Virus record (IMG/VR): IMGVR_UViG_3300028840_002618
Location: 291 to 64,290 of that record
From: a virus
Lineage: Duplodnaviria; Caudoviricetes
DNA: 64,000 nucleotides
Reading direction: 5' to 3' (one strand)
Part shown: in pieces, positions 1-64,000 of the stretch
Position numbering within the stretch: the stretch's first letter is position 1
How the letters are laid out: the number at the start of each line of letters is the position of its first letter
Made by a program: the position numbers and the translations under genes
The notes under the pieces: generated by a model
The model's input: only the letters and a program-made list of their open reading frames with translations
The model's database searches: none
What the model was told of the DNA's origin: nothing

Positions 1-9773: not shown

Positions 9774-10163
9774 CTACACCACCGCGTATGGTACGTTCAC
9801 AGAGCCAGCCCCACCGCCTCCACATTGCAGAGTGATCTTGAGGTCAGAATAGACTGTGAATCCTTCGACCAAGACGCCATCGTCGTCAGCTACCGCCCAG
9901 ACATTCTCTTGGAACTTGCGGTAGTTGGTTCCGTCGATCTTGTGATAGACACTGATCGTGGTCTGCTGGGTGACGTTGACCATATCCAACCAGATCGATC
10001 CGATGTGGACGGGAGAGGCGATAGCCTGATCGAGCAAGGTTTGCTCTGTATTGTCGGTTTCATCATAGGAAAAAGTAGCAGAGATCGCGGGGATGTCGCC
10101 AAGGACGACGCCACCGCCAGCGGCTGTAGGAGACTGGTTAACGAGGGAGGTCGTTCGCTTCAT
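9774..10163 (-). CDS. hypothetical jelly-roll-like protein
   Basis: 129-aa ORF with AGGAG RBS. Confidence 0.6.
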   Translation of the reverse strand: MKRTTSLVNQSPTAAGGGVVLGDIPAISATFSYDETDNTEQTLLDQAIASPVHIGSIWLDMVNVTQQTTISVYHKIDGTNYRKFQENVWAVADDDGVLVEGFTVYSDLKITLQCGGGGAGSVNVPYAVV

Positions 10164-10636
10164 GCTAGTTCTCCTATCACGCCAAGAGTACCGGGAGTAC
10201 CAACGGCCCCTGACTCTCGGGCGACGATGCGGTATCGCTCCACATTGCCAGAAAGGGGGACGTCAACAGCAAAAGTCTCGACTGCCGCGCCTGTGGCTTG
10301 GTAGGTGTAGTACTCTCGCTGTAGGTCGCTTTGGGTGTCTGCACCGGGGACGACCGCACCGGCTGCATAGATGGGTTGGCGGTGCCATGCCTGTTGGCCT
10401 GCGGGGACGGTCGCGGTAGCAGAGAAGGGAGAGATCTCCAGGTAGTAGTCAAACGCACCTCCCACACCACCCCGAGTATAGGTAAAATGTAGGTGCAGGG
10501 TCTGGGCGTACGCACTGAGTTGGGTTACGGGAGTGGTCCATGCCCCGGCAGCGGGGAGAGCCGCGGCAGCAAGGATCTCTTGCTGGTTACTGTGCCCGGT
10601 TGGATAGGGCCACAATGGATCGTTTGGGCTGCGCAT
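10160..10636 (-). CDS. hypothetical jelly-roll-like protein
   Basis: GAGGAG RBS before ATG 10636. Confidence 0.6.
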   Translation of the reverse strand: MRSPNDPLWPYPTGHSNQQEILAAAALPAAGAWTTPVTQLSAYAQTLHLHFTYTRGGVGGAFDYYLEISPFSATATVPAGQQAWHRQPIYAAGAVVPGADTQSDLQREYYTYQATGAAVETFAVDVPLSGNVERYRIVARESGAVGTPGTLGVIGELA

Positions 10637-10652
10637 AGTCACTCCTCAAGGT

Positions 10653-10702
10653 AAAACGAAAACGGGCCACCCCTCCCTATGGAGGTAGTGCGGCCCGTTT
10701 TC
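10653..10702 (-). terminator. terminator/attenuator hairpin in head-operon leader
   Basis: GAAAACGGGCC...GGCCCGTTTTC followed by GTTTT. Confidence 0.6.
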
Positions 10703-10727
10703 CGCTGGGTAGTATTCTGCTGAGATC

Positions 10728-10757
10728 ATTGTACCATAGGAGGCATCGGATTGTCAA
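10728..10757 (-). promoter_or_regulatory. sigma70-type promoter
   Basis: TTGACA-18-(TGG)TACAAT. Confidence 0.75.
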
Positions 10758-10764
10758 GAGAGCA

Positions 10765-10793
10765 TTGACTTGGAGGTCTGGATCTGGTATAAT
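10765..10793 (+). promoter_or_regulatory. sigma70-type promoter
   Basis: TTGACT-17-(TGG)TATAAT. Confidence 0.8.
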
Positions 10794-10798
10794 GGGGA

Positions 10799-10937
10799 CA
10801 ACTTAGAGAGTTCCACCGCAACACCCATTATGAGACCAAGGGGCTCAGCGCGCCGAGGCATCCATATGGGTGTTTCGTTGTCGAACGGTGTGTAAGAGGA
10901 GAGGCCAACCGCTGGGTGTGACGGTTGGCCTCTTTTT
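10799..10937 (+). ncRNA. putative structured small RNA (~135 nt)
   Basis: own promoter, nested stems (CACCG/CGGTG, AACACCCAT/ATGGGTGTT), 12-bp terminator stem plus T-tract; no convincing ORF. Confidence 0.6.
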
Positions 10938-10964
10938 GTGCGGGGCTGTTTGGTAGGATGCCGC

Positions 10965-11396
10965 CTACCGGAGTGGGACTGAGAGCTTTGGGACGGTCGC
11001 CGGGTTGTGACGATGGAGTGGTAGGAGGTTGCGGTAGGATGGGTAGGTGCGGCAGGTCTGGCGGTAGAGTTGACGGCGGGTCAGGAGCCGAGAGCCAGAC
11101 AGGTATTGCTTACGGGTTGGGTTGGGTGTGAAGGAAATGCCCAGGGCATCATTGTATCGTTCAATGAAGTCCTGGAGACGCTGGATCACCTCCTCTATGG
11201 GTCCGTGGAATGCGGAGCAGATGTCGGCAAAGTAGGAGACGGCTTGACGTAACTCTATGGCCCAGAGGTCACAGTAGAACTCTATGCGGGTGATTGTCTC
11301 TCGGGAGAGGCCAGGCCAGTGGTCCCAGTGGTCCCAAGAGGTCGTGCCTGTGTCTGGGGGATCTGGATCTGGATCAGTGTAGCTTGTATCGTACAT
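10965..11396 (-). CDS. hypothetical protein
   Basis: 143-aa ORF, GGAGG RBS, TGATG coupling. Confidence 0.55.
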   Translation of the reverse strand: MYDTSYTDPDPDPPDTGTTSWDHWDHWPGLSRETITRIEFYCDLWAIELRQAVSYFADICSAFHGPIEEVIQRLQDFIERYNDALGISFTPNPTRKQYLSGSRLLTRRQLYRQTCRTYPSYRNLLPLHRHNPATVPKLSVPLR

Positions 11397-11629
11397 CAGT
11401 CCTCCTGTTCAGAGATCGCCATAGCCAGGAATGAGGTCATGGCATCTTTGGGTTCTACCTTGCGGTAGATCGGCTCGTACCACGCAACGGGTTGGCCTCC
11501 TTTGACTAGGACGGTTATGTTGATCACGGCGGTTCCGGTCGGGAGCTTGGTTGAGCAGAGTAGCCGGAGGCGGCGAACGATCGCGTCCCAAGGGTAGGCC
11601 TGGAGGGGGAGCGGTTTTTTTAGTTGCAT
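11396..11629 (-). CDS. hypothetical protein
   Basis: ATG 11629 overlaps end of head morphogenesis gene. Confidence 0.55.
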   Translation of the reverse strand: MQLKKPLPLQAYPWDAIVRRLRLLCSTKLPTGTAVINITVLVKGGQPVAWYEPIYRKVEPKDAMTSFLAMAISEQED

Positions 11630-12348
11630 AGAGCACCTGCGGGAAAACGCCCCTTTGTGATCGGGAGGTCGGGAGCAGGAGTCAGGCGACACTGGCAGTA
11701 TCGACCGGTGCAGCACAGGCGGTAGGATCTCGGGATCGCGTTGTGCTTGAGCCACGTGGATGCACGATAGACGCGACCGGAGAACGTGAGGCAGGTTGAG
11801 CAGTGATCGGTCGGTCCCATCGTCCAGATCATTTTCTGGTCTTGTCGGGCCAGGAGTTCTGCACGCGTGGCGACTTCGCTGTAGCGGTTGGTCCATTGGA
11901 CCGCACGATTGTAGGCTTGGTCCAGGGCCAGCTTTTTCTCTCCATCCGCGTACATCACGTTCCGGACGGAGAGAAAAGAGGCAAAAGACGGTACGTGCAT
12001 ATAGTCTGTGCTGATCGCTTGGGCCAGCATCTGTTGACCTTCGGGAGGGAGGTCAAGGACGGTGGAGCCGCCCCGCTTTGCGCCTTCACTCCAGGCTTGG
12101 GTCAGGCCTTGATCGATGATCGAGTACATCGACTCGATGAAACCGGGCGTGTCAAAGATGTCCGTCACGTAGCCGCGTACCATCGCCCGAATCGCCTTGA
12201 TGTAGGATCGCTCTCCTTTGGAGGGGGAACGGTCAGGCGGGTAGAAGGCAACCTCAGCCAGAGGAGCATGGACGATCACGCCCTCGGGAGGCAAGAGATC
12301 GTCGTCCGATGGTTCAGGATGGGCAATGTACGGATACTTAGTCTCCAT
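11620..12348 (-). CDS. head morphogenesis / minor head protein (Mu gpF/SPP1 gp7-like)
   Basis: follows portal; W...DHCSTC...GRVY...CQCRL motif. Confidence 0.75.
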   Translation of the reverse strand: METKYPYIAHPEPSDDDLLPPEGVIVHAPLAEVAFYPPDRSPSKGERSYIKAIRAMVRGYVTDIFDTPGFIESMYSIIDQGLTQAWSEGAKRGGSTVLDLPPEGQQMLAQAISTDYMHVPSFASFLSVRNVMYADGEKKLALDQAYNRAVQWTNRYSEVATRAELLARQDQKMIWTMGPTDHCSTCLTFSGRVYRASTWLKHNAIPRSYRLCCTGRYCQCRLTPAPDLPITKGRFPAGALCN

Positions 12349-14326
12349 TGTCTGCGACTCCCGCAAGGACGAATTGGGCAAACTGGTCTGGGGAGATGTA
12401 GCCCGATTGTAGGCGGGCGTGGGCTTGTTCATAGACCGAGATCACCATCTCCTCTAGGTCCGGTTCCTCTGGGGCCTCCTCTGTTTCATCCCCGCCCATT
12501 TCGTCGTCGTCGGGAGGGGTCTCCTCGTCGTCCGTGTCTGGAGGAGTGGGATCGTCCTCCTCCTCCGGTTCAGTGTAGAATAGGTCCAGGGAGGCGAGAT
12601 CTGGGGCGTTGTTGATCCCGAGGGCTTGGAGAGTCACGCGCCAGAGTTCTGCAGCGAGACCGGCAGCGGCCTTGGGCTCGATGATGCCACCGGAGACCAG
12701 GGGCGTGAGCATCTGGGAAGCGAAAGAGCCGATGGACGATGCGACGTCCGGAAAGTCCGAGAGGGAGAACGAGTCTATGGAGATCTGGGCGACTCGTTGG
12801 GGTTCTGGGATCGTGACCGGGGCATACTTGTCTGCCAGGGTCAGGACGGCGTAGGCCAGGGTCTCCATCGTCTCGATCCAGAGATCCTGGTATCGCTCGA
12901 AAACCATCGCCTGGGCCTTGTCCATCTCCAGAGCCGTCGCCCATCGGGACGTGTCCAGGCCGGCAGAGGTCGGGAATAGGCCCGAGCCTAACAGGGCCAT
13001 CCAGGAAAACTGCTCGTTGTCGGCCTTGGCGTCGGACGCGCCGGTACGCATGGGTAGCTCTTTGGTGTTTGATGCTTTGTTCTCGACGTGCCAGGACCCG
13101 GCAGCGCCAGGCGGGTTTCCGTCCAGATAGTTGGACCGGGAGAGGGTAGAGGCTATCGTGTTGATCACAGAGTCTACGGCACGGGAGCCGCCTTCGACCT
13201 GGGTACGGCGCACGAACTGGGCGATGGCGAGAGCCACGCCCAGGCGCGACTCTGCGAACTTTTTGTGTCCTCGGATCCAGGGAGCGGAGGTTGTGGAGAG
13301 AGGCCAGCCGAGTGGGTCGGACTCCTCCTTCTGGTTATGGGCGATGTGGAGGATACAGACGTTTGTGTCGGCCTTGGTCTGGTCGGCGCGCTTGGCGTCG
13401 GCAGGGACTTTCTTGGAGGTCTGGAGGAGGGTCCAGCGCTCCTCGAGATCGGGAGCAAGAGAGGTCTCCCAGGATGGGTAGTAGTAGGTCTCTGAGCCGG
13501 TGCCGGTCGTGTTGTCGCTCCAGGTACGTTTCCAGAACCAGATGTCGGCCTTGTCGTCTGGGTTGAATATGGGGGACATCTCGGACTGTTCGATCACTCG
13601 GAGCGTCGTGCGCCCGGCGTTCTCTCCGGAGGTCGCGGTGAATAGGGCCAGGAACCGGTTGCCTTTGATCAGGAGCCAGTCAGACAAGCGGTGGATCGCC
13701 TCTCTGCCCAGGACGGATCTGTTGCGTCGGGAGAGGTAGAACTCGTCCCACCATTTTTGGGCTTTGGTGGTCGGGAGAGTGGCGGTCACGTTGTCGCCTA
13801 ATCCCCATCCGGTCCAGAGCCAGATGGACCACTGGTAGAGTGGGGAATATCGCCAGAGTCGAACGGATTGCTTGACCGCCCGTTCGCGTTCGCTGGTCAG
13901 GGAGGAGGACGAGCCGTAAGCTGCGAGTTGGTCCCACCCGAGTTGTGTCGTGAGATCGAGTAGCAGGGCCTCGTCTACCCCGCCCTCCTTGAGGGAAGCC
14001 AGCGCTTCGGCGGGAGCAAGGGAGAGACCGGACTGGTCCAGGTGTAGGCCCAGGACGGCGATCGAGTCCTTGAGGGCGCGGATCGTGGTCTCGGACTCTC
14101 CCAGGAGACGGTCACGCTCTTGTGACATAACAAGAAGTTCTTTTGCCATGTCCTCATGTTGTCCCGCAAGCAGCGTTTTCTCTAGGCGATGTTGCTCCCG
14201 AATGTCGTCTATCAAGTCTGCGTATTTTCCGCAGATCTCGACAGTGGCACGATGATCGTCATGTTGCTTGGGAAAAACGAGATTATGGATCTTTTCTTTC
14301 CAAGTCAGGGGCTGAGTGCTTGGCAT
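12338..14326 (-). CDS. portal protein
   Basis: 662 aa downstream of TerL, upstream of gpF-like gene; acidic C-terminal tail. Confidence 0.75.
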   Translation of the reverse strand: MPSTQPLTWKEKIHNLVFPKQHDDHRATVEICGKYADLIDDIREQHRLEKTLLAGQHEDMAKELLVMSQERDRLLGESETTIRALKDSIAVLGLHLDQSGLSLAPAEALASLKEGGVDEALLLDLTTQLGWDQLAAYGSSSSLTSERERAVKQSVRLWRYSPLYQWSIWLWTGWGLGDNVTATLPTTKAQKWWDEFYLSRRNRSVLGREAIHRLSDWLLIKGNRFLALFTATSGENAGRTTLRVIEQSEMSPIFNPDDKADIWFWKRTWSDNTTGTGSETYYYPSWETSLAPDLEERWTLLQTSKKVPADAKRADQTKADTNVCILHIAHNQKEESDPLGWPLSTTSAPWIRGHKKFAESRLGVALAIAQFVRRTQVEGGSRAVDSVINTIASTLSRSNYLDGNPPGAAGSWHVENKASNTKELPMRTGASDAKADNEQFSWMALLGSGLFPTSAGLDTSRWATALEMDKAQAMVFERYQDLWIETMETLAYAVLTLADKYAPVTIPEPQRVAQISIDSFSLSDFPDVASSIGSFASQMLTPLVSGGIIEPKAAAGLAAELWRVTLQALGINNAPDLASLDLFYTEPEEEDDPTPPDTDDEETPPDDDEMGGDETEEAPEEPDLEEMVISVYEQAHARLQSGYISPDQFAQFVLAGVADNGD

Positions 14327-14373
14327 TGGGGATCTCCTTCTTGCGGTTGTACACTACAGCGAGTCTCCATACT

Positions 14374-14402
14374 ATGATACCAGATAGGAGGACGCCAGTC
14401 AA
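14374..14402 (-). promoter_or_regulatory. sigma70-type promoter for portal operon
   Basis: TTGACT-17-(TGG)TATCAT. Confidence 0.6.
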
Positions 14403-14446
14403 TAGGCCGAGAGAGTCCCCGGCCCAGAACAGAGGGACGTAGATAG

Positions 14447-14986
14447 TCATGGGATCTCACACTCCAGTTTTCGGGCGATGATCTGCAGGACGTCATCTGG
14501 GTCGGAACCGAGATCGCACATCTTGATGAACTCGGAGCGGGTCATGGATGGCTGGTGCAGGCTGGAGACGTGCCGCCCGGGATTGTCCTCCTCCATCGCT
14601 AGCCGGTGGGCATAGTCGACAACGTTGTAATTCTTGCCTTGTATGGAGATCAGGGCGTTGGCGATGGAGAACAAGGAGAGGATCATGCTCGAGAGGACTT
14701 CCTTGATCGGGAGAGGTACGGCATCCCGGTCTCTGATAGAGATACATCCCTCCCAGTAGCTTGTGTCTCCGAGATGGGTCTGGGCGTGCTCTGCGGCGAA
14801 AAAGATGTCTCTTGCCAGGGAGTCGTCCATGTATTGCAGGGTGATCTCTGAGAGTGAGGAGAGATCGACCTGGAGCTTGGCGGTAAGCCAGGAGAGTAGA
14901 CCCAGCCGGGTCAAGGTTGGCGGTTGGGTCTTACAGGCGAGGTCGGAGATCTTTTGTTGTTGTAAGAGCTGGCTTTCATAGTCCAT
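14447..14986 (-). CDS. hypothetical protein
   Basis: 179-aa ORF with GGAGG RBS. Confidence 0.6.
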   Translation of the reverse strand: MDYESQLLQQQKISDLACKTQPPTLTRLGLLSWLTAKLQVDLSSLSEITLQYMDDSLARDIFFAAEHAQTHLGDTSYWEGCISIRDRDAVPLPIKEVLSSMILSLFSIANALISIQGKNYNVVDYAHRLAMEEDNPGRHVSSLHQPSMTRSEFIKMCDLGSDPDDVLQIIARKLECEIP

Positions 14987-14999
14987 TGCGTTACCCCTC

Positions 15000-16319
15000 C
15001 TAGTAGGATGGTCCTATTGCTGTTGATACGTCGACAATCTGGCTTTTGGGTTGGGGAGAGGTCAGGAACGAGACGATGTAACGCAGGGCATCTAGCATGT
15101 GGTATGCCTCTTTGTTCTCGATCACGTTGGTGAACTCTCCCGTTCGCTTGTTCTGTTTTCTCGCGTAGGCTCCGATCTCGGAGAGGAGAGCTACGCAGCA
15201 GTCATGGATGACGATACGGCCCTCTCGCAAGAGTTGTTGGACGCGGTCAATCTGCGTCCAGACCTCTGTGATCGGCGGCTCCTGGAGAGGGATGCCGGCT
15301 CCCGTAAAATCTACGCGCTGTTGCCGTTCTGAGGGACCGCCGCCGACCCAGGCATAGATGGGCTCGGCCCGGTTGGTCGGCACGCCCTTGGGACTGTAGC
15401 CAGATGCCTCCAGGATCTGGGCGACGTGTTTGGGAGTGGTTACGCCGAAAGGCTGTTCATACTCCCGGTAGACGTGGAGCGTTGCGCCGAGGGCGTCCCA
15501 GGCCAGCCAGACCGCGCCTATCTGCGCGCCGAAGGGATCTATGCCGACGAATCGAGGCCACATCTGGGGGATGGGGATCGCCTCGATCTTGTGCTTTTCG
15601 TCGTCGTACGCGGTATAGATTGCTCCCTCTGGGGATGCCCACTGCCCCAGATAGAGACGCTTGTAGCGGTGCCCGGTCATGGAGGCGAGACGCCCCAATC
15701 GCTGGATGCCGGCCTCTGTCATCTCGCCCGTTGTCTGGTCAAACAGGGCCGGGTTGTCGCGGTGGGTTGTGTCGTAACGGGTCAGGGAGGGAGTGTCACC
15801 CTTGGACCGCTGCATGATCCAGTGAGTCGGCGGGCCGGGGTTACAGTCCCCGACGAGTTGGGTGTAGGGCATCGTGGCGCCGCGTCCGGTGACCATTCGG
15901 ATCAGATACTCCCAGTCTGAGACGGTCAGTTCCTCTGCCTGGACGACATAGATTATGTCTCGCTCACCGGATAGGGTCTTGCCGGGATTGTCTAGGCCGC
16001 CGAGCCAGATACGGGCACCGTTGGGATAGTCGTACCATTGGGGGATCTTGCCGCCGTAAGGCTCGACGTAGGGCGCGTAGGGCTCTAGGATGTCTCTTGT
16101 AAAAGTGCGAATGACTGTGCCGTGTATGTCGGACTTGACCTTGCGGAGGATCGAGATCTGCGCGCCCGGGTACTTTGTGGCACACATGTGGATCTTGTAG
16201 AGGAGTGCGAGCGTCTTGCCAGTGTCGGCGGGTCCTGCTAGCATCACCTCGGGATCTCGGCATAGCATTCCTCTCTTGACGTTCCCGTAGAATGAGTACG
16301 GGAGGGAGATCGTCGGCAT
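15000..16319 (-). CDS. terL: terminase large subunit
   Basis: Walker A GPADTGKT, DCNP coupling motif, GIDPFG nuclease start, HMLDALRY. Confidence 0.92.
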   Translation of the reverse strand: MPTISLPYSFYGNVKRGMLCRDPEVMLAGPADTGKTLALLYKIHMCATKYPGAQISILRKVKSDIHGTVIRTFTRDILEPYAPYVEPYGGKIPQWYDYPNGARIWLGGLDNPGKTLSGERDIIYVVQAEELTVSDWEYLIRMVTGRGATMPYTQLVGDCNPGPPTHWIMQRSKGDTPSLTRYDTTHRDNPALFDQTTGEMTEAGIQRLGRLASMTGHRYKRLYLGQWASPEGAIYTAYDDEKHKIEAIPIPQMWPRFVGIDPFGAQIGAVWLAWDALGATLHVYREYEQPFGVTTPKHVAQILEASGYSPKGVPTNRAEPIYAWVGGGPSERQQRVDFTGAGIPLQEPPITEVWTQIDRVQQLLREGRIVIHDCCVALLSEIGAYARKQNKRTGEFTNVIENKEAYHMLDALRYIVSFLTSPQPKSQIVDVSTAIGPSY

Positions 16320-16322
16320 CGG

Positions 16323-16532
16323 TCACCAGGAGTTTTCTATATCCTTGGTCCAGTCGGTCAAAAAAGCACAGGCCCAGTCAAAGTAGAGATCGGAGAGTCG
16401 CCCTGGTAGGATTGTAACCAGGACCTGAGAGACCTTAGAGAATAGCCACCCGTTAGCGATGGTCCACCACATCTTGATGTCGATCCAGAAACAGAGCAGG
16501 GCTATCTGGAGGTCTAGCCAGAGATCATACAT
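16323..16532 (-). CDS. hypothetical Trp-rich protein
   Basis: 69-aa ORF in operon. Confidence 0.45.
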   Translation of the reverse strand: MYDLWLDLQIALLCFWIDIKMWWTIANGWLFSKVSQVLVTILPGRLSDLYFDWACAFLTDWTKDIENSW

Positions 16533-16538
16533 AGTCCA

Positions 16539-16949
16539 TCAGTCTACCCTCGGGCATGGGAGGTATGGATCGATGTGATCGGTACAGCCGTTGGCGTGCC
16601 AGACTTGTGATAGATCTTTCCTCAGGGTTCGGGCGGTCTCAGGATGACAGACAAAGGTCCAGCCAGAGAGTCCCCTGATCCGGTAGACGTTCGGATCGGG
16701 GACGTGGATCATGATCTCGCGGGTCTTGATCCAGGGTCGCCAGGGCCAGGACCAGAGACGTTCCTTCCAGGTGAGAAGGACGGTCCTGCGCTGCTCGGTA
16801 TAGAGATGATCAAACTCAATGATCGGGATCACTTTGAGGTCTCCTTGTCGATTATGGCATAGCCTATCAGGAGGAATGGGATCGCCAGGAGATAGGGCCA
16901 GGACTCGATTGCAAGTTCCATTTGAGTCCAGGCGGGATGGAGCGCCCAC
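16539..16949 (-). CDS. hypothetical protein (start uncertain)
   Basis: WKERLWSWPWRPW motif; fills operon gap. Confidence 0.5.
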   Translation of the reverse strand: MGAPSRLDSNGTCNRVLALSPGDPIPPDRLCHNRQGDLKVIPIIEFDHLYTEQRRTVLLTWKERLWSWPWRPWIKTREIMIHVPDPNVYRIRGLSGWTFVCHPETARTLRKDLSQVWHANGCTDHIDPYLPCPRVD

Positions 16950-17128
16950 CGGATCAGGAATCCGTAGACCAGGATGCAGACAGAGCAGATGAACAGGATC
17001 ACTCCAAGTGTAAGCATTGGTAGATACCTTTTGTCTGAGGAGGTAAGAGAAACACCGTCAACATCAATGCGGCTAAGAAAGATCTGGCTGTTGGTGATCT
17101 GCACTCTTGGATCTTTTTCGTTCATCAA
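16829..17128 (-). CDS. small two-TM membrane protein
   Basis: two hydrophobic segments; GGAGG RBS. Confidence 0.55.
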   Translation of the reverse strand: MMNEKDPRVQITNSQIFLSRIDVDGVSLTSSDKRYLPMLTLGVILFICSVCILVYGFLIRWALHPAWTQMELAIESWPYLLAIPFLLIGYAIIDKETSK

Positions 17129-17706
17129 AAATCCTCCGGTTCGACGTTGCCCGAGAGTCTGACGTCAAAGGACCCATCCTCCCCCGCCCCTTGGACTGTA
17201 TGGAGGTCTCCGAGGCCGGTCGACTGGCGCTGTAGCTTGGAGGTCAGTTCCAGGGCACGCAACAGGGTTGACTCTTTGACGCCGACTGTGATGATCTCGC
17301 GCTCAGGCATACCGTCTTTGGCAGGGATAACGCGTCGCTCTGTCTTGACAAAGTTCTGGAGTTGATCCAGGGTAGAGTCAACAACGGCACGGAGCTTTTC
17401 GGCCATCTCATAGTCTGCCTGGAGCACGGCGGCGCGCCGTTCTGCCCAGAGAGCTTGTTCTGCCTCGCTTCGCTCGACCTCTTGTTGGGCGAATGCCTCT
17501 GCTAGTCGGGCTTGCCATGAGTGGGACTTTGACCAGCCTCTGATAGTTTGCTCGCTTTTTGTCGGGGGGATCTCTGGGCCTTCTGGGGCGTTTGTATAGG
17601 AGCGCCAGAGATCTCGGAGCTTGGCCCCCGGTCCCATTCTGTACAGGTCCATTAGAGCACGATGCGCTCTGCTCGTCTCGCCTTTTCGTCGTTCAAGGGG
17701 TTCCAT
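17125..17706 (-). CDS. terS: terminase small subunit
   Basis: ERRKGETSRAHRA..YRMGP..WSKSHSWQAR HTH-type motif; upstream of TerL. Confidence 0.7.
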   Translation of the reverse strand: MEPLERRKGETSRAHRALMDLYRMGPGAKLRDLWRSYTNAPEGPEIPPTKSEQTIRGWSKSHSWQARLAEAFAQQEVERSEAEQALWAERRAAVLQADYEMAEKLRAVVDSTLDQLQNFVKTERRVIPAKDGMPEREIITVGVKESTLLRALELTSKLQRQSTGLGDLHTVQGAGEDGSFDVRLSGNVEPEDF

Positions 17707-18820
17707 AGTGATCCACCATTACCTTTGCTATGTTCAGGGCGCGATAGATAGCCTCGTCCATGTCGATGTAGGCATAGCCGCCGAGCCGTCCACAGAACGT
17801 GACGTCTGGATCGTGGTTGTTCGCGTGGTCCAGGTATTGCTGGTATAGGTGCTGGTTACGGACGGTTGGAACAGGGTACTCAAAACGGGTTGGATCGTCG
17901 GGAGAGTAGGGATACTCGCGGGAGACGTATGTCCAACGCGTCGTGGCTCTTTTCTCTGGGGGGAGGAGCCAGCGCCACTCAGTGGTACGGATGTGTGCGC
18001 CTCCAGAGGGCAGCGGGTTATTGACCTGCACAGCGCCCTGGTAAGAGTCTACGCCGTCAGGGAGCAGGAGGGGATTATGCAGCCGCCGTTGTCCCCTGTA
18101 CTCGAGTCGGCCCAGAGAGTAGTCGTAGAACTCGTCAATGGGACCGGTGTAGACCATGTGATCAAAAGACCAGTCCTCTTTGTTCATGAACTGTTGATAG
18201 GAGGCACCCAGGACACAGGGGACTCCCTCTAGCATTTTGTGGACCATTTCATGGTAGCCGTTGGAGGGGATTCCGCGCCACTTCCGATCGACAAATGCGC
18301 GCTTTTCGTGCGGGTCGTCTCGGAGCGTGTAGCGGGAGCCGATACGCGGCAGTAGATCGGTCGCAGGGATGCCCCATTGCTTGAGATTGTAGGAGGCGAT
18401 GAACAGATCATAGACTGGACGTGGGAGGTACTGTAGCCAGTACTCCTGTAGGGAGAGAGGTTCCCGATCTGAGGTCAGGAGATAGGCCAGTGGCGGCTCA
18501 TGGCCAGGAGCCAGGGCCTCTACTGTGTACCGGTGCAGAGGCCAGGGATAGGTATTATCACCGAGGCGGGTCCGGATATAGTAGTCTACTTGCTGGAAGG
18601 TTGTGAAGCGGTGGCAGAACTGCCATACCTCTGGGTAGGAGGTCCGGAAGTAGTGCGGTCCTCCCAGGTGATAGGGTATGCCGGTAGTGGCGTCGACGTC
18701 GTCGGCACAGTGACCGCCCACGTATGGGAGCCGGTCAAGGACAAGACAGGGTATGTTGTGGTCAGTGAGCACTCGGGCCACTGTTGCGCCGGTCAGCCCA
18801 GCGCCGACAATCAGGATCAT
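17693..18820 (-). CDS. glf: UDP-galactopyranose mutase
   Basis: GAGLTG FAD motif, GGHC.D, GPHYFRT, YNLKQWG, YTGPIDEFYDY..GRLEYR, GRLGGYAYIDMD. Confidence 0.9.
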   Translation of the reverse strand: MILIVGAGLTGATVARVLTDHNIPCLVLDRLPYVGGHCADDVDATTGIPYHLGGPHYFRTSYPEVWQFCHRFTTFQQVDYYIRTRLGDNTYPWPLHRYTVEALAPGHEPPLAYLLTSDREPLSLQEYWLQYLPRPVYDLFIASYNLKQWGIPATDLLPRIGSRYTLRDDPHEKRAFVDRKWRGIPSNGYHEMVHKMLEGVPCVLGASYQQFMNKEDWSFDHMVYTGPIDEFYDYSLGRLEYRGQRRLHNPLLLPDGVDSYQGAVQVNNPLPSGGAHIRTTEWRWLLPPEKRATTRWTYVSREYPYSPDDPTRFEYPVPTVRNQHLYQQYLDHANNHDPDVTFCGRLGGYAYIDMDEAIYRALNIAKVMVDHYGTP

Positions 18821-18822
18821 GA

Positions 18823-19593
18823 CTAGGTCCCTGGTATGTTGATACGGACGAACGTGTTTAGGATGTTATTGCCTTTGGCTCCCTTACCACCCGCTGAGCC
18901 ACCGGGACGGATGACCTTCGGGCCGTATCTGGCTATGAGTCGGTCTATCGCGTCCAGTTCTCGCTTCATGGTGCGCATGGAGACTTGGCCTCCAGTGCCT
19001 TGCGCGTGCCGGTGATGGTAGTGGTACTTGTTGGCCCGTAGAGTGAACCGGTGACGGATGATCATACGGAGCCAAAAGTCATAGTCCTCCTTGAGGTCCA
19101 GGTACTCGTCAAAGCGGAGATCGTGATCGAGATGTCCGTGGAACGGGCCAAGGATGGGAGACAGGAGAGAGAACGGGCGGTAGGTGTAGTGGCCTAAAGG
19201 GTCCTGGTTCTGTTGAACGCCCCACATCTTGACGCCTAGTTGGTCGGCAAGGCAAAAGTGATGCTCGACAAATGCGCGCATGTGAGTGGGGTCCATTGGG
19301 ATGTGCTCTCCGGACTCATAGTAGCACATGCGGGTTATGTCGTCATCCAGGATCAAGATCCAGGGACAGCCGGTCTCAGTGGGAGCGCGGTCCAGGATCG
19401 CGTTCTGCTTGCGGCACAGGTTTCCGTCGAGGTCGTCAGGGATCGAGATGATACGACCGGGATAGTTGGCCTCATAGTCTGCGGCCTGGGACTCGGGCAC
19501 CCAGATGTAGGCAAAGGGAAACGCCTTGATCGTGGTCACGGAGTCGGGCCGCTTGTAGGATTTTATGGCTACGTGGATCTGAGAGTCTATCAT
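18823..19593 (-). CDS. TET-associated/GREB1-like GT-A glycosyltransferase
   Basis: AIKSYKRP, KQNAILD, ILDDDI, KEDYDF, GTGG motifs. Confidence 0.75.
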   Translation of the reverse strand: MIDSQIHVAIKSYKRPDSVTTIKAFPFAYIWVPESQAADYEANYPGRIISIPDDLDGNLCRKQNAILDRAPTETGCPWILILDDDITRMCYYESGEHIPMDPTHMRAFVEHHFCLADQLGVKMWGVQQNQDPLGHYTYRPFSLLSPILGPFHGHLDHDLRFDEYLDLKEDYDFWLRMIIRHRFTLRANKYHYHHRHAQGTGGQVSMRTMKRELDAIDRLIARYGPKVIRPGGSAGGKGAKGNNILNTFVRINIPGT

Positions 19594-19596
19594 GGG

Positions 19597-20355
19597 TCAC
19601 TGTCCCGGGATGACGGTAGAGTTGATCGCGCCGTACCTGCCGGCGCGTTTGGGATCACGGAATATGGCAGGGCCGAATTGAGAGACCATACGCAGATGAT
19701 CGGCACGCGCCAGGGCGAGAGTCTTGTCTATACCGCCCTCTACGTTGGCATCGCCTTTCTCGATTATGGCCTGATGATGGGCGAGAACGACCTTGTTGAA
19801 CCGGAGCGTACGCCGGTAGGTGTAGATCTGGAGGAGCCACATGGCAATGTCGTCCATTGTACGGATCTCCTCGTCAAAGCGGAGAGAGTGGGAGAGATGA
19901 CCGTACAGTGGGCCGTAGATGGGCTTGAGCAGGGAGAACGGCGTATAGGTCTGGTAGTAGAGTGGATCGTCATGGGTTCGCACACCCCAGAGATGGACGC
20001 CTAGCTCCTCAGCCAGTTGGAAGCAGTGGCAGATCCAGAGCCGGAGGTCTGAGGGGGACAGGTCGTACTTTTCGCCGCCCTCATAGAGAGAGACGCGGGT
20101 AACGTCATCGTCCAGCATCAGGATCCAGGGAGAGGGGCAAAGATCGAGAACGGCGTTACGCTTGCGTGCGCAGGAGCCGTCCAGTTCGTCAGGGATGGAC
20201 CGGACAGAGGAGCCATAGGAGGAGCGGTAGTCGGCCTCCTGAGACTCGCAGACCCAGATCGTGGCAAAAGGGAAAACGTCAAGAGTCTTGACGGACTTGG
20301 GCCGCCCGTATGAGATTATGGCGACGTGGATCTTGCCCGAGTCAATCAGATCCAT
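19597..20355 (-). CDS. TET-associated/GREB1-like GT-A glycosyltransferase (paralog)
   Basis: IISYGRP, KRNAVLD, MLDDDV, MDD, NVEGG; visibly paralogous to neighbour. Confidence 0.75.
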   Translation of the reverse strand: MDLIDSGKIHVAIISYGRPKSVKTLDVFPFATIWVCESQEADYRSSYGSSVRSIPDELDGSCARKRNAVLDLCPSPWILMLDDDVTRVSLYEGGEKYDLSPSDLRLWICHCFQLAEELGVHLWGVRTHDDPLYYQTYTPFSLLKPIYGPLYGHLSHSLRFDEEIRTMDDIAMWLLQIYTYRRTLRFNKVVLAHHQAIIEKGDANVEGGIDKTLALARADHLRMVSQFGPAIFRDPKRAGRYGAINSTVIPGQ

Positions 20356-21163
20356 TCTTGGCAGCCTCCTTGGCAGCATCGATCACCGCGAACAGTCTGG
20401 AGGCAGGGAGGACGCGCCCGGTCCCCTTCTGCTTGATCGTCTTGCCTTTGACCGGGGCTGTGTAGACCTTTTCCAGGGAGAACAGTTCCTCGGCAACGTT
20501 CCAGTCTAGCTGGTTGTCAAAGTAGATCACGAGGTAGTCATGACGCTCCAGGAGCTCGGGAGAGATCTCCAGTTCAGGCGCGCCGGGATCGTCCTCATCG
20601 GGCTCTGGGTCTGGGTTCAGTTCTGCCAGGAGCGCATCGGCCTCCTCTGGGGAGAGTGAGACCGGCAGGACGTCGTCGTCTACAGCCTGTTGGATCAGCT
20701 TGGCGTATCCATCCGCGTCCCAGACCTGGGCCTGTTGTTCTGGAGTGAGACCGGTCATGGTCAAGTTGTTGGCGTCGATGGCATAAGCACGGGCCAGGGC
20801 GCGGGAGGCGGCATCTGTGCCGATGACCAGGGGCATCGCCCATGGGCCGTTGTCTGGTTCTCGGGCGAGGCCGCGAGGGAGGTCTACGCCGCGCTTCTCT
20901 AGCTCGTCCAGGGCCTCGATCCGCCCGTTGCCCGACTTGATCGCACCGGAGAGGCCGACCGTTACAGGCGTGAGGTTCTTGTCAAACTTGGGGAGATCTT
21001 GGAATCCGTGATCCCTGATCGACCGTTCGACCTTGGGGAGGTCGTGCCGCTTGGGATTGTCCACCCAGAGGTAACGCATCGCGTCTCTTACCCTGATCCA
21101 TATCAGAGTCGGGGCATCGTTCATCTCTAGCGTGCTCTGGTCAAGGGTTGGCAGATCGGACAA
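20342..21163 (-). CDS. ParB/Srx N-terminal domain protein
   Basis: NPKRHD..SIRDHGF..GNGRIEAL..YAIDANNL; TTG start after GGAGG. Confidence 0.75.
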   Translation of the reverse strand: MSDLPTLDQSTLEMNDAPTLIWIRVRDAMRYLWVDNPKRHDLPKVERSIRDHGFQDLPKFDKNLTPVTVGLSGAIKSGNGRIEALDELEKRGVDLPRGLAREPDNGPWAMPLVIGTDAASRALARAYAIDANNLTMTGLTPEQQAQVWDADGYAKLIQQAVDDDVLPVSLSPEEADALLAELNPDPEPDEDDPGAPELEISPELLERHDYLVIYFDNQLDWNVAEELFSLEKVYTAPVKGKTIKQKGTGRVLPASRLFAVIDAAKEAAKNGSD

Positions 21164-21256
21164 GATGACCTCCTGGTCAAGCTTGGCCCGAGGGCTGGGT
21201 AGGACCCTCGGGCCGATACAAGGGAGAGTAGGAACAATGGATCTGGGATCGTCTAC

Positions 21257-21285
21257 ATTGTACCATGAGCCGTGATCGTTGTCAA
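21257..21285 (-). promoter_or_regulatory. sigma70-type promoter for modification/packaging operon
   Basis: TTGACA-17-(TGG)TACAAT. Confidence 0.75.
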
Positions 21286-21315
21286 GGGGAATTATGGGAA
21301 TTGTAGGAATTGTCC
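21286..21315. repeat. three GGAATT direct repeats between divergent promoters
   Basis: ggggaattatgggaattgtaggaattgtcc, 9-bp period. Confidence 0.6.
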
Positions 21316-21325
21316 GAGAAAACGC

Positions 21326-21375
21326 TTGACAACGGAGTGGGATTATGGTACTATGTTGGTGACAGTGAGTTGATT
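21326..21375 (+). promoter_or_regulatory. early promoter plus conserved leader (copy 1)
   Basis: TTGACA-17-TACTAT-6-GACAGTGAGTTGATT. Confidence 0.85.
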
Positions 21376-21401
21376 CTAGAGTTGATCTGAGGAGGATCAA
21401 A

Positions 21402-21575
21402 ATGGTATTCTATCATGTGAACGGTGATGATCTTTATGTCGTTTTTTCTGAGGGGGATTATGGATCGGTCAAGGCCACCCTCCTGATGGGTTGTGATCTG
21501 GTCAGTGAGACCGAGTACTGTTCTTTTGAGGCCGCACGCAAGAATTTCCCGCCAGAGCACTGGGTAGAGAAGTAG
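21402..21575 (+). CDS. hypothetical 57-aa protein
   Basis: GAGGAGG RBS, first gene after promoter. Confidence 0.65.
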   Translation: MVFYHVNGDDLYVVFSEGDYGSVKATLLMGCDLVSETEYCSFEAARKNFPPEHWVEK

Positions 21576-21589
21576 AGAGAGGGATCGAG

Positions 21590-21889
21590 ATGGATCTGAC
21601 GACCGTGTTGTTCGTGTATGATGGGGTCACCTACAAGGGTATGGTGACCGTCGGGGAGATGCTAATCGAGGTTGGCAAGGGGTTCTCGGGCAAGGCATTC
21701 CCGTACCGGGGCAAGCGGATTCACTTCATGCCCTTGTTTGACCGGGGAGAGGTCTCCGAGATGGAATACGAGGTCTCCGGGCCGAATCGGACGTGCACGG
21801 TCACTGAGGCTGGGGCCGTCGAGATGCTGACCAAGATCCGCAAGGACTGGATCTTTGAGGCCAGCGTACAGAATAGGGAGGTAGAATAG
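21590..21889 (+). CDS. hypothetical protein
   Basis: RBS, operon packing. Confidence 0.65.
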   Translation: MDLTTVLFVYDGVTYKGMVTVGEMLIEVGKGFSGKAFPYRGKRIHFMPLFDRGEVSEMEYEVSGPNRTCTVTEAGAVEMLTKIRKDWIFEASVQNREVE

Positions 21890-21890
21890 A

Positions 21891-22085
21891 ATGGACAAGA
21901 GGACTATCAGGAACGTACTGCGCCCGACCACAGATGCACTGACCGTTGTACTGGCTTGTGCAATGGTTGACCCAGAGAACTGGGCCGACCGCGCAGAGCA
22001 CATGCTGAACGGCACCCTCAAATCACTGCACGGTGAGTGGGTGCTTTTTGCAGAACGCAAACTCAGATCACTACTGGACCAATAG
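21891..22085 (+). CDS. hypothetical protein
   Basis: RBS, operon packing. Confidence 0.6.
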   Translation: MDKRTIRNVLRPTTDALTVVLACAMVDPENWADRAEHMLNGTLKSLHGEWVLFAERKLRSLLDQ

Positions 22086-22094
22086 GAGGTCATC

Positions 22095-22691
22095 ATGGGA
22101 ACGTACCGCAAGTGGGTAGCTCTGCACGGAAACAAGGATCGTTACAGTCGTATCATCAGCGTCGGCGCTGAGAACGTCGAGGCGGGCGTGGAGGAGATCA
22201 AGAGACAGCTCAACCGGCCTGGACGGTATGGGGCGTTTAGGGTCTGGCAGGAGAGTGGTTTCATGGTCCTGGACGAGAATGGGATCATCTCGACGGAGAA
22301 GGAGCGGATAGGGGACGGTGAGCCGATGCGCTACCGGTACTATCTGGTCAACCGCCCTCCCTCGATAGGCTGTCAGCCAAAGGGGGACGTTGCTCGGGAG
22401 GTCTGGAGTCCGAGACGCAAGATGTCTGCACAGGGACGGTTGGTACATGGTTGGGTAGAGTATGACCAGCCGCTGAGCGCATACAACATCTGGAGCTATG
22501 AGCTCTTTCCCGCAAGCATTCAGGAACAGGCCCAAATGGTGTTTGTGGAGGGAGGCGAGTACAATTCCTCCCGGCACGAATACTGGTGCAGCCAGAACCT
22601 GAAGGATCTCAAGAGACTGTACAAAGAGATGGACGACCAGAAGGCTTGGGCCGCGCTGGTCTTGCTGGGAGAGATCGACCAGCCTTTCTAG
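22095..22691 (+). CDS. protein with DarA C-terminal-like domain
   Basis: YYLVNRPPSIGCQPKG...HGWVEYDQPLS...YEL. Confidence 0.6.
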   Translation: MGTYRKWVALHGNKDRYSRIISVGAENVEAGVEEIKRQLNRPGRYGAFRVWQESGFMVLDENGIISTEKERIGDGEPMRYRYYLVNRPPSIGCQPKGDVAREVWSPRRKMSAQGRLVHGWVEYDQPLSAYNIWSYELFPASIQEQAQMVFVEGGEYNSSRHEYWCSQNLKDLKRLYKEMDDQKAWAALVLLGEIDQPF

Positions 22692-22704
22692 AGAGGAGAA
22701 AACG

Positions 22705-22932
22705 ATGCCGAGGATCGACAATCAGAGTTTAGACGTAGCGCAGTATTATGGATTCGATCACATCCCCATCGATCAGTATGCACGGCCTACAGTGGACCTG
22801 TGCCGGGCATGTGCCGCCGAATGGGAGATCGAGGACAGGGACGACGAGATCGACCACCCAGATTATGAGGAGCAGCACCCCCGGTATAGGTGTCTGGACT
22901 GTGGGGAGGAGTTGACCGAGGAGGACAACTGA
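22705..22932 (+). CDS. small Zn-binding protein
   Basis: CxxC twice. Confidence 0.6.
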   Translation: MPRIDNQSLDVAQYYGFDHIPIDQYARPTVDLCRACAAEWEIEDRDDEIDHPDYEEQHPRYRCLDCGEELTEEDN

Positions 22933-22948
22933 GAGGAAAAAAACCAAA

Positions 22949-22980
22949 GAGAGGTCGGCCTGTTGGTCGGCCTCTTTTTC
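22949..22980 (+). terminator. intrinsic terminator
   Basis: GAGGTCGGCC-TGTT-GGTCGGCCTC-TTTTT. Confidence 0.7.
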
Positions 22981-23001
22981 GATCCAGTCTGGACCAAACG
23001 C

Positions 23002-23052
23002 TTGACATCCACGCAAGTTTTGTGGTACTATGTCTCTGACAGTGAGTTGATT
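23002..23052 (+). promoter_or_regulatory. early promoter plus conserved leader (copy 2)
   Basis: TTGACA-18-TACTAT-6-GACAGTGAGTTGATT. Confidence 0.85.
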
Positions 23053-23077
23053 ATGAGAGTCATAGAGGAGGTTCCAA

Positions 23078-23266
23078 ATGAAGTTTATGGATCGTTTTGT
23101 CAAAGAGTTGTTAGAGGTCGGGATCGAGTTGTCGGCAGAGGATCGTCGTCGTTACTGGAGAGGGATCTATACGACCAGAGAACTCGCTGAGGTTCTGGGA
23201 GTTGATCAGGAGATCGTAGACGCGGCATGTGACCGCGCTGACCCCATCCGTGTGGAGGATCTGTAA
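23078..23266 (+). CDS. small HTH-like protein
   Basis: YTTRELAEVLGVD; GAGGAGG RBS. Confidence 0.6.
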   Translation: MKFMDRFVKELLEVGIELSAEDRRRYWRGIYTTRELAEVLGVDQEIVDAACDRADPIRVEDL

Positions 23267-23267
23267 A

Positions 23268-23672
23268 ATGTCTGAACGTCGAAACGTTGTTGTGGATGGT
23301 CAAGAGTTCACCGTGGTTCGGTACTGGGTGATCGGGTCTGGGCTGGTCGTTTTTACCGCTCTGGAGGAGGAGTCAGGGAAGTTTCCAGAGTCCAGCCACT
23401 CGTCGGTCTATTCGTTCGGCGGCGGGGAGAGTTTGGGCAAAGTGTATTCTCGACGTCTGCCCGAGCGGTTGGCAAATCTGCCCTCGTACACGGTGGATCG
23501 ATATGATCGAGTTGTAGCGTGGTCTGAGGGGCTGAAAAAGTTCTGCCACAAGGTCATCCTGGAGGCTTATCCGGAGTTGGTAGAGTCTGGGAATGTTCGT
23601 ATCTCGGGCGAGGACTACGAGTTGATTTTTGAGAATGGCGCAGAGGCCAAGGCCTACTGCGGTCTATCATAG
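23268..23672 (+). CDS. hypothetical protein
   Basis: ATG 23268 after GGAGG. Confidence 0.6.
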   Translation: MSERRNVVVDGQEFTVVRYWVIGSGLVVFTALEEESGKFPESSHSSVYSFGGGESLGKVYSRRLPERLANLPSYTVDRYDRVVAWSEGLKKFCHKVILEAYPELVESGNVRISGEDYELIFENGAEAKAYCGLS

Positions 23673-23685
23673 AGAGGGGATCGAG

Positions 23686-24147
23686 ATGAACTGCAAGCAT
23701 TGTCGTTGGGATGGTAACATCATCGCGTGTCGGAACGTGGTAGAGGCAGGGAACTGCCCGATGGAGCCGAGCCAGTACGTGTACGAGCAGGATCGCCGCG
23801 AGGAGGATCGTCAAGAGTGGGCTGACATATTGACCGATATCCAAGCACAGTTGGGTACCATAGTCAACCAGTTGGAGATGTTTGCTCGTGAGGAGGATCG
23901 CAGGGATCTGGAGGTCTACATGATCGCTCAGATCAAGACCATCATGGGCGGGATGGGGTATCGCACGCATAACACGACCGTTCAGGACTTGATCGATAGT
24001 ATGTCCACCTCAGAGTTGGGAGAGTTCTGCGAGATGTGCGGTTGTGAGTTGCAGTCTGGAGAGGAGAGGGACGTAGGGATCTGTGGTCACTGTCAGGAGG
24101 TCATGGAGGAGGAGATCGCTCAGGACGAGGCTCTGGCGTGCGCGTAG
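23686..24147 (+). CDS. hypothetical Zn-finger protein
   Basis: CxxC motifs at both ends. Confidence 0.6.
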   Translation: MNCKHCRWDGNIIACRNVVEAGNCPMEPSQYVYEQDRREEDRQEWADILTDIQAQLGTIVNQLEMFAREEDRRDLEVYMIAQIKTIMGGMGYRTHNTTVQDLIDSMSTSELGEFCEMCGCELQSGEERDVGICGHCQEVMEEEIAQDEALACA

Positions 24148-24154
24148 GTCTGGA

Positions 24155-24190
24155 GAAAACGGGGAGATCTTGGAGATCTCCCCGTTTTTG
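24155..24190 (+). terminator. intrinsic terminator
   Basis: AAAACGGGGAGATCT-TGG-AGATCTCCCCGTTTT. Confidence 0.8.
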
Positions 24191-24203
24191 TTGCAATTGA
24201 CTC

Positions 24204-24253
24204 TTGACAGTGGGTGCATTCTATGGTACTATGTCTCTGACAGTGAGTTGATT
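24204..24253 (+). promoter_or_regulatory. early promoter plus conserved leader (copy 3)
   Basis: TTGACA-17-TACTAT-6-GACAGTGAGTTGATT. Confidence 0.85.
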
Positions 24254-24276
24254 AAATTCTGAGAGGGAGTCCAAAA

Positions 24277-24480
24277 ATGTCTCAAGTTATGGATGTCAAA
24301 AGGATGTACATGGTTGCTGGTGGGTATATGGAGGATACGCCCGAGGTTGCGTGGGAAAAAGGTTTCTGCGCCCGCGAGTCTGGGGAGTCCCTTGAGCCGA
24401 ACCTGTATGAGGAGTCAGATCAAGATCGTCACGCTGCGTTTGAGCGGGGCTGGCGTTTCGCAGATGGTCAGGAGGGGTAG
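24277..24480 (+). CDS. Rmf/CrpP-like small protein
   Basis: AWEKGFCA...NLY...AFERGW pattern. Confidence 0.45.
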   Translation: MSQVMDVKRMYMVAGGYMEDTPEVAWEKGFCARESGESLEPNLYEESDQDRHAAFERGWRFADGQEG

Positions 24481-24482
24481 AG

Positions 24483-24824
24483 ATGTTCAAGATCAAAGAG
24501 GGTAGCAAGGTGCTCGTCAAGCATGGGTCCGAGATCCGTGTCCTGGAGGGTACGGTAGAATGGGCCAACAAGGACAAGGATCGCGGTGGATGGTCCTACA
24601 TGTGTTCTTTTGGTGGGGACATGGGGAACGTGCACGAGAGTGAGATCCAGTGCGTCGAGGTCGGAGAGTTGTACACGGTGACCTGGTTGATCGATGGGAT
24701 GCCGGGAGCAATGTCAACGTTCGAGCGGGACAAGGCCCTCCGCAAGCAGAATTGGGTTGACCGCAAGGGCGGGCAGTGTTGGACGACGACACGCGTCCTG
24801 GATCAGTGGGTCGCCTATGAGTAG
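24483..24824 (+). CDS. hypothetical protein
   Basis: GGAGG RBS. Confidence 0.6.
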   Translation: MFKIKEGSKVLVKHGSEIRVLEGTVEWANKDKDRGGWSYMCSFGGDMGNVHESEIQCVEVGELYTVTWLIDGMPGAMSTFERDKALRKQNWVDRKGGQCWTTTRVLDQWVAYE

Positions 24825-25050
24825 TGCAGAGGAGGTCAGGGCATCGGCTGAAATACTGGTCAATGCCCACGACCGTTGTCAGAGAGGGGAGATCGGGACA
24901 GAGGTCGTGCATTGGTTGGCAGAGGAGCATCGCAAGGTGCTCAAGGCCTACGCGCCCGAATGGAAGCGGAAAACGGGGAAACGGCTGTTTATCCCCGCAG
25001 ATAACAGGAGGCTGATCACGGTTGTTGTGAGAGGTCGCAGAGGTTACTAG
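24817..25050 (+). CDS. hypothetical protein
   Basis: ATG overlapping upstream stop. Confidence 0.5.
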   Translation: MSSAEEVRASAEILVNAHDRCQRGEIGTEVVHWLAEEHRKVLKAYAPEWKRKTGKRLFIPADNRRLITVVVRGRRGY

Positions 25051-25063
25051 AGAGGGGTCTAGG

Positions 25064-25546
25064 ATGGAAAACGTACAAGAGTTGGTTAGAGATCTTGCAA
25101 AGATTGAACACAGGGTACAGGTCGGTCAAGAGTTGATCGAGGGGATGCCAAAGGAATTGCCGGGAGTCGCCAAGATCCTGTACACCGGCGCAATGCTGTT
25201 TGATGTTCAGGGATGGAACGACTTTTGGGTCTGGCGTAGGCTGATGGGTAACCGGCTGTTGCCCGGGAACGTGGGCCATGATGTGAGCTTCGAGACTGGA
25301 GTGATCACACGCAAGCCGGCGCACAACTATTTTGGCGAGTTGACAATGAGCTTCTTTTACTCTGATCAGGAATGGCCCGAGGAGGTCTGGAAGAAACGGT
25401 ATCTCAGTTACTCGGGCGAGGACTCTTGGGAGGAGGAGCACGGCGTCAAGTGGATCAAGGTGGCGGTATGCGTCTGCGGGACCAATTGCACAAAGGTCCA
25501 GGTCGGGACGGAGCCGAAATACGAATGGAGATGTGAGGGAGCATGA
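25064..25546 (+). CDS. hypothetical protein
   Basis: RBS; C-terminal CTKVQVGT...WRC. Confidence 0.6.
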   Translation: MENVQELVRDLAKIEHRVQVGQELIEGMPKELPGVAKILYTGAMLFDVQGWNDFWVWRRLMGNRLLPGNVGHDVSFETGVITRKPAHNYFGELTMSFFYSDQEWPEEVWKKRYLSYSGEDSWEEEHGVKWIKVAVCVCGTNCTKVQVGTEPKYEWRCEGA

Positions 25547-25824
25547 TGAAAAGAAAAAAGATCAAGGTCTGGAGGAGAAAACGGGCATCGCCAAAGAGAG
25601 GCTTTGGCAAGTGGCGTCTGTACGTGATCAGTGTAGAAGCAGGTAGGCCGTGGTATGGGTACAGCCTCGTGGTCTTGGCGAGGAGTCGGAGAGAGGCTGA
25701 GCGCCTGGTGTACACCACCCTGGATGGCAGGATCGTATGGGAGGACATTCGGGCGGCGCAAGACAGCCTCATGATCCTGGACATCAAGCCGCAGGCAATT
25801 GTCTCCCGGTGGGGCGACTGGTAG
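25543..25824 (+). CDS. hypothetical protein
   Basis: ATGA coupling. Confidence 0.55.
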   Translation: MMKRKKIKVWRRKRASPKRGFGKWRLYVISVEAGRPWYGYSLVVLARSRREAERLVYTTLDGRIVWEDIRAAQDSLMILDIKPQAIVSRWGDW

Positions 25825-25836
25825 AGAGGGAGAGTC

Positions 25837-26430
25837 ATGAAGATCTACAACGTGGAGGTCTTGGATTCCTGCCCCATATGTAAGGGACAGGAGGTCCAGG
25901 TCAGGTACGTAGGCGTGGAGGTTGATCAGGATGGGACACCGCTCCGGTCGGTCTGGAGATGTGAGGACTGTGCCGGGGAGATCTCGGGCAACTTGTTTGA
26001 CTGTGAACCGATGATCCTACACAAGGCCACTATGCCCGGGGCCATTCATGATGTTCGCAGGATCATGATGGCGTCGATCATAAAGGGGGTCCGTCTGGAG
26101 ATCACGCATCCAGAGTGCTACTATGATCTTGTCGTCTCAGTAGGTGACCGGCCTGTGTATCTCGCCAAGGTAAGATCTCGCAAGTATCACAGTCACTGGG
26201 ACTATGAGATGACAGGTCCGCAGAGGACGAGAGCGCGACACCATATGGTCCAGGTCGCCTGTTGTGGACCTGTGGGCGATTGGCATTATCTCAAAGTGTG
26301 CCGGTTGTCTCAGTTCAAGCAGATGATCCAAGAGATGTCTACATACGGGAGCTTTGGGCTTACCCACTTATCCGAGTTGGCTCTGGGCCGCGGTTGGCCC
26401 GAGTCTATTGTCAGAGAGGAGTTGCTGTAA
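25837..26430 (+). CDS. hypothetical Zn-ribbon protein
   Basis: CPIC...CEDC. Confidence 0.6.
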   Translation: MKIYNVEVLDSCPICKGQEVQVRYVGVEVDQDGTPLRSVWRCEDCAGEISGNLFDCEPMILHKATMPGAIHDVRRIMMASIIKGVRLEITHPECYYDLVVSVGDRPVYLAKVRSRKYHSHWDYEMTGPQRTRARHHMVQVACCGPVGDWHYLKVCRLSQFKQMIQEMSTYGSFGLTHLSELALGRGWPESIVREELL

Positions 26431-26882
26431 TGGTAGTAAAACTATGGAGATGCCAGGACTGTGGCAAAGAGTTTGATACGTTCATGGGAGCGCTTGACTG
26501 TGAGGTCGGGATCGATCCGATGAACTTGTCTGACGGTGACCTAGAGTCGGACAAGTGGTACACTCAGCAAGAGATCGCCGCAGAGTTGGGCAAGAGTCTG
26601 GAGGCTGTACGTCGCTGGTTCTATGGGAGGGCAAGCAAGATCTTTCCTCACCAGTTGGATCTGGCGTACCGAGAGGACAGCGACTGGGCCAAAGAGCATG
26701 GGGTCTTGGAGGGAGTTCACGGTAACGTCCGGTGGATCGTGCCAGAGAGAGATGTCCAGGCGGCAAAGGCCGCTTACGCCTCTCTCGGGCCGAGCGCCAA
26801 GGACTGGGAGTACAAAGGCCCAATCTACCACTATGACGGTGGAGGCTTTTTGTTCTACACGGAGGAGGTAGAGAATGTCTGA
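26430..26882 (+). CDS. HTH DNA-binding protein with Zn motif
   Basis: CQDC; YTQQEIAAELGKSLEAVRRW. Confidence 0.6.
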   Translation: MVVKLWRCQDCGKEFDTFMGALDCEVGIDPMNLSDGDLESDKWYTQQEIAAELGKSLEAVRRWFYGRASKIFPHQLDLAYREDSDWAKEHGVLEGVHGNVRWIVPERDVQAAKAAYASLGPSAKDWEYKGPIYHYDGGGFLFYTEEVENV

Positions 26883-27672
26883 GGTTGATCCTCGTCTTTT
26901 GGAGAGGTTGCAGAAGCTGTTGTCTCTGGCAGATCCGGAGGCGAATGACAGTCAGGCACAGATCGAGGCCGCGCTGAGCAAGATCGATGAACTGCTGGGG
27001 CGGTATGGACTGACGATGGCGCAGGTCAAGTCATACGAGGCCGATGATGTGATCGGTAAGGGGCTGACGTACATCAAGTACAAGGAGGACGATGGTACGT
27101 TGATCTCGGGCAAGTTCAATGAGTGGCTGATCATCCTGGTCCATGGCATCGCATATGGCAACCATTGCAGGTGTCTCTTTACTCCGTCTGGGGGAGCTTT
27201 TTATGGACGGAAACAGGACGTGGAGGTCTGCAAGTTCTTGTTTGACAGTCTGACGTACAGGTTGATCTTGTTGTCAAGAGAGGAGAGAGATCGGTACTGT
27301 CAGGAGTACAAGGAGGATCACGGCAGGACGGCATGGAAAGCGTGGGGATCGTCGCATCCTCGGCCCTGGCGTCGGGCGTGGTTGGAGGGGGCTGCGCAGG
27401 GGATCGCCAAGCAGTTCAGGGAGATGCGGATCGCCCGAGAGCCACCGGAGGACGAGAGCACAAAGGCCGTGGTTGTCGCTCATGACAAGGCGATACAGAC
27501 CTGGATGGACGAAAACCTTGGCCCGATCAAGAATATCACTAGTAGTCAATTTGCAGAGGCTCAAGGGTATAGGGCCAGGGCTCGAGGTCGGGAGGTTGGG
27601 GAGAGTCTGCAAATACGGTCTGGGATCAATGGAGACGCGGGAGCAATCGCCGCGCTAGATGCAGGAGCATAG
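26875..27672 (+). CDS. DUF2786-like protein
   Basis: RLQKLLSLA...EAALSKIDELLGRYGL N-terminus. Confidence 0.7.
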   Translation: MSEVDPRLLERLQKLLSLADPEANDSQAQIEAALSKIDELLGRYGLTMAQVKSYEADDVIGKGLTYIKYKEDDGTLISGKFNEWLIILVHGIAYGNHCRCLFTPSGGAFYGRKQDVEVCKFLFDSLTYRLILLSREERDRYCQEYKEDHGRTAWKAWGSSHPRPWRRAWLEGAAQGIAKQFREMRIAREPPEDESTKAVVVAHDKAIQTWMDENLGPIKNITSSQFAEAQGYRARARGREVGESLQIRSGINGDAGAIAALDAGA

Positions 27673-27682
27673 GAGGTCAATC

Positions 27683-29398
27683 ATGGGAGACAATGGATCT
27701 GGGTTCAACTGGGTAGAGCATCGAGACGAGGCAGAGAGGGCAACGTACGATCCGGATGATGACAAGATCAGGATCTATACAGACTTTGTGCCGAGGCCGA
27801 TGTTTGACGCATTCAGGGCGGCGGGCTTTTCTCGGGCGCCCAAGCAGGGATGTTTTTTCCAGGTATGGACGCCGCACAGGGAGGACATCGCTCTCGCTCT
27901 GTGTGATACCATCGAGGACGAGGATAGTACACTGCAGGAGAGGGCAGAGGAGAGATACGGACGGTTCGCCGGGTACAAGGCCAATGCCGGCAGGAGAGCG
28001 ACTGAGGCAATGGATGCAAGCCGCAAGGCCGTGGAGGGGATTCCGTTCGGACAGCCGATCCTGGTCGGTCATCACTCGGAGAAACGGCACCGGAGGGACA
28101 TCGCCAGGGCGCAGAGAGCAGCAGATCGGGCCGTAGAGGAGTTTGACCGGCAGGACTACTGGTCATGGAGAGCGGCGGGAGTTCTGAGGAACGCCGGGCG
28201 CAAGTTCAACCTGGGGACGGTGTATAGGAGGATCAAGAAACTCAAAGCACGGGTGCGAAAGTCCAAGAAAGATGCTCGGACTTCTCCCGCAGACCGGAAC
28301 AAGTATTGTCAGTCCTGGATCTGGGCAGAGAGGAGAGAGGAGAACGAGCTTTTCTGGGAGAAACACGGGCGGGGGATGCGGTATCACGACCTGGACCCAG
28401 AGGATCGGAGATCGTTCCGAGAGACGTATATCCCTGGGGCCATTCACCGCAAGCGGTTCTACCAGAGATGGATCAGGCATGACGAAGGTCTGATCGGGTA
28501 CTGGCAAAAGATCTATGACGAAGTACGGCCCGATGGTCTGGAGGGGGGAGCGGAGAACCAGAGAGAGATCAAGAAAGGGTACTGGGTTCAGAGTAAGAGG
28601 TACGGCGGTTGGGCCCAGGTGGTCAGAGTCAACAAGAACCGGGAGGGCATGATCAACTCCGTGTCCATCGACACCAAGACCTATACTCGGAGGTTCGCGA
28701 TCCGGATCTGGGATTATGAGAACATCAAAGAGATCAAGACGCCTGAGGAGTACGCTGCAATGTCTGAGGGGGAGCAGTTGGGCGAGGATCATACCGGTTT
28801 CCGTGGGGTCAAGGAAAAGGATCCGGAGAAAGAGGAGGCAAGAGAGATCGCCAAAAAGGTCTCTGAGGTAGAGCTTGAGGTCAGGTACGACAATGACTTT
28901 CATCCGACGCCTTTCCCTGTAGTGAGTAAAATGATCGACTGGTTGGATATTCCTTCCTTGTTGTCCATCTTTGGGCCGAATGGGCCTTTTCTGGAGCCGA
29001 GTAGTGGGGATGGGAGGATCATACAGGAGATCAAGATCAAGTTTCCTGACGTGACCGTGGGCTTTTTTGAGACAGACCAGAGATGTCAGGTACGGAGCGT
29101 CAATGCAGGAGGGATCTTTCTGGCAGAGGATTTTATGCAGATGCTCGAGTACGAGATCTACGCCGGGGTCATCATGAACCCACCGTACAGCAATGGTCAA
29201 TGGAGAAAGCACGTCCAGAAGGCCCACCGGATGCTCAAGCAGGGAGGTCGGCTGGTCGCATTGGTGCCGATAGGTGGGATCTATGGGGAGTTTGCAGACT
29301 GGTTGACTGGGGTAGGAGGATACCGGGGCGAGGATCTGGGGAGCGTGTTCCCAGGGACCAAGCTAGAGACGACTATCGTCGTGGTAGAGAAAGAGTAG
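27683..29398 (+). CDS. DUF3560 domain fused to N6-adenine DNA methyltransferase
   Basis: IPFGQPILVGHHSEKRHR; FHPTP, LEPSSGDG, MNPPY. Confidence 0.8.
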   Translation: MGDNGSGFNWVEHRDEAERATYDPDDDKIRIYTDFVPRPMFDAFRAAGFSRAPKQGCFFQVWTPHREDIALALCDTIEDEDSTLQERAEERYGRFAGYKANAGRRATEAMDASRKAVEGIPFGQPILVGHHSEKRHRRDIARAQRAADRAVEEFDRQDYWSWRAAGVLRNAGRKFNLGTVYRRIKKLKARVRKSKKDARTSPADRNKYCQSWIWAERREENELFWEKHGRGMRYHDLDPEDRRSFRETYIPGAIHRKRFYQRWIRHDEGLIGYWQKIYDEVRPDGLEGGAENQREIKKGYWVQSKRYGGWAQVVRVNKNREGMINSVSIDTKTYTRRFAIRIWDYENIKEIKTPEEYAAMSEGEQLGEDHTGFRGVKEKDPEKEEAREIAKKVSEVELEVRYDNDFHPTPFPVVSKMIDWLDIPSLLSIFGPNGPFLEPSSGDGRIIQEIKIKFPDVTVGFFETDQRCQVRSVNAGGIFLAEDFMQMLEYEIYAGVIMNPPYSNGQWRKHVQKAHRMLKQGGRLVALVPIGGIYGEFADWLTGVGGYRGEDLGSVFPGTKLETTIVVVEKE

Positions 29399-29405
29399 GG
29401 AGATC

Positions 29406-29612
29406 ATGAAGTTTACCAAAGAAGGCAACGAATGGTTCTCGGAGTGTAGGGACTTCAAGATCGAGACGACCCTGCACGGCAGGATCTTGTTTCATCGTCA
29501 TTACATGAGCAAAAAAAAGAACGACGCGTTGATCAAGAGAGCGGATCGCATTCGGTCAGCGGTAGATCTCCAGGGTCCTCTGCCCGACGAGTTTAGTGTA
29601 GAGGGGGTATAG
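29406..29612 (+). CDS. hypothetical protein
   Basis: GGGAG RBS. Confidence 0.55.
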   Translation: MKFTKEGNEWFSECRDFKIETTLHGRILFHRHYMSKKKNDALIKRADRIRSAVDLQGPLPDEFSVEGV

Positions 29613-29613
29613 G

Positions 29614-29862
29614 ATGGACGAAGGGTATAGGAGTGAGGATCTGATCGAGTCTGGAGATCTAGAAGAGTCTATCATGGAGATGAAAAAGATCCTTGAACAG
29701 AGACAGGTCGCCCGGGTGACAATGGTCGGAGTGGTTGGCGAGTTGTGCGGTAACAAGGCCGTTCTGGACCCTCAGATCTGGGGAGATGTCAGCAGGATCT
29801 ATAGGGATCAGGAGGAGATCAACGCCGCCATCAAGAGATGGCTCAAACGCCTTGGGGCTTGA
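29614..29862 (+). CDS. hypothetical protein
   Basis: operon packing. Confidence 0.55.
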   Translation: MDEGYRSEDLIESGDLEESIMEMKKILEQRQVARVTMVGVVGELCGNKAVLDPQIWGDVSRIYRDQEEINAAIKRWLKRLGA

Positions 29863-29963
29863 CTAAGATCTCTGGGGTATGGTAGAATAGAGACACTACT
29901 ATAGCAGTGAGTTCAAACAAAAAGCCACCGCGCAGGGGCTCTCCCGAGCAGTGGTTTTTTGTT
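29859..29963 (+). ncRNA. promoter-short RNA-terminator unit containing leader core CAGTGAGTT
   Basis: TTGACT-18-(TGG)TAGAAT, then ~70 nt ending in AAAAAGCCAC...GTGGTTTTTT. Confidence 0.5.
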
Positions 29964-29987
29964 GCCACCTGTATGGGGCAGGGGAGG

Positions 29988-30524
29988 TCAAGGGCTTGGG
30001 GGATAGATGATCGCCTCGTCTGCTTCACAGGAGGGACAGACGTCAAGTTCTCGGACGGTTGACTGCCAGACGTGGTCACAGTTGACACACCGGAAGGCGC
30101 AGACAGGGCCCTCCCGGTTCTGGAGGTAGGAGGAGGCAAACCCGAAGGATGCTCCACCTGCACAGGCGGTCAGGAGTAGGACCAGAAGGATCTGGGCCGT
30201 GAGTCGCCAGGAGTCGCGCCGGCGCGTTTGGGCCGTGGCGAGTTCTACGTTGGTCTCCGTGAGGAGTCGGCGCACGTAGGCGTCCGTGTGGGCGACCGTA
30301 CGGTTGACATCGGCCTCCCCTTCCTCCTCGATCGCGTCGACCTGGGCCTGGGCCTGGAGTGCTTGAGCCTTGGCCTCGTCAGTCTGGGAGGCTTGGATCG
30401 TTGCCCATAGCTCGAGTTCTGAGGGCTTGGAGGTCTGAGGACGTGAGGTGATCATGATCGCCGTAGAGACAACGATCAAACCCAATCCCGCAATCGCTCC
30501 CAGTAGTGCCGCTAGTTTCTGCAT
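29988..30524 (-). CDS. membrane protein with coiled coil and C-terminal Zn ribbon
   Basis: two TM segments, CVNC...CPSC; ATG after AAGGAG. Confidence 0.6.
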   Translation of the reverse strand: MQKLAALLGAIAGLGLIVVSTAIMITSRPQTSKPSELELWATIQASQTDEAKAQALQAQAQVDAIEEEGEADVNRTVAHTDAYVRRLLTETNVELATAQTRRRDSWRLTAQILLVLLLTACAGGASFGFASSYLQNREGPVCAFRCVNCDHVWQSTVRELDVCPSCEADEAIIYPPSP

Positions 30525-30546
30525 TGGAGGTCTCTCCTTTTCTGTG

Positions 30547-30632
30547 AACATGATCATGATGATCAAGATCTCCCCTATAGAGCTGGATCTTGTATATATG
30601 GGGGATCATCATGATCATGATCATGATCATGA
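30547..30632. repeat. GATC-rich palindromic element A
   Basis: CATGATCATGATGATC arms around TCCCCTATAG...TATATATGGGG. Confidence 0.8.
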
Positions 30633-30871
30633 GCGGGCCGCCTCTCGGCGGCCAGTGCTAAGAGTTTTCTGACTTTGGAACAGACCCAGCGCCATTGGTA
30701 CTTGTGCTTCTCACAGCACTGGGCGCGCCCGTTGGTCAGGACGGTGTCACAGCCAGGGTAACGGCACACTCTCTTGACGTTTCGCTCCTCATAGGCTGGA
30801 TCCTCTCCGTATTTTGTCGTGCCGTGGAGGTTGGCGAGATCGAGTTCTGGATCAGTGTAGCCGTCCGACAT
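30575..30871 (-). CDS. small Cys-cluster (Zn-finger-like) protein
   Basis: CRYPGC...CCEKH; 3' end lies in the GATC element. Confidence 0.5.
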   Translation of the reverse strand: MSDGYTDPELDLANLHGTTKYGEDPAYEERNVKRVCRYPGCDTVLTNGRAQCCEKHKYQWRWVCSKVRKLLALAAERRPAHDHDHDHDDPPYIQDPAL

Positions 30872-30965
30872 ATGGGACTTTCTATGTGATAGATTCTACT
30901 ACTCCCCCACCCCGTCTATCTCTCCAAAAGCGTCTGGGGCGGGGGAGGGGGCAGATGCAACGCTT

Positions 30966-31475
30966 TTAGTAGGGCCAGTCCGCGAACGCGTGGACGGAGA
31001 ACGGGCCGAACTCGAGATAGCCCACCCTGGAGGATAGATCGGCCTCTGGCGTGAGGTCTATCCCCCCCAGAAGGAACAGAGAGCCAGCCGTAGGATCGTA
31101 CCCCCAGGATCTCTCCAGGAGAGCCAGATCGATAGCCTCGTACGCCCACTGACTGGGAGCAAGAATCGTCTCTGCTCCGTAGAAACCTTGATCGACTATG
31201 GCTTGTATGTCGTCCGGAAACCAGGGAGAGTCTTGGCGGTTCAGGATGACGTGGACGACCCAGGTCCCGGCGCGTGTTTTGAGATCGGACAGCACACCGA
31301 CTTCTCCTTGGATGGCTTTAGCCATGTGGTAACGGGCGATCTCAGTCTGGGAGGGGGCTTCCAGTGTCTGGGCAAAGACGTCCTTTGCACATTGGGATAG
31401 GACTAGGATCAAGGTGATCGCCAGCCAGACCAGGATCGCCGCCAACGTTTGCCGTGCTCGTTGTCTCTGTCTCAT
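30966..31475 (-). CDS. SleB/Hydrolase_2-like cell wall hydrolase, membrane-anchored
   Basis: AKAIQGE...VVHVILNR.DSPWFPDDI...YDPTAGSLF. Confidence 0.7.
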   Translation of the reverse strand: MRQRQRARQTLAAILVWLAITLILVLSQCAKDVFAQTLEAPSQTEIARYHMAKAIQGEVGVLSDLKTRAGTWVVHVILNRQDSPWFPDDIQAIVDQGFYGAETILAPSQWAYEAIDLALLERSWGYDPTAGSLFLLGGIDLTPEADLSSRVGYLEFGPFSVHAFADWPY

Positions 31476-32215
31476 TCATTCTCCTCATTCTCTGGAGGAG
31501 CAACGTCGACGCTCCCCTGTAATAGGCCCTTGAACCATTCCTTGCCGCTGGCGTATAGGTAGGTGTGAGCGTTGACCGCCAGGGAGGTCTTGTATGCCAT
31601 CCGGTTTACGATCATCTGGTTGGCAAGGATCTCCCATTCGCTTCTCTTGATCTTGTAGACCTTTTCTGCCGTGTTCCCGGTGAACTGTGCTGGCAGGACG
31701 GTGCGGGTCAGGGCTCGGGCATACCTGTACCACTTTTCTGGCTCGTGGGTTCTGAGAGTCGCCATCCTCTGCCCGCCCGGGACGACAACGGTCCCCTTGA
31801 AGGTGTGGACGACTTCACCATCTGCCAAGTGGTCCTCTATAGTTGGGAAGTCCCGGGCGTTAGTGATCCCTGCCAGATGGGGATCGACTTGCCCATAGGG
31901 CAACGGATACGATGGGTTCTCTATGGCAACCTTGTAGTAGTCTCGCGATGCCTTCCTAAAGGCGTGCCCCCAGATGACCAGGAGGATCGACGCCAGGATC
32001 TCGATTGCCCACTGGAATGCCCACCACACCCAGGGCCATCCCCTCCATAGAGAGAGGAGGAGAGCCGCTACCCCCAGGAGGCAGAAGTAAGAGATCGTGC
32101 GCCCTCCCGCATATCGCACGGCAAGCCGCCAGACTGTCTTGACCTGATCGAACTTGTCCCGCTGGATCGAGACGTCGCCGGTAGACCCGTATCCAGGCTG
32201 TCTAGGTTGGGTCAT
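31472..32215 (-). CDS. membrane protein
   Basis: two N-terminal TM helices; GGAGG RBS. Confidence 0.65.
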   Translation of the reverse strand: MTQPRQPGYGSTGDVSIQRDKFDQVKTVWRLAVRYAGGRTISYFCLLGVAALLLSLWRGWPWVWWAFQWAIEILASILLVIWGHAFRKASRDYYKVAIENPSYPLPYGQVDPHLAGITNARDFPTIEDHLADGEVVHTFKGTVVVPGGQRMATLRTHEPEKWYRYARALTRTVLPAQFTGNTAEKVYKIKRSEWEILANQMIVNRMAYKTSLAVNAHTYLYASGKEWFKGLLQGSVDVAPPENEENE

Positions 32216-32351
32216 CTTTCCTCCGTAGTCGTCCCCTCTGGAGTTCTGCCTTGTACCACTTTTTGATCCTGGCGCGCCGCTCTCCCCGAGAGAGACCTTG
32301 CAGTAACGGATGTTTCTGGGGGATGCTGCGCCAGTATTGCTTGAAGGACAT
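32202..32351 (-). CDS. hypothetical 49-aa basic protein
   Basis: fills gap; MSFKQYWRSIPQKHP... Confidence 0.4.
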   Translation of the reverse strand: MSFKQYWRSIPQKHPLLQGLSRGERRARIKKWYKAELQRGRLRRKDDPT

Positions 32352-32367
32352 AACCCGCGCTGATCTT

Positions 32368-32583
32368 TTAGTGGTCATGTAGTGGCAACTCCAGTTGTTT
32401 GTTTTGGTTCGCTATGTCTCGGGCAGGATCGTATAGTGTGACGGTGATCTGGATCGTCCCGTTGGGGAGTCTGCCCGTTGTTTCATGTCTGGACGTGTAG
32501 CACTTGGCTTCGAGGTCTCCGAGACGCAGTTTCCTCAAGACGCCCTCGAGTTGTTGTATGGTCAGGCTTTGCAGTTCATCCAC
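32368..32583 (-). CDS. hypothetical protein
   Basis: overlap-coupled in operon. Confidence 0.5.
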   Translation of the reverse strand: MDELQSLTIQQLEGVLRKLRLGDLEAKCYTSRHETTGRLPNGTIQITVTLYDPARDIANQNKQLELPLHDH

Positions 32584-32866
32584 GGATCAATCCTTTCAGT
32601 CCGCTGGCGATGTCAGGAGGGAGGGGTGCGGCCTCTGAGCCTGCGCCGGTCACGTCTGGAGGAGAGACCTGCACTCCCTGTTCTCTGAGATCTTGGATCT
32701 CCTTGAGGATACGGGCCAGCATTTTCTCTTGTCGGCTCTCGCCCTGTAGGAGGTAGCGGATCGCTCGTCGGATCGACTGTGAAACGCTCCCCTCTTGAGC
32801 CTCTAGCCAATCAAGGATGTCCCGATCAGTCTCCGTGTTCAGGTATAGCGTCTTGGTTGTGTTCAT
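32576..32866 (-). CDS. ParR-like ribbon-helix-helix adaptor
   Basis: TLYLNTETDRDILDWLE...SQSIRRAIRYLL downstream of ParM. Confidence 0.65.
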   Translation of the reverse strand: MNTTKTLYLNTETDRDILDWLEAQEGSVSQSIRRAIRYLLQGESRQEKMLARILKEIQDLREQGVQVSPPDVTGAGSEAAPLPPDIASGLKGLIRG

Positions 32867-33014
32867 TCCTTCTAACATCCTCCTCGATCGCATTGATCAA
32901 GTCAAGGACGTGATCACGCAACACCTCGAGTTCATCGCGCACAATGAGCAGATCCTTGTCCATCTGGCTATGCACGGAACTGGAGGCCTTGATAGCATCT
33001 GACAATCTGCTCAT
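32826..33014 (-). CDS. small coiled-coil protein
   Basis: TAATG coupling to ParM, AAGGAG RBS. Confidence 0.55.
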   Translation of the reverse strand: MSRLSDAIKASSSVHSQMDKDLLIVRDELEVLRDHVLDLINAIEEDVRRNEHNQDAIPEHGD

Positions 33015-34012
33015 TAGATCTCTCCTTGTTTCTGGAGGTAGAGTCCGTAGCGCAGATAGCCTTGCACATTGGCAAAAACCGGATCGCGTGGCATGAAGAC
33101 CTGCCGGTGTTGGTCAAAGTGATTGACGACAAACTCACCAATGAGATGCGCCCCACCACCGGTGATCAGGATCTTGTCCAGTGCCGCCCCACCGTCCCAG
33201 TGCTGTGTCGCCGCGCTGATGATCTCTCGGGACATTGGTTCCGAGACCTCCAGGATTGTCTGGGAGATGTCATACGCTTCGCCGTGATAGGGGACTTGCC
33301 CGAGCTGGATGTCCTTGACCAGATCGTGGTCTCGCCGCTCCAGTTGGGGGAACAAGTCAGAGACACGGGCCGAGATTGCGCGCACGATGTCCCAACAGCC
33401 GGTGGGGATCGAGGTCGTGCCGTAGGACACCTCTTGTCCCCTGGAGGTCGTCAAGACGTTCGTTGTGTGAGATCCAATGTCAAGTATGCCAACGGTCCCG
33501 GTCAGCCACGCGGGATCGACTGGATCTCCGTTGCCATCAAAGGCCATCGAGCAGAGAGATCCAAAGGGCTGTGGGATCACGTATGCCTTGACCTCGTAGG
33601 TGTGGGTACGGGTCACCTCTGGGTACTCTCTGGTCACTCGATGCGTGCCCGAGAGGAGGTCTTGCACCTCTGTTTTGTCGTCAAAGTAGGCCAACGGGAG
33701 GCCAGAGATCAACGTGATGCTCTCTGAGGAAGCGCGAGAGATCTCCGTCAGGGAGGCATAGAAAAGAGACTTGTACTGGTCAGAGTAGATCCAGCGTCGA
33801 TCCTCTTGTCGGTCAATGAAACGGGATTGCGTGATCGCCGCCTCTCCGACGACTGTTCTCCCTACCCCGTTAGAGATGACGATCGCGTTGTTGGTGCCGA
33901 GGCCAAAGCGCGGGAGGTCTGGAGAGCCGGTCACGCTTGGAAAAGTGAGCTGCCCATCGCCTTCCGAGTTGATCTTTACTGCTCCGTATCCGATGTCAAG
34001 TCCTGCAAGCAT
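33014..34012 (-). CDS. parM: ParM/StbA actin-like partition ATPase
   Basis: GLDIGYGAVK, SGLP, PQPFG, LDIGSHTTN, TGGGA, ANVQG. Confidence 0.9.
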   Translation of the reverse strand: MLAGLDIGYGAVKINSEGDGQLTFPSVTGSPDLPRFGLGTNNAIVISNGVGRTVVGEAAITQSRFIDRQEDRRWIYSDQYKSLFYASLTEISRASSESITLISGLPLAYFDDKTEVQDLLSGTHRVTREYPEVTRTHTYEVKAYVIPQPFGSLCSMAFDGNGDPVDPAWLTGTVGILDIGSHTTNVLTTSRGQEVSYGTTSIPTGCWDIVRAISARVSDLFPQLERRDHDLVKDIQLGQVPYHGEAYDISQTILEVSEPMSREIISAATQHWDGGAALDKILITGGGAHLIGEFVVNHFDQHRQVFMPRDPVFANVQGYLRYGLYLQKQGEI

Positions 34013-34182
34013 GGTGCTTCCCCTTCGTTAGTTATGCCGAGTAGATCGCGAGTCCGAGATGTATTAGGGAGGACATAACCAATGACCTGCCCTTGCCGGT
34101 GATAGATGACCTCCAGGTGCTCCGTGTCCCTCAATGATAGTATTTTGGCGACTGTGAGGTCTCCGACGTGGATCTGATCCAT
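33976..34182 (-). CDS. small Phd/YefM-like protein (possible autoregulator)
   Basis: first gene after promoter; LEVIYHRQGQVIGYVLP. Confidence 0.4.
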   Translation of the reverse strand: MDQIHVGDLTVAKILSLRDTEHLEVIYHRQGQVIGYVLPNTSRTRDLLGITNEGEAPCLQDLTSDTEQ

Positions 34183-34210
34183 AGGTACGTCCTCCTGTTT
34201 GTGTAGGTCC

Positions 34211-34240
34211 ATTGTACCATACTCGGGCAATTCTTGTCAA
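34211..34240 (-). promoter_or_regulatory. sigma70-type promoter for par cassette
   Basis: TTGACA-18-(TGG)TACAAT. Confidence 0.75.
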
Positions 34241-34273
34241 GGGGAGAATTACAGGAATTAGGACAGTTGCCTC

Positions 34274-34323
34274 TTGACAAATGTTTGGGATCATGGTACG
34301 ATATGCCTGACAATGAGTTGATC
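34274..34323 (+). promoter_or_regulatory. promoter plus conserved leader (copy 4, A variant)
   Basis: TTGACA-17-TACGAT-6-GACAATGAGTTGATC. Confidence 0.85.
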
Positions 34324-34342
34324 ATGATAGAGGAGGATCGAA

Positions 34343-34897
34343 ATGAACATGCGCACAGTCAACAGAATCAAGCAGGATCTGAGGTCGGCCCTGGGCAATT
34401 TGGAGTGGTTGCGGGAGGGGGCAGAGAGGGAGGATCGTCCTGGTGCGTGGTCGAACAGCGTGACCACGTCCGAGATGCACATCCGCGAGACTCGTCAAGA
34501 GTTGATGCGGATCGCCGGGGCCAATGCACGTTGGTCCGCATTAGCCAGTCAGACGCCCCAGATCGAGATATTCACAAGTATCGCGGACAGCGCACTCGAG
34601 TTGGTTGACACAATCGACGCCGCTTTGGATGGTAAGGAATGGGAGATCGCGCATACACGTCTCTCATACCCCGCAGAGCTGATCGCCTGGATCATGAAGG
34701 AAAAGATCGCCAGGGACCCGCAGCACGCAGTGAACGTCCTGAATCTCTCGGGAGGTCGGGCCGAGAGCTGGTCCAATCGTCGTTTTGCGGTCTGGGCCAA
34801 GACGTACCGTTGGTATCGCCGCAAGGGTCACAAAAAGGCTGAGGCGGTTCAGTATGCCCGCAGCTACGCAAACAAGGTGATGCTCGGGCAGGACTAG
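34343..34897 (+). CDS. hypothetical helical protein
   Basis: GAGGAGG RBS. Confidence 0.7.
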   Translation: MNMRTVNRIKQDLRSALGNLEWLREGAEREDRPGAWSNSVTTSEMHIRETRQELMRIAGANARWSALASQTPQIEIFTSIADSALELVDTIDAALDGKEWEIAHTRLSYPAELIAWIMKEKIARDPQHAVNVLNLSGGRAESWSNRRFAVWAKTYRWYRRKGHKKAEAVQYARSYANKVMLGQD

Positions 34898-34956
34898 TGG
34901 GTAGGAGGGGAGAGGGGATCGGCCTCTCTCCCCTGTTCAAGTATAGAGAGGGGATC

Positions 34957-35151
34957 ATGTCTGAGAGAGGACGCAAGATCTTTTTGGGGATCATGGTAGT
35001 GCTTTCGCTTTTCCTGTTGGGTTGTAGTATACTCGGTGACTGGACCGACATGGATCGGTCCAGGTGGGGTTGGGGCGGCGAGTACGGCGACGCGCCGCGA
35101 ACCATCGACGGTAACCCGACCATGACACCCATTAACCCTGAATTGCAATGA
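34957..35151 (+). CDS. small lipoprotein
   Basis: MSERGRKIFLGIMVVLSLFLLG-C lipobox. Confidence 0.6.
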   Translation: MSERGRKIFLGIMVVLSLFLLGCSILGDWTDMDRSRWGWGGEYGDAPRTIDGNPTMTPINPELQ

Positions 35152-35152
35152 A

Positions 35153-35296
35153 CTGTCTGCCCTCTCTGAGAGGGGTCCAGGTGAATTGAACGAGATGACC
35201 GCCCCTGGCTTATCCGTCCTCTAACGGAGACGCCACGGCCTCCTCTCTATCAACTCATTGTCAGCCTGGTCCTCTCTCAGAGAGGGCAGACGTTTT
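35153..35296 (+). ncRNA. long-hairpin RNA with antisense to conserved early leaders and anti-SD
   Basis: ~30-bp closing stem GTCTGCCCTCTCTGAGAG.../...CTCTCAGAGAGGGCAGAC; contains CCTCCTCTCT-ATCAACTCATTGTCAG. Confidence 0.7.
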
Positions 35297-35309
35297 TCTG
35301 GAGGTCGTC

Positions 35310-35507
35310 ATGTTCTGGATCAAGGTAGTTGTGAGCATCGTGATAGGTTGTACTGTAGGTGTGATCGGAGACATCTTTTTCCGAGTCTTGATCAAGGTCT
35401 CTCCTCGACTGGTACCGGAGAGGATCAGAGTAGAGTATGGATGTTTCTGCCATTATCAGGAGCCATACGGTTGGGTAGTGATGGGATCATGTCCCTTTCA
35501 TGACTAG
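35310..35507 (+). CDS. small membrane protein
   Basis: GGAGG RBS, N-terminal TM, C-terminal Cys/His. Confidence 0.55.
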   Translation: MFWIKVVVSIVIGCTVGVIGDIFFRVLIKVSPRLVPERIRVEYGCFCHYQEPYGWVVMGSCPFHD

Positions 35508-35515
35508 GGGGATCG

Positions 35516-35686
35516 ATGTCGGGCAAGTGGATCTGTCTTTTTGTTGGTCTGGTTCTCGGGCTGTTTCTGGGAACAAATCTGGGGATCGTTTTGCTCTGCG
35601 TGATGCAGTGTGCATCGCGCAAGGTAGAGAGGAGAGAGTCATGCCAAAGTATGGAGGTCGGACAGGGCGTTTCTTGGAGGGACTAA
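35516..35686 (+). CDS. small single-TM protein (56 aa)
   Basis: MSGKWICLFVGLVLGLFLGTNLGIVLLC; below ORF-track cutoff. Confidence 0.5.
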   Translation: MSGKWICLFVGLVLGLFLGTNLGIVLLCVMQCASRKVERRESCQSMEVGQGVSWRD

Positions 35687-35955
35687 AGAAACTCTGCAAC
35701 CAGGAGGGGGTACATCTAGTCCTTTATGACGCCGTTGACGAGGGCTTTGTTCTGGAGGAGATGCCAGAAGGCCAGAGAGTCAGAGAGTTCTACAAGTCAT
35801 ACGTGCACGGAGAGGGAGTTGTGATAGGGGAACGGCTAGAGGACGTCGAGAGGGAAAAGAACCCCATCTGCTTGCACTATGACTGCGAGTTGTTCAAAGA
35901 TGGACAAGGGGAGATCGTTTGCGCCCTTTGTCAGTATAGGGCACCCAACCGGTAG
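35641..35955 (+). CDS. hypothetical protein
   Basis: GAGGAG RBS before ATG 35641. Confidence 0.55.
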   Translation: MPKYGGRTGRFLEGLKKLCNQEGVHLVLYDAVDEGFVLEEMPEGQRVREFYKSYVHGEGVVIGERLEDVEREKNPICLHYDCELFKDGQGEIVCALCQYRAPNR

Positions 35956-35990
35956 TGATCTGAGGGGGTCAAAAACGGTACAGGTAGCTC

Positions 35991-36037
35991 TTGACTGGCT
36001 CTTGTGGGTATGGTACGATCAGAAACACGACAATGAG
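35991..36037 (+). promoter_or_regulatory. promoter with truncated leader motif
   Basis: TTGACT-17-TACGAT-9-GACAATGAG. Confidence 0.7.
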
Positions 36038-36051
36038 GGAGAGAGGGTCCA

Positions 36052-36396
36052 GTGTCTTGTGTCTATTTGTTGCATTTTAGTCGGGCTGTGGGTAGGTCTC
36101 GGCATCCCGGGAACGGGTATGAGGCTCATGCTCGGCACTATGTTGGGTTCACGACTAATCTGGAAAAAAGGATCAAAGCGCACCAAGCAGGTTGGGGAGG
36201 TCACCTGTGCCGGGTCGCTGTGGAGCAGGGGATAGAGATCGAGGTCGCGCACGTCTGGGAGGGAGCAGGACGCGACTTTGAGCGGCACCTGAAAACATCA
36301 TACAAGAACGCGCCAAAAGTCTGCCCGTTGTGCTCCGAGTCTGGAGAGCGCCGGGCAGTTTCATTATGGGAGAGGTACAGGAGGGATCATGGGTAG
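36052..36396 (+). CDS. GIY-YIG nuclease
   Basis: VYLLHF...HYVGFTTNLEKRIKAH...ERHLK. Confidence 0.8.
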   Translation: MSCVYLLHFSRAVGRSRHPGNGYEAHARHYVGFTTNLEKRIKAHQAGWGGHLCRVAVEQGIEIEVAHVWEGAGRDFERHLKTSYKNAPKVCPLCSESGERRAVSLWERYRRDHG

Positions 36397-37111
36397 AGAA
36401 CAAGAAGACAAAAAGATCATCAACTTTGTGCCAATTGACCCAGAGACACACACCCAGTTGGTAGAGTTGGCCAATCAGCAGGGGATCAAGCTCAATGACT
36501 TTCTGGGGCTGTTGGCAGACGAGTGGGCTTTTACCTGGAAACCCCCAGAGGACAAGAGGCGGGAGCGCGCCCTGTTCTGGAACTGGGTAGAGTTGACCAG
36601 AAGGAAACGGATGCAAGACATGGTGTACAGTATGGTCAGCATCTACCAGCAGTTGGGAGAGTCTGAGGAGATGGCAGACATCATAGAGGAGCAGTGCAAG
36701 GTCGCCGGGATCTCACCGTCTGATCTACAGATGATACACGCCGAGGTCTCAAGTGATCCGTTGTCGTCCATCATCGCTCAGAGTAGGGGAGGAACAAAGT
36801 TCTCTCAGTGCTTGGCGTGGTTGAGCTCCATTTTTCGTCAGGTAGGACCCGAGATCGCCGTTAGGGATCTCAGGCAGTTGGCAAAGGCCGAAGGCTTTGC
36901 TTGGGCGATGGTCAACAAGGCCAAAGGCCAGATCAGGGATGATCCAGAAACACAGGTTGATCTTGTGTCTGAAAAGAGAGGCCATTACTGGGTCTGGATC
37001 ATGTTGGACAGGGAGTCACAGAAACCGATAGAGAGGGGTCAAGATGCACACGGAGAGCGAGTACAAAACAGCACGCAAGGGAACGACAAGCAGCATAGTG
37101 AGAGTGGCTGA
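36389..37111 (+). CDS. putative DNA-binding protein (N-terminal RHH-like, C-terminal winged-helix-like)
   Basis: VPIDPETHTQLVELANQQGIKLNDFL; AKAEGFAWAMVNKAK...YWVW. Confidence 0.5.
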   Translation: MGREQEDKKIINFVPIDPETHTQLVELANQQGIKLNDFLGLLADEWAFTWKPPEDKRRERALFWNWVELTRRKRMQDMVYSMVSIYQQLGESEEMADIIEEQCKVAGISPSDLQMIHAEVSSDPLSSIIAQSRGGTKFSQCLAWLSSIFRQVGPEIAVRDLRQLAKAEGFAWAMVNKAKGQIRDDPETQVDLVSEKRGHYWVWIMLDRESQKPIERGQDAHGERVQNSTQGNDKQHSESG

Positions 37112-37526
37112 GCATAAGCACCATATGGACGATGGGAGGATCTTGTACGAATACGAGGTCTCTGAGGGAACGAACCAAAAGAGGATTGACATCGTCTATC
37201 TGACGCCTGGACAGGCAGCAGATGTCATCACGATTCTGGGGCATTGGTTGACAGGGGGCTGGAAACTGTATCGTGTCCAGATCCCAGAGGTCACAGAATG
37301 GGCTTACCATTATGCTCCGTCGCCAGGGAGCGCCATCGAGTTGCATCTGGCTGACCACGACATGTGTGGGTATGACAAAGCCTTGTGTGAGGAGGTAGAC
37401 GCACAGATCAATGTCTGGGGCTTTGGCTGTATTCTCGGAAAAGAGAACCGGGAGGGACATTCGGTCCAGGAGTATGCAGAGGAGTTGGACAAACATCATG
37501 TCTGGGAGGCTCCCGATGGATCCTAG
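37044..37526 (+). CDS. hypothetical protein (start uncertain)
   Basis: fills operon gap. Confidence 0.55.
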   Translation: MHTESEYKTARKGTTSSIVRVAEHKHHMDDGRILYEYEVSEGTNQKRIDIVYLTPGQAADVITILGHWLTGGWKLYRVQIPEVTEWAYHYAPSPGSAIELHLADHDMCGYDKALCEEVDAQINVWGFGCILGKENREGHSVQEYAEELDKHHVWEAPDGS

Positions 37527-39288
37527 AGAGTATGGGCTACCGGATGGACATGAGGAGTTCAGGGAGGGACAGGAGGAGTCGCTGATCTGGGCAATGGAGC
37601 AAGAGGGCGTGGGGATCTTGGAGGCTCCGACCGGGTCAGGAAAAACAGCCATCGCCGCAGGGACCGCAAGCAAGAAACGGGTTGTGGCGTTGTGTCGGAC
37701 TCGAGTCCTCCAGGTCGCTAACTATGCCCAAGAATATGGGTTCGATCCGTTGTTTGGCAAGGACAACTATCCCTGTATCCACCCCGAGGCCGAGGTCGGG
37801 GCGACGTGTGGGCAGTGCCTCTACCCTCAAAAGATGTCAGAGTGTGACTATTATCACGAATGCACCTACATCGCCCAGAGGGATCTTGTTCGCGGGAGTA
37901 GAAAAGCCTCGCTCAACTATGCCTACTATCTGAGGTCTCAGTACTTCAAGGACAATCGGCCCGACGTGTTGTTTCTGGACGAGGGTCACCAGTTGTCTGA
38001 ACTGATCCTGGGTTGGGCAGGATGCACGGTAGACGAGCACAAGAGGGTCAAGTGGTATCTACCCGACTTTCCCATCCTGGAGGCTCAGAGGTCGTCAAGC
38101 TTGACGGCACCGCGGTCGGCGTTTGGCTCGTTCTCAGTAGTGACTCTGCCAGAGCCAGAGGATCCGATAGGTAAGGTCAAGGACTGGCTCACGGAGAGCA
38201 TCAAGATCTTGCGCCGGCAGGTCGTGACGTATCAACAGTTGGCTCCGTTCAGTGAGGCATCAAGAACCAAGGCCCAAGACGGAGGTCTTTTACAGTACAA
38301 ATTACAGACGACTCTCACGACTATTTGTATGAACGAGGACGCATGGTACATCGAGTCTGGGCCGACCGCCTTGCAGAGGCTGGATAGGATGTCTGGAGAG
38401 TACAAGCCCGCGCCGGGGATCGTGATCAAGCCGTTGACCGCGAGATACCATTTTCCGCACTTCTTTTTGAGTGAGGAGAGCGCGACGGTGATCATGTCGG
38501 CTACCATTGGGAATGCCCAGACGTTCTCCGAGGAGTTGGGGATCAGAGTCTACCAGGATCGAGTTATGGAGAATCCTTACCCCCCTGCTCGTCGGCCTGT
38601 GTATGTCTTGGATGCACCGGGGATGGGGTACAAGTCTGGCTTGTCTCACTACAAGAAACAGGCCGAAGTGATCGCCCGGGCCATTCTGGACTGTCCTGCA
38701 GAGTGGTCTGGTATCATCCACGTCACCCGTAAGAGTGAGGCGCCCAAGTTGCGTGACCGGCTGAAAAAGATGGGTCTGCGAAAAAGGGTCTGGAGTCCAC
38801 CGCTAGAGCAAAAACATTGCCGGTTGGATTGTAGCCTCTGCCCGTATCAGGAGGAGGGCGGTTGTAGCAAGCAGGGCCGATGGTTCGGGACGAATGAACA
38901 GGCCGCGCTCTGGACCGTGCGGAAAAAGATGGTACCGGGATCGATCATGGTCTGCTGGCAGTTCCGAGAAGGGTATGACGGATCAGGGATGATCGAGGGA
39001 GTCTACTATCCCGAGTTGGATGAAAAGATCTGCATCGTTGCCAAGACGCCGTTTCCGAATCTAGGGAATCCATACGAGAAGGCACGGCAACGGTTCTCGG
39101 GCAAGTTCTACCTCCAGAGAACGGCATGGGATCTGGAACAGGCCCTTGGTCGGACTCGGAGAGGGAGAGAGATTGACTATGATCTACCGGGGGATCGTCG
39201 TGGTCTGGTAGCGATCGCTGATGGGAATTATGTGCGAGTCCAAAAATATCTATCAAAGGGGTTGCGAGAGGCCATCACAGAGTACTAG
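37516..39288 (+). CDS. DinG/XPD-like SF2 helicase
   Basis: FREGQ, APTGSGKT, Fe-S Cys cluster, DEGH, MSAT, QALGRTRR. Confidence 0.85.
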   Translation: MDPREYGLPDGHEEFREGQEESLIWAMEQEGVGILEAPTGSGKTAIAAGTASKKRVVALCRTRVLQVANYAQEYGFDPLFGKDNYPCIHPEAEVGATCGQCLYPQKMSECDYYHECTYIAQRDLVRGSRKASLNYAYYLRSQYFKDNRPDVLFLDEGHQLSELILGWAGCTVDEHKRVKWYLPDFPILEAQRSSSLTAPRSAFGSFSVVTLPEPEDPIGKVKDWLTESIKILRRQVVTYQQLAPFSEASRTKAQDGGLLQYKLQTTLTTICMNEDAWYIESGPTALQRLDRMSGEYKPAPGIVIKPLTARYHFPHFFLSEESATVIMSATIGNAQTFSEELGIRVYQDRVMENPYPPARRPVYVLDAPGMGYKSGLSHYKKQAEVIARAILDCPAEWSGIIHVTRKSEAPKLRDRLKKMGLRKRVWSPPLEQKHCRLDCSLCPYQEEGGCSKQGRWFGTNEQAALWTVRKKMVPGSIMVCWQFREGYDGSGMIEGVYYPELDEKICIVAKTPFPNLGNPYEKARQRFSGKFYLQRTAWDLEQALGRTRRGREIDYDLPGDRRGLVAIADGNYVRVQKYLSKGLREAITEY

Positions 39289-39296
39289 GAGGAAAC

Positions 39297-40076
39297 ATGC
39301 CTCTGATTGAACCAACGTTGTTTGGTACAAGGAACAAAGTACAGATTGCCATAGAGAGATTGCGAACATTTTGCCCGCCAGAAGGGTATTACCTCGCGTT
39401 CTCAGGAGGTAAGGACTCAGTAACAATCAAGGCCTTGGCTGATATGGCAGAAATAAAGTATGACGCTCACTACAACGTTACCACAATAGACCCTCCCGAG
39501 GTCACAAGGTTCATCCGAGATCAACATCCCGATGTTGTCTGGGAGAGACCCAAAAGGTCCATGTTCCGTTTGATCATCATGAAACAGTGGCCTCCTCTGA
39601 GGCAATGGCGATATTGTTGTGAGAGATTAAAAGAGAGAGGAGGAAAAGGACGCAAAGTACTAACCGGTATCAGGCACCAGGAGAGCGGGCAGAGAAAAAA
39701 CCGGCAGATGGTAGAGACGTGTTACAGTGATCCCACCAAGACATTCATCCACCCAATTATTGACTGGTCAGACAGAGATGTTTGGGAGTTCATCAAAACA
39801 GAGGATCTCCCCTACTGCTCATTGTATGATGAAGGATTCCATAGGGTCGGCTGTATCTTGTGTCCGTATGAAGGTAACGCACAGAATATCCAAAAGCAGA
39901 TCGAACGGTGGCCTCAATTTGTAAAAGCGTACATTAGGACATTTGATCGGCTGATCAAGTACAGAGATAGTCTAGGAAAAGAGACCACCTTCAAAACTGG
40001 ACAAGAGCTTTTTGACTGGTGGATCGATAGAGGACACCGTAAAAAAGATCCTCAGGAGGCGCGACTTTTTGAGTGA
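39297..40076 (+). CDS. PAPS reductase family (PP-loop) protein
   Basis: AFSGGKDS, RYCCERLK, GIRHQES, PIIDW, RVGCILCP. Confidence 0.88.
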   Translation: MPLIEPTLFGTRNKVQIAIERLRTFCPPEGYYLAFSGGKDSVTIKALADMAEIKYDAHYNVTTIDPPEVTRFIRDQHPDVVWERPKRSMFRLIIMKQWPPLRQWRYCCERLKERGGKGRKVLTGIRHQESGQRKNRQMVETCYSDPTKTFIHPIIDWSDRDVWEFIKTEDLPYCSLYDEGFHRVGCILCPYEGNAQNIQKQIERWPQFVKAYIRTFDRLIKYRDSLGKETTFKTGQELFDWWIDRGHRKKDPQEARLFE

Positions 40077-40257
40077 AAAACATCAACCGTTAAACCAGGA
40101 GGATCTAAAGAAGGTTGAACAGGCCCTCAAGCGTCTGAGGGGCATCACCAGAGGTCTCAGGTATGGAGGCTATGGGCAGGAGTATCAACTTGCCCAAGAT
40201 GCCTTGGAGAGTTGGGAGAGGATCAAGCCGTTAGTGAAACAGCCGAGGCTGTTGTGA
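40069..40257 (+). CDS. hypothetical protein
   Basis: TTG start after GGAGG. Confidence 0.5.
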   Translation: MSEKHQPLNQEDLKKVEQALKRLRGITRGLRYGGYGQEYQLAQDALESWERIKPLVKQPRLL

Positions 40258-40266
40258 GAGGGGACC

Positions 40267-41112
40267 ATGAATAAACTGAAAGTCTTATGGACGTGTCCCA
40301 TTTGCAGGAGGGAGACAGAGAGCAGTGTCAGTATAGAGGAGGCCAATCAACAGATCGCCGCAGAATGCCCAGAATGTCGTCATGTGATGATCTACGGAGA
40401 GTGTACGCACATCTTGGGGGTTGTCAGGGAGAACATCACCCAGAGTTCCAAGTCCGAGGTCTGGCTGACTCCTCCGTCAGTCTGGGAGCCAGCACGCGCC
40501 CTGATGGGAGGGACCATAGACCTCGACCCTTGTGCAGAGAGCCTGGGGAGTTGTACAGGATACTCCAGTGAGACCCCTAGCGGAACAGAGTTTGACTGTG
40601 ACATTGGAGACGGTCGGACATGTGAGGAGTGCCAGTACGGGCCATATGGGGAGGGGGATCGATGGAACGTCCCAGCGCGCATCCACTGGACCAAGGCCGA
40701 TGACGCTCTGAGCCAGCCTACCTGGATGGTAGGAGATGAACCGATAGACCTGTTCATGAATCCACCGTACAACAAGAGCAGAATCCAGAACAAGTTTGTT
40801 GATCGGTTTCTGCACGAGTTGTCTCTGGGGAGGATAGGCAGAGCGGTGATCTTGTTGGCATCGAGGACGGACACAAAGTGGTACCAGAAGCTGTACAGGT
40901 ATCCTCGGTGCCATGTGAGAGGTCGGCTAAAATTCCTCAAGCCTGGACCCAACGGGCCAGTGGAGAGAGGTCCTGCCACGTTCCCCAGTGTGATCTTTGG
41001 AGTGGGGATCGATCCGTCTCTATTCTGGGGAGCATACCACCATCTCGGCGGGATCTACATACCCTATGTCAGGGGACGGTACGCAGATGGGCAGTTGGTC
41101 TGGTCATCATGA
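40267..41112 (+). CDS. phage N6-adenine DNA methyltransferase (Dam_2-like) with Zn ribbon
   Basis: WLTP, IDLDPC, FMNPPY, SRTDTKWY, RGRLKF. Confidence 0.85.
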   Translation: MNKLKVLWTCPICRRETESSVSIEEANQQIAAECPECRHVMIYGECTHILGVVRENITQSSKSEVWLTPPSVWEPARALMGGTIDLDPCAESLGSCTGYSSETPSGTEFDCDIGDGRTCEECQYGPYGEGDRWNVPARIHWTKADDALSQPTWMVGDEPIDLFMNPPYNKSRIQNKFVDRFLHELSLGRIGRAVILLASRTDTKWYQKLYRYPRCHVRGRLKFLKPGPNGPVERGPATFPSVIFGVGIDPSLFWGAYHHLGGIYIPYVRGRYADGQLVWSS

Positions 41113-41131
41113 TCATGTACATGAAGATCTC

Positions 41132-41196
41132 TTGACGGGGCACGTGAGATCGTGGTACTATTTGTCAAGAGTTTATCAAGAGTTTATCAAGAGAGG
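41132..41196 (+). promoter_or_regulatory. promoter with tandem TCAAGAGTTTA leader repeats
   Basis: TTGACG-18-TACTAT then tcaagagttta x2.5. Confidence 0.7.
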
Positions 41197-41204
41197 ATTG
41201 CAGA

Positions 41205-41513
41205 ATGAAAGTAGAACTCAGCATTGCAGACGATCGAGAACTCAGGCAACATATCAAGGATGTCATCCGTGGGGAGGTCCTGTCTATTGCCAGGGGCGAG
41301 ATCAAGGGGATCATCGCTCAGGCTGTGTCGGAAAAAGCCATCCCCAGTGAGCCGGTAGACGTTGAACGTGTGATCTCTGAGGAGATACGCAAGCACGTCC
41401 GAAAGGAACTTGGAACCTCTAGCTACCGGGATCCTTCTTGGATACGGAATGAGGCTCGCCGTCAAATTGGAGAGTACTTGAAGGAACTCACCGGGAAACA
41501 TCAACTAGTGTAG
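41205..41513 (+). CDS. hypothetical protein
   Basis: RBS after promoter. Confidence 0.6.
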   Translation: MKVELSIADDRELRQHIKDVIRGEVLSIARGEIKGIIAQAVSEKAIPSEPVDVERVISEEIRKHVRKELGTSSYRDPSWIRNEARRQIGEYLKELTGKHQLV

Positions 41514-41631
41514 ATGTTTAACTGAGGAGGATCAAAGCGCAAGGCCGGTTCGCATCCGAGCCACCCCCCTGAGTGTGGTCAGGGAACTGTCAAAGTAAAC
41601 CATCACAAATTCTATGGAGAGGGATCAAACA

Positions 41632-42945
41632 ATGTCACAGCAAGACGTGTTGTCAGTAGCAGAACAAAGACTCAAAGCTCTGGGGGTCAAGGTTGACGGT
41701 AAGCAGGCCGAGGTTCCCGCAGGAGGAGAGTTCCAGTCGTCGGGCTTTGTCGGCCCGCTTATGGCAGGGATGTTTTTCAGCATCTCCTCCCAGGAGAACT
41801 ACACGCAGTACAATCGCGGTATGGCTGCCGAGAATCAGGTACCGTCACCCGACTACTTTGAGCCGATGGGCAATTGGGGGTACCGGTATTACTATGTCGA
41901 CAAGGATGCCGCGAACAAGGCATGTGAGCTGATCGGGAGCACGAACAACGAGGGCAAGAAGATCCTGCCCCAGATGCTCTGGCACACAGAGATGGAACGC
42001 GATCAGATCCTCAACTGGGCATCGAGTGAGAACCGGCTCAAGTGGGCCGAGATCTTGTCTCAGGATTGCGCGGTCAAGACAACGGCCTCCAAGAAGTACA
42101 GGCACGAATATCAGATGATCACCTTGCCCTCCGCAGTCCAGGCCGCTGCCCTGTATCTGGGAATGCTCGACGCGCCGGTCTGGAACATGGAGGAGTTGCT
42201 GGACCGGAACACGGTGTACGACGACGAGTTCTTTGCTCAGCACTTTGGAGATCCGACCGCCAAAAAGGATGACCTGGAGGCGTTCAACGAGTATGTCCAG
42301 AGCATCATTGTCGAGCAGGGCGTACCGGAGAGTCAGGCCATCCGCATAGCACGGGAGTCTGGGATCGTCAAGGTTCCTTATCAGTTCTCGATCTACTGGG
42401 AGCGCCGAGACGTCCTGTGGAATGCTCTAGGCGAAAAGAATCCGGAGTCATGTCTGCCCATCGTCCGCGATGCGAATGGAGAGATCAGCAAGAACCAGCC
42501 AAAGAAGGCGGTCTCCAGTCTGCACTTGGACTACTGCATCAAGTTTGCGACGTCCCGTTGGGAAAAGCCGGTATGGGCCAGGATCATGTACGTGAGCGAC
42601 CCCCGGGTAGACGCGACTTTTGACAGCAATGGGGAGGAACGTCGGAGCAACCTCGTTGTCATCTCTGAGATCTTTACAGACCGGAATGCCGCCGCGGAGG
42701 TCGTCGGGGCAGAGTCTGAGGGAGATGCGTCGGACGTAGCGGAGGCTCGGGCCGCAGTACAGCCCGCAGAGGTCGTTGCTATCCCAACCGTCCCGGCGAA
42801 CTGGGCCGCGGTCAACTTTTCGCCCGAGATGTTCCTTGAGCAGATCAAGAACAAGGGGGACATCCCCGCCGCAGAGATCGCCAGTGGTCTCCAGTGTTCT
42901 GTTGACGAGATCAACGCTTTTCTGGAGTGGGGCAAGAGCAAGTAG
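41632..42945 (+). CDS. hypothetical protein in recombination/replication block
   Basis: 437-aa ORF with C-terminal HTH-like segment; followed by terminator. Confidence 0.7.
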   Translation: MSQQDVLSVAEQRLKALGVKVDGKQAEVPAGGEFQSSGFVGPLMAGMFFSISSQENYTQYNRGMAAENQVPSPDYFEPMGNWGYRYYYVDKDAANKACELIGSTNNEGKKILPQMLWHTEMERDQILNWASSENRLKWAEILSQDCAVKTTASKKYRHEYQMITLPSAVQAAALYLGMLDAPVWNMEELLDRNTVYDDEFFAQHFGDPTAKKDDLEAFNEYVQSIIVEQGVPESQAIRIARESGIVKVPYQFSIYWERRDVLWNALGEKNPESCLPIVRDANGEISKNQPKKAVSSLHLDYCIKFATSRWEKPVWARIMYVSDPRVDATFDSNGEERRSNLVVISEIFTDRNAAAEVVGAESEGDASDVAEARAAVQPAEVVAIPTVPANWAAVNFSPEMFLEQIKNKGDIPAAEIASGLQCSVDEINAFLEWGKSK

Positions 42946-42966
42946 CCTCGCCGGTCAGTATGTCAG

Positions 42967-43001
42967 GAGGGGAGAGATCTATAGGTCTCTCCCTTCTTTT
43001 T
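42967..43001 (+). terminator. intrinsic terminator
   Basis: GGGAGAGATC-TATA-GGTCTCTCCC-TTCTTTTT. Confidence 0.7.
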
Positions 43002-43011
43002 GGAGGTCGTC

Positions 43012-44001
43012 ATGCCAATAGGGTATGATCCAACGGAGTGCCGTGAGGGATCGAGTCTGCCCAGTAGCGTTTGTCAATCTGGCATAGAGATCCAGGGCTT
43101 CGAGGAGCGAACCGGAGGGGATCTTGTGGTCACTCTGGAGAAACTGATCGTTCAGGATGTGAGGTCAAAGATACCGCCCATCGACGCCGTGTTGCAGAGA
43201 TATGTTGATCATGGGTTCCTCGTACAACGCAAGAGTGGGTCTGACTTTGTCGGATCTATAGGGGATCTATCTGACATCCAGAGGCGTATGAGGCGGTGGG
43301 CCAGTCCGGAACGGTGTGTCTTGTTGATCACGGATCTCAGATTTACAAGAGATGGGTATGCCGTGTCTGGAGGTCGGGCAACGAAATGGACCTTCGAGAG
43401 CATTCGGGGCAAACTGCGTTGGTGGGCTGCGCGTGGGGGATGGTACGAGATCTTGCCAGAGGATCAGGACATCTCGCAGTGGTTGACCGATATGTACGGG
43501 ATCTTGTCTCGGGCGCAAGAGTCACCAGTGATCGCTACCGCGCCAGAAAAGCCGCTGCAAAAGATGGTAGATGAACCGGACAACTGGGTCACGACCGGAA
43601 ACCTGTTCCCAAGAGGAGTAGGGAGAGCCAAGAGAGAAGCGCTGGCTCTAGAGTTGGATCCAGAGTGTGATCCAGTGGAGTCTCCACCGTCTCTGGGGGA
43701 GGTCTTGCTGTACACGACCTCAGGGCGGTTGAGACGAGCGCAAGGTTGGGGTCCAACCTTGTTGCAGAGAATGAGAGACTACTGTGGCGTCGAGGTCGGG
43801 AGAGTGATCAGAGATACTGGCGGCTTCTCTATGATCTCCCTCGTGTTCAAGGACCCCTTGCCTTTTGTCGTCTCTGGAGAGGGGATCGAGGTCATCCCTC
43901 TCCCTGATGGATCTACACGGTACATCTTTACAGAGTATAGCGCACTAGAGAACGTCGCCCTGGTTCTGGGCGCAATAGGGAGAAAAGAACATGGAGAGTA
44001 A
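43012..44001 (+). CDS. ERCC4/XPF-like nuclease
   Basis: GGDLVV...LVQRKSGSDFVGSI; HhH-like C-terminus. Confidence 0.65.
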   Translation: MPIGYDPTECREGSSLPSSVCQSGIEIQGFEERTGGDLVVTLEKLIVQDVRSKIPPIDAVLQRYVDHGFLVQRKSGSDFVGSIGDLSDIQRRMRRWASPERCVLLITDLRFTRDGYAVSGGRATKWTFESIRGKLRWWAARGGWYEILPEDQDISQWLTDMYGILSRAQESPVIATAPEKPLQKMVDEPDNWVTTGNLFPRGVGRAKREALALELDPECDPVESPPSLGEVLLYTTSGRLRRAQGWGPTLLQRMRDYCGVEVGRVIRDTGGFSMISLVFKDPLPFVVSGEGIEVIPLPDGSTRYIFTEYSALENVALVLGAIGRKEHGE

Positions 44002-45130
44002 AAGACAGTTGTATGTCGCAACAGGGCCCTTCGGAGTGGGTAAAACCACATGGGCCTTCGAGGCCACCTTGCCGGCAGATCTGGAAAAGGTCTACTGGAT
44101 TGACCCAGAGGGGTCCGCGAACAACATCAAGGATCAGCTCAAAGAGATGGGCAAGCAGTTTGGTCGGTACGTCGACTTTAGCGAGAGATTCAAGGATAAA
44201 CTGCCCTCGGGCGTGGACCTCTTGGATGCCATCAACAAGGGCAACCTGCCCTGGGCCGACAAGCAAAAAGGCGCGGCATTGGTAGAGTTCTACGAGTATG
44301 TACTGGAGGACATCACCAAGAATCTGACACCGGGCAAATATCAGACGTTCGTGTTTGACCCGGGAGAGAAACTAGAGGCAGGAATGGCGGCCTGGGCCGC
44401 GGCGAATCCCAACGTGGTTGGGGTCAGGGAGAACGCAGGATACGGGCGGTTCTGGAGTCAGGGAGTGTACCCCCTGTATGAGAGCCTTTTTGACGCCATA
44501 TGGAGTCGGGGCGTAGACCTGATCATTTTGACGTTTCATCTCAAGACACCTTGGGAGAATGGACGTCCAGTCATGAACAAGGTTGTTATGTCTGGAAAAA
44601 AGATCCTCAAACCCAAGAGCCAGCTCATGGTCTGGCTGGTGAACGAACCGAACAACCCAAGGGGAGCGCCCGCAGGGCTGGTCCTCAAGGAACGTCTCGG
44701 GCGGTTGAGCATTGGAGACGACGGAGAATGGGACACGCAGAGAACGATCCCGCGCCGTATCCCAGAGTGTACGTGGAGACAGATCCGCAAATATCTCAGG
44801 GGAGATCTACCCTGTGATCTGGCGAATCCCGCACCAGGAGAGGTCCCGAGCCGGGATGAACTCGAGATGATCAGCCCTCTCCTGACCAACAAGCAGATGG
44901 AGCTCATGCTTCTGGAGGCCAAAAAGGATCTGGAGGAGACGGTCCAGATGCGCCAAGGTATGGCGAGTCAGGAGGATCCTAGGCCAGAAGGACCGATAGC
45001 AGATGCAGAGGTCGTCAAGGCCATTCTCGCGGCAAGGACTGAAAAGAGTGACGACACAATCAGGGAAGAATTATCAAAGATCTACCCCCTCCCGGTCGTG
45101 GTCGCCGCCTTTATGAGTCTGGGGAGTTGA
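43991..45130 (+). CDS. AAA_24 / Sak4-like ATPase
   Basis: GPFGVGKTT, IDPEGS, VFD, ILTFH. Confidence 0.7.
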   Translation: MESKRQLYVATGPFGVGKTTWAFEATLPADLEKVYWIDPEGSANNIKDQLKEMGKQFGRYVDFSERFKDKLPSGVDLLDAINKGNLPWADKQKGAALVEFYEYVLEDITKNLTPGKYQTFVFDPGEKLEAGMAAWAAANPNVVGVRENAGYGRFWSQGVYPLYESLFDAIWSRGVDLIILTFHLKTPWENGRPVMNKVVMSGKKILKPKSQLMVWLVNEPNNPRGAPAGLVLKERLGRLSIGDDGEWDTQRTIPRRIPECTWRQIRKYLRGDLPCDLANPAPGEVPSRDELEMISPLLTNKQMELMLLEAKKDLEETVQMRQGMASQEDPRPEGPIADAEVVKAILAARTEKSDDTIREELSKIYPLPVVVAAFMSLGS

Positions 45131-45134
45131 TAGG

Positions 45135-45350
45135 ATGCCAAGGCCACCCAAAGTATTGTCAGGGGAGGAGGTAGACCTTTTGCGGGAGTGCTGGGAGGCA
45201 ACCGGGACAGTGGATACGTGCCGGGTTGCGTACCAGATGGCAAAAGGGTTGGAAAAGCCTCCCTCCTGGGACACAATGAGGAGATGGCTGGCAATCTCAG
45301 GCATCAGAGATGACCCAACCGATCGAGTCGGGAGGTTGCAAGATAGATAG
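45135..45350 (+). CDS. small HTH-like protein
   Basis: MPRPPKVLS...PSWDTMRRWL. Confidence 0.5.
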   Translation: MPRPPKVLSGEEVDLLRECWEATGTVDTCRVAYQMAKGLEKPPSWDTMRRWLAISGIRDDPTDRVGRLQDR

Positions 45351-45378
45351 GAGAGGGGGACATATGTCCCCCTCTTTC
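45351..45378 (+). terminator. intrinsic terminator
   Basis: AGAGGGGGAC-ATAT-GTCCCCCTCT-TT. Confidence 0.7.
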
Positions 45379-45388
45379 AGATTGACTC

Positions 45389-45448
45389 TTGACAAACGTT
45401 GTTGTTTATGGTACTATGTTCGTGACAATGAGTTGAATTGAGTTGATC
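45389..45448 (+). promoter_or_regulatory. promoter plus conserved leader (copy 5, A variant, core duplicated)
   Basis: TTGACA-17-TACTAT-6-GACAATGAGTTGAATTGAGTTGATC. Confidence 0.85.
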
Positions 45449-45464
45449 TGAGAGGAGATCTAGA

Positions 45465-47528
45465 ATGTCTGTTATCAAGTTTTCTAAAAGTGAGTTTGAG
45501 CAAGTTCTCGCCGGGATCGCCCGCAAGTGTGATGGGGAGATCGAGAGGATCAACCATCAAGGTCTGATCAAGGGAGAACACGTCTACGCGTTGTTGCTGG
45601 CACGGTGCAACAAGGCGATTTTTGTTCGTTCATCGGTCAAGAGTGATGGAATGTCCGCAGACGTGGGCGAGGACTCAATCCGGTTGTGGGTCTCATATCA
45701 CTACCAGGGACGTTGGGTTCCTCTAGGCAAAGAGACATACACCCAGAGAACGCAGGGCTGGGCCGACCGGATGGGGGTCAAGGTCTCAGAGTTGATCGAG
45801 GTCGCACTAAAGGATGGCAAGGTCAGGACGCTCCCAATCGGCAAGGTCTCTGAGGGTCCGAGCGAGAGCACAGACGGTCAGGAGTCGGAATCGCAGGCTG
45901 AGCCGGTCTGCCCGGAGTGTGGGTCAAAGATGGTACTCAGAACGGCGCGCAAGGGTAAGAACGCCGGCAACCAGTTCTGGGGATGCTCGACCTTCCCAAG
46001 GTGCAGAGGGACGCGGGACGTCATCATTTCCGAGCACTTGGATGGAACGCACGTCGATGCAGATCCTCAAGGGAACGACATCAACTGGTCGGTCTATCAG
46101 ACCGCGATTTTTGAGGAGATCGAGAACGGGACCGGAAACCTCGTGATAGAGGCGGTCGCGGGGTCAGGTAAAACGACGACCATCGTCCACGGTCTGGAGT
46201 ATACGCCCAAGGATGCAGAGGTCGCCTTCGTCGCCTTCAATAGTCACATCGCCAAAGAGTTGGCACGGCGCGCACCGGGACACGTCGAGGTCTCCACGTT
46301 GCACTCTCTCGGACTCTCGAATATCCGCAACGCGTTTGGTTCGGTCAAGGTTGAACCGAACAAAGTGCGGGATATGGTCAGGGATTACGCAGAGCGCCAG
46401 AGTTCTATCGACCGCTACGAGAACGTGATGCTCAACCAGAGTGGGATCGTCAAGCTCATATCCTTGGTCAAGGGGACGATGTCGGGAGACTCGGACGAGG
46501 ACTTGATGGGGATCGCCTTCAACTACAACATCGAGTTGAACGATGCAGAGGGGGTCGTTTTTGAGGCCGTGAGACACATCCTGGTTCAGAGTAGAGCAGA
46601 GACCAAGATGGTTGACTTTGATGATATGGTCGACTTTTGCGCGACCGGGAGAGTGGGGTGCAAGCAGTTCGACATCCTCTTTGGTGACGAGGTTCAGGAC
46701 TGGAACGCCGCGCAGATCGAGATGGCTCTGAGGTCGGTCAAGTCTGGCGGTCGCATCATCGGAGTGGGTGATCGCTGGCAGTCAATCTACGGGTTCAGGG
46801 GAGCGGACATCAATGCAATCCCGGGTCTGATCGAGGCCACCGGGGCCAAGGTGCTGCCCCTCTCGATCACCTATCGTTGCCCGACCTCGCACGTAGAGTT
46901 AGCTAAGACTCTGGTGCCGCACATCGAGGCAAGAGAGGGAGCGCCAGAGGGGACGGTCGCGACAGTCTCAGAGTATGACTTTACACAGAAGGTAGAACAG
47001 GGCGACTTGGTTCTATGTCGATGCAACGCCCCGTTGGTGAAACCGGCCTTCGACCTCATTCGACAGGGGAAAAAGGCGGTCATCCTGGGCAGGGACATCG
47101 GCAAGAATCTTCTCCAGTTGGTCTACAAGGTACAACGCAAGTACAAGGTCCACAACCTGGGTGACACTCTGGAGAAACTATCAGTTTACGTTCGCGTCGA
47201 GGTCTCCAAGCTTCTCAAGAGAGACGCAGAGATCAGGGCTGAGAACTTGATGGACAAGGCCGACACAATCTACGCTCTCAGTGAAGGATGCGAGACCGTT
47301 CGAGAGTTGGAGTCAAAAGTCCGCAAGGTATTCTCGGACGAGCACGCAGGGGTCACCTTCAGTTCAGTACACAAGACCAAAGGGGGACAGGCCAAGGTCG
47401 TATGGATTCTGCAACCGGGCCTAATGCCGCACCCAAAGGCTAGCCGACCCCAGGACCTTCAGCAAGAGCGGAACATACAGTATGTAGCCTACACGCGGTC
47501 AATGTCAGAGCTCTACTTCGTCAAGTAG
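45465..47528 (+). CDS. UvrD/Rep-like SF1 helicase with topoisomerase-type Zn ribbon
   Basis: CPECGS...FWGCSTFPRC; AVAGSGKT, DEVQD, GDRWQSIYGFRGA, YVAYTRS. Confidence 0.88.
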   Translation: MSVIKFSKSEFEQVLAGIARKCDGEIERINHQGLIKGEHVYALLLARCNKAIFVRSSVKSDGMSADVGEDSIRLWVSYHYQGRWVPLGKETYTQRTQGWADRMGVKVSELIEVALKDGKVRTLPIGKVSEGPSESTDGQESESQAEPVCPECGSKMVLRTARKGKNAGNQFWGCSTFPRCRGTRDVIISEHLDGTHVDADPQGNDINWSVYQTAIFEEIENGTGNLVIEAVAGSGKTTTIVHGLEYTPKDAEVAFVAFNSHIAKELARRAPGHVEVSTLHSLGLSNIRNAFGSVKVEPNKVRDMVRDYAERQSSIDRYENVMLNQSGIVKLISLVKGTMSGDSDEDLMGIAFNYNIELNDAEGVVFEAVRHILVQSRAETKMVDFDDMVDFCATGRVGCKQFDILFGDEVQDWNAAQIEMALRSVKSGGRIIGVGDRWQSIYGFRGADINAIPGLIEATGAKVLPLSITYRCPTSHVELAKTLVPHIEAREGAPEGTVATVSEYDFTQKVEQGDLVLCRCNAPLVKPAFDLIRQGKKAVILGRDIGKNLLQLVYKVQRKYKVHNLGDTLEKLSVYVRVEVSKLLKRDAEIRAENLMDKADTIYALSEGCETVRELESKVRKVFSDEHAGVTFSSVHKTKGGQAKVVWILQPGLMPHPKASRPQDLQQERNIQYVAYTRSMSELYFVK

Positions 47529-47534
47529 GAATGA

Positions 47535-47568
47535 GGAGAGAGGGGAGCTATCTCCTCTCTCCTTTTTT
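47535..47568 (+). terminator. intrinsic terminator
   Basis: GGAGAGAGGGGA-GCTA-TCTCCTCTCTCC-TTTTTT. Confidence 0.8.
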
Positions 47569-47609
47569 CAGTAAAATGTCAAAGTGTACCATAATGAGAG
47601 GGGAGTAAC

Positions 47610-48143
47610 ATGGGAATAGATCCAAAGATCGTGCTGGTAGTAGGGATCAAAACAGAGGAACACCAGAGAGTGAGTACGCCGCTAGGAGAGGACGAGATAC
47701 ATGTCCCTCTCATGAAGTATAGAATACCAGGAACAGAGACCTGCGCTTTTCTGGAGGAGGGGACATTGTATGATTACCTGTGGCATGGCCCTCCGATGGG
47801 GAGTTCTCTCCGCAATCCAGGGAACATTGTCGGATACATCGTAGACAAAATAAGCCCATACAGTTGGATCGCCAGGGCCCTGATGCACATCCCTGAATGT
47901 GACAATGATCACTTTGTGGTAGAGATGCCGCTGCGGGAGTTCAGTGACAACGACACCTTTGAAGTAGAACAAGACGCCGGCGACGTTGTCTCGGAGCATC
48001 GGAACATCATCAACATGGGAGGATCATGGGGACTGTTCAACTCTGACCAGTGGTGGCATTGGGCCATAGAGATCTTGAGGATCGCCGGTTGGGAGGTCAA
48101 GAGAACAGACCTCAGATTGTACCTTATTATGGACTGGGCATAG
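47610..48143 (+). CDS. hypothetical protein
   Basis: GGGGAG RBS. Confidence 0.6.
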   Translation: MGIDPKIVLVVGIKTEEHQRVSTPLGEDEIHVPLMKYRIPGTETCAFLEEGTLYDYLWHGPPMGSSLRNPGNIVGYIVDKISPYSWIARALMHIPECDNDHFVVEMPLREFSDNDTFEVEQDAGDVVSEHRNIINMGGSWGLFNSDQWWHWAIEILRIAGWEVKRTDLRLYLIMDWA

Positions 48144-48223
48144 GCTTTTGTCGGGAGTCTAGGCCGTTCTCGGCTTAGGCTCATTCCTGCGAAGAGCTAG
48201 GCACTACACGTAGAGAGGGGATC

Positions 48224-48574
48224 ATGGGAACATATCCACAAATCGAGGTACAGGCAAGTTGGAGCGAGATCTTGATCGAGATCATCTTACAGAAAGGATG
48301 GGCGCACATCAAGATCAGAAAACAGAACAAAGACGGGGTCGTGCTGCCGAGCGACTTCAAGATCCAGTTGCCGCACCAGAGGGGTGACGAGTGGCTGTCT
48401 ATGCAGGGATTGTATGAGCATATGGGTCTGGAGGGGTTGGCGGGGGATCTAGGAGTGGTGCTCGACACGATGTACATGAACTCGATCTACTGGACACGGT
48501 TCACAGAAACGGACATAGAGGTCTTGGAGAAAACGGCACGCCGGTTCTTTCCATCAGAGAGTGAGGCGGCATGA
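48224..48574 (+). CDS. hypothetical protein
   Basis: RBS. Confidence 0.6.
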   Translation: MGTYPQIEVQASWSEILIEIILQKGWAHIKIRKQNKDGVVLPSDFKIQLPHQRGDEWLSMQGLYEHMGLEGLAGDLGVVLDTMYMNSIYWTRFTETDIEVLEKTARRFFPSESEAA

Positions 48575-49053
48575 AGGATCAAGAGTTCCAAGTACGGGTA
48601 GAGTTGACATCGTTCACAGCAGTGGTCGACGTGGTGTATGGGTCTCAGTGGGCAGGGGCCGCGATCCGAAAAGAGCTTGACTGGGAGGACCCGGCATCAA
48701 GGTCGGTCCTGCCGGCGCGCATCTATCCCAACTTGAGCCATCCTGCAGGATGCAGCCGGGAGGAGTTGGAGCGGCACATCGCCATCGAGCTGCACTGGAC
48801 TAGCATTGCCCAGTATCTCGACGCCCTGTTTACCAAAGAGGAAACCTTCAAGGATGGAGGGGAGGATCTGCGCAAGGGGATCGAGGACTTTACCAAGAAC
48901 GCTTACCGCATGTTGATCGGGCCGTTGGAGGCATCAGGGCATGAACCTCAACCTGTTGGTAAAAGTACTCCTCCTCGGGCCTTCCTCGATACGGCATTCT
49001 CCCGGCACGAGAGTGCTGAACCGTTTGGTCTGGAGGACGAGCCGCCGTTCTAG
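48571..49053 (+). CDS. hypothetical protein with acidic DEPPF tail
   Basis: ATGA coupling; SSB-like C-terminal tip. Confidence 0.6.
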   Translation: MKDQEFQVRVELTSFTAVVDVVYGSQWAGAAIRKELDWEDPASRSVLPARIYPNLSHPAGCSREELERHIAIELHWTSIAQYLDALFTKEETFKDGGEDLRKGIEDFTKNAYRMLIGPLEASGHEPQPVGKSTPPRAFLDTAFSRHESAEPFGLEDEPPF

Positions 49054-49056
49054 GCA

Positions 49057-49160
49057 TTGACAGGGCATCCGTTTTCGTGGTAGAATGGATCAACTTAATA
49101 GTTCACCGTTACCGCAGAGAGAGCCGCCATCCCAGGCACCCGCCAGGATCGGCTCTTTTT
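49057..49160 (+). ncRNA. promoter-short RNA-terminator unit
   Basis: TTGACA-18-(TGG)TAGAAT, CAACTTA..., AGAGCCG...CGGCTCTTTTT. Confidence 0.55.
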
Positions 49161-49269
49161 GCGTCCTGGCGTGTCAGGGAGAGGGGCGGTCTGGAGAGAG
49201 GCCAAATTCTGCCAATCGAGGCAGAGAGGGCTTTCTGGGGGGTCTTTTGGGCCAGTTTGGGCCAGTCTC

Positions 49270-49320
49270 TTGACAGGTTGGGCGTTTTTGTGGTATTATG
49301 GTTGTGACAGTGAGTTGATT
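49270..49320 (+). promoter_or_regulatory. promoter plus conserved leader (copy 6)
   Basis: TTGACA-18-TATTAT-6-GACAGTGAGTTGATT. Confidence 0.85.
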
Positions 49321-49347
49321 ATGATTGAATTTCGAGAGGGGTCCAAA

Positions 49348-49515
49348 ATGTCCAAGGTAGAGATCAAGATGGCAATTCAGAAAAAGGTAGATCGGGTGCG
49401 TCGCCTCCAGGCCCTACGCGCCAACGCGCGCGACCAGGAGCGTCGGGATCACCTGAGTGACGTCATCGGCCAGTTGTTTGTAGAGATCGACGTCTTGGAG
49501 TCAGAGATCGAGTAG
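49348..49515 (+). CDS. small coiled-coil protein
   Basis: RBS, first gene after promoter. Confidence 0.6.
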   Translation: MSKVEIKMAIQKKVDRVRRLQALRANARDQERRDHLSDVIGQLFVEIDVLESEIE

Positions 49516-49539
49516 AGAATAGAAAAGGGAGATCGGAAA

Positions 49540-49812
49540 ATGTCTAATTATGATTTTTTCAAGCATGAGGGAATGGACGAGGCGGCGAGCGAACTGCGGA
49601 ACGCCCGGGATCGGGTCAAGGCCGAGAAGGTCAAGTGGCTGAATGAGATCGCCGGGACGTTTGCCTCTGAGGTCGTGGATTATATCTATAATCAGGATGT
49701 GGAGCCGGGGCCGCAAGGCCTGGAGGTCGCACGCGCACAGGCACAGATGGCAGTCGAGTGGAAACTGGGCGAGTTGATCGCCGCGGTCAGGTACGGTGAG
49801 GAACAACTGTAG
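49540..49812 (+). CDS. hypothetical protein
   Basis: RBS. Confidence 0.6.
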   Translation: MSNYDFFKHEGMDEAASELRNARDRVKAEKVKWLNEIAGTFASEVVDYIYNQDVEPGPQGLEVARAQAQMAVEWKLGELIAAVRYGEEQL

Positions 49813-49828
49813 AGAGGGGATCGAGGGG

Positions 49829-49990
49829 ATGACAGACGAGCAGAAACGCTTAGCCAAGTTGAAACGGAGCCAGATACGGGATCTGGAGGCGTTGATCGGG
49901 ACGACTCAGAACATGAAGTACATCGAGAGGATTAACAAGCGGATCGAGGAGTTGATCGACGAGGTCTTGGAACTGGAGGAGGGGTCATGA
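49829..49990 (+). CDS. small coiled-coil protein
   Basis: RBS. Confidence 0.55.
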   Translation: MTDEQKRLAKLKRSQIRDLEALIGTTQNMKYIERINKRIEELIDEVLELEEGS

Positions 49991-50232
49991 ATTGTAAGGT
50001 CTGCGGAGCCGAGACATGGAACAGGGTCAAGGCCAAGGATGGGAGGGGCGTGGCCCTCTGCCCCAAGTGTGCCGGGGATGTGATCGACAACCTGGAGGCT
50101 GGCGGGGAGTACGTAGGGATGTCTGGGGACGGCGTTATGAGAGGGGTATCGTACGCCGACCTGCACGGACAGGTGACGGACATGATCCATTCTCGGATCG
50201 TAGAGCATTTCCAGGCCCCTGCCGTAGTCTAG
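49987..50232 (+). CDS. small Zn-finger protein
   Basis: CKVC...CPKC. Confidence 0.6.
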   Translation: MNCKVCGAETWNRVKAKDGRGVALCPKCAGDVIDNLEAGGEYVGMSGDGVMRGVSYADLHGQVTDMIHSRIVEHFQAPAVV

Positions 50233-50239
50233 GTCTGGA

Positions 50240-50266
50240 GGGGAGATCGAGAGGTCTCCCCTTTTT
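50240..50266 (+). terminator. intrinsic terminator
   Basis: GGGGAGATC-GAGA-GGTCTCCCC-TTTTT. Confidence 0.8.
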
Positions 50267-50276
50267 GGATCCAGTC

Positions 50277-50361
50277 AACATGTTCATGATCATGATGATC
50301 TCCCCTATAGGAGGTCGTCTATATATGGGGGATCATCATGATCATCATGATCATGATGATC
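50277..50361. repeat. GATC-rich palindromic element B
   Basis: near copy of 30547-30632. Confidence 0.8.
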
Positions 50362-50378
50362 CAGTCTCAGGAAAATGC

Positions 50379-50429
50379 TTGACAGGGGCCGGTGTTTTGT
50401 GGTACTATTGTCGTGACAGTGAGTTGATT
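50379..50429 (+). promoter_or_regulatory. promoter plus conserved leader (copy 7)
   Basis: TTGACA-18-TACTAT-6-GACAGTGAGTTGATT. Confidence 0.85.
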
Positions 50430-50450
50430 CTAGTTTAGAGGAGGGACCAA

Positions 50451-50744
50451 ATGGACCAGGAATGTCGTGAAATTATCGCCCAGGCACGTAAGATGTATCG
50501 AGAGGCGCGGGAACGCTTGGAGGTCAAGGTAGAGGTTTTCAGTCTGGGGGATCGTGGTATTCTCAAGTATGGGGATCTCTTGATGACTTACGCCGAGTGT
50601 GGTTTCTCTCGGGAGGATCTGGAGGGATCGAGCTCTGAGGATCTGGAGTATGTTGTCAATGAAGTTCAAGCTGAGTTCCGCAAACGCCTGGATGGGGCCA
50701 ACGACCTGGTCTCTCTGGGGAATTTGCTAGCATCGTTTGGGTAG
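50451..50744 (+). CDS. hypothetical protein
   Basis: GAGGAGG RBS. Confidence 0.65.
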   Translation: MDQECREIIAQARKMYREARERLEVKVEVFSLGDRGILKYGDLLMTYAECGFSREDLEGSSSEDLEYVVNEVQAEFRKRLDGANDLVSLGNLLASFG

Positions 50745-50772
50745 GTCTGAGAGTTTAGAGGAGGTTGTCAAA

Positions 50773-51267
50773 ATGAGGTCCATTGCGAAGGTAGGTTGTA
50801 TCTGGGAGGCGCACGGTACACGGTTCTGCCAGTTGGAGGTCGAACACTCGATCTACGATGTTGACGTGGAGGCCGACGAGCCGCAGATCCTGAACAACGC
50901 CAAGACGAGGGGCTTCGGCTGGGTCATGGGCAAGTGGTCTTACTGCGTGCCTCTCGACTGCGCCGAGGGGGATCTGGTAGAAGTAGAGTACGTGGATGCA
51001 GGGTACTGGAAGGTCCTCTCGCAGGAGTCAGTCACGCGCCTGATGCGCCCTCTCCGTAAGGGAGAGAGGATCGACGTGGGGGACGTGCTCGTAGAGCATC
51101 GCCGGTCCCTGCCCCGCTGGTACTACGTAGTGGACGTGGGAGCCGACACAGTCTCGTACTCGAGACTGCCGGTGGAGGTAGATCGATGTGACGCGACGCT
51201 GCTCAGGGAGGAGATCTCCAATCACTTCAAGGTCTACACGCGGAGGTCAATCCTGGATCTCAGGTAG
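50773..51267 (+). CDS. hypothetical protein
   Basis: GAGGAGG RBS before ATG 50773. Confidence 0.6.
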   Translation: MRSIAKVGCIWEAHGTRFCQLEVEHSIYDVDVEADEPQILNNAKTRGFGWVMGKWSYCVPLDCAEGDLVEVEYVDAGYWKVLSQESVTRLMRPLRKGERIDVGDVLVEHRRSLPRWYYVVDVGADTVSYSRLPVEVDRCDATLLREEISNHFKVYTRRSILDLR

Positions 51268-51281
51268 TCTACCGTGGAACG

Positions 51282-51381
51282 GAAAAAGAGACCCTGCCTC
51301 GCGGCTGCGGTCTCTTTTTTTGTGGGCTAGCGCCCCTCCCTAAGTTGGTCTCATTGTACCATCTTTGGGAGGTCATGTCAA
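51282..51381 (-). ncRNA. promoter-short RNA-terminator unit
   Basis: TTGACA-17-(TGG)TACAAT, CAACTTA..., bidirectional terminator AAAAAGAGACC...GGTCTCTTTTT. Confidence 0.55.
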
Positions 51382-51383
51382 GG

Positions 51384-51482
51384 CGAAACGCCCCTGGAGG
51401 GGACAGGGGCGTTTCTCTCGGCATTCTTGGAGTCAGTCTTGTGTCTCTGAGACATTGTACCATGTCTGGAGCATGGTGTCAA
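51384..51482 (-). ncRNA. promoter-short RNA-hairpin unit (tandem with previous)
   Basis: TTGACA-17-(TGG)TACAAT, ~35 nt, 12-bp hairpin GAAACGCCCCTG/CAGGGGCGTTTC. Confidence 0.55.
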
Positions 51483-51877
51483 GGGGTAGGTTGACGTAAC
51501 TCCTGTTTCACGCCGTGGATGGACAGGGCCATAACGATGGCTACCGCGACAATCGAGACGGCCTCCTCGATGAATTGGATCCAGGTTGTCGGCGGGGGTC
51601 TCTGGAGGAAAAGTACCTGGAGCCAGTAGCCAGCGATGGCGATCAGAGATGTCCCTGTGAGAGTGATAATACGCTCCCAGAGTTGGGTCAAAGTCTCCAG
51701 TCTGGGCCAGAGTCGTTCTGCTAGTTCCCAAAGGAAAAAGGCAATCGTCCCTGCCCCACCTCCGGTGACGATCCAGATCAGTATGGAGGGGAGGGAGGTC
51801 CAGTCAACAGGCTGGAGGAGTGGGGAGAGGATCAGACCAAGGATCATGAACGGTACGAGTGTAAATAGAGCTGTCAT
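51479..51877 (-). CDS. putative holin
   Basis: 132 aa, 3-4 TM segments, end of lysis block. Confidence 0.65.
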   Translation of the reverse strand: MTALFTLVPFMILGLILSPLLQPVDWTSLPSILIWIVTGGGAGTIAFFLWELAERLWPRLETLTQLWERIITLTGTSLIAIAGYWLQVLFLQRPPPTTWIQFIEEAVSIVAVAIVMALSIHGVKQELRQPTP

Positions 51878-51895
51878 TGTTTTTTCCTTTCGTTA

Positions 51896-51941
51896 GGGGA
51901 TCATGTTGATCATCATGTTGATCATCATGATCATGTTCATA
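51896..51941. repeat. GATC-rich half element C
   Basis: GGGGATCATGTTGATCATCATGTTGATCATCATGATCATGTTCAT. Confidence 0.7.
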
Positions 51942-52464
51942 TGCCTCCGAGGAGGACGGATAACTTGTCGACGCCCAGGCCAGCCGCTAGGCCCAGGCCG
52001 AGAGCTGCACCGGTCAAGAGCCAGACCCTTCTCTGGAGTCTGGCGAGTTGGTCGGTCAGGAGGTCTATACGGGCAGCGTTTTTGGAGCACTTTTTGGCAT
52101 CCAGGACCATTTTGCCGAGCCGCTGGAAAACAGACCGGAGCACAGAGGGCAGGACTGGCTTGTGTAGGACGTTGTCTACGTACCCTTCCAGCAGTTCATT
52201 CTCCAGGGCACGATCGACATAGCCCGACATGATGACGATCGGGCCGCGATGCTCGTCTCTCCATCGTTGTAGGAGGGTATCGCCCTTTCCGTTTTTGAGT
52301 CGGAGATCGAGCAAGAGCATGTCGGCGTCCTGGATCTTGTCTAGCCCTCCCGCTAGGCTGTCTGCGGTCTCGACGGAAAAGGTCATGGAGGTCAGGACGC
52401 GGCGGGTTAGTTGTCGGATAGCATAGTCATCATCGACTACCAGTATTTTTAGGTCGTCAAACAC
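51937..52464 (-). CDS. response-regulator receiver domain with coiled coil and C-terminal TM helix
   Basis: GTG after GGAGG; KILVVDDD, LLLDLRL, IMSG, HKP; VWLLTGAALGLGLAAGLG. Confidence 0.85.
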   Translation of the reverse strand: MFDDLKILVVDDDYAIRQLTRRVLTSMTFSVETADSLAGGLDKIQDADMLLLDLRLKNGKGDTLLQRWRDEHRGPIVIMSGYVDRALENELLEGYVDNVLHKPVLPSVLRSVFQRLGKMVLDAKKCSKNAARIDLLTDQLARLQRRVWLLTGAALGLGLAAGLGVDKLSVLLGGI

Positions 52465-52472
52465 TGGGCCTC

Positions 52473-54149
52473 CTACACGCAAGCTATCGCGACGGCTTCT
52501 TGTAGGAGCGCGCACAGCCGGGGGTCTGTGGAGGTCTTGATGGTAGCCTCTGATCGAGAGACCTCTACTCCATCCCACAAGGTGATCGTCGTGATCACGT
52601 GGTCCCCGCCTTCCGGTGGGTCTGGGGGTTCAGGGGATCCGATGTCGGCCTGGAGCAAAAAGTCATCCCAGTGCGTGGCACTGTTCTTGGCATAGTCGGT
52701 CTTGGCACGCAAGAACACGGTCACTTTGGTGGATTGCGCGATCGCATCGCCCAATGTCAAAGTCTGCCACTTTTTGTCTGTCTCGGGATCTTGCCCGAGC
52801 CATTCTGACCACTCGACAGACCCGGCGTGCATGTCCGTGCCGCCCAGTGGATCTATGCCCATCTGGGTACCGTTCTGGGCGCCGCTCTCAGAGTCGAGCA
52901 TTGCCTTGACCGTGGCTAGGAGAGTCGCGCCCGGTTGGGTAGTGTACTGCCGCCAGACACAACAGTCGGTCGTGCTAAAGGTAGTCTGCACGGCCTGACA
53001 AAAGTCCCCTGGATCGTCGGGATCGTCTCCGTGAGAGACAAAGTACTCGGGCCGGCGCAGCTTACTGGGATCCTCTGGGTCCTCTCCCTGCCAGAGCCAG
53101 AATGGTTCCCAGCCCTCCTGGACCTTGAGCTCTCCCACGTTCTGGTCATAAGGCGGGTTGGGATCGTTTCTGGGGATGAACGGGCCATTGAACGTTTCTA
53201 TGCCGATGGTGATCATGTCTGGTACCTCCTCTGGGGTATTCTTGATCCCGAGGTCTACGGCGCGCCGTATGTCCTCGTAGACGTGGGCCTTGCCTTCAAT
53301 ATGCCATTCATCGTACCGGGGCCACCTGTAGAGGCAGAGGCTTTGAATCGGGTATCCGTGGGTCAGGTTAAAATCACGGATCTCCTTGATTGCTTCTTGT
53401 ACCCATCGAACGTCCGGCACGTCCAACCAGGGGTTCCGGACGCCATTAACGTCGCCTTGGTCGGCCTCTGTGATGTAGATCTTGAGGCTTCGCAGAGCTA
53501 GCGGGGTCCATTCCCATAGGTCCCAGTAGGCCCGGAAATTGTAGAGCCGATCCTGGTATGGAGGTCCCATGGGGGTCATGTCGCGGATCAGCTGCCAACT
53601 CGATCCGTGGGTGTAGGTATGCCAGCACAGAGCGTCAAAGGTTTCACAGAGTTCAAGCATCCCCTGGTAGTAGGTCAACCAGTCCTCTGTCTCGACGTTC
53701 CACATGGCCACTGGTGCGGGCATGATGATCGAGTCTGGCTGAACCGCTTTGATCGCCGCGTAACACTTGCGAAAACATGACGCATAGTTCTCTTTGGAGA
53801 TCCCGCCCTCCACTAGAGCGTTGGGTTCATTCCCTATGACCCACCTTCTGCAGCCATAGGAGTTCTGGACCCAGCTCGCGCACCGGATCGCAAAGGCGTC
53901 ATAGTGGGAGGGATCAAGGGGGATCGTCCCTTGTTCTGGTCCGTAGCCATTGTTCAGTCTGGCGATGTTGCCGAACCCTCGAGACCACCACCGCGAGTAG
54001 TCATACCCGGCAGTGTCGTTTGGGTTGTGACCAAGGGCGTGAGTATGGGTAATCCACCCCGCTGCCTCACCACCTATGGTCATGTAGGTCTCCAGCCAGT
54101 CATCTGGAGGCGGTTCATGTATGCCGATGACGTAGGGGTTTTCAGGCAT
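52473..54149 (-). CDS. putative endolysin: clan GH-A TIM-barrel glycoside hydrolase plus carbohydrate-binding-like domain
   Basis: WVIGNEPN, HTY, IYITE catalytic motifs; between tail genes and holin. Confidence 0.7.
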   Translation of the reverse strand: MPENPYVIGIHEPPPDDWLETYMTIGGEAAGWITHTHALGHNPNDTAGYDYSRWWSRGFGNIARLNNGYGPEQGTIPLDPSHYDAFAIRCASWVQNSYGCRRWVIGNEPNALVEGGISKENYASCFRKCYAAIKAVQPDSIIMPAPVAMWNVETEDWLTYYQGMLELCETFDALCWHTYTHGSSWQLIRDMTPMGPPYQDRLYNFRAYWDLWEWTPLALRSLKIYITEADQGDVNGVRNPWLDVPDVRWVQEAIKEIRDFNLTHGYPIQSLCLYRWPRYDEWHIEGKAHVYEDIRRAVDLGIKNTPEEVPDMITIGIETFNGPFIPRNDPNPPYDQNVGELKVQEGWEPFWLWQGEDPEDPSKLRRPEYFVSHGDDPDDPGDFCQAVQTTFSTTDCCVWRQYTTQPGATLLATVKAMLDSESGAQNGTQMGIDPLGGTDMHAGSVEWSEWLGQDPETDKKWQTLTLGDAIAQSTKVTVFLRAKTDYAKNSATHWDDFLLQADIGSPEPPDPPEGGDHVITTITLWDGVEVSRSEATIKTSTDPRLCALLQEAVAIACV

Positions 54150-54158
54150 TGGACCTCC

Positions 54159-54974
54159 CTATGTGATCAAACGCATGGCGTCGATGTGCCACCGATACCA
54201 CGTTGCCGTGCTGTACTTTTGGATGACCAGGCCCACCCGCGTCGGCGTCCAGGCCAAGCCTGTGGGGTAGTTGTTCGGTACCCACAGCCGAGTATTGGAA
54301 TTGTGACTCATTCCCGATCCCAAAGTGGTCACGCCCCAGTTGGTGTATAGGGTTCCCTGGATTGAACTGTTGAACCAAACATGTGGAGGGAACGGTTGCT
54401 TTGTGCCTAGCCATTGCGTGACACCACCTCCACCCGTGCGAAAGGTGCGGAACCAGGAACGACCTGACTCGGTCGCACCCGCAACGGAAGTATCGTTCGT
54501 TATGATCCCACCCTCCACATAGTTGTTATCTGTGCCATCGTCTATGCGGTAGCCGAATGACAGGCCGCTAGTAAAATCGCTACCAAGACCATACATCGAT
54601 CCCAAGAGGGCCATCGTGGGGGTCGAACCGACTGCCCTATAGAAAAAGGCACGCTCCGCGACCGCGTTGGTCAGGCGCAAGTCCACCATAGACTCCTCGG
54701 TGAAGCCGATGTAGCCAGGGGTCACGAATGGTGCGCCAGCCCAGGATCCCCATGCTGGCATAGCGGTCTCATAGTCAAAGTGAGTCCCATAGATTCCATC
54801 CCACTTGTCCAAGGAAATGTTCGGCATTCCGTCAAGCCGGGTCTGTACGCCGCGATAATTGTCCAGCCCGTGCAGGTCGTTGTTCGGCTGGCACCATACA
54901 TCGTCTTTCTTGTGAAAAAAGGACGTCGTCCAGTCGTCTACTCTTGGATCGTTCAGTTGCCGCCTTTTGGTCAT
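54159..54974 (-). CDS. putative tail tip/receptor-binding protein
   Basis: beta-rich 271 aa after tail genes. Confidence 0.5.
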   Translation of the reverse strand: MTKRRQLNDPRVDDWTTSFFHKKDDVWCQPNNDLHGLDNYRGVQTRLDGMPNISLDKWDGIYGTHFDYETAMPAWGSWAGAPFVTPGYIGFTEESMVDLRLTNAVAERAFFYRAVGSTPTMALLGSMYGLGSDFTSGLSFGYRIDDGTDNNYVEGGIITNDTSVAGATESGRSWFRTFRTGGGGVTQWLGTKQPFPPHVWFNSSIQGTLYTNWGVTTLGSGMSHNSNTRLWVPNNYPTGLAWTPTRVGLVIQKYSTATWYRWHIDAMRLIT

Positions 54975-56156
54975 CTATCCCCTCACGTTCGCCAAGAATT
55001 GCGGGAGCTTGAACTGTTGCGCCCCGCTGATCGAGATGCCCCATGGATAGGTATAAGATACCTGCTCGATGAACACGAACCGGGGGTCTCGGCGTTGGTC
55101 GCTTGGTATCGACTGCCCTAAGAGATAGTCGGACAGAAAGACTATTCTGCCCGGCTCAATGTCCCAAGGGTAGACCTCCTGGGAGGTCCCATATCGGAGA
55201 ACACGCGGGACGCGTGCCCTGATCCGGTGCTCATAGTAGGGGGCAGTAGGAGCTTGTGCATAGTGCAGAGTCTGACTGTCCTTGACGCCCCACAGGTAAC
55301 GGTTCTGACTGGCATCGCCCAGCTTGACCAAGTTCTCGATCACAGTTAAGCCAGAGTGTCCCTTGTCATCGTACCGATGGGCAAGCATTGCGTTAGTGTC
55401 AATGTAGGCAGTAGACGTGCTGAACAGGCCGTTAGGATCAGCCGCCAGGACATAGCCCAACTTGGTAGATACGGTGACCGTTCCCGCGTTTGTGTCCTGA
55501 TAGTTGATCGCGTCGAACATGTGGGCATACCCCAGGATCGAGAGGGAGATCGACGCAGGAGCAGAGCTGTCCAGGCCAACCTGTTCGCTGTGCTGAGGCC
55601 AAGCGTTCTCATAGAGGTATAGGTCGCGGTAGTCGCTGGCGTGGTCGGTCACGCCATCGTCTAGGAGCTCAGATCCCGATATTGTCTGATCAAAGATACC
55701 ATAACGGTCCTGGGAGTCAGTATCCTGGGCTATCGTGGTCACTCTCTGCGGCCCGACGAGAGGAGGAGCGACCGTTGCGTCAAGGATGGGAGAATACTCG
55801 ACCTCAATCCTGTTGCCTATGTCCAGTAGTGGGCCTTGCCTGCCCGAAAACGTGCCACCGCTGGCATCCAGGGAGTTCACGAAACCCGCAAAGATCCGGT
55901 TGCGTCCAGGGCTAAAGGTCTCGACGTGTAGGCCCAAGCCGTTCAAGGTCCACCAATCAATGTAGGACACGGAGCCATTGAGCCGTATGCTAGCAGACCA
56001 CCACCATCCATCGGCCTGGATCGTATGGCTGTAGTCACCAGGGCCTATTCGCTGAATCAGTGTATCAGTGATCAGGGAGCCGCGGGGAGTGTAGGAGGTG
56101 CCGGCAACAATAGCAGGCTTCCACACATGGACGCAGATGTTATGTGCCGGGATCAT
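54975..56156 (-). CDS. putative tail hub/baseplate protein
   Basis: position; DTDSQDRYGI motif. Confidence 0.6.
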   Translation of the reverse strand: MIPAHNICVHVWKPAIVAGTSYTPRGSLITDTLIQRIGPGDYSHTIQADGWWWSASIRLNGSVSYIDWWTLNGLGLHVETFSPGRNRIFAGFVNSLDASGGTFSGRQGPLLDIGNRIEVEYSPILDATVAPPLVGPQRVTTIAQDTDSQDRYGIFDQTISGSELLDDGVTDHASDYRDLYLYENAWPQHSEQVGLDSSAPASISLSILGYAHMFDAINYQDTNAGTVTVSTKLGYVLAADPNGLFSTSTAYIDTNAMLAHRYDDKGHSGLTVIENLVKLGDASQNRYLWGVKDSQTLHYAQAPTAPYYEHRIRARVPRVLRYGTSQEVYPWDIEPGRIVFLSDYLLGQSIPSDQRRDPRFVFIEQVSYTYPWGISISGAQQFKLPQFLANVRG

Positions 56157-59100
56157 GTGTCCTCCCCTCGCATGGACCAGTAACGACTCACTTTTTCAGT
56201 CTGCACGATATGCATGATGTACGGATAGGCAACCTCGTTGCCGCTCAGATCAAGCCCCTCTGAAAAGAACCATAGCCGTTGAGTCTTGTGTGGTTGCAGA
56301 GCCAGTATTGTTGCGTTGGCAAGCATACGCCCGACCTGTAGATCGTTCTCGTCTCGCACGATCGCTAGGATCTCCTCTCGGGGGAATGATGCACTGTCCA
56401 ACTCTGCATAGTCGGGGGTCACAAACGAGTTGGCTCCCAACATGTCAAACAGAGCAGAACACTCGTCTACAGGCAAGATAAAAATATCGATCAGCTCAAG
56501 ATAGCTACCGCCCGTAACCCGCCCCGCTTGCCAGTAGATCGAGATCTGGTCAAAGACGGTATCGGGATTGCCTTCGCCTATAGTGATTGCTCCCAGGTCG
56601 ACCACGTTGAACTTGACACTGTTCCCGTGGGACACTGTATCGCCATAGATGATCTGACCGCTGCTCCCATTCTTGACTGCGAGACGACTCTCCCAGGTTC
56701 CACCGTTTGACGATGCGAACCGCGCATAGGCGTGGAATTGACCGTGAAACTGTGGGCCAAGCACCTCGTCCAGTTGGATCGTCAAGCGGGTCGCCACAGC
56801 CTCTGGGGTTGCAATAGGAATATATCGGCATTCGGACTTTGGCGCGTTCGGATCGCCGCTGCCGCCCGTGTTGAGTGCTGCATTGGTACCTGCTGTATTG
56901 GTCTGGCCCGATGGTAACTCTTGAGAACCACAGAGCAGATAGGCGGTAAAATCCTCTCCGCGATCAAGCTCCCGTACGCCAACATAGAGCTTGGCAGTAC
57001 TGCCCTGGGACTGATAGTCTAGATCAGACTGATTGATCATGTCCACTTTGAGCAGTAGGGCTTCGTCCCCGTCCAGCTCGTCGGTGTCTATCGTGACATA
57101 GGGCCATGTCACTGTGTAGGGCGTGCCGTTGACTATGGGGATCGTCTCTGTGCCTGTAGGCGCAGAAACGTCATAGGCCATCCAGTAGCCAGAGATCCCG
57201 TTGACCGTCTCGGGGGTAGCAAAAGCATTGCCCGTCCACACTAGAGCATTGATCCCGGCAACAGACAGGGCCACCTTGCTTGCAGCCAGTCCTGTCTTGT
57301 CTCCTGCCACAGTATTGTCTCTATGGCGAGCATTGCCGTAGATCGTTGTGGCGCTACCGCCTGTTCGCAGTACGAGCGCAACGAGAGAGAGTGATCCCAG
57401 CGTATCCACATCCCACACGATGTTACCCATTCTCTGCGCGGCAGGGTGACCGTCCGCGATTCCGATCACAACTCTGTCCCCACTGGCAGGTGGGTCAGGG
57501 AATAGCTTGATCTGTCCCTCTGTTCCTATCAGATTGTTACCCCAGACATACACTCCACCACCAGAATAGTCACCGATGAACATATGAGTAAACTGGCGAC
57601 GGACATGACTATTGATCACATAGTTGATTGCCTCGCAAGTCTCACTTGCCTCCGCTGGCAGGGTCGCTCCAAGGGATGCCGCACAGGAGACCCGTTGCTC
57701 CACAGGGCAAGAGCTTCCCCATTCACCATCTGAGACAATGCCGTGATTCTGGTTCAAGGTGTAGTCAACCGCTACCTCGCCGTGGTCGTCAAAGATGGTA
57801 AGCAGTTCACAGTCCCCACGTTGCAGGTCCCACCACGGTGTACAACGGTCGGGAGGGGTGAACGTGCCTGTGTAGAGCACGGAGGAGCAGACGCGAGTCC
57901 AGCCGATGTCACCGTCAAAAGTACGACCTCCCGCTAGTCGGTCCGCGATGGTAAGGTCATTACCTACATCTGTGACGATCGCCCCGTTCCTGTTTGACGT
58001 ACCGTTCGTATGCTCCACTCCGTCAACCCATAGACGGGGAGTCGTGTACGAGCTGTCATCCCAAGTGAACGCCACATGATGCCACGTACCATCCATTGGC
58101 GTGTTCGCCAGTCCGGTGTTGGCTGTACCGTTGGCTACCGCACAAGCAATGTTCGCATACATCCCCAAAGTTGCATCAAGGGAGAGTACCCAATCCGTCT
58201 TTTCTATGATCCTTCCAAGATTGCCACCCCCGTAAGAGTCTGCCTTGATCCACGCCTCCACGGTCATTGCTGCGTCATGGAGGTCTTGCAGGTTGGTCGG
58301 GTCGCCATAGTTAACGATGGTCAATGCACCATCGCAGATCACATAGGCATTCTTGATGATCTGCACGTCCACGCTCTCGATGTCCCCACAGCACTCCTTG
58401 CCCCAGTTCAGAGCCGATAGGTCGGCGTGGTTGTCGTTCCCGCTTTGATCGTACACCTTGACACCCGCGCCCTCCTGGATGCCGAGCCATACCGTGTTCC
58501 CATCCACGGTGGGCAGGGTGCATTGTTCTGGTAGGTTGGCTGAGAAGTCGCTTGTCCAGCGCACCGTGTCTGAGACACGGAACCACCCAATGTCACCATC
58601 GAACGTCCGCGCACCCGCGGACCTATTGCCTATAGCCATGTTTTGGCCTACGTCTGAAACGATAGCTCCATTTCGATTCTGTGTACTGGCATATGTCGAT
58701 TCGACGCCGTCGATCCAGATACGTGGATAATTGTATGTGGCATCGTCCCAGGTCATGGCCAGATGATGCCACTCGTTGTCCACAATGGACACATTTCCAA
58801 TAGCCTCGGCGTCGGTCACGGCGCATTGAACAAGAGCCTGCAATCCCCCATCCACCATAGTGAAGTACCAGCCTTGCGATGATCCCTTTCTGATGATATG
58901 TCCTACATCAGCACGACCCAAACCTTTAGCTCGGACCCATCCATCAAGAGTCATTGCATTGTCGGCAAGGTCTTGGATCGCTGCGTCATCTGTGATCACC
59001 GCATTGGCTTCTTCAGTGATATACTCGAGATGTCCGATCCCCTCGTCCCCGATCTGCCCTGCCAGGGTCTGACAGTCACAGTCGAACGTGCCGCTGGTCA

Positions 59101-60298
59101 GGGTCCCATCAATGGTGCCAGGGTTCTGCTGGTTCTCGATGTTTGTTCCGGAGCATTCCGCGCCGATCCACTGCCCGACCACGTTCCCGTCGTCCTCTGG
59201 GAGTCGGCACTGTTCGGGAGGGGTGAAGTCCCGGTCATAGCGCAAGATGTCTGAGATACGGAGCCAGCCGATGCCGCCATCAAAAGCTTGGGTTCCACCT
59301 GAAAGATCACCTATAGTAAGCGGATTGCCCACGTCGCTCAGGATCGCTCCGTTGCGTTGGGTAGCAGTCCTGTAATCCACCTCTTTGCCGTTCACCCATA
59401 GACGCGGGCCACCCAATCCCCACGTATCGTCCCAGGTCATGGCAACATGCGCCCATTCGCCATAAGACAGAGTGCCTGTCCTTGCCTCAAAGGTCGCGTT
59501 TTGCACGGCGCACCGAACTTGTCCACTCAGACTTCCGTTTGCCCGCATACGAAAGTTCCAGCCAACCCCTCCACCCTTGCGGACAATCACACCAGCATCA
59601 CCCTCCCCCGCATTGTCTGGTCGGATCCATGCCTCCACAGTGAAGGCGTTGTCAGCGAGGTCTTGGATTACAGCATTGTCGGGCACGGTGAGGATCGTTG
59701 CCGCACCATCAAACTCCACATGGCAGGGGTAGCAGTATTCATCCGACGCATAGGCAGGCAGGCACTCAGTTTCGCCAGGGGAAACATCACGCCAGAGGGG
59801 TTCACGGATCAGAGTCATGGGCCAGTCGGCAAAAGCTACCGTGTCGAACTCTGGGGCGGTTGGGTCATGAAAAGGATCATCGTCAACGGGAGTGCTACCA
59901 GCCATCACCATTGAATAGCCGGGCTGGGATTCACAGATCCCTTGACGGACGATCCAGACCGGGTCGGCCTGGTAGTCGGTCATCCAGTAACGTTTCGCTT
60001 CTCTGAGGAGGTAGCGGAGGTTCTGGGCCATCTGGAACAGATCATCGTTGGTCCAGGCCGTGACGTGGAATGTCATGGACTCCTCGACGTTCTCCAGTGC
60101 CTCTGTGCGGGGTTCGGAACCATCTGCCAGGGCAGAGTCCGACCACACGCTGGAGGCTTTTGGCTGGCTGATCGAGGGCTCCCAGGTCAGGAGATGAAAG
60201 CCTGTTTGCATGGAGAGGGAGAGGAGATCAACGTCAATCATGCCGTTGGTGATTCTGAACTCAGAAAACATCTTGTTGTATGGAGTGGGATCGCTCAT
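56153..60298 (-). CDS. distal tail protein with three LamG/concanavalin A-like domains
   Basis: three repeats IQDL.D.A.TV(E/D)(A/G)W...WHH(V/L)A.TWDD...FDG.IGW.R.S; directly after TMP. Confidence 0.8.
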   Translation of the reverse strand: MSDPTPYNKMFSEFRITNGMIDVDLLSLSMQTGFHLLTWEPSISQPKASSVWSDSALADGSEPRTEALENVEESMTFHVTAWTNDDLFQMAQNLRYLLREAKRYWMTDYQADPVWIVRQGICESQPGYSMVMAGSTPVDDDPFHDPTAPEFDTVAFADWPMTLIREPLWRDVSPGETECLPAYASDEYCYPCHVEFDGAATILTVPDNAVIQDLADNAFTVEAWIRPDNAGEGDAGVIVRKGGGVGWNFRMRANGSLSGQVRCAVQNATFEARTGTLSYGEWAHVAMTWDDTWGLGGPRLWVNGKEVDYRTATQRNGAILSDVGNPLTIGDLSGGTQAFDGGIGWLRISDILRYDRDFTPPEQCRLPEDDGNVVGQWIGAECSGTNIENQQNPGTIDGTLTSGTFDCDCQTLAGQIGDEGIGHLEYITEEANAVITDDAAIQDLADNAMTLDGWVRAKGLGRADVGHIIRKGSSQGWYFTMVDGGLQALVQCAVTDAEAIGNVSIVDNEWHHLAMTWDDATYNYPRIWIDGVESTYASTQNRNGAIVSDVGQNMAIGNRSAGARTFDGDIGWFRVSDTVRWTSDFSANLPEQCTLPTVDGNTVWLGIQEGAGVKVYDQSGNDNHADLSALNWGKECCGDIESVDVQIIKNAYVICDGALTIVNYGDPTNLQDLHDAAMTVEAWIKADSYGGGNLGRIIEKTDWVLSLDATLGMYANIACAVANGTANTGLANTPMDGTWHHVAFTWDDSSYTTPRLWVDGVEHTNGTSNRNGAIVTDVGNDLTIADRLAGGRTFDGDIGWTRVCSSVLYTGTFTPPDRCTPWWDLQRGDCELLTIFDDHGEVAVDYTLNQNHGIVSDGEWGSSCPVEQRVSCAASLGATLPAEASETCEAINYVINSHVRRQFTHMFIGDYSGGGVYVWGNNLIGTEGQIKLFPDPPASGDRVVIGIADGHPAAQRMGNIVWDVDTLGSLSLVALVLRTGGSATTIYGNARHRDNTVAGDKTGLAASKVALSVAGINALVWTGNAFATPETVNGISGYWMAYDVSAPTGTETIPIVNGTPYTVTWPYVTIDTDELDGDEALLLKVDMINQSDLDYQSQGSTAKLYVGVRELDRGEDFTAYLLCGSQELPSGQTNTAGTNAALNTGGSGDPNAPKSECRYIPIATPEAVATRLTIQLDEVLGPQFHGQFHAYARFASSNGGTWESRLAVKNGSSGQIIYGDTVSHGNSVKFNVVDLGAITIGEGNPDTVFDQISIYWQAGRVTGGSYLELIDIFILPVDECSALFDMLGANSFVTPDYAELDSASFPREEILAIVRDENDLQVGRMLANATILALQPHKTQRLWFFSEGLDLSGNEVAYPYIMHIVQTEKVSRYWSMRGEDT

Positions 60299-60299
60299 T

Positions 60300-63020
60300 C
60301 TATCGCCTCTCGATTGCGTTGCGGACAGTTCGCTCGAGTTGAGCGTTGAACCGCCGCATGTCGTCCTGTGTACCGATGTTCACGTTGCCCGAGAAGACAA
60401 TGCTGATCGGGCTGCCGTTGTTGGTCGTCACGGAGGACGAAACTGGAGCCATTGCCGGCATCATTGTATGTTGTAGTGATCCCTGGAGTTGGGGGATCGA
60501 TAGGTTGCTCATTTTACCTAGTTCAGAGTTGATCTGCTGTAGGCCCAAGGCAAAGGGAGCAGGAGATTCCGCGATGCCCCATCCAAGCGCTTCTCGGATC
60601 TTGTCGAACGGTTGCCTGGCAAGTTCTGCCACCTTGGCTATAAAGTTTCCGAGCTTGGTCGTGATGTCGGCTATACCGGTCGCAAGTCTCTCTATGATGT
60701 TTGTGGTAAAATCCTTGATCGCCTTTGCTGCATCGGACTCGAGGAGGGTTCCATACTGGTCTTTTAGATAGTCCCACACGGCGGTCAGCGCGCCAAGGAC
60801 ACCACCGTCCTCTTGGCCTGAGAGGATGCCCCAGATCTTGTCCCAGGCTTCCCAGAAATTTCCTGTTAGATCAGTTACCAGTTCAGGTATGGAGGTCTTG
60901 AGGTCTTGGATCAGATCCTCGATATCCTGGAGAACTGGAAACTTCTTTTTGAGATCGTCCCAGACATTCCCGACCTTGTCCTTGAACTTGGTCCACGCTT
61001 CCCCGATGCCGCCCACCTTTTCAACGATTCGATCCCAGGCCTCGCCCAGAGGGGCAAAGATCTCTTTGAACTTTTCCTTGAGCTGGCCTTTCATTTTCTC
61101 GATGGCGTCACCGAATCTGGTCCCGAGTGCGCCAGTCAGTCCAGATACCTCTGGAACAACCGCCGCTGCAGGACCTCCTTTGCCTTTGACCCCCTTGTCA
61201 CGTTCCTTGTTCTCGACTTGTAGGGCGTCATTGACCGAGAGGAGTTCATCTACCAACTTCTTTTGCAGACTGGCTTCGGTCTGGAGGTCGGAGATCTTGA
61301 GCTTGTCTGCTGCTACTGATTCCTCCTGGAGGGCTAGTTGATCCTGGGTTAGTTTCATCGCTTCCTCTGCCGCGTTGATCTGCTTGAGTTGGGCAGCCAG
61401 GATCTCAGGGGACGCGCCTTCTCGGAGAAGCCGGTTATACTCGACGGTCTCCTTGTTGACATCGCCTTGTTGGGCCAGCATCTTTTCTCGGGATCGTGCC
61501 AGGGATTCCTCTGCCTCCTGGACACGTTGGGTAGTGTCGGCCAACTCGAACTGGATCGATACCATCTTGTTGATCGCGTCTGAGAAAACTCCCGCAGACT
61601 TGTTGATCACCTGTTCTATCGTTCCACGGTCCCCACCGGCGAGAGCACCCGCGATGGTCTTGGAAACGTTGGCAAGGTCAGACTTTTCTAGGATCTTGCC
61701 GAGGGGGCCTTGGATGTCTTTCAGGATGCCGAAGTCTGCCTCGGTCATACCCTCAAGATACATCTCCATAGTATGAATTCCCCATCCCTTGATACCAGGG
61801 GCTATTTTGGGAGGAGAGGCACCTAAGAGCCATTGTTCCAAGATGTTCCCTATAAAGTTCAGTCCTTGGATCAGGACGGTAGAGGCGGCATCTACCATCC
61901 CCTCCGCAAAACTGGCGACCAGTTCAACGCCCCACTTGAGAGCGTTGTCAATGGTAGAGGCAATAGAATCTCCCATGTCCCCACCCAGTTTCTCTAGGAC
62001 AATGGCGATGAACTCACCAAATGCAGCCCATCCCTCCATGCTCATGTCAAGCATTGCCCCGATGGCGATCAAGATCTTGTTTAGACCGCCACCCTCTGCT
62101 ATGGCAGCGGAGAAAGCACCGGTAACTCGGTTGAGCGTTTTCATGAAGGTCAAAAAGGCAGGGAGGAGAGCCTCACCCAACGTGTCCTTGATATTCTGGA
62201 GATGGGCGCCGAACATAGCCATCTGTGCAGAGGAGGTATCTGCGACACTGGGCATCGCCCCAAACTTCTGCTCTAGTTTCTCCAGGGTCAAGGCTTGCAA
62301 GGCGGTCTGGATCTGGACCTTGCTCAGAGCGTCGGCCTGGATGCCGTACATTTCTGTTGCCCGTTGGGTTGCTTCGGCCTGAGAAACTTGGATCTTGAGG
62401 TTGTCAAGGATCGCGGCACTGGTGCGACCGATGCCGCGAACGTAGGAGTCCATCAGGTAGCCGATGTCCTCACCTGTGCCGGCAGCGACCTTGCCAAAGA
62501 GCTCTAGGGCTTCGGGCATCGACTGAGCGAACTGATCTGAGACCAGGGCCGAGGCATCATTAAACGATTTGAGGAGATCACGGACAGGGATCATACCGGA
62601 TGATCCCTCCTGGAGTGCTCGGAGCATTCCAGAGGTCCCACCCTCTATATTGGAGGTCAAGGTTGCAAACTGGGTAGAAAGGCCCTCTAGTGGTGCCGCA
62701 GACATGGGGAGATCGACAACGGCTTTGACGACCTTGCCAATGATCCCTAGTATCTTCTCAGTGACTGCCATTGCGCCAGCAACACCGCTTGCCATCGTCG
62801 CCCAGCCGGTCTTGGATTGCTTGGCAGCACCCCCGGCCTTTTCAGTCGCATCACTCAGGGCTTCCTGGGTTATGGTCAGTTTTTTGGCTTGGCCCTCTGC
62901 ATCCTTGAAGGATGCAGAGACACTATCCCAGGCCACGCCTGACTTTTCCATGTTCTGGATGAACTTGGACGCGCCCTTGACAACCAGAGCTACGCCATCT
63001 TGAGGCAGTTGCTGGCTCAT
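60300..63020 (-). CDS. tape measure protein
   Basis: 906 aa, Ala/Gly-rich helical, AILDNLKI motif, periodic Trp repeats. Confidence 0.88.
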   Translation of the reverse strand: MSQQLPQDGVALVVKGASKFIQNMEKSGVAWDSVSASFKDAEGQAKKLTITQEALSDATEKAGGAAKQSKTGWATMASGVAGAMAVTEKILGIIGKVVKAVVDLPMSAAPLEGLSTQFATLTSNIEGGTSGMLRALQEGSSGMIPVRDLLKSFNDASALVSDQFAQSMPEALELFGKVAAGTGEDIGYLMDSYVRGIGRTSAAILDNLKIQVSQAEATQRATEMYGIQADALSKVQIQTALQALTLEKLEQKFGAMPSVADTSSAQMAMFGAHLQNIKDTLGEALLPAFLTFMKTLNRVTGAFSAAIAEGGGLNKILIAIGAMLDMSMEGWAAFGEFIAIVLEKLGGDMGDSIASTIDNALKWGVELVASFAEGMVDAASTVLIQGLNFIGNILEQWLLGASPPKIAPGIKGWGIHTMEMYLEGMTEADFGILKDIQGPLGKILEKSDLANVSKTIAGALAGGDRGTIEQVINKSAGVFSDAINKMVSIQFELADTTQRVQEAEESLARSREKMLAQQGDVNKETVEYNRLLREGASPEILAAQLKQINAAEEAMKLTQDQLALQEESVAADKLKISDLQTEASLQKKLVDELLSVNDALQVENKERDKGVKGKGGPAAAVVPEVSGLTGALGTRFGDAIEKMKGQLKEKFKEIFAPLGEAWDRIVEKVGGIGEAWTKFKDKVGNVWDDLKKKFPVLQDIEDLIQDLKTSIPELVTDLTGNFWEAWDKIWGILSGQEDGGVLGALTAVWDYLKDQYGTLLESDAAKAIKDFTTNIIERLATGIADITTKLGNFIAKVAELARQPFDKIREALGWGIAESPAPFALGLQQINSELGKMSNLSIPQLQGSLQHTMMPAMAPVSSSVTTNNGSPISIVFSGNVNIGTQDDMRRFNAQLERTVRNAIERR

Positions 63021-63021
63021 A

Positions 63022-63277
63022 TCAGATCCTCGACAGGTTCTCCTCCCAGGCCCTCATAGTGTCTACCGCCCGGGCTCTGGCTAGGAGCACGGTACGCTGA
63101 TCTGGATCGATGTCCTCCCAGTCTTTCAGGAGGTCCATGCCGATGATGGTATCCAACTCATTCCACCAAGAGGAGGTCCACCAGCCCTTACGTCGACGCC
63201 GGTTTCTCGCTCGGAGTCGTCTCCTGATTGTTTTCAGGGTCAGCCCGTTCGGCCCTCCCCAGCGGATCTGGAAAAAG
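63022..63277 (-). CDS. frameshift-extension (GT-like) segment of tail assembly chaperone
   Basis: +1 frame open from CTT-TTT-C (63277-63271) to TGA next to TMP start; no RBS-linked start. Confidence 0.55.
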
Positions 63278-63829
63278 CTCCTCGATAGAGTCCAACTGAT
63301 CCTCTGTCATGCCCGATGCTCGGGCGATGCCAGCCATGATCTTGGCTCCATCGAGTTCCACCTTGACGACTTCTGAGGCAAAATAATAGAGTCTGAGGTC
63401 CCGGGGGTCTTTGGGAGCTGGAATACCATAGTAATCTCTCTGCTCCTCTGCCCAGGCGTCCAGATCAAAGGGGTCTGCGAACTCTGTTGCCTTCAAGGAC
63501 ATGACCCTCGTTCGCATTAGTTCCTTCTGCCCCCTGATCTGCATGACTTCGGAGTCGTACTCTGCCATCTGATCCAAGTATTCTGCCCAGAGGGCTTTGT
63601 CCTCGTCGGGGGTCTTTGGATCGTCAATGGCTTCCTGGGTATAGGGGATCTCAAACTCATCCTTATCAGCATCAATCATGGTGTAGGTCGGTGCGTCGGG
63701 CTTGTCTGGAAAAGAGAGAGCCGACCCTGCCATAATGACCTCGTTCCAGTAGGGTAGGCACTTGAGTCGTACGCCGGTGGATACGGTCACGATGACCGAA
63801 CCATCCTCGATGGTGTAGAATTTGCTCAC
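63188..63829 (-). CDS. tail assembly chaperone (G-like)
   Basis: GTG after AAAGGGAGG; acidic; upstream of TMP. Confidence 0.65.
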   Translation of the reverse strand: MSKFYTIEDGSVIVTVSTGVRLKCLPYWNEVIMAGSALSFPDKPDAPTYTMIDADKDEFEIPYTQEAIDDPKTPDEDKALWAEYLDQMAEYDSEVMQIRGQKELMRTRVMSLKATEFADPFDLDAWAEEQRDYYGIPAPKDPRDLRLYYFASEVVKVELDGAKIMAGIARASGMTEDQLDSIEELFPDPLGRAERADPENNQETTPSEKPAST

Positions 63830-63933
63830 GTCAATTCCTCCCTTTATACTCCGCAATGCGGAGTTGGCAACGACTGGGGTTGGGTCAGTGGGAGGGGTTA
63901 TACCGACCTTCCCCCCAGTCGATTGCACCGAGT

Positions 63934-64000
63934 CTAGAAGCTTGTCCATCCTGCCGGCATCAGGGACCAGACCTGGCTGTACGTGTCTGTTGCCAGGGCC
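63934..64000 (-). CDS. 3' end of an upstream gene (probably the tail tube gene begun at 1368)
   Basis: ...ALATDTYSQVWSLMPAGWTSF*; gene order tube-chaperone-TMP. Confidence 0.45.
   Translation of the reverse strand, partial: ALATDTYSQVWSLMPAGWTSF

Follow-up and report, generated by a model that had tools for sequence, protein, structure and literature searches.

Control of phage early genes is usually explained by repressor proteins or by changes in the sigma factor or RNA polymerase. To our knowledge, RNA-based control in phages is known mainly from the c4 RNA of P1 and P7 and the CI RNA of P4, each acting on a single operon. The c4 RNA is an antisense RNA that is cut from the operon it controls and has its targets in the leader, and together with the P4 CI RNA it makes up what we take to be the Rfam C4 antisense RNA family. 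The P4 CI RNA is described as an antisense RNA derived from a longer transcript of the operon it controls, with its targets in the leader of that operon (PMC4825925).

Here we describe a hairpin element in a tailed phage whose nearest systems in function are these two RNAs. The DNA analyzed (the window, 64,000 nucleotides) comes from IMG/VR, where it makes up bases 291-64290 of a virus record of 64,290 bp that is complete and has direct terminal repeats. As with P4 CI and P1 c4, the element has a complementary target in the leader of its own operon (35249-35264 against 34307-34322), an arrangement found also in a relative, G001; it is encoded inside the operon that it would control, where it would stand in for or supplement a protein repressor. 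Unlike the C4 family, in which two target sites flank the RNA, its candidate targets lie at the 5' ends of seven scattered operons and include their Shine-Dalgarno (SD) sequences, and it forms a 144-nt, terminator-closed hairpin with its putative seed in a bulge. Kinship with the C4 family at the level of sequence, for which an earlier reading of this DNA made from its letters alone (the sequence-only reading) had suggested an Rfam scan, was not borne out: no Rfam family matched anywhere in the window at the gathering score, and at E values up to 10 the region matched only snaR-A (12 bits) and G001 only miRNA-precursor models (15-27 bits), all of them far below cut-offs and none of them C4.

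In Staphylococcus aureus, the icaR mRNA carries a 3'-UTR anti-SD that pairs with its own 5'-UTR. Like icaR, the message studied here has a C/U-rich anti-SD far downstream that would be able to pair with the SD at its 5' end; unlike icaR, the arm adds a 16-nt anti-leader whose target is common to six other operons, and the element is intergenic rather than part of a 3'-UTR. RsaE/RoxS and RNAIII are C-rich-loop small RNAs of low-GC Gram-positive bacteria. The hairpin resembles them in exposing a CCUC loop that could contact GGAG ribosome-binding sites; it differs from them in that Rfam shows no homology and in that its specificity would come from the anti-leader and not from the loop alone.

In the cluster A mycobacteriophage L5, a repressor monomer is described as binding asymmetric 13-mer operators and stoperators (PMC9283540). 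The leader tag of the present phage is like the L5 sites as presented in that source, being an asymmetric 13-mer that occurs in many copies across many transcription units, seven of its eight copies oriented with transcription; unlike those sites, which are protein-bound DNA and in many cases intergenic and away from promoters (PMC9283540), these seven all lie exactly at +1 of promoters and the eighth is reversed in the hairpin. An L5-type repressor would have an HTH at its N-terminus and a further DNA-binding domain; at the curated Pfam cut-offs, no HTH family was found among the 60 proteins scanned here, although a novel repressor may be encoded. Cluster K mycobacteriophages reportedly carry start-associated sequences, asymmetric tags of ~13 nt at the ribosome-binding sites of many genes, for which we know of no established reader. 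The present sequence is likewise a conserved asymmetric tag of about 13 nt; unlike the cluster K tags, it stands at the transcript 5' end of seven operons, and a candidate antisense partner is identified.

Tagged promoters and the hairpin element

PHROGs matches on the minus strand of the phage identified a terminase large subunit, a portal and a head protease/major head protein. The plus strand carries an early/replication block from ~21.4 to 51.3 kb that includes two helicases, a PAPS-reductase-like protein, methyltransferases and a GIY-YIG protein, and a short minus-strand block (29.8-34.0 kb) ends in a ParM-like partition gene, which hints at an episome. No tRNA was found in the window. 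Among the 60 proteins scanned, no integrase domain reached a curated Pfam cut-off, and a six-frame scan of the whole record gave no match to the integrase family PF00589 and only a sub-threshold match to PF01381.

The 13-nt motif GACARTGAGTTGA has eight exact matches in the window, seven on the plus strand (starting at 21361, 23038, 24239, 34309, 45424, 49306 and 50415) and one on the minus strand (35250-35262), against a chance expectation of 0.23; none of 100 shuffles reached eight copies. The whole 64,290-bp record again gave seven plus one, so the single reverse-orientation copy reported by the sequence-only reading held up, as did its statement that the seven leaders vary at a single core position, A or G, opposite which the antisense has U. 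All seven plus-strand copies start exactly 6 nt past a promoter of the form TTGACA-17/18-TGGTAnnAT, a near-consensus extended -10 type, and if transcription starts at the usual 7 nt past the -10, the motif would constitute the first 13-14 bases of seven transcripts. Leader copy 4 alone matches the 16-mer at 16 of 16 positions. The other six have one or two mismatches, and in the 14 nt that are transcribed a G:U wobble or a single terminal base is all that sets them apart. A strict promoter scan of the genome returned 18 promoters, of which seven carry the full tag and one, at 35991, a partial and shifted tag (Table 1). The promoter of G001 that is syntenic to the 35991 promoter likewise has a shifted leader.

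The hairpin lies 930 nt into the operon of tagged promoter 4. Its neighbors are a lipoprotein-like ORF of 64 aa (34957-35151) on the 5' side and a membrane-protein ORF of 65 aa (35310-35507) on the 3' side. When positions 35153-35296 were folded as a 144-nt RNA, none of 200 shuffles was as good. The closing stem consists of 22 bp, a 1-nt bulge and 6 bp, about 28 bp in total, and encloses short interrupted helices in series and then a 5-bp apical hairpin with the loop CCUCUA. This fold agrees with the ~140-nt hairpin, ~30-bp closing stem and apical hairpin of the sequence-only reading, and the two blocks that it had assigned to the 3' arm, 10 nt of anti-SD followed by 16 nt of perfect complement to the leader of copy 4, were likewise found, the anti-SD directly 5' of the anti-leader. 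The 5' arm, a degenerate sense copy of leader and SD, pairs imperfectly with this anti-leader and anti-SD arm (P3, P4).

The predicted accessibility of the enclosed segments differs. The apical loop is fully unpaired (opening energy 0.0), and the seed bulge has an unpaired probability of 0.7-0.9 with an opening energy of 0.38 kcal/mol. The anti-SD run costs 6.1 kcal/mol to open, the anti-leader arm beyond the seed is held in weak, mismatched helices, and opening all 26 nt costs 13.4 kcal/mol. The anti-SD sequence CTCCTCT occurs only three times (0.1 per kb) on the plus strand of the 30-kb early region, and only three times on that of the G001 early region.

Table 1. Positions of the tagged promoters and of the parts of the hairpin element in the window
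Feature	Position	Strand	Basis or remark
Promoter and leader, copy 1	21326-21373	+	Motif at 21361-21373; predicted net pairing -14.1 kcal/mol
Promoter and leader, copy 2	23002-23050	+	Predicted net pairing -15.0 kcal/mol
Promoter and leader, copy 3	24204-24251	+	Predicted net pairing -14.1 kcal/mol
Promoter and leader, copy 4, head of the hairpin's operon	34274-34322	+	16/16 complementary; predicted pairing -11.9 kcal/mol
Whole hairpin element with U-tract	35153-35297	+	MFE -83.2 kcal/mol, z -9.29; syntenic counterpart at L009 6754-6880 (G001)
P1, 5' strand of 22-bp closing stem	35154-35175	+	Fold; comparison of pairs with G001
P2, 5' strand, 6 bp	35177-35182	+	Fold; comparison of pairs with G001
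5' arm, degenerate sense copy of leader and SD, GAAUUGAACGAGAUGA	35183-35198	+	Fold; read from sequence
Apical hairpin UCCGU-CCUCUA-ACGGA	35213-35228	+	Fold; loop 35218-35223 carries CCUC
Anti-Shine-Dalgarno run CCUCCUCUCU (CCTCCTCTCT)	35239-35248	+	Directly 5' of anti-leader; partly paired in P4/P5
Anti-leader AUCAACUCAUUGUCAG	35249-35264	+	Exact reverse complement of 34307-34322
Putative seed/toehold AUUGUCA, 7-nt single-stranded 3' bulge	35257-35263	+	Complement of the leader's first bases
P2, 3' strand	35264-35269	+	Fold; comparison of pairs with G001
P1, 3' strand	35271-35292	+	Fold; comparison of pairs with G001
U-tract after P1, terminator-like	35293-35297	+	Read from sequence
Promoter with partial, 3-nt-shifted core GACAATGAG (36029-36037)	35991-36037	+	Predicted pairing only -3.8 kcal/mol
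Promoter and leader, copy 5, upstream of 687-aa helicase gene	45389-45436	+	Predicted pairing -13.6 kcal/mol
Promoter and leader, copy 6	49270-49318	+	Predicted net pairing -12.7 kcal/mol
Promoter and leader, copy 7	50379-50427	+	Predicted net pairing -14.9 kcal/mol

The 22-bp P1 followed by UUUUU has the form of an intrinsic terminator, and a terminator scan also marks a hairpin at 35269-35287 with its T run. As a terminator, the element is atypical in that it encloses 140 nt of conserved sequence. The two genes 3' of the hairpin are without a promoter of their own before 35991, and the U-tract terminator must therefore be leaky or the RNA processed.

The minus strand folds as well or better (-87.8), so folding energy cannot choose the strand of the RNA. 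The direction of the operon and the U-tract, which is present on the plus strand only, make the plus strand the favored one. As the sequence-only reading had noted, no minus-strand promoter was found near the element, and a minus-strand mini-gene composed of the leader, an SD and a frame of 6-8 codons was ruled out on that ground. Upstream of the hairpin, no convincing conserved plus-strand promoter of its own was found; G001 has TGGTAGACT, and the window has nothing comparable. A dedicated plus-strand promoter is thus unproven, the window offering only ATGACA-16-TGCAAT, whose -10 hexamer has a G in second place. A telomere-resolution site or single-strand promoter was also considered and was dropped, the inverted repeat being imperfect and without a -35/-10 pair. 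In both phages, a further conserved hairpin, without a U-tract, lies 3' of the preceding gene.

Conservation and covariation in a relative

The 625-aa helicase of the window has 160 homologous proteins at E <= 1e-10, the count including the window's own and that of G001. One homologue, 62% identical, is encoded on the 61,310-bp contig that constitutes the complete IMG/VR phage G001. This phage is collinear with the window from 26.4 to 51.3 kb, with protein identities of 28-71%. A blastn comparison of 34000-36400 with G001 recovered two coding stretches only; the proteins adjoining the hairpin are 37-44% identical between the two phages, and the product of the 184-aa gene (34343-34897) has 38% identity to its G001 homologue by MAFFT and 37% by tblastn. 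The layout is the same in G001, a divergent promoter pair being followed by the 184-aa homologue, a small lipoprotein-like ORF and, immediately thereafter, a hairpin. This syntenic hairpin (129 nt; -62.5 kcal/mol; z -7.75) has the same architecture helix by helix and ends in the U-tract UUCUUUU.

Because MAFFT alignments of the two hairpins disagreed with the structure, stem pairs were counted with a helix-by-helix script in which the alignment was anchored at the innermost pair. Among the 24 closing-stem pairs aligned, 11 were changed on both sides and 11 were unchanged. P1 contributed 18 of these pairs (7 changed on both sides, 9 the same, 1 changed on one side and 1 broken) and P2 contributed 6 (4 changed on both sides and 2 the same). 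This covariation is given as counts without statistics because only two genomes carry the element. The apical block (35204-35245) is identical in 33 of 41 columns, or about 80%, by hand alignment, and G001 retains the apical hairpin together with the CCUC loop. At the position of the seed bulge, G001 has ACUGUCA with an unpaired probability of about 0.99; the 7-nt bulge is thus open in both phages, and in each it is complementary to the 5' end of the leader.

Each G001 leader has TGACAGTGAG and then CAAAC, CATAC or TAAAC. The distance from the -10 is 6 nt for four of these five leaders, and the fifth is shifted. The corresponding hairpin arm, CUCCUCUG-AGCUCACUGUCA, consists of an anti-SD and the complement of TGACAGTGAGC, and the anti-SD run abuts the anti-leader in both phages. 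The anti-leader tracks the leader of each phage, TGAGTTGAT in the window and TGAGC in G001. The first difference between the two tags is a T in the window and a C in G001, and each anti-leader matches its own tag. For the covariation with which the sequence-only reading had reckoned, the outcome was therefore positive: the G001 anti-leader follows the leader variant of G001 itself. Leader polymorphisms inside the duplex are tolerated by wobble, with A/G opposite U in the window and C/U opposite G in G001. These comparisons support the view that the element is a real, conserved structured feature and that its anti-leader and anti-SD arm is under selection.

We found no additional carrier of the system. 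Promoter-plus-leader patterns gave no match in viral_contigs, metagenome_contigs or genome_contigs, the apical motif none in metagenome_contigs, and peptide searches with the 184-aa and 625-aa proteins none. Alignment-based searches recovered G001 alone in viral_contigs and nothing in genome_contigs, and blastn against 50,697 phage records gave no match. When both hairpins were compared by blastn-short and nhmmer with 80 helicase-relative loci (1.2 Mb), only G001's own copy and 14-nt chance hits were returned. Judged from these sequence searches, the combination of tag and hairpin is so far confined to two genomes.

Predicted pairing and proposed mechanism

Plain duplex folding of the whole hairpin with its targets was uninformative, random 60-mers averaging -40 kcal/mol, and we therefore adopted an accessibility-corrected scan in which the score adds to the hybrid energy what it costs to open each partner. 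In the window, all seven tagged leaders gave net energies of -11.9 to -15.0 kcal/mol, compared with 0 to -6.0 kcal/mol for the 11 other promoter leaders, and the pairing of the hairpin with the leaders anticipated by the sequence-only reading thus separated the tagged set from all the other promoter leaders. Random 55-mers (n = 883) had a mean of -2.0 with an sd of 2.5, and 3 of them fell at or below -11.8 in a sample from which the hairpin's own other-strand complement was not excluded. In G001, all five tagged leaders gave -15.6 to -20.3 kcal/mol, each through a two-block interaction of tag and SD with the spacer looped out; the 8 other leaders gave 0 to -7.6, and the minimum among 367 random 55-mers was -9.9. 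The best predicted interaction also covers the SD in three of the seven window leaders and in all five G001 leaders. In both phages, then, the tagged leaders stand out by their predicted pairing. As in trans-acting small RNAs, the predicted seed is accessible and complementary to its targets, and it is conserved with them in both phages.

Cross pairs between the phages gave -9.3 to -10.7 kcal/mol when the window RNA was matched with the leaders of G001 and -8.2 to -15.1 kcal/mol in the converse combination. Cognate pairs beat these by a few kcal/mol, and substantial cross-reactivity is predicted.

Nested co-folding gave about 0 kcal/mol for all seven leaders, that is, no binding. This is because the target site is topologically enclosed by P1 and P2, and contact would need either toehold- or pseudoknot-type pairing or prior processing of the long stem. 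We attribute the null result to topology, which limits both the method and the intact hairpin, and do not take it to mean that pairing is absent. The antisense regulator proposed by the sequence-only reading is thus favored by the conserved structure, the compensatory changes in the stems and the predicted pairing, while simple nested pairing by the intact hairpin is not supported.

The explanation we prefer, with confidence somewhat above even, is that the element is an intra-operon, toehold-type antisense RNA acting on the shared leader and ribosome-binding site. On the predicted energetics, the hairpin RNA probably regulates all tagged early messages by base-pairing. We infer its transcription, processing, pairing in vivo, action in trans and sign of effect from the sequences, the fold, the conservation and covariation in one relative and the modeled pairing.

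The RNA would be transcribed from the 34274 promoter within the operon message and would accumulate as the early operon is read. Transcription would stop, in part at least, at the U-tract behind the 28-bp stem, and cleavage of that stem may free the RNA. Its 3' arm would present the complement of the 5' tag (GACARUGAGUUGAU) of seven early operons together with the adjoining anti-SD. The open seven-base bulge could then serve as a toehold that captures the 5' end of a tagged message, after which pairing would spread by strand displacement of the weaker, mismatched 5' arm, first over the tag and then over the SD, with the spacer looped out. For every tagged operon, the 5' end and the first gene's ribosome-binding site would thereby be covered, in cis on the message that carries the RNA and in trans on the six others. 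Lower translation and/or stability of the early messages would be the likeliest outcome, amounting to negative feedback or early shut-off. Translation or stability is a likelier point of control than premature termination because there is no terminator between the leader and the first gene.

Alternative explanations and implications

The main rival explanation is a DNA operator. An L5-type monomeric repressor would bind the 13-16-bp asymmetric motif and so stop RNA polymerase at +1 of all seven promoters, and the reverse copy would be an extra operator in a terminator hairpin. We consider it unlikely, and protein and RNA mechanisms could coexist. The exact spacing of 6 nt from the -10 box, seen in seven of seven window leaders and four of five G001 leaders, is not required of an RNA target and hints at a DNA-level or protein constraint. 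The same is hinted at by the G001 leaders: their conservation extends over about 21 nt (GGCTCT+TGACAGTGAGCAWAC in 3-4 of 5 copies) and takes in bases that precede the probable start, against 11 nt covered by the antisense; a further factor of this kind may act there. In addition, helicase relatives at 36-42% identity have other, protein-type motifs at the same promoter-proximal place, for example a palindrome across -10/+1 in L019, and a DNA operator predicts the same covariation of forward and reverse copies as an RNA does. It leaves unexplained, however, the anti-SD run, the seed in an open bulge, the sense-like 5' arm and the conserved apical CCUC hairpin. The sequence-only reading had recognized no CI-type repressor, which stands at the curated Pfam cut-off, no HTH or CI-type repressor being found among the 60 proteins scanned, and is weakened below it by a single candidate, a 150-aa early protein (26430-26882), conserved in G001, with a sub-threshold HTH (Sigma70_r4, E 0.0016; HTH_3, E 5e-4). 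That protein gave only chance-level rows against the PDB at E up to 1, with no relative. The L5 system provides a precedent for a monomer on an asymmetric 13-mer, but an L5 site is described as losing its function when reversed (PMC9283540).

To a purely structural role we assign about the same low probability as to a DNA operator. The element would then be a leaky terminator and/or a double-strand RNase site that splits the operon, and its likeness to the leader would be the relic of an inverted leader duplication with no regulatory role. The perfect 22-bp stem followed by UUUUU would be explained in this way, as would the resemblance of the 5' arm to a decayed sense leader, and the other conserved hairpin after the previous gene suggests that structured intergenic RNAs are common here. 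A relic, however, would not keep 11-16 nt of exact complementarity to its own leader, an anti-SD and ~80% apical identity; it is unlikely because the neighboring DNA has diverged mostly past blastn detection and the adjacent proteins are only 37-44% identical.

An effect confined to the element's own operon is more doubtful still. Here the arm would pair with the 5' leader and SD of its own ~950-nt message, in the manner of icaR, and autoregulate the 184-aa gene, the other six leaders being no targets. Known phage antisense RNAs, such as P4 CI as described, act in their own operon (PMC4825925), and the element lies within that operon in both phages. Copy 4 is also the only leader with a match over all 16 nt, but in the transcribed 14 nt the other six differ from it by no more than the wobble or terminal base noted above, their predicted energies (-12.7 to -15.0) are no weaker than its own (-11.9), and the five G001 leaders all match equally. 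FasX protects the ska message by pairing at its 5' end, and a comparable positive regulator, which would shield early messages from 5'-dependent decay, is very improbable: the seed does pair with the very first transcribed bases, but the coverage of the SD by the best interaction in 3/7 and 5/5 leaders argues for a translation block.

An antisense RNA on the shared leader and ribosome-binding site may be part of a wider scheme, which we advance only tentatively and hold to be less probable than the mechanism itself. A toehold-gated hairpin RNA that reads the 5' tag and ribosome-binding site could switch the whole early operon set post-transcriptionally, without a classical repressor, as a timer, a feedback device or an immunity system, and could be one case of a recurring class of anti-leader RNAs in uncultured phages. 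A search of the full-text literature found no description of a multi-operon anti-leader RNA, which is weak evidence of absence. If the scheme is true, a phage could run a regulon compactly through one RNA that reads the 5' tag on each early message, the co-evolution of seed and tag would give immunity specificity a natural basis, and synthetic biology would gain a ready-made orthogonal pair of tag and antisense. The case may also help to account for further phage tags associated with starts or leaders that so far lack an explanation. Simple reporters would suffice to test it, since the tag, the seed and the compensatory changes have been defined.

DNA of the window was present in three sediment or seawater metagenome runs, all on record as DNA. 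The strain in the runs was that of the window, from which it departed by 3 single-letter differences and 3 one-base indels. None of these falls in the leader motifs or the hairpin, and one pair lies in the -10 box of promoter 2. The metagenome reads also gave a few diverged fragments at low depth.

Leader-like sequences and short transcripts

We examined sequences related to the leader, the 13-nt tag that stands at +1 of seven promoters in the window and has its own version in G001, the one known collinear relative. At two G001 promoters that lack the full tag, GAGCATAC, the 3' half of the G001 leader, follows the -10 box almost immediately. This conserved half lies outside the antisense coverage and may have a separate role.

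Leader-like copies were also found in a window unit without an ORF and, as G001's own version, in a G001 terminator loop; the two locations are not syntenic. Pairing of these copies with the antisense hairpin (window 35153-35297; syntenic counterpart in G001) was predicted to be weak (-5.1 for AGCAGTGAGTTCA and -5.8 for AGCAGTGAGCAC). The copies could act as a decoy or sponge, or could provide an additional site for whatever reads the tag. A second conserved hairpin next to the 184-aa gene, the first gene of the hairpin-containing operon, may function in processing or stability.

The window contains precisely three copies of the motif CAACTTA, at 10799 (+), 49091 (+) and 51347 (-), in each case 5-6 nt downstream of a strong extended -10 promoter that is predicted to drive a short terminated transcript without an ORF. 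The leader's UGAGUUG is a possible pairing partner of CAACUUA, the RNA form of the motif, one G:U pair included. Two of these units, at 10765 and 49057, appear to be paralogous.

Features of the window, of G001 and of L009, the G001 locus with the syntenic hairpin
Feature	Position	Strand	Remark
Promoter without full tag	G001 reverse-complemented record 25970	+	starts with GAGCATAC
Promoter without full tag	G001 reverse-complemented record 52076	-	starts with GAGCATAC
Promoter-to-terminator unit without ORF	window 29859-29963		contains AGCAGTGAGTTCA, near copy of leader core
Terminator after another promoter	G001 reverse-complemented record about 52113-52220		loop carries AGCAGTGAGCAC
Second conserved G+C-rich hairpin, without U-tract	window 34908-34935; L009 about 6270-6301		immediately 3' of 184-aa gene in both phages
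DarA_C (anti-restriction) domain protein	window 22095-22691
First gene behind tagged promoter 3	window 24277-24480	+	weak match to ribosome modulation factor
150-aa early protein	window 26430-26882	+	sub-threshold helix-turn-helix matches
ParM/actin-like partition protein	window 33014-34012	-	PF17989 5e-20; phrog_691 4e-45
GIY-YIG nuclease	window 36052-36396
PAPS-reductase-like protein	window 39297-40076
Dam-like methyltransferase	window 40267-41112

Candidate protein regulators

The only candidate DNA-binding regulator that we saw is the 150-aa early protein, with its sub-threshold matches to Sigma70_r4 (E 0.0016) and HTH_3 (E 5e-4). Its G001 counterpart shares 46% identity with it, and a search for a PDB relative found none. 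The ribosome modulation factor match (E 0.0044, 17.5 bits) lies below the cut-off of 27.9.

In L019, a locus of a more distant phage whose helicase is 41% identical, two promoters (11687-11740 and 17571-17620) are each followed by the same palindrome, GATACATTATCAATGTATC, across -10 and +1. By its sequence, this palindrome is a classical dimeric-repressor operator, located at the position of the RNA tag in the window phage.

Possible carrier state, probable DNA-modification or anti-defence functions, and a diverged relative

The ParM-like gene and tagged promoter 4, which heads the hairpin operon, are divergently transcribed. Together with the search of the record for a tyrosine integrase, which found none, this partition gene hints at an episomal carrier state.

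The DarA_C protein, the GIY-YIG nuclease and the PAPS-reductase-like protein adjoin the helicase and the methyltransferase, and probably have DNA-modification or anti-defence functions. Two GATC-packed inverted repeats of ~85 bp (30545-30629 and 50275-50356) lie 20 kb apart.

X1 and X2, metagenome runs that contain window DNA, also yielded contigs 68-87% identical to window 27701-28072, 29635-29846 and 35293-35440, at a depth of 2.5-7.7 compared with about 120. A diverged relative therefore lives in those samples, and it would extend the covariation test to a third genome.
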